Of a stretch of 33,945 bases of DNA, positions 1-33,945 are shown one piece after another. Within the stretch, counting starts at the first letter, position 1. Every line of letters begins with the position of its first letter. The notes beneath the pieces are model-generated. The model was given only the letters and a program-made list of their open reading frames with translations, had not been told where the DNA came from and did not search any database. A program made the position numbers and the translations under genes. The stretch is taken from positions 1-33,945 of the IMG/VR virus record IMGVR_UViG_3300020045_002420. One strand, given 5' to 3'. The stretch comes from a virus (lineage: Duplodnaviria > Caudoviricetes).

Positions 1-121
1 ATCCAATCCGCCGCGCAAATAAATATGCAGGGCAATGTATCAAGCATTTTCAGCGCAAACGGGCCAATATCATTGATAACTAAATTCGATGTGCAAGATA
101 CCACCACATTGCTACCCGTTA
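1..121. repeat. Terminal direct repeat (copy 1); circular-assembly overlap
   Basis: 1-121 is identical to 33825-33945, and an ORF reads in frame across the junction. Confidence 0.95.
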
Positions 122-255
122 CTGGATTGGCATTCGTCCCGGGTAGTATGCGTATCAATTTTACGGACGATGTTTGGAACGGTACTTTCTTGCAGATTAG
201 CGACACTGAAATAACGGAAACAATTACGGATGTTATAACACTCAAAAAGTCTTAA
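1..255 (+). CDS. 3' end of the large tail tip/hub protein that starts at 31746 and wraps the circular junction
   Basis: ATG at 25 corresponds to 33849, which is in frame with ATG 31746; stop at 253-255. Confidence 0.85.
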   Translation: MQSAAQINMQGNVSSIFSANGPISLITKFDVQDTTTLLPVTGLAFVPGSMRINFTDDVWNGTFLQISDTEITETITDVITLKKS

Positions 256-260
256 CTTAG
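253..260 (+). promoter_or_regulatory. Putative late promoter -7 element TAACTTAG; predicted leaderless mRNA
   Basis: TAACTTAG-N4-ATG(265), same geometry as at 19025 and 26097. Confidence 0.6.
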
Positions 261-264
261 CAGC

Positions 265-948
265 ATGGCAACACCGCGCATAGGAAATAACTTGACACTT
301 TGGAAGATAGACGCAACATTGGGTTCTATCCCGTGGGCGTGTTCCCGTAACGTATCGCTGCAGGTCAACTTAGCACTAAGGGAAGTAACCAACTATGAGT
401 CAAACGGATGGCAGGAGTTCAAAGAGGACTTAATGAATTGGGGGCTTAGTATTGAGGGATTAGTAATTAACGAGAATTACTCCTATTGGAAGCAGTTGCA
501 GGATCAGAAAAATAGGCAAAGGTTCTTTTTCCAATTCATAGTGGATGAGGGCGCGAGCGGCTTTTATGTGTTTAGCGGGTATTGCTACATTACCAATATA
601 ACGCTTAACGGCCCCATGAAAGAAGTTGCGACATATTCGGCTACTTTGCAAGGAACAGGAGCCTACACCGTGAGTGATACACCTATCCCACCAAACCCAG
701 GAACAGATATGACATACAAGACTTCTTATCAAGGAACAGGCGGCGAAACAAATTTTATTGTCCCAGATTTAATTGGATGTAACGCATTGTTATATTTTAG
801 CCGTGGTGGGATAGATGGAACAGATATTATTGAGACAGGAACGCCAACAGGCGCGGAGGTTAAAATAGATAGAACCACAGGAACTATTTATTTAGATGCT
901 ACTAATCCTTTAGCCCCATTAGAATGGTGTAACTTCTTATTTAGGTAG
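265..948 (+). CDS. Tail tube-like (major tail protein paralog) protein with C-terminal extension
   Basis: [43 protein letters not shown] resembles the phage tail tube pattern; lies in the tail module. Confidence 0.7.
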
Positions 949-961
949 TAAAATTATATTT

Positions 962-1495
962 ATGATAGAAGAATGGAAAGATATAACCAATTGTGAAGGA
1001 AGATACCAAATATCATCTTTTGGGAAAGTGAAGTCATTGTCAAGAACTAGAAAATACAGAGATGGTAGATATGGAATTAGTAAAGAATTTATCTTAAAAA
1101 CAGATATTAGCGGCAGGTATGCTAGAATTACAATAGCAGATAATAACGGTAAAATGTTGCATCCTAGTGTACATAGACTAGTTGCCGAAGCGTTTATCCC
1201 TAATCCAGAAAATAAAGCTACCGTTAATCACAAAGACGGTAATAAACTTAATAACTGCGTTTCAAATTTAGAATGGATGACTTTTGAGGAAAATAATAAT
1301 CATGCACTTGAAACTGGATTAAATAAAATAACAGGCAGTAAAAATTATAATTCTAAAATAGTATTAGACACGCAAACGGGTATTTTTTATGAATGCGCAA
1401 ATGAAGCTGCTATTGCAAAAGGAATAAAAATTAACTGCTTACATTCATCTTTAAACGGTCGTAGACCAAATAAAACTTCATTAGTTTATGCGTAA
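962..1495 (+). CDS. NUMOD4-HNH homing endonuclease (free-standing)
   Basis: [18 protein letters not shown] (NUMOD4); [36 protein letters not shown] (HNH). Confidence 0.92.
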
Positions 1496-2723
1496 ATTAT
1501 TATTACTACTATTGACGGTTATTTCCGTAAGTGTTTCAGCCCAATATCAGCCTAGCGGTTCTAAAGTTAGGTATATAAATGGCATCGGCCTAGGCACCAA
1601 GTCAGACGCTGCATTCGGTACGGTAGATAGCCTTGTATTGTATGCAAAGGCGGATAGTACGTTAATGTTTAAGTTTAAAGGTACTGCTAGGGCTTTGGCT
1701 TATGCTGCAAATAGTATAACTAATCAAATAGGCGGAAATTTATCTACTCAAACCGCAAAATTCAGAATATCAGATACTGCAAGAGCAAAGACTCTAAGGT
1801 CTGATAATGCTTTTATAGACACTTCTCTTTATGCAGCAACAATTACTGCTGCAAGTGCTTTTGTTGCCGCATCTGATGGGGTAGCTGTTAATGTGACTAA
1901 TAATGCTGCCACTTTTACTACTTTAGAGGTAAAAAATAACGGTTCAGGCAATTTAGCGACATTTTATAATAATACAAATACAGGGGTAGTTATAACTAAT
2001 AGTGGTAATATTTATCCTCAAACTATAAGTGTTGGTAATTCAAGCACAGATGGCTTTCAAGCTAATATCTTAGGGTCATTGCCGTTAAAACTTACAAGTA
2101 ACAATACTGCAAATGTTTCTACATTTGGGGGTGTTCAACTTTATAGACAAACTAATACAGTTGGGAATGGTTTTGGTATTGTTTTAGGGATGCAAAACAG
2201 TTCAAATGTAAATACTGAAACAGGGTATATCGGGACAATTATTACAACAAATACTGCTAGTTCAGAAAGCGGCGATTTAGTTTTTTACACAACTTTAGCC
2301 GGTACTCCAAGAAACGAAAGATTGCGAATAATATCTTCCGGGGACATAAATCTAACTTCACTAGGAACAGGTACGGTTTACTCAAATAGTGGAACGTTAA
2401 CAAATACAGACCCCTCCGATAGCACAATCAAGAATACAATTAAAGCACACAAATACGGGCTAGCAGAGATATTAAAACTTCAACCAAAGTCATTCTACTA
2501 CAATAGTGATAGTTCTAAGTCAAGTCTTAAATATGGATTTATTGCGCAAGATGTTCAAAAGATAATGCCGGACATGGTGCGAAAAATTAACCCTAAAGAT
2601 GAAAATAGCAAACTAGGGTTAGAAAGTCAGGGTATTTATGTTACTTTGGTAAAAGCTATCCAAGAACAACAGGCCATCATTGATGACCTTAAAAAGCGTA
2701 TAATCGCACTAGAAAACAAATGA
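1488..2723 (+). CDS. Tail fibre/spike with C-terminal peptidase S74 intramolecular chaperone
   Basis: T/N/S/G-rich beta-type body; [59 protein letters not shown]. Confidence 0.85.
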
Positions 2724-2788
2724 CAAAGACAGAAAAAATAATATTAGCCATTGCATTGATTGTGTGGGTGTTATTACTTAGCGTATAA
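2720..2788 (+). CDS. 22-aa single-TM peptide [22 protein letters not shown] (not in ORF track)
   Basis: ATGA overlap with the fibre gene stop; hydrophobic helix. Confidence 0.45.
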   Translation: MTKTEKIILAIALIVWVLLLSV

Positions 2789-2835
2789 ATTTCGGTGTTT
2801 TTCACATATTTTTTTAATTTAAATTTGCTTATATT

Positions 2836-3141
2836 ATGAAACAGACAATTATTAGTGAACTATTGACAAGGTTAAAGAGCGAAAGCCCAACCTTATTTAA
2901 AAAGCTGCAACTGCTATTTTTTAGCCTTGCAGGAATAGTCATTGCTTTAATCCTTGTTCAGCCATTAGGGTTGAACCTACACGGTTTTGAAGTGTACACT
3001 AATTGGAATACTGTAATGGTATTACTTGGCTTTGCAGGGGTTAATATGCTACCTGTATCTAATCCAAAAGTATTGGACAAGCCATTGAGCGAAGATGCCC
3101 CAACCGATCCTGACAAACCAAGACCAAAACCTGGTCAATAG
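2836..3141 (+). CDS. Putative holin (2 TM)
   Basis: Two hydrophobic segments, charged C-terminus, start of lysis module; TAAATTTG -7 element at 2820-2827. Confidence 0.55.
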   Translation: MKQTIISELLTRLKSESPTLFKKLQLLFFSLAGIVIALILVQPLGLNLHGFEVYTNWNTVMVLLGFAGVNMLPVSNPKVLDKPLSEDAPTDPDKPRPKPGQ

Positions 3142-3518
3142 TGAAAACCAATAACATTATATGGCCGTCTGTTATGCTTCTCACTCTATTTATGGGTGAG
3201 TTGCATAACTTTTTTGGTTCAATTTATTTGAACGAGAAAGCATGGTTTTTGTTTTCTGACATCAAGCAAGATGTTCAATGGTACGTTAAAGACACTGCGG
3301 AAGCGTTGACTTGGATTATTTTCTTGTCTGCATGGTATTGCAGGGAGCGCAGGCGTTCCCACTTTTGGAGCAATTTTATACTAGCTTTCCTTATATTTCG
3401 CATCATTGACTTAACTTTGTATTGGGTTAATCACAGGCATTTGTCTGCTATTTACCTTATTACTTATCTGTCAATCGTTATCTATGGAGGGCTTATGTAT
3501 GGCAAATACAGAAAATAG
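3141..3518 (+). CDS. Multi-TM membrane protein in lysis region
   Basis: 3-4 hydrophobic segments; GTG start overlapping the upstream stop. Confidence 0.6.
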   Translation: MKTNNIIWPSVMLLTLFMGELHNFFGSIYLNEKAWFLFSDIKQDVQWYVKDTAEALTWIIFLSAWYCRERRRSHFWSNFILAFLIFRIIDLTLYWVNHRHLSAIYLITYLSIVIYGGLMYGKYRK

Positions 3519-3783
3519 TCAGGAAATGAAAAAACCAGTAGAGATTTGGCAACTTGTCGTGGCCGTTATCGCCGTAGTTATAAGCGTTATAACCGCGTCT
3601 AGTATGTACGCAGCATCCATTAGAGATGATGCCGCTAAGCAAGCTGCACAGACGGAAAACCATGAAGTAAGAATCAAGCAACTGGAGCAAGAACGACAGG
3701 AAACAAAGAACGACATACGCGAAATGAAAAACGATATAAGGGAAACTTTATTGATATTGAGGGACAAGCAAGATCGTAAGTAA
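3499..3783 (+). CDS. TM plus coiled-coil protein (holin/antiholin-like)
   Basis: N-terminal TM (LVVAVIAVVISVITA) then heptad-like HEVRIKQLEQ..DIREMKNDIRE; start uncertain (3484/3499/3526). Confidence 0.55.
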   Translation: MANTENSQEMKKPVEIWQLVVAVIAVVISVITASSMYAASIRDDAAKQAAQTENHEVRIKQLEQERQETKNDIREMKNDIRETLLILRDKQDRK

Positions 3784-4091
3784 TGTATAGCACAAATAGC
3801 ATTTTAGTTACCATTTTAGCGGTCATCATTGGATTGGTGGCCGTTTCTGTTTCCGTTAAGTTCCTATCCGGTGTGGTGGGCAAGATAGCGGGAGAGAAAA
3901 AAGGACTTATCCAAGTAGTAGTCTTTGGCTTTGCTTGTCTGCTATCCGTGTACGTTGTGGATAAGGTGGTGGCGTTTAAGATTAATATTTTAAGCGAGGC
4001 GGAAAGTGTGGGGATATTTAATTTTGTAAAGGATGTTACCTTACTTGTCTTCGGTTTTTACTTCGCGGCCTCAAAAAAGGGTGAAGCCTAA
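3783..4091 (+). CDS. 3-TM membrane protein, holin candidate
   Basis: Three hydrophobic segments, ending VFGFYFAASKKGEA. Confidence 0.55.
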   Translation: MYSTNSILVTILAVIIGLVAVSVSVKFLSGVVGKIAGEKKGLIQVVVFGFACLLSVYVVDKVVAFKINILSEAESVGIFNFVKDVTLLVFGFYFAASKKGEA

Positions 4092-4164
4092 CTAGGTTAC
4101 AAGCTAGTTATAACAATTAAAGGAAATTAAACTAAATAAAATAATATATTGCGCTTGCGCTTTA

Positions 4165-4196
4165 TTTGGTAGTTTGGAATATGTTGAATAAATTAG
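4165..4196 (+). promoter_or_regulatory. Bacteroidota-type promoter TTTG-N20-TAAATTAG
   Basis: TTTG 4165-4168 and TAAATTAG 4189-4196, upstream of AAACACTATG at 4211. Confidence 0.6.
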
Positions 4197-4217
4197 CCGC
4201 ACACAAATACAAACACT

Positions 4218-4322
4218 ATGACACAAGAACAAAATGACGCAATTGATAGGCATTTAGAAAAATACCTATCTTACTATTTAGGCATTATATCTGGCCTTAT
4301 TTACGGATTTCTAACATTTTAA
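4218..4322 (+). CDS. 34-aa peptide with C-terminal TM (not in ORF track)
   Basis: AAACACTATG start; MTQEQNDAIDRHLEKYLSYYLGIISGLIYGFLTF. Confidence 0.55.
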   Translation: MTQEQNDAIDRHLEKYLSYYLGIISGLIYGFLTF

Positions 4323-4326
4323 CACT

Positions 4327-4854
4327 ATGACACAACACAATGACAAATCTTGGGGATGGCACGCATTAGTCACTATCCTATTTCTGGCAATATTCTTTAC
4401 TATTCTTGCGGGCTGCAACGTTGAAAAGCGCATAGCACAAGCAAAGATTGACGCAGTAGCGTTAGACCATGCCCAAAACCCATGCGCAAACGATACCACC
4501 ATCCTCACAACACCGGGCGAAACCCTAGTACTAATCGATAGCATTACAACCCACACAACAGACACGCTCACGCAAACCGATACGCTCAAGACTACCATTA
4601 CCATTACTAAGCACAGAACAGATACTATTGCCGTGGTGGTGGTGGATAAGCGTTTGGTCAATGACTACAAGGATAGTGTTAACCGCTATAAGCTATTAGA
4701 AGCCCATTTAAGGGGGCAATATACCCAACAGGCACAAACACTAGCCAAAGCCGAGAAAAGGGCAACAAACCTACTTATTTGGCTTTTATCACTCATTGGG
4801 GCGATTGCTATTGGTATCGTATTGTGGATTGTGATTAAAATTAGACCGTTATGA
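4327..4854 (+). CDS. Putative unimolecular spanin (lipoprotein with C-terminal TM)
   Basis: Lipobox LAGC after a hydrophobic signal; C-terminal TM LLIWLLSLIGAIAIGIVLWIVI; next to the lysin. Confidence 0.65.
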   Translation: MTQHNDKSWGWHALVTILFLAIFFTILAGCNVEKRIAQAKIDAVALDHAQNPCANDTTILTTPGETLVLIDSITTHTTDTLTQTDTLKTTITITKHRTDTIAVVVVDKRLVNDYKDSVNRYKLLEAHLRGQYTQQAQTLAKAEKRATNLLIWLLSLIGAIAIGIVLWIVIKIRPL

Positions 4855-5450
4855 TAAGCACCAAAGCCCTTGACCTAATACTAGACGCAGAAGGATGCGA
4901 CTTGAAACCTAATTGGCCCGGCGGCGCAAGCGGTGTAACCTACGGCTACGGTTATGATCTAGGGTATAATCTAAGGGAACAGATACAAAAGGATTGGGCT
5001 TCACTTGTCAATGGCAATGTATTGGCATTTATGCTATCATGTTCAGGTATCAAGGGCGAACCCGCCAAGCGGTTAATCAACCCAACTACCAAGACGCTAC
5101 GCATAACACAAGAAGCAGCCGAGCAAGTGTTCCAGTTGAAAACTATCCCGCGCTTCTACAATATTGCTATGGGCGCGTTCCCAGGTTTGGAGCATTGCCC
5201 AATAGACACCATTGGGGCCGTTGTGTCGTTGGTGTTCAACCGTGGGGCTGCAATGGGCGTAGAAGGCCAGCCGTCATGGGATAGTAGGCGCGAAATGCGC
5301 GAACTACGGGCGGCCATTGAAGTACAAGACCTACAAGGCGCAGCAGATGCCATCAGGCGCATGAAGCGGCTTTGGGTGGGCAAAGGATTAGATGGACTGA
5401 TAACGCGCCGCGAGAATGAAGCGCAGTTGATTGAAGGAAGTATTTTGTAA
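4851..5450 (+). CDS. Endolysin, lysozyme-like muramidase (GH24/pesticin C-terminal-like)
   Basis: ILDAEG..WPGGASGVTYGYGYDLG..VVSLVFNRG..MKRLW..GLITRRENEAQL. Confidence 0.85.
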   Translation: MISTKALDLILDAEGCDLKPNWPGGASGVTYGYGYDLGYNLREQIQKDWASLVNGNVLAFMLSCSGIKGEPAKRLINPTTKTLRITQEAAEQVFQLKTIPRFYNIAMGAFPGLEHCPIDTIGAVVSLVFNRGAAMGVEGQPSWDSRREMRELRAAIEVQDLQGAADAIRRMKRLWVGKGLDGLITRRENEAQLIEGSIL

Positions 5451-5470
5451 CTATCTCATAGTGTTTTGAA

Positions 5471-5504
5471 AGGCGGGGTATCTCTATATCCTGCCTATTT
5501 TTTT
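5471..5504 (+). terminator. Rho-independent terminator after lysin
   Basis: aggcggggta/tatcctgcct stem followed by a T-run. Confidence 0.8.
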
Positions 5505-5518
5505 GCCCATTAAATAAA

Positions 5519-5597
5519 TGCAACAGTGTTGCAAACATTTATTTTTACGGTAAATTATTACAGTTTACTTTTGATGAAACAAAACACAAACACTATG
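5519..5597 (+). promoter_or_regulatory. Early promoter 1: TGCAACA palindrome, CGGTAA-N4-TTACAG box, TACTTTTG -7, AAACACTATG start
   Basis: Palindrome 5519-5533, box 5548-5563, -7 at 5566-5573; same spacing at 8678 and 10308. Confidence 0.75.
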
Positions 5598-5903
5598 AAC
5601 AAGTTAATACCTACACAAGGCAAATGGAAAGTTGCAAGTCATAAACCATTTGACGAATATGCTACGATTATTACAACACAAGGCCGATTTTCAGGCGATT
5701 TTAGCACTATTATTGCAAGGGCTGAAGTATCTGTTTATATTTCTACCGAACAAGCTGAAGCCAACGCACTATTAATTGCGGCTGCTCCTGAATTATTGGA
5801 AGCATTGGAATTAATAGCTACTAAATTGTATTGTATTAATGATACTGTTACTGAGGATATTAGAAAAATAGCCTTAGATGCAATTAGCAAAGTAAACAAA
5901 TAA
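5595..5903 (+). CDS. Conserved phage hypothetical protein (ANAxLIAAAPELLEAL type)
   Basis: TQGKWKV...EANALLIAAAPELLEALE; start reassigned to the AAACACTATG at 5595. Confidence 0.7.
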   Translation: MNKLIPTQGKWKVASHKPFDEYATIITTQGRFSGDFSTIIARAEVSVYISTEQAEANALLIAAAPELLEALELIATKLYCINDTVTEDIRKIALDAISKVNK

Positions 5904-5905
5904 CC

Positions 5906-6124
5906 ATGCTTAACCACCAAGAAATCACATTCACCCAAGCGGCTATCATTCTGTTAGAGGATGGCGGCAGTATCATTTTTACCGCGCAGAACAACAGGCA
6001 ACCCGAAGAACCTGGCTTTGAGTTTGAGATTACCGACTTTAAGCAGCTATGCGAGGAATACAAGCTACTGTATCAAGATTACTACAATATTAAACTATGG
6101 GTGCCAAATGAGCATTATTCTTAA
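5906..6124 (+). CDS. Hypothetical protein
   Basis: ORF packed within the early operon. Confidence 0.55.
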   Translation: MLNHQEITFTQAAIILLEDGGSIIFTAQNNRQPEEPGFEFEITDFKQLCEEYKLLYQDYYNIKLWVPNEHYS

Positions 6125-6209
6125 GACAATCGGGTACTACACCATTGTATTGGTGTGTATTGTAATCATAATTTACAAATCAATTAAAAACCTATTAACC
6201 AATGAATAA
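6108..6209 (+). CDS. 33-aa single-TM peptide
   Basis: MSIILKTIGYYTIVLVCIVIIIYKSIKNLLTNE; overlaps both neighbours. Confidence 0.5.
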   Translation: MSIILKTIGYYTIVLVCIVIIIYKSIKNLLTNE

Positions 6210-6519
6210 TTTAAACCAAGAGCGTATTGAGCAAATAGAAAAGATAGCAAATAAATGGTTTGAAGAAAAAGAGTTCAATATTTATAACCATTACGATACT
6301 AGACCTGCATTTATTGAAGGCTATCAATCCGCCCTCACCAACCCTACCATATTCCAATCAGCAGGGTTAATGAGTGTTGATGAAATGGTTGATTTTTATA
6401 AATGGGCAACATTTAATAAATGGGAATTGTGGTGTCACACTAATTGGGTAAACAAAAATCATACAGGAGTATTAACAACCACCGAACTATTAACCATATT
6501 CAGAAATCAAAATAAATAA
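6202..6519 (+). CDS. Hypothetical protein
   Basis: ORF in early operon. Confidence 0.6.
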   Translation: MNNLNQERIEQIEKIANKWFEEKEFNIYNHYDTRPAFIEGYQSALTNPTIFQSAGLMSVDEMVDFYKWATFNKWELWCHTNWVNKNHTGVLTTTELLTIFRNQNK

Positions 6520-6541
6520 ACCAAACCATAAAATAAAAGTT

Positions 6542-6811
6542 ATGACACAGAAGTTTAGAAAAAGACCTGTAATTATTGAAGCGGAACAGTTTGTAGTATG
6601 GGATTTGAAGAAAATACCCCCATTTATTGAATTACAAGGCGTTAAATTCCCTGTTTACAAGAATGACAATCAAGAACCTTATTTAGTTATTCCAACGCTA
6701 GAAGGGCAGCATATTGCTTCAAATCTTGATTATATCATTAAAGGGATTGAAGGCGAATTATACCCATGCAAACCAAATATTTTTGAAAATACCTACGAAA
6801 AGGTAACCTAA
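6542..6811 (+). CDS. Widespread conserved phage protein of unknown function
   Basis: KFRKRPVIIEAEQF..IPTLEG..DYIIKGIEGELYPCKPNIFENTYE motif set. Confidence 0.75.
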   Translation: MTQKFRKRPVIIEAEQFVVWDLKKIPPFIELQGVKFPVYKNDNQEPYLVIPTLEGQHIASNLDYIIKGIEGELYPCKPNIFENTYEKVT

Positions 6812-6828
6812 CCCCTAACCAATCAAAC

Positions 6829-7398
6829 ATGGAAAAGCAAATAACAACGGTGTATCGTGAAGCATTGGAAAAAATACTGTACATAATCAAAGATGATACA
6901 TTAGATATAGCGCAAACAATTGATTTTGCAGAAGAAACCGCCCAACAAGCCCTATCCAAAGCAGAAGATAGGGGGGAAGTGATTAAGATAGAATGCACTA
7001 ACAATTTCTACCCCGCTAGTTGTGATTCTTGTGGATGGTTTGGAAGTAGTGAACTTTTAGAAGGATGCCACCAAATAGCAGACACAGGAGATTATTCAGA
7101 CCCACTATGCCCTGTATGTTTTTCTAATAAAGTAGAAGAATGCGAAAGTAGTATTGATTTTCAGGAACTAAAAAGCTATTATGACTTAGCGATTAATAAA
7201 TTGAAACTTTCTGTAAAAGCAATTGAAGAATATAGCTTAGAAAAGTATTTTAACGATGCCCCACAACCCACAAATAGTTTGGATGAATTGGAAAGTTGGG
7301 CATCTGAAACAGATGGGGTAGACCCAAATAGCCATGCGGGATTATTGTGGAATAGTCTACTAGCCAAAATCCAATCCCTAAAAACCATTACCCCCTAA
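6829..7398 (+). CDS. Hypothetical protein with central Zn-ribbon
   Basis: CDSCGW...CPVC. Confidence 0.6.
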   Translation: MEKQITTVYREALEKILYIIKDDTLDIAQTIDFAEETAQQALSKAEDRGEVIKIECTNNFYPASCDSCGWFGSSELLEGCHQIADTGDYSDPLCPVCFSNKVEECESSIDFQELKSYYDLAINKLKLSVKAIEEYSLEKYFNDAPQPTNSLDELESWASETDGVDPNSHAGLLWNSLLAKIQSLKTITP

Positions 7399-7408
7399 AC
7401 CATAAACC

Positions 7409-7594
7409 ATGTACCCCTCAATAAAAGAACGCATCCAAGAGCGCACACCCGAAGCGGATAAGGTATTTAAACAAGCGTATATCAGGGAACTGATTGACCT
7501 ATGGGACAACCACGAACTAACCCTTAGCCGATTGACAGAGATACTTAATGAGGACGCTTATAATCATTATAAACCCAACCATGAACTACATTAA
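7409..7594 (+). CDS. Hypothetical protein
   Basis: ORF in early operon. Confidence 0.55.
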   Translation: MYPSIKERIQERTPEADKVFKQAYIRELIDLWDNHELTLSRLTEILNEDAYNHYKPNHELH

Positions 7595-7724
7595 AGACCA
7601 TATTGGATGGATCGTAGTATTAGCTATTTACCTATCTGGTATCGCATGGCTTACATACGCCTACCGCCAAGCACCAACAGAAGAACAAGACACCGATTAT
7701 CCACAAATAGATGATTTATACTAG
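7581..7724 (+). CDS. 47-aa single-TM peptide (not in ORF track)
   Basis: MNYIKDHIGWIVVLAIYLSGIAWLTYAYRQAPTEEQDTDYPQIDDLY; stop lies 1 nt before ATG 7726. Confidence 0.55.
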   Translation: MNYIKDHIGWIVVLAIYLSGIAWLTYAYRQAPTEEQDTDYPQIDDLY

Positions 7725-7725
7725 C

Positions 7726-8505
7726 ATGGAAAGATACATAAGTTTTTCTGGCGGTGTTGAAAGTACAACAATGTGTATTCTTTACGGTGCAGATGCTAAA
7801 GGTATTTGGGCAGATACGGGTAGCGAACATAAAAAAATGTATGAGCGCATTGAAACAGTAGAAAGGCAAATAAAGAAAATACATCCAGACTTTGAAATAA
7901 TCAAAGTAAAAGGTTCAGCCAAGCATAAGGGCGAATGGTACAATTCATTAGAAGATTTGGCAATAGCTTATAAGTTTATGCCATCAGGTCAAGCAAGATA
8001 CTGCACAAGGTACTTTAAGATTGAACCAATAGACAATTACCTAAAATCAAAAGGTAACTGTGAATCAATGATTGGATTGAATTACGATGAAGCGGCAAGT
8101 AGGGAAGGGAATTGGGGGCTTAATGAAAATGTAACCTATTTATACCCATTGGTTGATGATGGCTATACTAGGGCAGAATGCGAAGAAATACTCAATGAGC
8201 ATGGACTTCATCCTAATATGCCTGTTTATATGATGCGCGGGGGGTGTCGGATGTGTTTCTTTAAATCAGAAAAAGAGTATAGGGCAATGTACCACCTAGA
8301 CAAAGATGAGTTTTTTGAAGTCATGGCATTTGAAGAATCAATCCAAGACAAAAGACAAAAGTTTTACTCAATCATGGGCAACGGTAAAAGCATGAGGCAA
8401 TTAATGACCGAATGCCAAAGAGAAAAATTAATGTTCAACGAAATAGAAACCCTTTATAAATCACTTAAAAAAGAAACGTCTTGCGGGGCGTTTTGCCACA
8501 GATAA
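7726..8505 (+). CDS. PP-loop (PAPS reductase/DndC-like) protein, probable Fe-S
   Basis: ISFSGGVES, ADTGSEH, RYCTRYFKIEPI, IGLNYDEAASR, YPL, RGGCRMCFF, C-terminal CGAFCH. Confidence 0.85.
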   Translation: MERYISFSGGVESTTMCILYGADAKGIWADTGSEHKKMYERIETVERQIKKIHPDFEIIKVKGSAKHKGEWYNSLEDLAIAYKFMPSGQARYCTRYFKIEPIDNYLKSKGNCESMIGLNYDEAASREGNWGLNENVTYLYPLVDDGYTRAECEEILNEHGLHPNMPVYMMRGGCRMCFFKSEKEYRAMYHLDKDEFFEVMAFEESIQDKRQKFYSIMGNGKSMRQLMTECQREKLMFNEIETLYKSLKKETSCGAFCHR

Positions 8506-8507
8506 CT

Positions 8508-8699
8508 ATGAAACACATTTTTAAATACGTCAAAGCCGCACGGTTCTTCCCAACCTACGCACCTACAGTTAAGCAGTTCAACAACAAGATACTTGGCACC
8601 GATGGGAGAAGGCCGGTCAAGTTCACGGATCAAGATAAGAAGGCAATAAAAATAGGATTGAGGGCAATGCTGAAAGATGCAACAACATTGCAAAAATAA
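8508..8699 (+). CDS. Small putative DNA-binding protein (DUF5053-like by eye)
   Basis: FNNKILGTDGRRPVKFTDQDKKAIKIGLRAML resembles the DUF5053 C-terminal pattern. Confidence 0.4.
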   Translation: MKHIFKYVKAARFFPTYAPTVKQFNNKILGTDGRRPVKFTDQDKKAIKIGLRAMLKDATTLQK

Positions 8700-8755
8700 A
8701 TTTGTGCGGTAAAAAAATACAGTTTACATTTATATCCTAAAACAAAAACACTATG
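8678..8755 (+). promoter_or_regulatory. Early promoter 2 (palindrome, TTTG, CGGTAA box, TACATTTA, AAACACTATG)
   Basis: TGCAACAACATTGCA 8678-8692, TTTG 8701-8704, CGGTAA-N4-ATACAG 8707-8722, -7 at 8725-8732. Confidence 0.75.
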
Positions 8756-9019
8756 CGCACCACACTACGCCTACACAAGTTAGAGAAAGCTACTAAGATT
8801 GTAGAACTGTTACAACGTGCTTACAACAACGCCGAATCTGCTAGATCAGATATGCACCACTTTGCACACGGTAATGTACGTAACCCTATCCGTCTGTTTC
8901 AGACATACGAGGACATCAGTAACCGCCATATTTGGTGGTTGACGGTTGCCGCCAGGTTGGAACAGTATTACATTAACACTACCAAAGACTTGTTTGTTTA
9001 TGAACCAGAAGCAACCTAA
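8753..9019 (+). CDS. Hypothetical protein
   Basis: AAACACTATG start directly behind a promoter. Confidence 0.65.
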   Translation: MRTTLRLHKLEKATKIVELLQRAYNNAESARSDMHHFAHGNVRNPIRLFQTYEDISNRHIWWLTVAARLEQYYINTTKDLFVYEPEAT

Positions 9020-9095
9020 CCTTTGCCGGACAATGATTATAAACATCATTGCACTGTATTGTATTGTTAAATTCATAATCTTTATTTGGCCATGA
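9000..9095 (+). CDS. 31-aa TM peptide (not in ORF track)
   Basis: MNQKQPNLCRTMIINIIALYCIVKFIIFIWP; ATGA overlap with ATG 9092. Confidence 0.45.
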   Translation: MNQKQPNLCRTMIINIIALYCIVKFIIFIWP

Positions 9096-9370
9096 CAACA
9101 AAAGAAAAAGCAATTGATTTAGTTTATAAATTTAGCGATTACGCTTTTTATGACCAATCAAAAGATAATGCGTATCAATTTACAGAAACTAGAGAGAGTT
9201 CTAAACAATGTGCATTAATAGCAGTAGAAAACGAATATCATTCGCTTAGAGAGCAGCTTTTTAATTTGCGGTCATGTCATGTGATTGAAAGTGAAAAAGT
9301 TTACTTAGCTAGAATTGATTTTCTTAATCAAGAAGAATCAAAAATCAAAACCGAAATAGAAAACTTATGA
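9092..9370 (+). CDS. Conserved Bacteroidota-phage hypothetical protein
   Basis: MTTKEKAIDLVYKF..SKQCALIAVE..KTEIENL pattern. Confidence 0.65.
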   Translation: MTTKEKAIDLVYKFSDYAFYDQSKDNAYQFTETRESSKQCALIAVENEYHSLREQLFNLRSCHVIESEKVYLARIDFLNQEESKIKTEIENL

Positions 9371-9444
9371 CCACATTGACCCTATTCATAATCTACCTAG
9401 TATGCCTACGTTGGGCGTATCTTAGGACAAAACGCAGCAAATGA
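9367..9444 (+). CDS. 25-aa TM peptide (not in ORF track)
   Basis: MTTLTLFIIYLVCLRWAYLRTKRSK; ATGA overlaps at both ends. Confidence 0.5.
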   Translation: MTTLTLFIIYLVCLRWAYLRTKRSK

Positions 9445-9638
9445 CCGTAGCAGCCTACATCAAAACCAAAGACATACTCCAAAACACTACCCGCCGCCTT
9501 TACCGTGGCAAATGGCAGGCACTTCACAACGGCAAGTGGATTAGTGAAGCAGCATTTAAAGCTATGTACCCGCTACCTACGGTGTTAGGTGGGTGTAAGG
9601 ACAATCCGGATCGAAGGAAATTATATCTATTATCATGA
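9441..9638 (+). CDS. Hypothetical protein
   Basis: ATGA-coupled ORF. Confidence 0.55.
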   Translation: MTVAAYIKTKDILQNTTRRLYRGKWQALHNGKWISEAAFKAMYPLPTVLGGCKDNPDRRKLYLLS

Positions 9639-9817
9639 GCTTAAACTATTACGCCAAAGCGTACAAAAACGGACAAGAAATAAGAAGTCAATCACTTGGT
9701 TCACACCCTAAAAATTGGCGCGCTAAAGAGGGTTTAAAGGCATTATTCAACGAGATAAAGCCAATAGCTGCAAAAGATACAAATAACATTTATTACATTG
9801 AAATAACTGCAAAATGA
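9635..9817 (+). CDS. Hypothetical protein
   Basis: ATGA-coupled ORF. Confidence 0.55.
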   Translation: MSLNYYAKAYKNGQEIRSQSLGSHPKNWRAKEGLKALFNEIKPIAAKDTNNIYYIEITAK

Positions 9818-10329
9818 TACCACTAAACACAGGAACGCAACGATCCAAAATAAAAGAATGGATTAGACTTTATACTAAACGACTTGAAACGTATAAGGCA
9901 AAATACGGCGAAAAGTCATTTAAGTATAAGCACCATAAAAGCCTAATAAGCCATAAAATAAAGGAATGGGAAAAGTTATTGGTAACTACTGAAAACCATC
10001 CTAGAAAAGCCGCTATTGCAAAGAAAATAATATCTAGGACTGAATACGCACACGGCGTTAAAATATTCGGTCAACTAAAAAAAGGCGGTTACCAGCAAGT
10101 GACTGAAAATTTACCTTGTCATTTTGTTTGCAAATACCTAGTTGAAGCATCTTTAATTATTGTTAGTCATAAGCCATTAGGAATTGGCCGGGATGCGGTT
10201 TATAATCGTAGGGCCAAAATAAATAAATGGCTGCAAGAATCAGACGCAAATAGAAAGCAATACACCGATTATAAGAAATCCATGGACGCTTATGTTAATA
10301 CAATATCTGCAACACTATTGCAAAAATAA
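9814..10329 (+). CDS. Basic hypothetical protein
   Basis: ATGA-coupled, Lys-rich 171-aa ORF. Confidence 0.6.
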   Translation: MIPLNTGTQRSKIKEWIRLYTKRLETYKAKYGEKSFKYKHHKSLISHKIKEWEKLLVTTENHPRKAAIAKKIISRTEYAHGVKIFGQLKKGGYQQVTENLPCHFVCKYLVEASLIIVSHKPLGIGRDAVYNRRAKINKWLQESDANRKQYTDYKKSMDAYVNTISATLLQK

Positions 10330-10379
10330 ATTTTTACGGTAATTAATTAACGCATACTTTTATAAAAACAAACACTATG
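10308..10379 (+). promoter_or_regulatory. Early promoter 3
   Basis: TGCAACACTATTGCA 10308-10322, CGGTAA-N4-TTAACG 10337-10352, TACTTTTA 10355-10362, AAACACTATG 10370-10379. Confidence 0.75.
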
Positions 10380-10937
10380 AATCGTTCTGAAACTATTACC
10401 AAACTAGCCGCATCCCTAGTAAAAGCGCAGTCCGAAATGGGCAACGCGGTAAAGGATGCAAATAACCCATTTTTTAAGTCAAAGTATGCGGACCTTAACA
10501 GTGTTAGGGAAGCATCATTGCCCATCCTCAACAAGAATGGTATTAGCGTTATTCAGCCTACTTGTGTAGTGGATAGCATTAACTATGTAGAAACAATCCT
10601 ATTGCACGAATCTGGCGAGTTTATTAGCAGCTTGACGCAGATAGTAGCAGCCAAGCCAAATGACGCTCAATCGCATGGCAGTGGCCTTAGTTACGCTAGA
10701 CGCTACGCATTGCAAAGTATCTGCAATATTGGTGCGGAAGATGATGACGCAAATAAGGCCGTAGGAAATAAACCAATTGATCCGAGCGCAACAGTTGCAG
10801 CGATTGAAGCTGCAAAGTCTAGGGTAGAACTAGAAAAGGTTTGGGGTACATTGGACGCTCCAACCAGGTGTAATGAATTAGTAGTGGCGGCCTTTAAAAA
10901 AGGTGCTGAAAAATTTCCATCTGAAAAGAAAAAGTAG
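10377..10937 (+). CDS. erf: ERF-family single-strand annealing recombinase
   Basis: LVKAQSEM..KDANNPFFKSKYADLNSV..TILLHESGEFI..QSHGSGLSYARRYAL..EDDDAN. Confidence 0.92.
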   Translation: MNRSETITKLAASLVKAQSEMGNAVKDANNPFFKSKYADLNSVREASLPILNKNGISVIQPTCVVDSINYVETILLHESGEFISSLTQIVAAKPNDAQSHGSGLSYARRYALQSICNIGAEDDDANKAVGNKPIDPSATVAAIEAAKSRVELEKVWGTLDAPTRCNELVVAAFKKGAEKFPSEKKK

Positions 10938-11041
10938 TAACTTAGCCTAAGCGTCTGGAAGCGCGATTATTAACTTATTTGGGCTATCACTTTATAAATG
11001 TCTTCCAGCATTTATCTTGTTTTAGCCCATTTTTTATTATG
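10938..11041 (+). ncRNA. Structured 5' leader with kissing-loop hairpins (copy A)
   Basis: TAACTTAG 10938-10945; CTGGAAG 10955-10961 is complementary to loop CTTCCAG 11002-11008 of hairpin 10980-11029; T-run then ATG 11039. Confidence 0.55.
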
Positions 11042-11521
11042 AAACCTGTTAATTATTTAGGCCGTTATCTAGTTTATCCAAATGGTAAAATTTACAGTAT
11101 TTGGTATAAAAGATTTTTAAAAGATTTGATTAATGATAAAGGTTATTGCAAAATTGATATTTGCATAAACAATAAAAAAACAACATCATTAGTGCATAGG
11201 ATTATAGCTGAATGCTGGATTGAAAATGTTGACAATAAATTAGAAGTTAATCATATTAACGGCGTTAAATCAGATAACAGGATTGAGAATTTAGAATGGT
11301 GTACAAGGACAGAAAATAATCGACACGCATGGAAAACAGGACTAAGCAAAAGTTCTGAAAAGCAGCGATTGTCTGCAAGTAAATTAGTATTGAATACTCA
11401 AACAGGAATATTTTATAATTCAGCCAAAGAAGCATCTAAAACTATTGGCATGAAATATTCTACCTTTAAAAATAAATTGAACAATTATCACCCTAACGAT
11501 ACAAACTTTATTTATGCCTAA
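11039..11521 (+). CDS. HNH homing endonuclease (free-standing)
   Basis: LVHRIIAECWIEN..VNHINGVKSDNRIENLEWCT..ENNRHA; C-terminal VLNTQTGIFYNSAKEA. Confidence 0.9.
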   Translation: MKPVNYLGRYLVYPNGKIYSIWYKRFLKDLINDKGYCKIDICINNKKTTSLVHRIIAECWIENVDNKLEVNHINGVKSDNRIENLEWCTRTENNRHAWKTGLSKSSEKQRLSASKLVLNTQTGIFYNSAKEASKTIGMKYSTFKNKLNNYHPNDTNFIYA

Positions 11522-11729
11522 CCTAGACCCCATCCAACAACACCACATAGAGAACTACGGCCTACACCAAGCGCAGCCGTTAGCATCAGCACGCAGCGCA
11601 GCGGGGGAACGCGCAAAGGAATATAACGACCACTGCCAGCGGATGGAAGCTGACCCAGAGTATAGGATGAAATGGGAGCAGCGTGAGAAAGACATGGAAG
11701 AAGCTAAAAAACGTAATTACTACTACTAA
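11514..11729 (+). CDS. Hypothetical protein
   Basis: 8-nt overlap with the HNH stop. Confidence 0.55.
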   Translation: MPNLDPIQQHHIENYGLHQAQPLASARSAAGERAKEYNDHCQRMEADPEYRMKWEQREKDMEEAKKRNYYY

Positions 11730-11740
11730 AAATATAATTT

Positions 11741-11989
11741 ATGAGAGTACTTTGTATTGATGCAAGTAATCACCCAAGTTCAAAAGCACCTTGCGATTTA
11801 GTTGAAGGTCAAATTTATACTGTAATTAGCGAAGATGAAGCAATAGACGTTTATGGAAAAATAGAAATGTGCTATTCTTTAGAAGGTACAGATCAATTTT
11901 ATGCTTACGCTAAAAGCCATTTTATTCCAGTATCTGATATTGACGAAACAGAAATGGTAAGAGAACTACAAACTGTAAAGCAAGACTAA
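11741..11989 (+). CDS. Hypothetical protein
   Basis: MRVLCIDAS..LVEGQIYTVI..F.P pattern; operon packing. Confidence 0.6.
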   Translation: MRVLCIDASNHPSSKAPCDLVEGQIYTVISEDEAIDVYGKIEMCYSLEGTDQFYAYAKSHFIPVSDIDETEMVRELQTVKQD

Positions 11990-12204
11990 TGCATTACGAA
12001 ACCGCAGCCCAATACCGCCGCGACCTGCATCGCGAAGTCAACAACGCGCTTGACATAGTGCCACATGATACTTTGTTCCGTCAACAATTGTACAAGTCAA
12101 TTTGCAGCATTGCGCACTCACTGCCGTTGGATGTGGCGGAACGCATCAGAAGCGAAGTATTTGAAATGGTAAACAATAAACTAAAACCAATAAACAATAA
12201 CTAA
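11989..12204 (+). CDS. Hypothetical protein
   Basis: TAATG coupling to the upstream gene. Confidence 0.55.
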   Translation: MHYETAAQYRRDLHREVNNALDIVPHDTLFRQQLYKSICSIAHSLPLDVAERIRSEVFEMVNNKLKPINNN

Positions 12205-12205
12205 A

Positions 12206-12460
12206 ATGAGTTACGCATCACAATTAAAAGAAATGGCAGTTCCTGCCCCGCATGACATTTCAAAAGATGTTGCATTGTCAATATTTAATGGCTATGCTCA
12301 TCATGACCACATTAAAATAGTAAAGGATTTAATTACTGAATTACTAAGGCTTAGGTATGAAAGTGAAAAAGAAGCATCAAGTACCTTATCGCGATTGACA
12401 GAAGAACATGATACTATCTGCAAGGGCAATGCATATTTACACAATTTAAACAACCAATAA
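12206..12460 (+). CDS. Hypothetical protein
   Basis: Operon packing. Confidence 0.55.
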   Translation: MSYASQLKEMAVPAPHDISKDVALSIFNGYAHHDHIKIVKDLITELLRLRYESEKEASSTLSRLTEEHDTICKGNAYLHNLNNQ

Positions 12461-12470
12461 ACAACACAAA

Positions 12471-12770
12471 ATGAGCGACAACAAGCTACCCGAAGGGATT
12501 AGGTATTTCGAGAAACACGCTAACGCCCCCGACTTTGTAATTGATTCGTTAGTCATTACAATTGATGACCTCAACGCATTCGTACAAAACAACCCCGATG
12601 TACTTACGGAGTATCAAGGTAAGAAACAACTTAAGCTGCAAAGGCTACGATCAAAACAAGGAAAGATTTATTTGTCTGTTGACACTTTCCAACCACAGGC
12701 GCAGCAACAGGCAGCACCATCCAACAACGGCAACCCTGGCGCAGATGAAATCGGCGATCTTCCATTCTAA
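12471..12770 (+). CDS. Putative single-stranded DNA-binding protein
   Basis: Short beta domain, Q/A/N-rich linker, acidic tail ending GDLPF; same operon region as ERF. Confidence 0.7.
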   Translation: MSDNKLPEGIRYFEKHANAPDFVIDSLVITIDDLNAFVQNNPDVLTEYQGKKQLKLQRLRSKQGKIYLSVDTFQPQAQQQAAPSNNGNPGADEIGDLPF

Positions 12771-12889
12771 CCTTACCACTCGATTGGTCAGACGAGCCTA
12801 ATATGAAGACCACAAGGGCCGGTACACTAACAATGTTCTAGGGTAAAGAATGACTAGCCGGCCCTTTAACTTTTAAAAACACAAACACT

Positions 12890-14185
12890 ATGAAGAAATA
12901 TACAGAAGTAAATGTTTATGATGCAGCCGTAAAACGGATTGACTTCATATTTAAAAACTTTGAGCGCATTTATTTGTCATTTTCAGGTGGTAAGGATAGC
13001 GGAGTTATGCTTAACCTTACACTTGAGTATATGAGAAAGCATGATATAAAAAACAAGATTGGAATAATGGTATTAGACAATGAAGCTAACTACGATTATT
13101 CTCTTGAATTTATGCACTCAATACTAGAAAAAAACCTTGATCTATTGGATGTGTATTGGTGTTCCCTTCCAATTACTTTGCCATGTACTGTGAGTGCATA
13201 CGCAACAGAATGGCAGTGCTGGGGTGTTAATGATGAAAAAAGATGGATAAGGCCAATGGGAAAACAACCGTATGTTGTGAATATGCAAAATTGCCCTTTT
13301 GACTTCTTTGAAGAAAATATGTCTTACGATGAATTTTGGGATAAGTTTGGGGATTGGTACGGTCAAGGGAAAAGAACGGCTTGTCTAATTGGAATTAGGG
13401 CCGATGAAAGCCTTAACCGATTTAGAGCCATCATGAATGACAGAAAGGAAACTTTACACGGTCAAATGTGGACTAAAAAGAACACTAAAATAGTTTACAA
13501 TTGCTACCCTATTTATGACTGGAAAACAGAAGATATTTGGGTTGCAAATGGCAAATTTGAATGGGAGTACAATGAATTGTATGATATTTTTTGGAAAGCT
13601 GGCTTATCTATACACCAAATGCGTGTTGCCTCACCATTTATGAGTGAATCAAAAAGCAGTCTTAATCTTTACCGCGTTATTGATCCTCACGTTTGGCAAA
13701 CATTATGCGCTAGGGTACAAGGTGCTAACTTTATTGCCACTTATGGCAAGCAGCTAACATATCATTCCTACAAACTACCTGAAGGTCATACCTGGAAGAG
13801 CTTTGTTAAGTTCCTTTTAGATACTCTCCCTAAAGAGGTTGCAGAAAATTTTAAGATGCGCTTTATCCAATCATTCAAATATTGGGGTAGGGTAGGGCGC
13901 GGATTAAGTGAAAAAACCATAAAAGAACTAAGAGAAAATGGCATCCATTTTTACGAAAATGGCAAAACCGTTCACGGCGGCAAAACAAAAACAAGGGTTG
14001 TGATAAAATCATATCCAGACCATTTGGATATGCTTTCTTGTGGCAACGGAGAGGTAGCTAGTTGGAAAAGGTTTGCAATAACTATCCTTAAAAATGACCA
14101 TACTTGTAAGTATATGGGATTGGCTCCAACTAAAGAGCAAGCCGTTAGGCAACGTCAAATAATGGAAAAGTATAAAGATTTATAA
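12890..14185 (+). CDS. ibrA: IbrA/YbdN-like PP-loop (PAPS reductase-like) protein with DUF3440 C-terminal domain
   Basis: YLSFSGGKDSGV, LDNEA, IGIRADESLNRF, YPIYDWKTEDIW, QMRVASPF, ARVQGANF, SWKRFAITILKND. Confidence 0.9.
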   Translation: MKKYTEVNVYDAAVKRIDFIFKNFERIYLSFSGGKDSGVMLNLTLEYMRKHDIKNKIGIMVLDNEANYDYSLEFMHSILEKNLDLLDVYWCSLPITLPCTVSAYATEWQCWGVNDEKRWIRPMGKQPYVVNMQNCPFDFFEENMSYDEFWDKFGDWYGQGKRTACLIGIRADESLNRFRAIMNDRKETLHGQMWTKKNTKIVYNCYPIYDWKTEDIWVANGKFEWEYNELYDIFWKAGLSIHQMRVASPFMSESKSSLNLYRVIDPHVWQTLCARVQGANFIATYGKQLTYHSYKLPEGHTWKSFVKFLLDTLPKEVAENFKMRFIQSFKYWGRVGRGLSEKTIKELRENGIHFYENGKTVHGGKTKTRVVIKSYPDHLDMLSCGNGEVASWKRFAITILKNDHTCKYMGLAPTKEQAVRQRQIMEKYKDL

Positions 14186-14191
14186 AATAAA

Positions 14192-14247
14192 TTTGTTCGG
14201 TAAAAAATTACCGCTTACATTTAATAAACAAAAAAACAAACACTATG
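14192..14247 (+). promoter_or_regulatory. Internal promoter for the ectC-like gene with perfect operator CGGTAA-AAAA-TTACCG
   Basis: TTTG 14192-14195, operator 14198-14213, TACATTTA 14216-14223, AAACACTATG 14238-14247. Confidence 0.75.
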
Positions 14248-14745
14248 AAAATTGTAAGAATTAACGAGTTAATCGACACAGAAAGGGAAGTAAAAGGTAT
14301 TGGCTTTACAAGCATTAGAGCCTTACTTAAAAAAGACAACATGGGTTTTTCAATGCACAAGACTATAATCCCTAAAGGTGGCCCTTATAATTGGCATTAC
14401 AAAAACCATCTTGAAGCATGCTATTGTATCAAAGGTTCAGGGATTGTTACGGAAGTTAGCACCGGAATTAGTACATTAATTACAACTGATGTAGTTTATG
14501 TATTGGATAACTACGATAACATGACTTTTGAGGCATTGGAAGATGTTGTTTTAATTTCCGTATTCAATCCGCCTGTTACTGGGATGGAAGTACATAAGGA
14601 AGATGGAAGTTATGATCTAGATATTTCAGATTTATTAGAATCAAACAAGACTATTGCGCATGATATTGTTAGGTTTGTAAATGAATCTAGTAATATTTAT
14701 GATGCAGTTGAATACGTAGAATCAATTTTAAACGCTAAAAAATAA
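14245..14745 (+). CDS. ectC: Solitary ectoine-synthase-like cupin with ~40-aa C-terminal extension
   Basis: IVR...TEREV..SIRALLKKDNMGFSMHKT..HYKNHLEACYCIKGSG..YVLD..VFNPPVTGMEVHKEDGSY matches the EctC signature. Confidence 0.88.
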   Translation: MKIVRINELIDTEREVKGIGFTSIRALLKKDNMGFSMHKTIIPKGGPYNWHYKNHLEACYCIKGSGIVTEVSTGISTLITTDVVYVLDNYDNMTFEALEDVVLISVFNPPVTGMEVHKEDGSYDLDISDLLESNKTIAHDIVRFVNESSNIYDAVEYVESILNAKK

Positions 14746-14749
14746 CACT

Positions 14750-15271
14750 ATGTCAGAATTTAAGTCACCAGTTTACAATGTTCTTTGCGTTCACATTGAT
14801 AAAATACAAGCAAATGACTATAACCCAAATAAAGTAGCTCCTCCTGAAATGGCATTGCTAGAAACTTCTATTTGGGAAGATGGATACACTCAGCCAGTAG
14901 TAACGTTTTATGACAAAGAAAACGACAAATATATTGTTGTAGATGGGTTCCACAGGTATTCAATTCTAAAAACTAGCAAACGAATTTTTGATCGTGAAAA
15001 TGGGATGCTTCCAGTAGTTGTTATTGACAAGGAGATTGGCGATAGGATGGCTTCTACCATTAGGCACAATAGGGCTAGAGGTTCGCACAATATTGAACTA
15101 ATGAGTACAATTGTTGCAGAACTTGTAGAAATGGGCAAAGGGGATGCTTGGATATGTAAACACATTGGTATGAGTGCTGATGAATTACTAAGGTTAAAGC
15201 AAATAACCGGATTAGCTTCTTTGTTTGCTAATAATGATTTTTCACAGAGCTGGGAGGCATCCAATGATTAG
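14750..15271 (+). CDS. ibrB: IbrB/YbdM-like ParB/Srx-domain protein
   Basis: ANDYNPNKVAPPEMALLETSIWEDGYTQPVV..VVDGFHRY..RMASTIRHNRARGSH..IGMSADELLRLKQITGL. Confidence 0.92.
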   Translation: MSEFKSPVYNVLCVHIDKIQANDYNPNKVAPPEMALLETSIWEDGYTQPVVTFYDKENDKYIVVDGFHRYSILKTSKRIFDRENGMLPVVVIDKEIGDRMASTIRHNRARGSHNIELMSTIVAELVEMGKGDAWICKHIGMSADELLRLKQITGLASLFANNDFSQSWEASND

Positions 15272-15677
15272 GCAATATGTCCCATATTGGTTATGGGAAG
15301 ACTATTTGAATGGTATGTGGAGTAAATTAGACAAAAACCTAGAAGATGAAATGCTGCAAAAAGCTATTAATTTTACAGGTGATTGGAAAAAATACGGTGA
15401 AGCTATGGGCCAGGTTATCATTGCTTGGCCCAATACCATGATAAATTCTTTAACAAACATTTCAATTAACAGGCGTGCATTTTTAGGACATTGCGCTTGC
15501 TCATATGCTTTTAATTGCCCTGAATATATTACTCGTCAAGCATGGCATTTACTTAGTTTGCAGCAACAAATAGATGCAGATAAAATTGCTCAAGCACATA
15601 TTAATAATTATGAGAAACAAGATAGAAAAATACATTCGAGATTGGGAAAGCAAATGCTATTCGAATGGGATACCTGA
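15264..15677 (+). CDS. Hypothetical protein coupled to ibrB (resembles a domain I recall in phage ParB-like proteins)
   Basis: 8-nt overlap with the ibrB stop; WEDY..WPNT...LTNISINRRAFLGHCAC..RQAWHLLS.QQQIDAD. Confidence 0.65.
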   Translation: MIRQYVPYWLWEDYLNGMWSKLDKNLEDEMLQKAINFTGDWKKYGEAMGQVIIAWPNTMINSLTNISINRRAFLGHCACSYAFNCPEYITRQAWHLLSLQQQIDADKIAQAHINNYEKQDRKIHSRLGKQMLFEWDT

Positions 15678-15870
15678 TGAAGTTCCAAATGAAATAGATC
15701 ATCTTGTCCCATCTTATAAAAGAATATGTTTTGCAATCTTAAAAAATGATTACCCATTAAAAACATTAGGGTTTTCAGAAACAAAATGTGAATCTTATAA
15801 TTTACTTAAAAGAATAGAAATAAGTGCTAGACCGACAACTAAAGCAATTCAGTTAAGATTATTTAGATGA
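15610..15870 (+). CDS. Stand-alone DUF3440-like domain protein
   Basis: RNKIEKYIRDW..GIPDEVP..PSYKRICFAILKNDYPLKTLGFS parallels the IbrA C-terminus ASWKRFAITILKNDHTCKYMGLA. Confidence 0.7.
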   Translation: MRNKIEKYIRDWESKCYSNGIPDEVPNEIDHLVPSYKRICFAILKNDYPLKTLGFSETKCESYNLLKRIEISARPTTKAIQLRLFR

Positions 15871-16082
15871 AAAAAGTTTCTTTATATAATCATAGAGCAG
15901 CAACCAATGGTACTAACCCATTAATCCCTAACATTGTTTACAAATCTTTACTACATTTATTGTCCGTTAAAGATTATACCGCCTGTGATTATATCATTCA
16001 AAACTATTCTTTAACCGATTATCAAAGGAATTTATATGACACCCAAAGAACGCTACAACGCCGCCCACAAATACAACTTTGA
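15867..16082 (+). CDS. Hypothetical protein
   Basis: ATGA-coupled ORF. Confidence 0.45.
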   Translation: MKKVSLYNHRAATNGTNPLIPNIVYKSLLHLLSVKDYTACDYIIQNYSLTDYQRNLYDTQRTLQRRPQIQL

Positions 16083-16494
16083 GCGAACATATCCGCAGGC
16101 ATGGAAGGACGGACACTATGCGCCACCGCCTTATCCAAAAGTCAACACCGCCAACGGGCTCACAAAGTTTATTTGTAACTTTCTTATGTGGCACGAACAC
16201 CGCGCAACAAGGATTAACAGTACAGGTAGATTGATTGACGGACTAGAGAAACAACCAAGCGGGGCAATACTTACCACAAAGAAATGGATACCAGGTAGCA
16301 CGCGCAAAGGGACGGCGGATATTTCCGCAACTATAAAAGGTAGATCAGTGATGCTAGAAATTAAAATTGGCAAAGACCGTGCTTCCCCTTACCAGATAGC
16401 TGAGCAAGAACGCGAGCGCAAAGCGGGGGGATGTTATGAGTTTATTAGTACACCTGAGCAGTTTTTTGTGCTGTATGACAGTTTAATTTCGTAA
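16036..16494 (+). CDS. VRR-NUC/PD-(D/E)xK nuclease (Holliday junction resolvase-like)
   Basis: KGTADISATIKGRSVMLEIKIGKDRASPYQ....ERKAGGCY. Confidence 0.8.
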   Translation: MTPKERYNAAHKYNFERTYPQAWKDGHYAPPPYPKVNTANGLTKFICNFLMWHEHRATRINSTGRLIDGLEKQPSGAILTTKKWIPGSTRKGTADISATIKGRSVMLEIKIGKDRASPYQIAEQERERKAGGCYEFISTPEQFFVLYDSLIS

Positions 16495-16604
16495 CTTTGT
16501 ATGAGCAATCCCATTACATTTGACGGAATGAAATGGGTTTAATAATCCTTTAAAAGGGGGTGCAAATGTCCGTCAACATTTCATCCCTTTTTTTTATTAT
16601 TATG
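16492..16604 (+). ncRNA. Structured 5' leader with kissing-loop hairpins (copy B)
   Basis: TAACTTTG 16492-16499; hairpin 16510-16537 loop TTGACGGA; hairpin 16552-16592 loop TCCGTCAA (exact complement); T-run; ATG 16602. Confidence 0.65.
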
Positions 16605-18749
16605 AATTTCACAAGATACGCCAAACTATACCGGCCTAACGAACCGCAGCCATTCAGCTTCCATGAGTTCATTGACGAACTGACGCAGCCTAATGACCTT
16701 ATACTCAAACTACGCAATGAAACAGACAAGGCAACAAAAGACACAATTAAAAAGGAGTTGCCAGGTTATGTTTTTGCGGGCGTATTTACTAACAGATCAG
16801 AACAAGGACTGCAAGAGCATTCAGGACTAGCTATTTTAGACTTTGACAAAATACCAACCGCCGCTGAATACAAACAGGCATTCAAAGACATTACCGCACT
16901 TCCATACATTGTGGCGGCATGGCGTTCCCCATCTGGTACAGGGTTCAAGGCATTGCTTAATATCCCACCGTCAACCGCAAAAGAACATACCCTACGCCTT
17001 AGAACATTTGCGGACCAATACGGTAACAAGTTCCTAGACCTTGACGCAGACGTTTGCCGTTTCTGCTTTGCATCATACGACCCGAAACCATACGTCAACG
17101 AATTTGCTGAACCGTTTAACCTTATTTTCACTGAAGAATATTTTGAACAGTCCACCGAATATTCAAACCAAGTAATCAACGCAATAAATGACGAGGACCG
17201 CGCAATACAAATACTATCTCGCTTTAGGCGTTCAACATCATTCACCGAAGGACAGCGGAATAAGTTCACTTTCAACATAGCATCGCAGTTTTGCGAATAC
17301 GGCGTAACAAAAGAAAAGTGTATTGAATACCTTACCCAAAACATTTGGGATGCTGGTTTTAAGTCTGAAGGCATAAAAGCCGTACAAAGCGCATACCGTT
17401 GCCGTAAATTCAACACTAAGCAGCTAGAGGATAGGACTGCAACACATTCATTTGAATATCCTTTTGACATTTTCCCTGAAGCCATACGTGATTCAATTAT
17501 GGAAGTTTCTAAGGAACTATCCCTAAATCCGATATTCCTTGCAACATCCGGACTTTGGACAATCAGTAGCTTAGCTGGCAATGCTTACGTTTCAGACTTC
17601 AACGGGCAAGGTAAAAACATTTTATTTTGTATGCTTATCGCCCCTGTTTCAGTAGGTAAAACACCCGCTTTTAAATCAATGTGCGAAGGTCCATTGTCTG
17701 ATTTACTTAAAACAGAGGATGCAGACTATAAAAAACGATTTGAAGCATGGTGTGCAAAGAAACTTGAATGCGCATCCACTAAACAACCTTTTCACGATAA
17801 AAGGCCAATTCGCTTTCATCCCTTTGCCGTGGATGGTACCACTGAGGGATACATTGCCCTTTGTCAAGATCAAACCGTGGGCATGGGCGTTTATCATGAT
17901 GAAGCAGAAACAATCCTAAACGCTGGCAGCTTTAAATCAAATAACGACAGTATCAGCTTTTTTACCCAAGCATTTAGTGGGGGGCGTTACACGCAAATCC
18001 GAGCGGACCGCGAGAAAGAGCGCGTAGTGGCAAATATGAATATAAACCTACTAATGGGTACTCAGCCATCCAGGTTAGCAAACATTTTTACGATGGATAA
18101 GATTGAATCCGGTTTTGCTTCACGTTTTCTTATGGTTGATAGTGACTACATTGAACTAAATACCGAATCAGATCCTTTCAGTAAAACGCGCTCAATGTGC
18201 CAACAATGGATTTCCTTAGTAACCAAACTATACCACATTAATAAAAACGCTTCTATTGAGGAGTTTGACCCTATAAAAATTGATATTACAGACGCAGCTA
18301 AGGAAAAGTACCGTAAATATCATAAGATGGGCTTAAGAGAAGCTAATGCACGAATAAACAACAAAATAGAAGGGTTTATAATTGGTACTGAAGCAAAAAT
18401 GTCTGCTTATTTCCCGCGCCTTACTCAGGTAATAGCAATACTTAATAATCCTATAAAGCCTGTTATTGATGAAAATATAGTAGAACTAGGATGGAAACTT
18501 TACCGATATTATGCAGAAAATACGGTGCGCATTATTAGCAGTCTTTACAATGAGGTTGAAACAGGACTACCGCCAGACCTTGAGATGCTTTGGGAACGGT
18601 TGCCTAATGAATTTACTTACAAAGAAGCCGAGGACCTATGTAAGCGTATAGGATTGAACGAAAAACGCTTCCGGCGATCACTACGGCGAAAGGATTTTGG
18701 CAAACTATTCAAGAAACAAGAACACGGAAAATACCTAAAAATACATTAG
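16602..18749 (+). CDS. Replication primase-helicase: BT4734/VirE-N domain, PriCT-like region, DUF3987 P-loop helicase
   Basis: IKKELPGYVFAGVF..HSGLAILDFD..RSPSGTGFK..DVCRFCFASYDP; EGQRN; APVSVGKT; HDEAE; GTQP; SGFASRFL. Confidence 0.85.
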   Translation: MNFTRYAKLYRPNEPQPFSFHEFIDELTQPNDLILKLRNETDKATKDTIKKELPGYVFAGVFTNRSEQGLQEHSGLAILDFDKIPTAAEYKQAFKDITALPYIVAAWRSPSGTGFKALLNIPPSTAKEHTLRLRTFADQYGNKFLDLDADVCRFCFASYDPKPYVNEFAEPFNLIFTEEYFEQSTEYSNQVINAINDEDRAIQILSRFRRSTSFTEGQRNKFTFNIASQFCEYGVTKEKCIEYLTQNIWDAGFKSEGIKAVQSAYRCRKFNTKQLEDRTATHSFEYPFDIFPEAIRDSIMEVSKELSLNPIFLATSGLWTISSLAGNAYVSDFNGQGKNILFCMLIAPVSVGKTPAFKSMCEGPLSDLLKTEDADYKKRFEAWCAKKLECASTKQPFHDKRPIRFHPFAVDGTTEGYIALCQDQTVGMGVYHDEAETILNAGSFKSNNDSISFFTQAFSGGRYTQIRADREKERVVANMNINLLMGTQPSRLANIFTMDKIESGFASRFLMVDSDYIELNTESDPFSKTRSMCQQWISLVTKLYHINKNASIEEFDPIKIDITDAAKEKYRKYHKMGLREANARINNKIEGFIIGTEAKMSAYFPRLTQVIAILNNPIKPVIDENIVELGWKLYRYYAENTVRIISSLYNEVETGLPPDLEMLWERLPNEFTYKEAEDLCKRIGLNEKRFRRSLRRKDFGKLFKKQEHGKYLKIH

Positions 18750-18772
18750 CCCCCTAAAAAGGGGCTTTTTTA
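18748..18772 (+). terminator. Rho-independent terminator ending the early region
   Basis: agcccc-ctaaaaa-ggggct followed by a T-run. Confidence 0.8.
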
Positions 18773-18775
18773 TTG

Positions 18776-18995
18776 CCCATAATTCGCAATAGTTCGCATA
18801 AAGTTCGCATTGAAACCCAATGGTAGCGCGGATAGTTCCCATAGTTGCGAATTTTCTAGTATTATAAAAGATATACTACTACTATATAGAGAAAGAGAGA
18901 GAGTATCAAAAATGCGAACTATGCGAACTATCCAATTGTAGTAAGGCTTTCGCTCGTGTTTTGATGGGAACTTTGAGGGAATTATGGGAATTATG
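18776..18995. repeat. Probable replication origin: iterated AGTTC(G/C)CAT units in a large imperfect inverted repeat around an AT/GA-rich core
   Basis: Left arm aattcgcaat/agttcgcata/aagttcgcat/atagttcccat; right arm atgcgaact x2, atgggaact, atgggaatt; directly after the primase-helicase. Confidence 0.7.
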
Positions 18996-19024
18996 ACGTA
19001 ATTTTGGAATTGAAAATAAATACT

Positions 19025-19032
19025 TAACTTAG
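19025..19032 (+). promoter_or_regulatory. Late promoter -7 TAACTTAG; predicted leaderless terS mRNA
   Basis: TAACTTAG-CACC-ATG(19037). Confidence 0.6.
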
Positions 19033-19036
19033 CACC

Positions 19037-19528
19037 ATGCCAGCAGGAAGACCAAGAATATTTAACAATGAACTTGAACTAGCAAAAGCATTCGAGGAAT
19101 ACAAAGAATCTTTGGCTATTGAAGCTGAAAAATGGCTCAAAGTTCAATACGTTGGAAAAGACGGCCAACGCATGACCGATGCCCAAAAAGTACCCATGAC
19201 TTTGGAAGGGTTCTATATTTACTGCCGCAAACATTACGGAGATATAAAGGCGTATTTTATCAATGCGGATGACGTGTACAAAGATTTTTCAACTATCTGT
19301 TCGCACATAAAGGATGAAATACGCAACGATCAGATTACGGGCGGTTTGCTAGGGTTCTACAATCCAAGCATTACCCAGCGCCTAAACAACCTGAAAGAAG
19401 CTACCGTTAACGAGCATACAGGCGCAGACGGCGGCCCGATACAACACGCTTACGATTTATCCAAAGTATCTGACGGCGCACTAAAAGAACTACTCAATGC
19501 TGCAACTGCCGCCAATAAACCAGATTAG
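19037..19528 (+). CDS. terS: Terminase small subunit (P22 gp3-like DNA-packaging protein)
   Basis: AGRPRIF..PMTLEGF..IRNDQITGGLLGFYNPSITQRL..EHTGADGGPI; upstream of terL. Confidence 0.85.
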   Translation: MPAGRPRIFNNELELAKAFEEYKESLAIEAEKWLKVQYVGKDGQRMTDAQKVPMTLEGFYIYCRKHYGDIKAYFINADDVYKDFSTICSHIKDEIRNDQITGGLLGFYNPSITQRLNNLKEATVNEHTGADGGPIQHAYDLSKVSDGALKELLNAATAANKPD

Positions 19529-20918
19529 GGCTGAATTGTGCAAACGGTCATTCTATGAGTTTGTCCAATACTTTTGGGACACAATCATAGCCGAGCAACC
19601 TATATGGAACTGGCACATAAAATACCTCTGTGATGAACTGCAACAGGTAGGAACCAAAGTAGCTAACAGGGAGCAAAAGGACTACGATTATATCATTATC
19701 AACGTTCCACCTGGTTCATCCAAGTCAACAATTATATCTGAAATGTACCCGCTTTGGTGCTGGACTATTGACCCAACGCAAAGATTTATTTGCGGTTCCT
19801 ATGCAAGCACACCCGCCGAGGATATTAGTGAAAAATGCTACAATATCTACAAATCGGATAAGTTCATGCAACTTTTCCCTGAATTGGTAAAAAAGTCAAC
19901 AGGCGGTAAAACAGGCTTTACAAATGGACTCCTAGGGGAAAGGTACACAACTTCAACAGGCAGTGGAATTACAGGTATACACGCCCACCAAATTATATTG
20001 GACGATCCAATGAGCCCGGCGGTTAGTGCTTCACTTGTGGAGCGAACCGTGGCAAACAAATGGGTATCTGAAACAATATCTAGCCGTAAGGTTTCAAACG
20101 ACATAAGCGTTGTTATTATCGTAATGCAGCGATTGCATGAACTAGACACAACAGGCTATTTGCTATCAAAGAAAGACCTTAAAATAAAGCATATTTGCAT
20201 ACCCGCCGAGGTTTCAAAGGATATTAACCCCCCTGAATTGGCGAAGTATTACACTGATGGTTTATTTGACCCGATAAGGCGCAACCGTGAAAGCCTTAAC
20301 ACCACCAAAACAGATTTGGGTAGTTATGGGTATGCTGGTCAAATGATGCAGCGGCCTGCACCTTTAGAGGGTGGAATGATTAAAAAGAATTGGTTTCCAA
20401 TTATTGAACGTGCCGAGGTACCGCCGGGCGTTGTTAACTTTTACTTAGACCCAGCTTATACGGCAAAGCAAACCAATGACCCAACAGGAGCACAGGCTTA
20501 CATTGCTGCAAATGGGAATTTGTACATACTTTTTTCCACAAGTGTATGGAAGGAATTTCCAGACCTTTGCGCATGGCTGCCTGAATGGGTAAAGCAGTGG
20601 GGTTATACAAACCAATCTAGGATAAGGATTGAACCGAAAGCAAGCGGCAAAAGTATTGTACAACAGATAAAAAGTACAACAGGATTAAACGTTATTGAGG
20701 ATCAAGCCCCAAAGGATGACAAGGTAACGAGGGTTAACAGTGCTTCGCCAAAGATGGAAGCGGGGCGGGTGTTCTTGGTGCGCGGTTCATGGAATGAAGC
20801 CTACTTAAACCAAATGGCATCATTCCCTAACGGGGTGCATGATGACGAGGTGGATTGTACAACGGCGGCCATTGAGAACGAATTGAATAAGCCGAAATTC
20901 GTTGTATCGGTTTTTTAG
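19497..20918 (+). CDS. terL: Terminase large subunit
   Basis: Walker A VPPGSSKST, Walker B IILDDP, MQRLH, nuclease LDPAY, IEPKASG, FPNGVHDDEVD. Confidence 0.95.
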   Translation: MLQLPPINQIRAELCKRSFYEFVQYFWDTIIAEQPIWNWHIKYLCDELQQVGTKVANREQKDYDYIIINVPPGSSKSTIISEMYPLWCWTIDPTQRFICGSYASTPAEDISEKCYNIYKSDKFMQLFPELVKKSTGGKTGFTNGLLGERYTTSTGSGITGIHAHQIILDDPMSPAVSASLVERTVANKWVSETISSRKVSNDISVVIIVMQRLHELDTTGYLLSKKDLKIKHICIPAEVSKDINPPELAKYYTDGLFDPIRRNRESLNTTKTDLGSYGYAGQMMQRPAPLEGGMIKKNWFPIIERAEVPPGVVNFYLDPAYTAKQTNDPTGAQAYIAANGNLYILFSTSVWKEFPDLCAWLPEWVKQWGYTNQSRIRIEPKASGKSIVQQIKSTTGLNVIEDQAPKDDKVTRVNSASPKMEAGRVFLVRGSWNEAYLNQMASFPNGVHDDEVDCTTAAIENELNKPKFVVSVF

Positions 20919-20920
20919 TT

Positions 20921-20934
20921 TAATTTAGCACAAA
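20921..20934 (+). promoter_or_regulatory. Late promoter TAATTTAGCACAAA before portal
   Basis: Identical 14-mer at 28788 and 29896. Confidence 0.65.
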
Positions 20935-20942
20935 CTTATAAC

Positions 20943-22295
20943 ATGGCATCATTGTTAGACCGCTTACGCGCTTTTATCAACCCTACCGGCAACATGGCCG
21001 CTCAATTTGCAATCAATAGAGGCATAGCTACCTGGCAGGGTCAAGATAGTAACTCATTCGTAAAAGACGGATATTCGGCAAACGATATAGTCTATTCTGT
21101 TTGCCATTTAATTACTGACCGCGCTAAGGTTGCGCCGTGGGCTGTTTACAAAGAGAAAAACAAAGCTAAGGCCAAACAATACAAGGCACTCATGAAGTCC
21201 CCCGACAAGATTGAGGACTGGCACTCAATTGAGCAGTTGAAGAATGAAGCCTATGAGGTTTACGAGGGGGATGCTAGGTTAAATGAACTACTAACCTACC
21301 CGAATGAAGAGGACACATGGGCCGACTTGATTGAAGCATGGTTAACGTTCAAGCTAGTTTGCGGTAATGCATTCATATACGGAAAACGTATCGAAGCGGG
21401 TGCAAACGAGGGTAAGCCCTTGACACTAACTGCACTACCTAGCCAATTTATGAGTATCTACGCCGACATTCAGGCGTTTCCAGCCGTTAAGACAGGTTAT
21501 CAACTTTACATAGGCCGTTTGGTTGAATTTACTTTGGCCGAGGTGTTGCAAGATAAATACGTGAACCTGCAATGGGATGCAGTAGGTGGTGAGTTGTACG
21601 GGATGAGTCCACTCAAGGCGGCGGCCAAGAACCTTACGCGCTCAAATGAAGCTAAGACGGCGGCAGTTGCTCAGTTCCAGAACGGCGGCCCTGATGTTGT
21701 GATGTATATGGATGATCATAGGTTTGACCCTGTTAACGGTTCGGATCAAGTAGAAGCCATGAAGAAAAAACTAGCTGAAAATGCGGGAGCAAAGAACAAG
21801 GGCAAAGTAATAAATTCAGGATGGAAAGTAGGCGTACACAAGATAGGACTAAGCCCGGTGGACTTGAATATCATTGAGAGTGAGAAATGGGACATGAGGG
21901 CCATTGCCAATATCTACGGCGTACCTAGCCAACTGCTCAATGATGCGGAGGGTAAGACCTACAACAACGTGAGAGAGGCGCAAAAAGAGTTGATTGTTCG
22001 CGCCGTGCTGCCATTGTTGGTAGCTGCAAGGGATAACTTCAACAGGATGCTGCACACCCATTGGGGGTACAAAGGGACGGGCATAATGGTTGACTTTAGT
22101 TTGGATGCTTACCCTGAATTGGTGGCAGACCGCAAAGACCAAGTGGAATATCTTAATACGGCGTGGTGGCTTAGTCCCCAACAAAAGAATGACATTTTGG
22201 GAATTAGAACACCTGACTACATTGATTCTGCTGATATGCAGCGTTTATACATTCCAAACAATATTGCACCAATTGACGATTTCCCGCAGCTATGA
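20943..22295 (+). CDS. Portal protein (HK97-like)
   Basis: LNELLTYPN..GNAFIY..YGMSPL..LSPVDLNIIE..IANIYGVPSQLL..TYNNV. Confidence 0.92.
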   Translation: MASLLDRLRAFINPTGNMAAQFAINRGIATWQGQDSNSFVKDGYSANDIVYSVCHLITDRAKVAPWAVYKEKNKAKAKQYKALMKSPDKIEDWHSIEQLKNEAYEVYEGDARLNELLTYPNEEDTWADLIEAWLTFKLVCGNAFIYGKRIEAGANEGKPLTLTALPSQFMSIYADIQAFPAVKTGYQLYIGRLVEFTLAEVLQDKYVNLQWDAVGGELYGMSPLKAAAKNLTRSNEAKTAAVAQFQNGGPDVVMYMDDHRFDPVNGSDQVEAMKKKLAENAGAKNKGKVINSGWKVGVHKIGLSPVDLNIIESEKWDMRAIANIYGVPSQLLNDAEGKTYNNVREAQKELIVRAVLPLLVAARDNFNRMLHTHWGYKGTGIMVDFSLDAYPELVADRKDQVEYLNTAWWLSPQQKNDILGIRTPDYIDSADMQRLYIPNNIAPIDDFPQL

Positions 22296-23131
22296 GTTAC
22301 CGCCAAACATACAACGCCGCCCGCAAACATTACGCACCTATCTTTGAACAGATAATCCGTGAACAGTTTGAAGCATTGCTATTGGGCAATGAGCCTGACA
22401 TGGTAAAGCTGCAAGCGGCCTTGACTAGCATACATACTACGTTAGGGGTACGGATGGCAAAGCGCACCAAAGAGCAAGTATTGAAGCGGGCGCAAAAGAT
22501 GACAGACGCGAGCCGCTATGAATTAGTTGTGTTGCAGTACCTTGAACGTATGGGCTTAAGCCAATTGGCCGCCGATATTACAGACACAACCCGCGAACAG
22601 TTGCGGGCCATTCTTCTACAACAGGCAGAAAACAACCTTACCACTTCACAGGTAATGACATTGATTGAAGCGCGAGGATTACCACGTTGGAGGGGTGAAC
22701 TGATTGCCCGTACTGAAACTAGTCACGCAGCCAATGTTGGGTCAATGGTAGGTGCATTGGACACAGGGTTGAAGTGCCGTAAAGAATGGCAATCGGCACA
22801 GGACAACCGTACCAGACGGGAACCGCGCGATACAACAGACCACCTACACATGAACGGCGTAACGGCTGAAATGGATGAGAATTTCCAAGTGCCATCTAAA
22901 ATGGGTAGTGACGCAATGTTGCACCCAGGTCAACCAGGCGCGCCGGCCGCTCAGGTTTGTAATTGCCGATGCAATGTAGCTTTCATCCCACAACGAGATG
23001 CCAATGGACGCTTGATTAAACTAGCTGACCAACCGCCGCTGAATGGCAATGTGGCTTTCATCTACCAAGCATTGAATAACGTTACACTGTTGCAGATACA
23101 ACAGGCGGTTGGGGCGTTATTATCCCAATAG
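22292..23131 (+). CDS. Minor head protein (MuF/SPP1 gp7 family)
   Basis: IARTETSHA..KEWQSAQDNRTR..H..HPG..CNCRC. Confidence 0.88.
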   Translation: MSYRQTYNAARKHYAPIFEQIIREQFEALLLGNEPDMVKLQAALTSIHTTLGVRMAKRTKEQVLKRAQKMTDASRYELVVLQYLERMGLSQLAADITDTTREQLRAILLQQAENNLTTSQVMTLIEARGLPRWRGELIARTETSHAANVGSMVGALDTGLKCRKEWQSAQDNRTRREPRDTTDHLHMNGVTAEMDENFQVPSKMGSDAMLHPGQPGAPAAQVCNCRCNVAFIPQRDANGRLIKLADQPPLNGNVAFIYQALNNVTLLQIQQAVGALLSQ

Positions 23132-23209
23132 CACCATAAGCGCAATAAAGCCTAAAACTAGGGTAGTAAGTACGGTGTAGTCTGTTTTGTTGAGGTGGTA
23201 ATTGTTCAT
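23120..23209 (-). CDS. 29-aa TM peptide (moron gene 2)
   Basis: AAACACTATG start on the minus strand; MNNYHLNKTDYTVLTTLVLGFIALMVLLG. Confidence 0.55.
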   Translation of the reverse strand: MNNYHLNKTDYTVLTTLVLGFIALMVLLG

Positions 23210-23219
23210 AGTGTTTTGT

Positions 23220-23501
23220 TTATTGCCAGTTATCAATAGATGTACATAAGTTAGGACTTGCAATATCTTTTGAATTATAATTTGTGTAGATAGTACCAAT
23301 TGGGCAAAGTGCACTAGGCTTTACTACCCACCCGTTGAATGTATATACTACAGGGCCATTAATTTTTGGATGGTATTTACTTTGCTCATCAAATACTATT
23401 GCAATATCAATTGGGTTCATTACAATATGATGCTCTATTTTAGTAAATCTGTTTAGTTCTGCGTATTCAATTATTTTATTTAATGCTTTTGTGTAGTTCA
23501 T
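23220..23501 (-). CDS. Hypothetical moron protein
   Basis: AAACACTATG start and own promoter on the minus strand. Confidence 0.7.
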   Translation of the reverse strand: MNYTKALNKIIEYAELNRFTKIEHHIVMNPIDIAIVFDEQSKYHPKINGPVVYTFNGWVVKPSALCPIGTIYTNYNSKDIASPNLCTSIDNWQ

Positions 23502-23521
23502 AGTGTTTGCGTTTTAGGCGG

Positions 23522-23590
23522 CTAACTTACAACACCCATCCCAACCAATAAAAAATATTTTTGCAACATTGTTGCAATTTCATAACTTTG
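23522..23590. promoter_or_regulatory. Divergent promoters sharing palindrome TGCAACATTGTTGCA
   Basis: Palindrome 23562-23576; minus-strand -7 TAAGTTAG (23529-23522) lies 32 nt away, as in the early promoters; plus-strand TAACTTTG 23583-23590 precedes ATG 23596. Confidence 0.65.
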
Positions 23591-23595
23591 GGAAC

Positions 23596-24126
23596 ATGAA
23601 CGGATGGAACGACATACCAGATTATGAAGGACTTTACCAAATTAGTATTTATGGTGAAGTTAGGTCTTTAGACAAAAAAGTCGAAGGCCGAAAAGGAATA
23701 ATCAAAGGTAAGTTAATGAAGCAAGGGGACAATGGGCGCGGGTATAAAAATATCATGTTAGTAAATGAACAAGGTAGAAAATTGCATTACGTTCATAGAT
23801 TAATGGCATTAACATTTTTGCAGCCGATTGATAACAAGGAATTTGTCAATCATATTGATGGCAATAAGTCAAACAATAATATTTCTAATCTAGAGTGGTG
23901 CGATAGAAGCGAAAACATGCTACACGCAAATAGTATCGGTCTTTGTCCACAATACGATAGAAGCGGTAATAAAAACCCCGCAACTAAAATAGTACTAGAT
24001 ATTGCTACGGGCGTTTATTATGATACTATGAAAGAAGCTGCTAATTTATACGGAATATCAGTAGGTTTTTTATCTGGTATGCTTAACAATAGGATTAAAA
24101 ACAAAACAAACCTAAGATATGTCTAA
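23596..24126 (+). CDS. NUMOD4-HNH homing endonuclease (free-standing)
   Basis: WNDIPDYEGLYQISIYGEVRSL; YVHRLMALTF..VNHIDGNKSNNNISNLEWC. Confidence 0.92.
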   Translation: MNGWNDIPDYEGLYQISIYGEVRSLDKKVEGRKGIIKGKLMKQGDNGRGYKNIMLVNEQGRKLHYVHRLMALTFLQPIDNKEFVNHIDGNKSNNNISNLEWCDRSENMLHANSIGLCPQYDRSGNKNPATKIVLDIATGVYYDTMKEAANLYGISVGFLSGMLNNRIKNKTNLRYV

Positions 24127-24817
24127 CATTCAGTTAAAGGATATTTCTGGCTCTGTTTCTGATATTGACGAACAAGCAAGAACAGTCAAAGCGGTTTGGG
24201 CGCATTTTGGGAATGTTGACCATGACGGCGATATAATTATCCCTGAAGCAGTTGTTAAGACTATTCGCGAGCGTGGGCCTTTAGGTAGTAAAAGTATTTG
24301 GTCTTTGACGGATCATAACGCTTGTTTAAAGTCTGCCATCGGTAAGCCTAAAGAGTTGTACGTTGAAGGCAACAACCTTATTGCTATAACTGAAATAGTA
24401 GATACTGAATGGGGCGAAGATGTGATAAAAATGTATCAATCTGGCATTATTCAAAGCCATTCAATTGGTTTCTCTACAATTAAAGCAGACTGGCAGGATA
24501 ATTCACAACAGGTAAGAATTATAAAAGAGTTGAAGTTATATGAAGGTTCAGCCGTTCTTTGGCCTGCAAACGATATGACACCTACATTGGGAGTTTATAA
24601 AGGGGCAATGACAAAAGAAAGTGCAAGCGAAAGATTGACACTTCTTTTAAAGGAAATAAAAACAGGAAGTTATTCCGATAGCACATTCGAGTTATTGGAA
24701 CTACAAATAAAGCAAATCCAATCGTTACTTACCACTCAAGCCGCGCAAGCACTCGAGCCGGATTATACGAAGCAGATAAGCGAGGAACTATTAAAATTAC
24801 ACCTTAAACTTATTTAA
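24119..24817 (+). CDS. HK97-family prohead protease
   Basis: FGNVDHDGDII..DHN..IGK..HSIGF..IKELKLYEGSAVLWPAN. Confidence 0.92.
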   Translation: MSNIQLKDISGSVSDIDEQARTVKAVWAHFGNVDHDGDIIIPEAVVKTIRERGPLGSKSIWSLTDHNACLKSAIGKPKELYVEGNNLIAITEIVDTEWGEDVIKMYQSGIIQSHSIGFSTIKADWQDNSQQVRIIKELKLYEGSAVLWPANDMTPTLGVYKGAMTKESASERLTLLLKEIKTGSYSDSTFELLELQIKQIQSLLTTQAAQALEPDYTKQISEELLKLHLKLI

Positions 24818-24819
24818 AA

Positions 24820-26031
24820 ATGAGCCAAGAAATTTTGGACAGCGTTAAATCATTAGGCGCATCCATCGACACCGCAAAAGCAGAAGCTATCAAAGCTGGT
24901 AGCAATGCAACAGAAGCCATTAAATTGGCAAACGAATTAAAGAGCAAAGTTGACGGGTTGACTTTCTCTACCCCTGAAGATGTAAAAGCTGCAAAAGATG
25001 AAATGCAAGCGCAGTTTGACAAATTCGTAACAGAGGGCAAAAAAACAACCAATGTAACTAAAGGCTTCAAAACCGAATTAGCCGAAAACATGAAGCAAGC
25101 CTCAGACGGTTTTGCTAAGATGGCTAAAGAAGGTAAAGGCAGCCGCGTTGACTTTGAACTAAAGGCCGTAGGTGATATGACCTTTGCAAACAACTTCAGC
25201 ACCGCCGATACTAGCGTTACTTTTGTACGTCCTGGTATTATCGAATTGCCTAAGCGCAAGTTGCACCTTAGGGAGTTATTGGTAAGTGGTGGAATGGGAG
25301 CCAAATCTAACTTTGACTACGTTAAAGAGATTGCAGGCGAGGGTTCAATTGCTCCAGCAGCCGAAGGTGCTACCAAAGCACAAATTGACCTTGATTTGCA
25401 AGAATCTAGCGTTAAAGCAGAATGGATTGCCGGCTTCTTGCGTATTTCTAGGAATATGCTTGATGACGTTGAAGGTATGACTACTTTCTTAGGTAGCCGT
25501 TTGCCTGAATTGCTTTTACGTGCTGAAGACACTCAAATTTTGAGCGGTAACGGTACAAGCCCGCAATTATCAGGTATTACCAATACAGGTAACTTTACCG
25601 CGTTTGGTGGTGCTGCAACAATTGACGTTGAGCAATTGGTTCAAGCGATTAGCCAATTGGAGGGTTATGATAGAGAAGCTACAGGCATCTTGATTAACCC
25701 ATCCGATTATTACAACATCATGTTAACTAAGGCTAGCGGATCAGGCGAGTATGACTTCCCATCTTTGGTGAAGATTGAGAACGGTGCAATGTATATTGCG
25801 GGTGTTCCAGTGTTCAAGTCTACTGCAATGACCGTTGACAAGTTCTTGGTGGGTGATTGGGCAATGGGTGCAAACCTTATCTTCCGTGAGCCTGCTAAAT
25901 TGCAGTTCTTCTTTGAAGATGGTACTAACGTTCGTGAGAACAAAGTGACCGTAAGAATTGAAGAGAGAGTAGCGTTACCTATCTACGGTGACAACTACTT
26001 CGTGTACGGTGATTTTGGAAACGTAGCATAG
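24820..26031 (+). CDS. Major capsid protein (HK97 fold)
   Basis: N-terminal coiled delta-like domain; AEGATK, ISRNMLDD, EDTQILSGNG, FLVGDW, ENKVTVRIEERVAL. Confidence 0.95.
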   Translation: MSQEILDSVKSLGASIDTAKAEAIKAGSNATEAIKLANELKSKVDGLTFSTPEDVKAAKDEMQAQFDKFVTEGKKTTNVTKGFKTELAENMKQASDGFAKMAKEGKGSRVDFELKAVGDMTFANNFSTADTSVTFVRPGIIELPKRKLHLRELLVSGGMGAKSNFDYVKEIAGEGSIAPAAEGATKAQIDLDLQESSVKAEWIAGFLRISRNMLDDVEGMTTFLGSRLPELLLRAEDTQILSGNGTSPQLSGITNTGNFTAFGGAATIDVEQLVQAISQLEGYDREATGILINPSDYYNIMLTKASGSGEYDFPSLVKIENGAMYIAGVPVFKSTAMTVDKFLVGDWAMGANLIFREPAKLQFFFEDGTNVRENKVTVRIEERVALPIYGDNYFVYGDFGNVA

Positions 26032-26052
26032 TGTTTAGTTTAATAATACTTG

Positions 26053-26083
26053 AAGGCCCCTTTAATTAGGGGCTTTCTTGTTT
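26053..26083 (+). terminator. Rho-independent terminator after major capsid gene
   Basis: aaggcccct-ttaatt-aggggcttt with T-rich tail. Confidence 0.75.
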
Positions 26084-26108
26084 CAATACATTTGTGTAAC
26101 TTAGCAAT

Positions 26109-26336
26109 ATGAAAATACAAATCATAAGCAGATATACCGATACGCAATTAAAGCGTAAGGTAGAAGCGGGCGAAGTCCTAACCGTTGACGCTGACCGCGC
26201 CGCCGTTATCATTGGCAAAGGGTTTGCCGTTGAGATTGCAGAAGTAAAGGCGATGGAAGCCGAATCCCCTAAACAAGAGCAATCGCACGTACCTAAACCA
26301 GAGCGCAAACATACCCCTAAAGCTAAAAAGAAATAA
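26109..26336 (+). CDS. Small head-associated protein (predicted leaderless)
   Basis: Typical post-capsid small ORF with basic tail; TAACTTAG 26097-26104, N4, ATG. Confidence 0.65.
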   Translation: MKIQIISRYTDTQLKRKVEAGEVLTVDADRAAVIIGKGFAVEIAEVKAMEAESPKQEQSHVPKPERKHTPKAKKK

Positions 26337-26338
26337 CC

Positions 26339-26872
26339 ATGCCATACAGTTACGTTATAGACAAAACCATTACGGATGTTGGTACGCCTACGGAACCTGT
26401 TACATTGCAGCAAGCAAAAGACTATTGCAGGATAAGCGGAAGTAGTGAGGACACGTTGATAACCGCATTGATTACCGCTGCAAGGGAAGCTATTGAACGT
26501 GCGACAGGGCTTTGCATTGTGGAAAAGGAAGTGGCGATTACGTTCTGCAATGACAATGGGGATTTTGACTTTACCATTGGGCCTTACAAGTCTGATTTTG
26601 TGCTAAAGGATGAAGAAGATACTACTATTGTTGCAGCCGATTACAGGCTAATTGGGTATCAGTTCCCGACACTTCGCGCACCGGCTTACTCAATACTGAA
26701 AGCAACCTATGTGGCGGGATATACCACCGTTCCAGAAGATTTGATTACGGCTATAAAGGCACAAGTCAACTACAACTATGAGAATAGAGGCACTAACATT
26801 GACGCGTTAGGCTTTGCGCCTATTGTATCTGTTATTTGCCAACGTTGGACACGCAAAAGCCCTGTATTATGA
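26339..26872 (+). CDS. Head-tail connector (gp6-like)
   Basis: EPVTLQQAKDYCRI..EDTLITALITAARE..YVAGY..VPEDL..YENRG. Confidence 0.88.
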   Translation: MPYSYVIDKTITDVGTPTEPVTLQQAKDYCRISGSSEDTLITALITAAREAIERATGLCIVEKEVAITFCNDNGDFDFTIGPYKSDFVLKDEEDTTIVAADYRLIGYQFPTLRAPAYSILKATYVAGYTTVPEDLITAIKAQVNYNYENRGTNIDALGFAPIVSVICQRWTRKSPVL

Positions 26873-27204
26873 AACTAAGCACGCAAAGACAAATAGCAGC
26901 CGAGGACTTGAAGGAACGGATCACAATTGTGAGTTACACCGTTGCGAGTGATGGCGAAGGTGGTACGACACAGACGCAATCTACAACTAACACCGTGTGG
27001 GGGCAATTAACGCCGCTTAGTCAATCGCGTGCATTGAATGAAATGCAGTTAGCTTTCAATAAAGCCGTGAGGGTTTATGTGCGCTATCCTTGTGTTATTA
27101 CCACGGATGACAAGATATTATTTGACGGTGAATATTATACTATCCACTCCATTTTGGACATAGATAACCAGCACCAATATTTAAAGATTATCGCGTATGT
27201 TTAG
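26869..27204 (+). CDS. Head closure/head-tail adaptor
   Basis: LKERITI..DGEGG..TVWG..VRY..DKILFDGEYYTIHSI. Confidence 0.82.
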   Translation: MKLSTQRQIAAEDLKERITIVSYTVASDGEGGTTQTQSTTNTVWGQLTPLSQSRALNEMQLAFNKAVRVYVRYPCVITTDDKILFDGEYYTIHSILDIDNQHQYLKIIAYV

Positions 27205-27697
27205 CGGCAAAATAGACGGGCTTGATGGACTTGCTAACAGGTTTGCAAAACTTGAGAAAGTATTGCAGCAAGAAGTTAGCGAGGAAATGAGCGCGTCCGC
27301 TTTGACCATTCAGCGCGATGCTGCTAGGCGTGCGCCGCGTAACCTTGGAAAATTGGCACAAAGTATTCAGATTGACAATACACAAGCATTATCTAAGACG
27401 GTGTTTGCAACTGCAAGCTATGCGCCTTACATTGAGTTTGGCACAGGTGGGCAGGTTTCTATTCCCCCAGGATGGGAAAGCGAAGCCGCCGCGGCAAAGG
27501 GTAAAGGCGGCAAGTTCAAGGATATGCTACTAGCTATCCGTGATTGGTGTTTGAGAAAGGGTATAGACCCAAAAGCGGCTTATCCTATTGCGGTTTCGAT
27601 ACTTCGCAAAGGCATAAGGCCTCAACCGTTCTTTGTTCCTGCTTATGAAGCTGAAAGGCCAAAACTTATTCAACGTATTAAAAACCTACTGAAATGA
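27197..27697 (+). CDS. HK97 gp10-like neck/tail completion protein
   Basis: APRNLGKLAQSI..YAPYIEFGT..PQPFFVPAYE. Confidence 0.85.
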   Translation: MFSGKIDGLDGLANRFAKLEKVLQQEVSEEMSASALTIQRDAARRAPRNLGKLAQSIQIDNTQALSKTVFATASYAPYIEFGTGGQVSIPPGWESEAAAAKGKGGKFKDMLLAIRDWCLRKGIDPKAAYPIAVSILRKGIRPQPFFVPAYEAERPKLIQRIKNLLK

Positions 27698-28095
27698 CCA
27701 ACCCAATACCAGCGATAAAAAAATACTTATACACTGCCATTGGTGCGGCCACTAGCTTGACCGTTTATGATGGCATTGCACCCGATACGGATGATAATGA
27801 ATATATTGTATTGACAGGCCGAAGCGGTACGCAATTGCAAGGTAAAACAGGGTTTTCGAGCAACGTGAATATTACAGTGGACGTTGTTACGCGCGGATCA
27901 TTCACAGGGTACAAACGCAGTGAAGAGATAGCGCAATTGATACTTACCGCGTTGGATAGCAATACAAGTATAACACTTTCAACGGGACAAGCTACTTCGC
28001 TTTATTTGGCTACTATAACCAATTTAGACGGACTTAATCCGTTAGATAATGTGTTCAGAACGATAATCACTTACAATGTAATTATTAGTGGATAA
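27694..28095 (+). CDS. Tail terminator protein (DUF3168-like)
   Basis: Synteny; VYDGIAP..YIVL..ITVDVVT pattern. Confidence 0.7.
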   Translation: MTNPIPAIKKYLYTAIGAATSLTVYDGIAPDTDDNEYIVLTGRSGTQLQGKTGFSSNVNITVDVVTRGSFTGYKRSEEIAQLILTALDSNTSITLSTGQATSLYLATITNLDGLNPLDNVFRTIITYNVIISG

Positions 28096-28149
28096 TTTGG
28101 AAGTATAGAAACTGTTTTGTAGGTTTGAAGCCTAAACACAAACACTATG
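28096..28149 (+). promoter_or_regulatory. Canonical Bacteroidota promoter for tail-region moron
   Basis: TTTG 28096-28099, N20, TAGGTTTG 28120-28127, AAACACTATG 28140-28149. Confidence 0.7.
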
Positions 28150-28569
28150 AATGCGAATGAACTAAGGATTGGCAATTGGATTATTGAATATGGCATAGAT
28201 TATGTCATGGATAATAAGATTATTGATAGGGATGATAAACAGTTTATAATTGTTGATTGTCATGTAATAAAAGAACTGCAATATGAAACTGAAAATTCTG
28301 TTTTATATGCACCCATTCCCCTAACCCCCGAAATACTAGAGAAATGCGGGTTTGAGAAAGTAGATGATGGCATCAGTCCGTTTTATAAATTAATAATTTC
28401 TAAGACAGAAGTAATATCAATAGAAGATGATTGGTCTTTAGGCTTAAATGCAAAAAACGAAAAAAGCACACAAGGTTACGCTACTAATGCAAATATTTGC
28501 CAATACCTCCACCAACTTCAAAACCTATACTACGCACTTACAGGTCAAGAACTAACATACCAACCATGA
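28147..28569 (+). CDS. Conserved Bacteroidota-phage hypothetical protein (moron)
   Basis: ELRIGNW...PIPLTPEILEKCGF...YLHQLQNLYYALTGQEL motif family. Confidence 0.75.
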   Translation: MNANELRIGNWIIEYGIDYVMDNKIIDRDDKQFIIVDCHVIKELQYETENSVLYAPIPLTPEILEKCGFEKVDDGISPFYKLIISKTEVISIEDDWSLGLNAKNEKSTQGYATNANICQYLHQLQNLYYALTGQELTYQP

Positions 28570-28653
28570 GATACGATATTTTCCAAATGATAAAATTGGT
28601 TTACTATTCTTGGTATTCATTATATAAATCAATACGCAAGCAACCTACCAACC

Positions 28654-28851
28654 ATGACCCCAAACCCCGACACGCTCAAAGCCATTATCCTGCAAGCCAT
28701 GCCCATTGACTACAAATGTAGGTTCAATGAGATGAAGCTGAAAGTAAGGCGCGAAAAATTATTGGATGAATTATTGAAATATTGTAGTAATTTAGCACAA
28801 AACCAAATACAATGGCAGAAACAAGAATTTCAGGACGTGACTATATCATGA
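28654..28851 (+). CDS. Hypothetical protein
   Basis: 65-aa ORF overlapping the major tail gene start. Confidence 0.4.
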   Translation: MTPNPDTLKAIILQAMPIDYKCRFNEMKLKVRREKLLDELLKYCSNLAQNQIQWQKQEFQDVTIS

Positions 28852-29252
28852 CCGCCGATATTGATAACGATGCAACCTTTAAGGTTATTGCTTGTTTAAC
28901 TAGCAATACATTCACTTCAAAAGCGGGTACAATTGACGGTACTAGCAAATGCGGGAACCTTATGACACAAGGGCCAGACTTTGACCAGTCTTTCAAGGTT
29001 GAAGGCTTTGCCATTGACGAGAGCGGCACACCGTCCAAAGACAGTTACAGGCAACTATACGCAGCACACGCGGCGGGTACTGCTTTTAACGTTAAAATGG
29101 GCCCAGCGGTTCCAACTACCGGCGATGTTGTTTATTCAGCTAGTATTTTCATTAGCGATTGGGATTTGAAAGCAGATGACAAAGACGATGTTAAATTCAG
29201 CGCAACATTTACCGTAAGCGTACCACCTGCAACCCAAACTGTAACCGCGTAG
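28812..29252 (+). CDS. Major tail (tube) protein
   Basis: IACLTSNTF..IDGTSKCG..FKVEGF..YSASIFISDW..DVKFSATF; synteny; promoter TAATTTAG 28788-28795. Confidence 0.85.
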   Translation: MAETRISGRDYIMTADIDNDATFKVIACLTSNTFTSKAGTIDGTSKCGNLMTQGPDFDQSFKVEGFAIDESGTPSKDSYRQLYAAHAAGTAFNVKMGPAVPTTGDVVYSASIFISDWDLKADDKDDVKFSATFTVSVPPATQTVTA

Positions 29253-29253
29253 T

Positions 29254-29589
29254 ATGTTTAAACTAAAGAACGGCAAAACCCTGAAATGGTGTACTTTTGC
29301 CATGATGCAATATTGTGAGAGACAGGCCGTTGATTTAAGCGGCCTGCTTGAACAGTTAGCGTCTTTGCAGTTAAATATAAAAACACTTGTAGCAATGGTT
29401 ATCGCCGCGTCCGATGGTTCATGGGATGAAGCAGCCATTTGCGATTGGATTGACGAGAACGGCGGCATATTCGCTAAGGATGGCGAAGTTGTGGACTTTG
29501 TTAACTACGTGCTGAAAAATACCGTAGTCAATCAATCAGAGCCTATTGAGATGGCACCAAGCGAAGAAAAAAAAAGCGTAAGCCTTTAA
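29254..29589 (+). CDS. Tail assembly chaperone (G)
   Basis: Lies between the major tail and tape measure genes; ends EEKKSVSL. Confidence 0.8.
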   Translation: MFKLKNGKTLKWCTFAMMQYCERQAVDLSGLLEQLASLQLNIKTLVAMVIAASDGSWDEAAICDWIDENGGIFAKDGEVVDFVNYVLKNTVVNQSEPIEMAPSEEKKSVSL

Positions 29590-29873
29590 CGTGGGATGAT
29601 GTGTTAATACGCGCCGTTGAGGCTGGTATGACCATTGAGCAGTTTTGGGATGCAACGTGGAAAGAATTTCAAATATATGTGTTAGCATACGAGCGGCGTG
29701 AGATACTAGAGTTAAGACGGTCACGTTCAATAGCATTTATGATATACCGAACAGGCGGCGGAACGGAAGATAAGATTGAAAGGTTTTGCCCGTTACCCGG
29801 CGACCCTAAAGCACCTGAACGCGTGCCAGTTGATCCGAAAGATTATGCTCGAATATTCAATATGTATAAATAG
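29568..29873 (+). CDS. -1 frameshift extension of chaperone (GT), slippery site A AAA AAA at 29568-29574
   Basis: A9 run 29567-29575; the -1 frame reads KRKPLTWDDVLIRAVEAG... to the stop at 29873. Confidence 0.8.
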   Translation, partial: KKKRKPLTWDDVLIRAVEAGMTIEQFWDATWKEFQIYVLAYERREILELRRSRSIAFMIYRTGGGTEDKIERFCPLPGDPKAPERVPVDPKDYARIFNMYK

Positions 29874-29893
29874 CCCCGTGTTGGGGCTTTTTT
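29872..29893 (+). terminator. Rho-independent terminator before tape measure promoter
   Basis: agcccc-gtgtt-ggggct plus T-run; TAATTTAGCACAAA follows at 29896. Confidence 0.7.
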
Positions 29894-29918
29894 CGTAATT
29901 TAGCACAAACGCAAAAGA

Positions 29919-31742
29919 ATGGCCGACCAACAAACGCTCGCAATTGTAATTACTGCAGAAAATGCGCAAGCCGTTGCGTCATTGAATAAATTGCAGAAAG
30001 AGCTAGCCGATTTTGAGAAATCGTTTAAGAAGTCAATGAATGCTGATGACGTATTAAAATTCAGCAAAGCCATTGAGGACACTAAACGCAAGATGGAGGT
30101 ATTGAATAACCAAGTCAATCCACTATCTAAAATAACCATAGGCAGCAACCAAGCAGCCCAAGCCCTTACCAACGTTGGCCGTGTGGCGCAGGACTTACCG
30201 TTTGGCTTTATGGGTATTCAGAACAACTTGAACCCATTACTTGAATCATTCCAACGGTTGAAGGTAGAAACAGGCAGCACCAAAGGCGCGTTAACTGCAT
30301 TGGGTAGTAGCTTGATTGGCGCGGGTGGTATTGGGTTGGCTTTGAGTGTAGCTTCTAGTGCGTTCTTGTTGTTTGGTGACCAACTATTTGCGACAGACAA
30401 GAAAGCCCAAGCGGCAAAGAAATCTATTGAGGATGTAACGGCTTCTATTGCTAAAGACGCAGCACAAGTTGAGGTTCTTGTGCAACAATATAAAAACAGT
30501 AACTTATCATTAGGGCAAAGGGAAAGTATTATTAAGCAATTGAATAATATTGCCCCAGAATACTTTGCAGGGCTGCAAGCTGAAACAACTAGCTTCGAGC
30601 AGCTAACAAAGGCATCCAACGAATATACCGCATCCCTTACTAATCAGATTAAAGCCAAGATATTAGGCATTCAGCTTGAACAAGTTTTGACCGATAAGAT
30701 GAAAGCCCAAGCGGAGCAAGCTAAGGTATTGGCACTGCAACAGGACTACAACCTAAGGAACAAAACAGGACGGACGGACGCAACAGGTAGCGGTGAATTG
30801 GCTAACAAGCTAAAAGGGTACGAGAAAGAAGAAAACTTTTTAGTCAATCAAATTGCTTTGCTTACCAAGGTAAAGGATTTGACTAAGCAAGACAAATCAA
30901 GCGCGGACGTTTCTAGTTCAAATATTGCATTCAAGCAACCCAAAGTTGACCCGCGTCCATTGCAAGAAATGGTTGCCGTTAATGCTGAATTAAAAGAGCG
31001 GTTAACATTGCTTTCTGCTATTTCAGACCAAATGCAAAAGCAGGCGCAAAAAGAGAAAGAAAAAGCATTTTTCAATATTGGCGGTGTTGCACCACAAAAG
31101 ACACAAGCCCTTGCAGCCTATGACCAAAAAGAAGCTGAAAACAAGCAGCGTTTATTGGGTATTGAGCAGAGCCGATTGGCATCTATTGACGCAATGAATA
31201 AAAAGCTATCCGATCAAAAAGCATTGGCACAAGGGATAGGCAATAGTTTTGCTAATTTATTCCAAACCCTAGCAGCAGCGGACAACCCATTCGAAGCATT
31301 ATCTAATGCGGCAAAACAGTTGGTTATTGACTTAGCAGCAGCGGTGGCGCAAATGCTTATTATTGATGCTATTTCGGCGGCATTAAACCCTGGAGCAGCG
31401 GCGGCAAAGAAAGCGGGGGGCGCAGTAGGGTCTATAATAGGCGGTGGGGAGAAAAGCGGAGGCGGGTTCTTTGGTAAATTATTGGGTTCTATTTTTAAAT
31501 TTGCCGATGGTGGAATAGTTAGTAAACCAACGTTTGGCATGGTGGGCGAAGCGGGAACGGAAGCGATACTCCCATTGGATAGGTTTCAAGGTATGTTAGC
31601 CCAATCGTTCCAAATGGGTAGCGTAAGCGGTAATGGTGGCGGTACTCAAACAATAGTATTAGATACTCAAGTAAGAGGCAACGACCTTTGGTTTATACAA
31701 AGAAAAACAGATTTTAGCAGAGGATTAAAAACAGGGGGATAA
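29919..31742 (+). CDS. Tape measure protein
   Basis: A/Q/K-rich helical 607 aa; AQDLPFGFMGIQNNL; C-terminal FADGGIV..VGEAGTEAILPL. Confidence 0.9.
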   Translation: MADQQTLAIVITAENAQAVASLNKLQKELADFEKSFKKSMNADDVLKFSKAIEDTKRKMEVLNNQVNPLSKITIGSNQAAQALTNVGRVAQDLPFGFMGIQNNLNPLLESFQRLKVETGSTKGALTALGSSLIGAGGIGLALSVASSAFLLFGDQLFATDKKAQAAKKSIEDVTASIAKDAAQVEVLVQQYKNSNLSLGQRESIIKQLNNIAPEYFAGLQAETTSFEQLTKASNEYTASLTNQIKAKILGIQLEQVLTDKMKAQAEQAKVLALQQDYNLRNKTGRTDATGSGELANKLKGYEKEENFLVNQIALLTKVKDLTKQDKSSADVSSSNIAFKQPKVDPRPLQEMVAVNAELKERLTLLSAISDQMQKQAQKEKEKAFFNIGGVAPQKTQALAAYDQKEAENKQRLLGIEQSRLASIDAMNKKLSDQKALAQGIGNSFANLFQTLAAADNPFEALSNAAKQLVIDLAAAVAQMLIIDAISAALNPGAAAAKKAGGAVGSIIGGGEKSGGGFFGKLLGSIFKFADGGIVSKPTFGMVGEAGTEAILPLDRFQGMLAQSFQMGSVSGNGGGTQTIVLDTQVRGNDLWFIQRKTDFSRGLKTGG

Positions 31743-31745
31743 TTT

Positions 31746-33945
31746 ATGGCATACGGCAAACGTTATCAATCGCAATCATTCGCGAAGTCTAACAAGATGT
31801 TCACGGCGGAAATTTACGAAAAGGACTATTCAGGCCCATTCGATAACATTTCAGCGGGGCTTATGCCATTTGAGCAAAATGTGTTGGCTAGTAGCGATGA
31901 TCCGTTTGAGCCGTTATTGGCTAGTGAATTGCGCACTAACCTTGACATTACCGACTTCACAGGAACAATACCCGACCTAACTACAAGGGACGATAAAAAA
32001 TACCATGTGAAGTTAAAGGCGGGCGCGGCACCTGATGCCAATGAATCCATAATCATGTGGAAAAACTACGAGAGTACAAGCCCTGAAAACCTAGACTGCA
32101 ATTTTCAAATATATGTAAACGGTCAGTCTGTATTGTTTGAGTTTTTCAATAATACGGGCGAACTGCAAGTTAATGCAACCGATACGGTGCGCCTTGAGTG
32201 TGCGGTGTTTTCTACGCCGTCTGGATTGCCCATTGTTGGTGCGGGGTGGCGTTTGATTGTCAAAGAGGATGGTGTTACAGTGTTTGACACAACAGACCAA
32301 AATCCAGCGGCAATTAGTGCAATTAACTACACCTTTGTAGCGGGGTACCAGAAAGTTTATACCGTACTTTGTTACTCTTACCAGATAGGGGATGACAGTA
32401 CCACCATACCAGTCAACACTATTTACGATATATTTCAAGGGTTTTTGCTAACAGACGATACAAGCCTATCATTTAGCAGCGGCCGTAAGTTCCTAGACTT
32501 GTCATTCGTTGACGGGTTAGGTATGCTTAGGTCAATACCTTACGAACAGAACTACGCCGTAGATAGTGTTACACCGCAAAATGGTGCGGTCATGGTGGAT
32601 ATTAACACTACTCAAACGCTATTGGAGGTTATTTTGCAATGCTTGAATAAGCTAGACCTACCAGACGGCTTTGGCTTAAATATAGCCTGCAATATCTACG
32701 CGTCTGGGATGGATGAGGATATAGACGTATTTAGTCAAATAGACTATTATAGACGCAACTGGCAGAATAGTGACCTTACTTGGATGGATTGCCATTCGGT
32801 ATTAACTACCATTTGCAAGTCATTCGGGTGCCAGATATTCCAAGCTAACGGCGAATATTGGATAGTCAATATCGAGGAAAGAGCGGGGGGAACTTTGCGT
32901 TATTTCAAATATCTGCAAGACGGCACATTCGTAAGCCTAAACACAAACGACCCAAGCCGTTCAATTGTACCTTATACGCCGGGCGTTGACCATTATTTTA
33001 TTAATGGCGACCAAGCTAAGATAATACGCAAAGGGTTCCCGGTCATTGAGATAAACAACCAATACACTTACGCGCCTAATTTGATTGATAATGGTAACTT
33101 CAAGCGTCCTGCAACAATAGGAACGGAAGCGGTTTATAATTGGCTTAAAAATGCCCCAGTTGGAAGCGTTGTTGTTGGTTCATTGGGGGACTATGTTTCT
33201 TTGGAACTTAACACAAGCGGCTCAAGCACCACATACGTAAGCCCGCAAAGTACGGGCCGTATTTATGCCAATGACCAACTTACACTATCATTCTTGACGG
33301 ATGGTAACACACCTATTGGGGCTTATCCTGTTTTAAGGCTGCAAATGATAGCCGTTGACTTAGGGGCGGGTACAAGCTACTCACTAAACCAAGACAAAAA
33401 CTGGCAGGCGGGCGCGTCTGGAATATACCATTTTGTTACAGGTAATACCACCAACCTTTACGAGCGCATAACAATAAGCACACCGCCTGTACCAATATCA
33501 TGCACCATTTACCTTGAATTTGCCGTGGTGGCGGGTGGTGTGACAATGAATAATACAAGCATTGCCGATGTAAGCCTAACAGTTGAAAGCCCTTATTTGT
33601 CAAAGACAGCCAAAGGATATTCGGACTTTTTAAGCCAATACAAGCGCACACAGGACGTTGTTATGGGTGTGCAACAGGATGCGAATATAGCACAAGTAGG
33701 AGCAATGGTAAACGTTACAGGGGCAAGCCAAAGGGATTGGCAGGTATGGGGTAGTTGGTACAAGTACGGAACGGCTACAACATTCAGTAATTTACCCCGC
33801 CTTATCCTGCAACAATACATCAATATCCAATCCGCCGCGCAAATAAATATGCAGGGCAATGTATCAAGCATTTTCAGCGCAAACGGGCCAATATCATTGA
33901 TAACTAAATTCGATGTGCAAGATACCACCACATTGCTACCCGTTA
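31746..33945 (+). CDS. Large tail tip/hub protein (about 777 aa; continues at 122-255 after the junction; absent from ORF track)
   Basis: ATG 31746 MAYGKRYQ..EIYEKDYSG..DDPFEPLLASE..QGFLL..FVDGLGMLRSIPY..CKSFGCQIFQANGEYWIV; follows the tape measure gene. Confidence 0.85.
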   Translation, partial: MAYGKRYQSQSFAKSNKMFTAEIYEKDYSGPFDNISAGLMPFEQNVLASSDDPFEPLLASELRTNLDITDFTGTIPDLTTRDDKKYHVKLKAGAAPDANESIIMWKNYESTSPENLDCNFQIYVNGQSVLFEFFNNTGELQVNATDTVRLECAVFSTPSGLPIVGAGWRLIVKEDGVTVFDTTDQNPAAISAINYTFVAGYQKVYTVLCYSYQIGDDSTTIPVNTIYDIFQGFLLTDDTSLSFSSGRKFLDLSFVDGLGMLRSIPYEQNYAVDSVTPQNGAVMVDINTTQTLLEVILQCLNKLDLPDGFGLNIACNIYASGMDEDIDVFSQIDYYRRNWQNSDLTWMDCHSVLTTICKSFGCQIFQANGEYWIVNIEERAGGTLRYFKYLQDGTFVSLNTNDPSRSIVPYTPGVDHYFINGDQAKIIRKGFPVIEINNQYTYAPNLIDNGNFKRPATIGTEAVYNWLKNAPVGSVVVGSLGDYVSLELNTSGSSTTYVSPQSTGRIYANDQLTLSFLTDGNTPIGAYPVLRLQMIAVDLGAGTSYSLNQDKNWQAGASGIYHFVTGNTTNLYERITISTPPVPISCTIYLEFAVVAGGVTMNNTSIADVSLTVESPYLSKTAKGYSDFLSQYKRTQDVVMGVQQDANIAQVGAMVNVTGASQRDWQVWGSWYKYGTATTFSNLPRLILQQYINIQSAAQINMQGNVSSIFSANGPISLITKFDVQDTTTLLPV
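33825..33945. repeat. Terminal direct repeat (copy 2)
   Basis: Identical to 1-121. Confidence 0.95.

What the first reader, a model, noticed from the sequence alone, without database searches (positions are those of the whole stretch)
12890..15870. IbrA - EctC-like cupin - IbrB cassette: candidate novel phage DNA/nucleotide-modification system
Seen: five contiguous genes - a PP-loop/DUF3440 protein, an ectoine-synthase-like cupin, a ParB/Srx protein, a coupled unknown ORF and a stand-alone DUF3440-like domain. Known: ibrA/ibrB (ybdN/ybdM) are normally adjacent; PP-loop enzymes related to DndC/SspD/CysH activate substrates by adenylation; EctC is an Fe-cupin that cyclo-condenses N-acetyl-diaminobutyrate and normally works with EctA/EctB, neither of which is in this genome. 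Inference: the cupin wedged between ibrA and ibrB, co-transcribed with ibrB and upstream of the replication genes, is more plausibly part of one pathway than an osmoprotection gene. For example, the PP-loop enzyme could adenylate or ligate a group onto DNA or a nucleotide, the cupin cyclise or dehydrate it, and the ParB protein target DNA, giving anti-restriction or counter-defence.
Basis: partly seen in the sequence, partly recalled or inferred. Interest (0 to 1): 0.88.

Follow-up and report, generated by a model that had tools for sequence, protein, structure and literature searches.

The report
Phage IbrAB pathway with ectoine-type enzymes
This phage carries five packed genes that recur together in over a hundred other phage sequences, in some beside an ectoine-hydroxylase-like gene, and they likely form one unsolved ATP-driven pathway that would build an ectoine-like ring on nucleic acid, rather than likely being a salt-stress helper.

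Summary
The five genes are real and travel as a unit. Of 112 distinct IbrA proteins in the window's clade, 109 have the EctC-like cupin; 0 of 108 more distant ones do. Gene order is shuffled. Fusions (cupin=IbrB, D=E, E=IbrA) and a predicted IbrA-IbrB complex (0.77, best control 0.02) link all five proteins. A variable slot beside ibrA holds an EctD-like hydroxylase in cupin cassettes (4 of 4 viral and 19 of 19 metagenome motif hits), or a CmoB-like methyltransferase or GNAT in cupin-less ones. No EctA or EctB was found in this complete genome, and no EctB in 302 loci. The cupins keep EctC's catalytic core but not Trp21. The window's copy also has Met for the iron ligand His93; independent contigs confirm this, and listed changes are mostly synonymous. 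Best reading (about 0.4): IbrAB activate and attach an amino-acid group to nucleic acid, and the cupin closes an ectoine-type ring. The acceptor is unproven, and strong palindrome avoidance argues against blanket anti-restriction. The scan reported this cassette on other DNA before; a word search found no earlier report of the EctD link.

The parts
12890..14185 (+). A / IbrA, 431 aa. N-terminal PP-loop domain (SGGKDS, GIRxDES, YPIYDW) with the fold of FAD synthase / CysD / CysH, plus a basic C-terminal DUF3440 region (pI 9.8).
   Evidence: pLDDT 91.6; Z 15.9, rmsd 2.4, 165 aligned to human FAD synthase 8rom; Z 15.1 to CysD 1zun
14245..14745 (+). C, EctC-like cupin, 166 aa (domain 1-125 plus a 40-aa tail). 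Keeps S23, R25, T40, Y52, H55, E57, Y85, F107, E115, H117. Has W21F, the clade-specific W50, C59 and F95, and H93M in this lineage only.
14521..14523 (+). ATG (Met) codon at the His93 iron-ligand position of the cupin
   Evidence: sequence. Contigs of runs X1, X5 and X7 cover it with no difference listed. 119 of 120 homologues have His; the one Met is the window's own cluster.
14750..15271 (+). B / IbrB, 173 aa. ParB/Srx-type domain (YNPN, DGFHR, RHNRAR), an HTH-like segment (inferred from sequence), and a conserved C-terminal tail (154-173) predicted to dock on IbrA.
15264..15677 (+). D, 137 aa all-alpha protein of no known family, invariant W11, E12, N69, G75. Directly upstream of E wherever both were found; fused to E in L087 and L347.
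   Evidence: (pLDDT 91.7)
15610..15870 (+). E, 86 aa stand-alone paralogue of the IbrA C-terminal subdomain (GIPDE..PSYKRI..AILKND). Overlaps the end of D by 68 nt; fused to the N-terminus of an IbrA in L107.
12883..12892 (+). AAACACTATG translation-start context, also at 14238 (cupin) and, with one mismatch, at 14743 (ibrB)
   Evidence: 14 matches with up to 1 mismatch against 3.6 expected; 0 of 100 shuffles reach 14

Best explanation
The five genes recur together and likely encode one enzyme machine, in which IbrB is predicted to dock on IbrA, IbrA would use ATP to activate an acceptor on nucleic acid so that an amino-acid-type amine would be attached, and the cupin would close that group into an ectoine-type ring. 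In some relatives an EctD-like enzyme would then hydroxylate the ring and a methyltransferase would cap it. In cupin-less IbrA lineages the same slot holds a GNAT acetyltransferase or a CmoB-like SAM enzyme, which would tailor the same kind of amine differently. D and E would be scaffold or substrate-binding subunits. Shown: linkage, fusions, residue patterns, accessory swapping. Predicted: folds and the IbrA-IbrB interface. Inferred: the activity of every enzyme, the amine, the acceptor (phage DNA or a nucleotide during replication) and the benefit (counter-defence or control of gene expression).
For: (1) Linkage. The cupin accompanies 109 of 112 distinct IbrA proteins scoring 512 bits or more, and 0 of 108 scoring 339 or less. 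At least six gene orders occur.
(2) Physical links. 18 of 106 distinct cupins are fused to IbrB, including Gaia gp104. L225 encodes cupin=methyltransferase=IbrB. E is fused to IbrA in L107, and D to E in L087 and L347. IbrA+IbrB scored 0.77 against a best control of 0.02; the mark was reached by 116 of 157 solved and 2 of 215 mismatched pairs; runs agree in at least 77% of contacts, partner pLDDT at least 66. The interface uses conserved residues.
(3) IbrA fold. It is closest to adenylyl-transferring or adenylate-binding PP-loop enzymes. Its weak PADLOC hit is DndC, a DNA-modifying relative (E 1.4e-6).
(4) Ectoine-type ring. The EctD-like gene lies in the cassette in 4 of 4 viral loci, directly after ibrA, and beside cassette genes in 19 of 19 metagenome motif hits (some repeat the viral loci).
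(5) Other tailoring enzymes. A CmoB-like methyltransferase sits between ibrA and ibrB in 8 of 8 viral loci. A GNAT cluster occurs in 14 of 80 cupin-less loci.
(6) Changed substrate pocket. W21 occurs in 0 of 106 cassette cupins against 28 of 29 bacterial EctC; C59 and F95 are in 106 of 106. The cassette cupins form one side of a branch (SH-aLRT 99, quick tree). All four aligned viral EctD-like proteins have G-W where bacterial EctD has E-F.
(7) Low flux seems tolerated. H93M persists, with 15 of 16 listed differences synonymous, while H93A and H93N leave 8% and 23% activity in EctC (PMC4795551 Table 1).
(8) Nucleic-acid context. IbrB matches ParB and Noc and a DNA-methyltransferase PHROG over its ParB-like part (E 2.3e-10). 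Recurrent neighbours look like replication and recombination genes, named by my reading of the sequences.
Against: No call shows the acceptor.

The window avoids palindromes strongly: 4-mer observed/expected 0.80, 6-mer 0.62, AAGCTT 0 against 25 expected counting both strands. Cassette loci do not differ from comparison loci: medians 0.856 (n=43), 0.891 (n=14), 0.867 (n=12). A genome-wide shield against restriction is therefore not supported.

EctC and EctD are small-molecule enzymes, and their conserved cores, including R25, fit a free amino-acid substrate at least as well. The closest IbrA folds act on small molecules (FMN, sulfate, APS). No base-making enzyme recurs among the clustered neighbours. 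The window's own cupin lacks an iron ligand and may be weak or inactive. In L041 a peroxiredoxin replaces the cupin, which this model does not explain. In E. coli, IbrAB is reported as an activator of prophage genes (Sandt 2002; title seen only).
Confidence: 0.4

Rival explanations
1. The machine makes a diffusible small molecule. IbrB would act as a SerK/SbnI-like kinase and IbrA as an FAD-synthase-like adenylyltransferase or ligase, together replacing EctAB. The cupin and EctD-like enzymes would finish an ectoine analogue or ectoine-nucleotide conjugate that serves as a signal, defence inhibitor or protectant.
For: EctC and EctD catalytic cores are conserved. IbrB has weak hits to SerK and SbnI (E 0.018 and 0.029; E 0.044). 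The top IbrA folds are small-molecule enzymes. A diffusible product would fit action in trans and the retained palindrome avoidance.
Against: IbrB has an HTH-like segment and is closer to ParB/Noc than to SbnI. IbrA carries a large basic C-terminal region absent from the matched folds. The cassette sits among replication-type genes. No transporter or precursor enzyme recurs among the clustered neighbours.
Confidence: 0.28
2. The acceptor is a protein. IbrAB would attach a nucleotide or amino-acid group to D, E or a host protein such as a nucleoid silencer or defence enzyme, and the accessory enzymes would tailor it, changing gene expression or disarming defence.
For: IbrAB is annotated as a co-activator of prophage gene expression. 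A PP-loop enzyme in complex with a modified protein is among the fold matches (Cap9-CdnD, 9nto, Z 8.1). D and E have no recognised catalytic motif.
Against: That match is far below the FAD synthase / CysD group (Z 13.6-15.9). EctC needs a free alpha-amino acid moiety, which a protein-bound group would rarely present. No target gene recurs.
Confidence: 0.14
3. The cupin is an ordinary ectoine synthase used for osmoprotection with host-made N-acetyl-diaminobutyrate, and merely rides with ibrAB.
For: It passes the NCBIfam ectoine synthase cut-off. EctD-like genes join it in some cassettes. A solitary EctC of P. syringae was reported to make ectoine in an ectC mutant host (PMC5924519).
Against: No EctB in 302 loci plus the genome, against 25 of 30 bacterial ectC loci, and no EctA in the genome. 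The cupin is confined to one IbrA clade, fused to IbrB, has lost W21, and here has H93M. A host that makes the substrate would normally have its own EctC (inference).
Confidence: 0.08
4. The cassette is a phage phosphorothioation system of the Dnd/Ssp/Tdp kind.
For: IbrA has weak DndC hits. All four known PT systems contain a PAPS-reductase-domain protein (PMC12914056).
Against: No cysteine is among the invariant or near-invariant columns of 106 IbrA sequences. No desulfurase or DndD/SspC-type ATPase appears among the recurrent neighbour clusters. EctC, EctD, GNAT and methyltransferase partners have no role in PT chemistry.
Confidence: 0.05

Closest known systems
IbrA/IbrB (E. coli ECOR-9 island; K-12 YbdN/YbdM; PHROG 2302 + 2159)
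   Same: PAPS_reduct + DUF3440 protein beside a ParB-like protein. IbrA relatives occur in 224 phage records.
   Different: A distinct IbrA clade (mostly 65-80% identical within, up to about 46% to other full-length relatives) carrying the cupin, D and E. No biochemistry of any IbrAB was found in the papers searched.
Mycobacterium phage Gaia gp103/104/106/107 (also Nebkiss) and Pseudoalteromonas phage XCL1123 QGJ84328-84331
   Same: The same five parts in Gaia and XCL1123. Annotated as 'PAPS reductase' and 'ectoine synthase/ParB multidomain protein'.
   Different: Annotation only; no function found in print. Gaia fuses cupin and IbrB and has an extra gene in the cassette. The window's cupin has H93M.
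Ectoine synthase EctC and hydroxylase EctD (ectABCD)
   Same: Cupin with 12 of the 13 strictly conserved EctC residues in the window copy (H93 missing; present in the other cassette cupins). EctD-like partners are 173-189 bits to TIGR02408.
   Different: No ectAB. W21 is lost; W50, C59 and F95 are gained. The EctD signature is altered (F to W in all, E often to K or Q) and the two tested score under the 336.5 cut-off. The cupin is fused to a ParB-type protein in some loci.
DndC / SspD / BrxP / TdpC phosphorothioation enzymes
   Same: PAPS-reductase-type PP-loop domain. TdpC works via an adenylated intermediate (title of An 2025, seen in a reference list).
   Different: Hits are weak (E 1e-6). 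No conserved cysteines and none of the partner genes.
FAD synthase / CysD / CysH PP-loop subfamily
   Same: Fold of IbrA residues about 4-260 (Z 13.6-15.9).
   Different: IbrA lacks the CysH iron-sulfur motif and adds about 190 residues that the fold search barely tested.

Membership tests
IbrA/IbrB pair | PAPS_reduct + DUF3440 protein | tested here: met
   phrog_2302 E 9.7e-108
IbrA/IbrB pair | linked ParB-like IbrB | tested here: met
   phrog_2159 E 5.5e-81; one gene apart; predicted complex
IbrA/IbrB pair | activates prophage eib expression | not testable with these tools
   known here only from a paper title and annotations
Ectoine synthase EctC | profile score above curated cut-off | tested here: met
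   139.7 against 128; 142.8 against 27
Ectoine synthase EctC | iron triad Glu57, Tyr85, His93 | tested here: not met
   Window has E57 and Y85 but M93. The other 106 cassette cupins have all three.
Ectoine synthase EctC | substrate-pocket Trp21 | tested here: not met
   F21 here; W in 0 of 106 cassette cupins and 28 of 29 bacterial EctC. W21A leaves 26% activity.
Ectoine synthase EctC | ectA and ectB in the genome or neighbourhood | tested here: not met
   genome complete. EctA was searched only in the window's genome.
Ectoine synthase EctC | cyclises N-gamma-acetyl-diaminobutyrate | not testable with these tools
   needs an enzyme assay
Ectoine hydroxylase EctD (relatives only; not in this window) | 17-residue signature F-x-W-H-S-D-F-E-T-W-H-x-E-D-G-M/L-P and equivalog cut-off | tested here: not met
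   Core WHSDFETWH kept; F replaced by W; E often K or Q; 188.6 and 173.2 bits against 336.5
CysH PAPS/APS reductase | conserved cysteine motifs (CC...CxxC; C-terminal catalytic ECG motif, recalled) | tested here: not met
   absent from the sequence and from the 106-sequence consensus; TIGR00434 12.6 bits against 165
Dnd/Ssp/BREX-4 phosphorothioation | DndC/SspD-level profile score | tested here: not met
   TIGR03183 17.2 against 290.4; PADLOC DndC 25.5 bits
Dnd/Ssp/BREX-4 phosphorothioation | linked P-loop ATPase and cysteine desulfurase | tested here: inconclusive
   none among the top neighbour clusters, judged by reading sequences; a host desulfurase could serve
ParB/Srx superfamily | ParB N-terminal domain with GxxR motif | tested here: met
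   D65, G66, H68 and R69 invariant in 87 sequences; ParB_N E 1.4e-4, under the gathering score; ParB and Noc hits
ParB/Srx superfamily | kinase activity of SerK/SbnI type | tested here: inconclusive
   only weak hits, E 0.018-0.044

The most novel reading that the evidence does not exclude
IbrA/IbrB/D/E is a widespread, undescribed nucleic-acid modification machine with swappable tailoring enzymes. In this clade it hangs an ectoine-type cyclic amidine, optionally hydroxylated and methylated, on phage DNA or a nucleotide, so that osmolyte enzymes have been repurposed for epigenetic chemistry. Solving it would also explain E. coli YbdN/YbdM and a share of the phage 'cysH' and 'ectC' auxiliary metabolic genes.
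Probability: 0.3. Interest if true: 0.93.

Novelty: new variant of a known kind. Interest (0 to 1): 0.74.

Why it matters
IbrA/IbrB and E. coli ybdN/ybdM were named about twenty years ago, and no mechanism turned up in the papers searched. Phage PAPS-reductase-like genes are widely read as sulfur-metabolism auxiliary genes (passages).

This cassette supplies the first chemical handles. The accessory slot is filled by enzymes that act on amines or on their ring products (EctC-like, EctD-like, GNAT, SAM-dependent), IbrB is predicted to dock on IbrA by a short tail, and cultured phages on laboratory hosts (Gaia and Nebkiss on M. smegmatis; XCL1123) carry the cassette. The question can therefore be tested directly. 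Whether the product is a new nucleic-acid mark or a new phage-made small molecule, it would be new chemistry, and it would correct the labels 'ectoine synthase' and 'PAPS reductase' for this group of viral genes.

Tried and rejected
Fold of D. There was no Foldseek match in PDB at E up to 0.001. The best VIA Z was 4.6 among 48,161 chains. BFVD gave one strong match, an unnamed 42%-identical protein. ESM Atlas hits were at most 0.85, and no Pfam family matched convincingly in 62 members. This shows neither a new fold nor a function.

IbrA C-terminal region. The Atlas search gave only leads at 0.85. A PDB sequence search with IbrA found nothing.

Sequencing error for H93M: rejected.

Cupin tail as a relic of the IbrB N-terminal extension: rejected; it scored 2.0 bits against shuffles up to 7.8.

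Promoter and terminator scan: at chance level, 18 against 14.7 and 3 against 3.0.

Expression: no RNA holder listed.

Relatives by terminase: 0 of 20 loci show cassette genes, but most do not reach the equivalent position. L236 has a 99% identical terminase and a different upstream region.

Palindrome comparison between groups: no difference; the controls are not matched.

Literature. Searches were made; none listed a paper that describes the cassette. The CRISPRi preprint's passages on Nebkiss name only envelope genes. PMC4241021 is not held. No supplements were opened, and the CRISPRi supplementary tables could bear on host dependence. Subscription papers are not searchable.

The careful cupin tree did not finish; the quick tree was used.
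Full report
Observation. The window is a complete 33.9 kb tailed-phage genome with direct terminal repeats (structural genes). A (12890-14185) has PAPS_reduct and DUF3440. C (14245-14745) passes the ectoine synthase cut-offs. B (14750-15271) is phrog_2159, ParB-like. D has no family. E matches the last third of DUF3440. Homologue alignments favour starts at 15264 for D and 15610 for E. The cassette lies between an Erf-like gene (10377) plus a probable SSB (12471; inferred from its acidic DLPF end, no family hit) and a nuclease plus primase/helicase (16036, 16560). EctA and EctB are absent.

Conservation. All 27 viral contigs found with the cupin carry B, D and E, and 26 carry A. Among 50,697 phage records, 5 have the cupin (Gaia twice, Nebkiss, XCL1123, one unannotated) and 224 have an IbrA relative. 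Gaia and XCL1123 have all five parts. Pooling all loci and collapsing identical IbrA proteins gave 220 sequences with a clean score gap: 112 at 512 bits or more and 108 at 339 or less. The cupin accompanies 109 of the 112 and 0 of the 108. Of the three exceptions, two are contig ends and one (L041) has a peroxiredoxin in the slot. An IbrA tree needs two changes of the cupin label against about 23 for shuffles. The distant group was reached largely through D-anchored and L209-anchored scans, so its D frequency (102 of 108) is inflated. It does show that A, B and D form a wider core without the cupin. A D relative was found on 404 viral stretches but in only 13 loci among 185,579 species genomes, all metagenome-assembled contigs. 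The module is therefore essentially viral, within the sensitivity of pattern scans. Orders seen include ACBDE, DEACB, ACDEB, BDEAC, CBDEA and ADECB.

One machine. 18 of 106 distinct cupins are fused to IbrB. L225 encodes cupin=methyltransferase=IbrB. E is fused to the front of IbrA in L107, and D to E in L347 and L087 (the start of D looks frameshifted in L087). The missing A-B link was tested by complex prediction with my own 87-row alignments. It scored 0.77 against a best control of 0.02; the mark was reached by 116 of 157 solved and 2 of 215 mismatched pairs; runs agree in at least 77% of contacts, partner pLDDT at least 66. IbrB residues 154-173 (invariant G154, F159, F164) lie on IbrA residues 1-12 and 210-241. 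This supports binding; it does not show it.

IbrA and IbrB. The IbrA model (pLDDT 91.6) matches FAD synthase (Z 15.9), CysD (15.1) and APS/PAPS reductases (13.7-14.9) ahead of TilS, GMP and NAD synthetases (10-12) over residues about 4-260. The PP-loop and GxRxxES motifs are near-invariant, but no cysteine is, so PAPS reduction and DndC-type iron-sulfur chemistry are unlikely. The C-terminal 196 residues are basic (pI 9.8) and were barely tested by the fold search. IbrB is closest to ParB and Noc, with weak SbnI and SerK hits.

The cupin. The cassette cupins fall on one side of a branch against 28 bacterial EctC from one sampled class (SH-aLRT 99, quick tree of 126 columns); rooting and origin were not tested. 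They keep the catalytic core but differ at W21 (0 of 106 against 28 of 29), W50 (96 of 106), C59 and F95 (106 of 106). The window's copy has Met at His93. Three independent runs cover the codon without a listed difference, and 119 of 120 homologues have His. Of the 16 differences of run X1 listed within the ORF (a truncated list), 15 are synonymous. In S. alaskensis EctC, H93A and H93N keep 8% and 23% of activity and W21A 26% (PMC4795551, passages and Table 1). The gene therefore appears to be kept under selection while probably slow, which suits low-flux chemistry better than bulk osmolyte synthesis (inference).

The accessory slot, the main new result. Listing genes inside cassettes revealed EctD-like dioxygenases (TIGR02408 189 and 173 bits, under cut-off; nearest solved relative EctD, E 4e-60). 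All 4 viral loci found with this gene have it directly after ibrA. A metagenome scan with the clade's own GW-x-WHSDFETWH motif gave 19 loci, all with cassette genes alongside. The pattern selected the clade, not the neighbourhood; some hits repeat the viral loci, and 19 distinct motif variants occur in the 23 loci. A second methyltransferase accompanies EctD in L225, L226 and L344. In cupin-less cassettes the slot holds a CmoB-like SAM enzyme (8 of 8 viral loci) or a GNAT (one cluster in 14 of 80 loci; 6 of 7 tested hit GNAT profiles). Acetylation, methylation, ring closure and ring hydroxylation are all ways to tailor an amine or its product. I infer that the IbrAB core yields an amine-bearing, amino-acid-like group and that this clade converts it to an ectoine-type ring. 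EctC is known to accept other acyl-amino acids, such as glutamine (PMC5924519, passages and section 18).

What argues against the DNA reading. The genome avoids palindromes (6-mer 0.62; CCGG 0.39, GATC 0.44), and cassette loci do not differ from unmatched comparison loci. EctC and EctD enclose small substrates, the closest IbrA folds act on small molecules, and no base-making enzyme recurs nearby. I therefore give the nucleic-acid acceptor 0.40, a diffusible ectoine-like product 0.28, a protein acceptor 0.14, plain osmoprotection 0.08 and phosphorothioation 0.05.

Literature. Ten searches listed no description of the cassette. I read passages only of PMC4541368, PMC12839542, PMC4795551, PMC9068703, PMC12914056, PMC5924519 (plus section 18), PMC13369170, PMC12707154, PMC8065619, and bioRxiv 10.1101/2021.01.05.425418, 10.1101/2024.08.14.607894 and 10.64898/2026.10.09.757826. 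Sandt 2002 and An 2025 were seen as titles in reference lists. No supplements were read. The names IbrA and IbrB come from record annotations.

Earlier scan notes. Four reports describe the same cassette on other genomes and agree with my prior reading; they are not independent evidence. A word search for the EctD link returned none, and there were no notes on this genome.

Verdict. The cassette is real, conserved and biochemically unsolved. It is a new variant of the IbrAB kind, with a credible route to categorically new chemistry. Interest 0.74.

Noticed in passing
window 7711-8505 (+): A second, unrelated PP-loop gene (phrog_424; PADLOC SspD E 2.2e-27). A weak relative also lies upstream of the cassette in L002.
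   Followed up: no
window, 14 sites including 4211, 5588, 8746, 10370, 28140 (+) and 5457, 23207, 23499, 26027 (-): The AAACACTATG start motif is enriched (14 against 3.6). The A-rich start context suggests a Bacteroidota host (recalled, not tested). The minus-strand copies may mark small antisense ORFs.
   Followed up: partly
L041:3868-4617: A 1-Cys peroxiredoxin replaces the cupin between ibrA and ibrB, the only clear cupin loss in the clade; unexplained.
   Followed up: partly
L225:5352-6851: A 499-aa triple fusion of cupin, SAM methyltransferase and IbrB, directly after an EctD-like gene.
   Followed up: partly
L032:1391-1666, L081:7316-7651, L095:7272-7589, L048:4510-5262, L029:6947-7264: Small GIY-YIG-like genes (my reading of the motif) are repeatedly inserted inside the cassette, which may make it a homing target.
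   Followed up: no
L150:1525-1839 (G174): A bacterial solitary EctC-like gene with G21 and C59, as in many cassette cupins, lies next to an adenylation-domain gene. It is on a long branch and did not group with the cassette cupins.
   Followed up: partly
window 962-1495, 10979-11521, 23569-24126: Three related HNH endonuclease genes (phrog_59) in a 34 kb genome.
   Followed up: no
window 14198-14213: A short hairpin in the 59-nt gap between ibrA and the cupin; terminator-like sites in the region are at chance level.
   Followed up: no
window 15574-15677: D and E overlap in different frames, with longer overlaps in several relatives. With the D=E fusions in L087 and L347, a frameshift-made fusion is possible but untested.
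   Followed up: no
L339:4108-4959: The EctD-like gene is in two pieces in this contig.
   Followed up: no

What the first reader, a model, noticed from the sequence alone, without database searches (positions are those of the whole stretch)
26026..26083. Major capsid mRNA ends in the exact antisense of the early start motif
GCATAGTGTTTAGTTT (26026-26041) overlaps the capsid stop codon and lies just before the terminator. Its reverse complement AAACTAAACACTATGC pairs with all AAACACTATG starts (14/15 with the 23209 gene). I saw no minus-strand promoter or credible ORF that would explain it. Inference: the 3' end of the probably most abundant late transcript could act as a multi-target antisense RNA occluding early-gene start codons, an RNA-only early-to-late switch. 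It could alternatively be a decoy or an inverted cassette scar.
Basis: partly seen in the sequence, partly recalled or inferred. Interest (0 to 1): 0.78.

Follow-up and report, generated by a model that had tools for sequence, protein, structure and literature searches.

The report
Phage RNA tails mirror start codons
In an uncultured phage that likely infects Bacteroidota, the ends of the capsid and lysis genes carry an exact mirror of a 10-letter tag found at about ten of the phage's own start codons, and related phages keep or change tag and mirror together, so these RNA tails likely dampen translation of the tagged genes, though no transcript or repression has been measured.

Summary
Observation confirmed and not chance. 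AAACACTATG occurs 11 times (0.15 expected). Nine copies are gene starts; the two others are mirrors just 5' of terminators, at the capsid end (26027) and the endolysin end (5457, not in the finding). A complete relative (G006) uses the same start tag and has a mirror before an unrelated terminator. A distant phage (G328) has a different tag and a matching different mirror behind its endolysin, with a consensus host promoter. The capsid mirror survives a swap to a 35%-identical capsid but is dispensable at this site: 2 of 7 same-terminator relatives lack it, as do contigs in two runs. Best reading (0.55): a short anti-start RNA module (seed plus terminator) that pairs over tagged start codons, in trans and on read-through RNA. 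The strict early-to-late switch is only partly supported, since 4 of 11 tagged genes follow late-type promoter boxes. A neutral cassette scar (0.22) remains the main rival. No expression data were obtained.

The parts
24820..26031 (+). Major capsid protein gene, 403 aa, ends GCA TAG
   Evidence: phrog_10 major head protein, E 1.6e-37
26026..26041 (+). Anti-start tract, copy 1; exact 10-nt core CATAGTGTTT at 26027-26036
26052..26083 (+). Intrinsic terminator behind the capsid gene (10-bp stem, T-rich tail)
26097..26111 (+). Late-type promoter box TAACTTAGC and start of gene 26109; pairs 12 of 14 in register with copy 1 on read-through RNA (predicted)
4851..5450 (+). Endolysin gene upstream of copy 2
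   Evidence: PF00959 and phrog_7
5454..5466 (+). Anti-start tract, copy 2 (TCTCATAGTGTTT; the same 13-mer as in G006)
5472..5504 (+). Terminator behind copy 2
5519..5597 (+). Early cassette: palindrome, CGGTAA, Bacteroidota -7 box TACTTTTG, tagged start of gene 5595
4211..4220 (+). Start tag of 34-aa hydrophobic ORF in the lysis region (late-type box at 4189)
4320..4329 (+). Start tag with one mismatch (TAACACTATG), overlapping the upstream stop; 175-aa lysis-region gene
8746..8755 (+). Start tag, early cassette gene (88 aa)
10370..10379 (+). Start tag of the Erf-like annealing protein gene
12883..12892 (+). Start tag of the PAPS-reductase-like/DUF3440 gene
14238..14247 (+). Start tag of the ectoine-synthase-like gene
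14743..14752 (+). Start tag with one mismatch, overlapping the upstream stop; ParB-like gene
23207..23216 (-). Start tag of the 29-aa hydrophobic minus-strand ORF
23499..23508 (-). Start tag of the 93-aa minus-strand ORF (late-type box at 23529)
28140..28149 (+). Start tag of a 140-aa accessory gene among tail genes, with its own -7 box TAGGTTTG

Best explanation
The capsid 3' tract is one of two copies in this phage of a short module, a 10-13 nt mirror of the phage's start tag followed by a terminator, whose RNA likely pairs over the tagged start codons and would dampen their translation. Shown: the mirror, its place before terminators, its recurrence in G006, its survival through gene swaps on both sides, and a matching tag-mirror pair of different sequence in G328. 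Inferred: late transcripts, or 3' fragments of them, end in this module and bind tagged leaders in trans (predicted net binding -11 to -16 kcal/mol). On read-through RNA the same arm would also fold onto the next gene's start, so that only transcripts from that gene's own promoter are translated. The capsid copy is likely redundant with the endolysin copy. The targets are accessory, replication-side and lysis-region genes rather than early genes alone.
For: All 3 non-start copies of the tag in the two complete genomes that use it are mirrors before a terminator on the late-transcribed strand. In G006 the unit sits between two terminators behind a -7-like box, before a stem unrelated to the window's. 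Among 345 stored sequences (4.5 Mb, redundant), 10 of 102 CATAGTGTT copies precede a terminator, all in this phage group. In a scan of 34 genomes, G000 (9 starts), G006 (9) and G328 (5) beat all cross-genome controls; controls reached 5 or more in 4 of 1120 comparisons. G328's unit has TTTG-N19-TATATTTG upstream and its mirror in a predicted hairpin loop. The mirror is kept with a 35%-identical capsid, and is wholly non-coding in L174, L175 and L251. Copy 2 is joined to unrelated upstream and downstream DNA in public runs, with no listed substitution in 5454-5488. The tag is kept at internal starts without the promoter cassette and is not enriched in a Chitinophagaceae genome, 13 copies against 25 control. 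Precedent: GibS pairs over start codons in Bacteroides, which lacks an obvious Hfq homologue (PMC7366714, passages).
Against: No transcript, end map or repression assay. L002 and L003 lack the capsid mirror; contigs in runs X5 and X8 lose the CAT; L004, L005 and L022 keep only 7 nt. Neither window copy has a convincing promoter of its own. In a 155-nt context much of the capsid seed is predicted paired (unpaired probability 0.02-0.24 at 26032-26035). The duplex is short and AU-rich, whereas GibS uses a 30-50 nt seed region. T/G-rich spacers, including TGTTTAGTT, also precede terminators in unrelated phages. G328 alone is only suggestive: about 0.1 such cases are expected among 32 genomes, and its mirror does not cover the AUG. 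30 of 34 genomes scanned show nothing above their controls; G335 (2 starts against a control maximum of 1) is too weak to count. The 12-of-14 match to gene 26109 is not special: 7 of 47 correctly placed starts score 12.
Confidence: 0.55

Rival explanations
1. Neutral scar or recombination linker. The tag is a host-friendly start sequence spread by cassette shuffling; the mirrors are left-over starts of lost minus-strand genes, or crossover points kept only because they lie next to an essential terminator.
For: Genes are swapped exactly at the tag's ATG, and capsid alleles join exactly at 26026. The phage encodes an Erf-like annealing protein. Copy 2 lies 52 nt from the cassette palindrome, like real cassettes at 47-54 nt. 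Loose ends in X1 and X5 read like a short minus-strand ORF and a further start beyond copy 2 (30 letters only). The capsid copy is lost in near-identical relatives.
Against: Beyond the tag itself, the flanks of neither mirror resemble real cassette leaders (best p 0.087). The real minus-strand cassettes I read (23501, L171, L174, L175, G006 33241 and 5780) show no terminator-like hairpin in the leader, by eye. It needs three separate gene losses, each ending before a terminator, and does not explain G328.
Confidence: 0.22
2. Cis-only insulator. The mirror acts only on read-through RNA, folding onto the next gene's start across the terminator and promoter, as long T4 transcripts do for genes e, soc, 49 and I-TevI.
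For: Predicted folds pair the mirror with the next start: window 5448-5597 (z -5.8) and G006 (z -3.8). The AUG of gene 26109 pairs with the mirror at probability 0.75-1.0 in the window, L001, L174 and L177.
Against: The capsid copy matches the distant tag exactly but its neighbour imperfectly. The pairing is not predicted in L175. Copy 2 is also found ahead of other downstream cassettes. Units with their own predicted promoter (G006, G328) make little sense as cis-only elements.
Confidence: 0.15
3. DNA-level site: an operator, or the inverted repeats of an invertible promoter, where orientation does not matter to RNA.
For: Copy 2 and the 5588 tag form an 11-bp inverted repeat around a terminator and promoter; G006 has a similar 10-bp pair.
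Against: Sense copies sit on start codons. No integrase or invertase among 59 ORFs scanned. No strand-change joint in 4 runs laid on 5200-5800 (contigs drop rare forms). The capsid copy has no near partner.
Confidence: 0.05
4. Chance: the codons GCA TAG followed by a T/G-rich spacer.
For: CATAG is coding in this allele, and spacers behind distant capsid homologues are 49% T and 18% G.
Against: Copy 2 and the G006 copy are non-coding, and each has an expectation near 1e-3 or lower.
Confidence: 0.03

Closest known systems
GibS sRNA of Bacteroides thetaiotaomicron (PMC7366714; passages seen)
   Same: Single-stranded 5' seed that pairs across start codons in a Shine-Dalgarno-less phylum lacking an obvious Hfq homologue.
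   Different: Host-encoded, shown by experiment, with a long seed region and a few unlike targets. Here the element is phage-encoded and untested, with a 10-13 nt seed, about ten identical targets, and partly built into mRNA 3' ends.
icaR mRNA 3'UTR-5'UTR pairing, Staphylococcus aureus (PMC3868564; abstract seen)
   Same: A short 3'UTR motif mirrors a translation start region.
   Different: icaR pairs with its own Shine-Dalgarno. The capsid mRNA's own start is not matched (5 of 14); only copy 2 has tagged starts (4218, 4327) on its own predicted transcript.
T4 inhibitory structures at genes e, soc, 49, I-TevI (PMC3014915; passages seen)
   Same: A long transcript hides the next gene's start; the gene's own promoter skips the blocking arm.
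   Different: T4 uses local, gene-specific hairpins. Here one shared arm spans a terminator and also matches distant genes.
T4 RegB and RegA (PMC3014915; passages seen)
   Same: One factor acts on start regions shared by many phage mRNAs; RegB helps the move from early to later expression.
   Different: Those are proteins; here the predicted agent is RNA.
PeSL mobile regulatory cassettes of T4-like phages (PMC2839356 abstract and section 13, PMC4122927 abstract)
   Same: Repeated promoter-plus-start cassettes at which accessory genes are swapped; this fits the sense copies of the tag.
   Different: In the parts I read, PeSLs have no mirror of the start; most cassettes here have no stem-loop.
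C4 antisense RNA of phage P1 (PMC8198154; passages seen)
   Same: Phage RNA that represses phage genes by antisense pairing.
   Different: C4 controls one antirepressor operon in a temperate phage. No Rfam match here, and no repressor or integrase found.

Membership tests
trans-acting base-pairing sRNA (GibS type) | Complementarity across target start codons | tested here: met
   9-11 nt exact match to 11 starts, duplex -11.2 to -17.4 kcal/mol against a genome background of -7.4 +/- 2.5
trans-acting base-pairing sRNA (GibS type) | Discrete transcript with its own 5' end | tested here: inconclusive
   No consensus promoter for either window copy; predicted boxes in G006 and G328; no reads that map ends
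trans-acting base-pairing sRNA (GibS type) | Accessible single-stranded seed 5' of a terminator | tested here: inconclusive
   Open in the G006 unit, in a weak hairpin loop in copy 2, partly paired in copy 1
trans-acting base-pairing sRNA (GibS type) | Seed conserved or co-varying with targets | tested here: inconclusive
   Kept in 5 of 7 same-terminator relatives and in G006; different pair in G328; lost in L002 and L003
trans-acting base-pairing sRNA (GibS type) | Represses targets in vivo | not testable with these tools
   Needs reporters
3'UTR-derived sRNA (defining features recalled) | Shares the terminator of an mRNA | tested here: met
   Both window copies lie between a stop codon and the terminator
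3'UTR-derived sRNA (defining features recalled) | Released by cleavage or an internal promoter as a stable fragment | not testable with these tools
   Only contigs were available
T4-type read-through occlusion | Upstream arm pairs with the next start, with that gene's promoter in between | tested here: met
   Predicted only; not predicted in L175, L002, L003 or L004
PeSL cassette | Repeated promoter-start cassette marking gene swaps | tested here: met
   Identity with relatives ends at the tag's ATG
PeSL cassette | Terminator stem-loop inside each cassette | tested here: not met
   Seen ahead of the 5595 cassette, not in those at 8753, 10377, 14245 or 28147 (by eye)
C4 antisense RNA | Match to the Rfam model | tested here: not met
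   No Rfam family in the window at gathering threshold
Invertible promoter | Both orientations present, recombinase nearby | tested here: not met
   No inversion joint and no such recombinase among 59 ORFs; rare forms would be missed

The most novel reading that the evidence does not exclude
An RNA-only counterpart of T4 RegB/RegA. The phage stamps one tag on the start codons of a chosen gene set and builds its mirror into the tails of its most abundant late mRNAs, or into a free small RNA, so that late transcription itself switches that set off. Different Bacteroidota phage lineages use different tag-mirror pairs.
Probability: 0.3. Interest if true: 0.85.

Novelty: new variant of a known kind. 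Interest (0 to 1): 0.62.

Why it matters
If real, it shows a small phage timing its genes without a regulatory protein, by making many start codons identical and expressing their mirror. It would also offer a compact, programmable repression module for Bacteroidota, which lack Shine-Dalgarno signals and an obvious Hfq. The test is cheap: one 55-60 nt RNA and one reporter. I found no paper describing this in Bacteroidota phages in searches (open-access library only).

Tried and rejected
Minus-strand peptide from the capsid mirror: 16 codons here, 12-18 codons of differing sequence in relatives; rejected. Internal promoter for the window copies: both have ATTTTG 9 nt before the CAT, but neither fits TAnnTTTG, the capsid one is coding, and the endolysin one is changed (G5447A) in 3 of 4 runs; not accepted. 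Homology of mirror flanks to cassette leaders: not significant. Distant capsid homologues: none of 19 has the mirror; two show single 10-11 nt matches to one own start region (L011, L017), which I do not count; most of these contigs lack early genes. Host prophages: the cassette pattern was found in 0 of 301 genomes of the family of G008. Endolysin search gave no close relative (best 63%). The copy-2 terminator pattern found 2 unrelated contigs. Further promoter-T/G-rich-terminator units in other phages: some (G343, G331, G341) look like terminators and starts of minus-strand genes and were dropped. No cultured phage above 60% capsid identity. No supplementary files were read.

Full report
Setting. 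The window is a complete 33,945-base virus record with direct terminal repeats. It encodes terminase, portal, protease, a major capsid (24820-26031), tail and lysis genes, an Erf-like annealing protein and a primase/helicase; no integrase or repressor appeared among 59 ORFs scanned. The host is inferred to be Bacteroidota. Only 5% of starts have a Shine-Dalgarno-like word and 53% have A at -3; early cassettes carry TAnnTTTG-like boxes (consensus from PMC7366714); the nearest genome-borne capsid (44%) lies in a Chitinophagaceae assembly. The tag AAACACTATG has A at -3 and -6, which favour initiation in Flavobacterium (PMC6847099 section 15).

Observation. It is correct at the stated coordinates, including the 14-of-15 match to the 23209 start. 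The tag occurs 11 times against 0.15 expected. Nine copies start ORFs, and two more starts differ by one base and overlap an upstream stop. The two copies that start nothing are both mirrors 5-16 nt before a terminator: 26027 behind the capsid and 5457 behind the endolysin. With 7 terminator windows of 35 nt, I estimate 5e-4 expected copies at genome composition, or about 1e-3 at the T/G-rich composition of capsid spacers. The pair is not chance.

Which genes are tagged. Six lie in the early region, one is an accessory gene among tail genes with a host-type promoter, two are in the lysis region and two are minus-strand genes in the head region. The last four follow the late-type TAAnTTAGC box. 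No core virion gene has the exact tag. 'Early' is therefore an approximation.

Close relatives at the capsid site. Seven contigs of this group share the terminator (19 of the 99 pattern hits had short flanks, and none of those matched the window). Five keep the mirror: L001, with the same capsid, and L174, L175, L177 and L251, whose capsid is only about 35% identical and joins the window's sequence at or near 26026. In L174, L175 and L251 the stop lies upstream, so the whole mirror is non-coding. L175 and L251 have identical capsids and are not independent. L002 and L003 (99.5% and 99.3%) share a replaced spacer without the mirror, probably one event, although they carry tagged starts. Their contigs are 53% and 14% complete and lack the lysis region. 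L004, L005 and L022 (85-92% over the matched part) keep 7 nt. In 4 public runs the second capsid allele joins at 26026 in all four. Contigs in X5 and X8 carry A26028T and two insertions that remove the CAT, and one X5 contig has a change at the tenth base. So the capsid copy is common but dispensable.

The module elsewhere. Copy 2 is joined to unrelated DNA upstream (loose ends at 5438, 5454, 5457) and downstream (5494, 5505), with no listed substitution in 5454-5488; 13 rows of that table were not shown. G006, a complete 36.4-kb relative with a different head module (capsid-like gene 24% identical), has 11 AACACTATG copies. Ten are starts, and one is a mirror about 100 nt behind the capsid-like gene's stop, between two terminators, with the same 13-mer as copy 2, an unrelated stem and a -7-like box upstream. 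Its endolysin-position gene has no mirror. I then scanned 34 genomes or large contigs (the window, G006 and 32 found mostly through Erf, capsid, endolysin or terminator-pattern hits). Only G000 and G006 repeat a start 9-mer 8 or more times. Scoring terminator-proximal 8-mers against own and foreign starts, G000 (9), G006 (9) and G328 (5) beat all their controls; G335 did too, at a negligible level (2 against 1); foreign scores of 5 or more occurred in 4 of 1120 comparisons. G328 uses an AAACCAAA-type start. It carries TTTGGTTTGG between its endolysin and first early gene, the position of copy 2, with a consensus TTTG-N19-TATATTTG promoter, the mirror in a predicted loop, and a terminator. This single co-varying case is suggestive, not decisive. 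Earlier AI notes of this scan report similar elements in other Bacteroidota phages; I did not test them and do not count them as support.

Mechanism. Predicted duplexes with the 11 tagged starts are -11.2 to -17.4 kcal/mol, against a background of -7.4 +/- 2.5; net binding with the full 55-58 nt units is -11 to -16 for six targets tested. Pairing covers the AUG and positions -1 to -7. On read-through RNA the mirror is also predicted to close onto the next start, as long T4 transcripts do for gene e (PMC3014915). Against this: neither window copy has a credible promoter, the capsid seed overlaps the stop codon and is partly paired in context, and nothing shows a stable RNA. The sense copies are well explained as PeSL-like swap points (PMC2839356), which keeps the scar reading alive. 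But the mirror flanks do not resemble cassette leaders, the tag persists at internal starts without a cassette, and it is not enriched in the one host-family genome counted.

Verdict. The element is real and recurrent, and most likely an anti-start RNA module (0.55). Rivals: neutral scar or linker 0.22, cis-only insulator 0.15, DNA site 0.05, chance 0.03. It works like a GibS-type or 3'UTR-borne base-pairing RNA, and in purpose like T4 RegB/RegA. Membership of a trans-sRNA class is unproven, and it matches no Rfam family. Papers seen: PMC6847099 (abstract, section 15), PMC2839356 (abstract, section 13), PMC4122927 (abstract), PMC7366714, PMC3014915 and PMC8198154 (passages), PMC3868564 (abstract), bioRxiv 10.1101/2024.10.31.621285 (abstract, section 17). 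Searches listed no description of this system. New variant of a known kind; interest 0.62.

Noticed in passing
window 23120-23209 (-): 29-aa hydrophobic peptide gene, antisense within the late region, conserved in L001, L002, L174 and L175 while neighbouring minus-strand genes vary; could be an exclusion or membrane-active peptide (inference).
   Followed up: partly
window 24179-26026 vs L174, L175, L177, L251: Two capsid alleles only about 35% identical, with similar N-termini, are swapped in otherwise close phages; the junction is at 26026 in all four runs laid.
   Followed up: yes
window 253, 4189, 10938, 19025, 20921, 26097, 28788, 29896 (+), 23529 (-): TAAnTTAGC box, mostly before virion and lysis genes, several only 3 nt before ATG (near-leaderless); probably a late variant of the Bacteroidota -7 box.
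   Followed up: partly
window 5519, 8678, 10308, 23562: Palindrome TGCAAC-n3-(G/A)TTGCA upstream of tagged cassettes; a possible operator. The same cassette carries an inserted 130-aa gene among tail genes in L251.
   Followed up: partly
window 12890-15271: PAPS-reductase-like/DUF3440, ectoine-synthase-like and ParB-like genes in a row, all three tagged; possibly a DNA-modification cluster (inference).
   Followed up: no
window 962, 10979, 23569: Three HNH endonuclease genes; the one before the protease is absent in L002.
   Followed up: no
window 24048 (-), inside the HNH gene: A TAAATTAGC box followed by TTCATAGT and a weak terminator-like hairpin; about two such boxes are expected by chance, so probably incidental.
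   Followed up: partly
G006 25707-27883 (L283): Two glycosyltransferase genes and a 109-aa gene behind the terminase-small-like gene carry the tag, so late-operon genes can be tagged; G006 also has a tRNA (L283 697-800).
   Followed up: partly
G317, G322, G325, G330: Intergenic 50-60 nt units with a consensus -7 box, a CAT-bearing T/G-rich tract and a terminator; possible looser anti-start RNAs, not above controls.
   Followed up: partly
L001 46-1940: Inverted duplicate of part of the head module; probably a misassembly.
   Followed up: no
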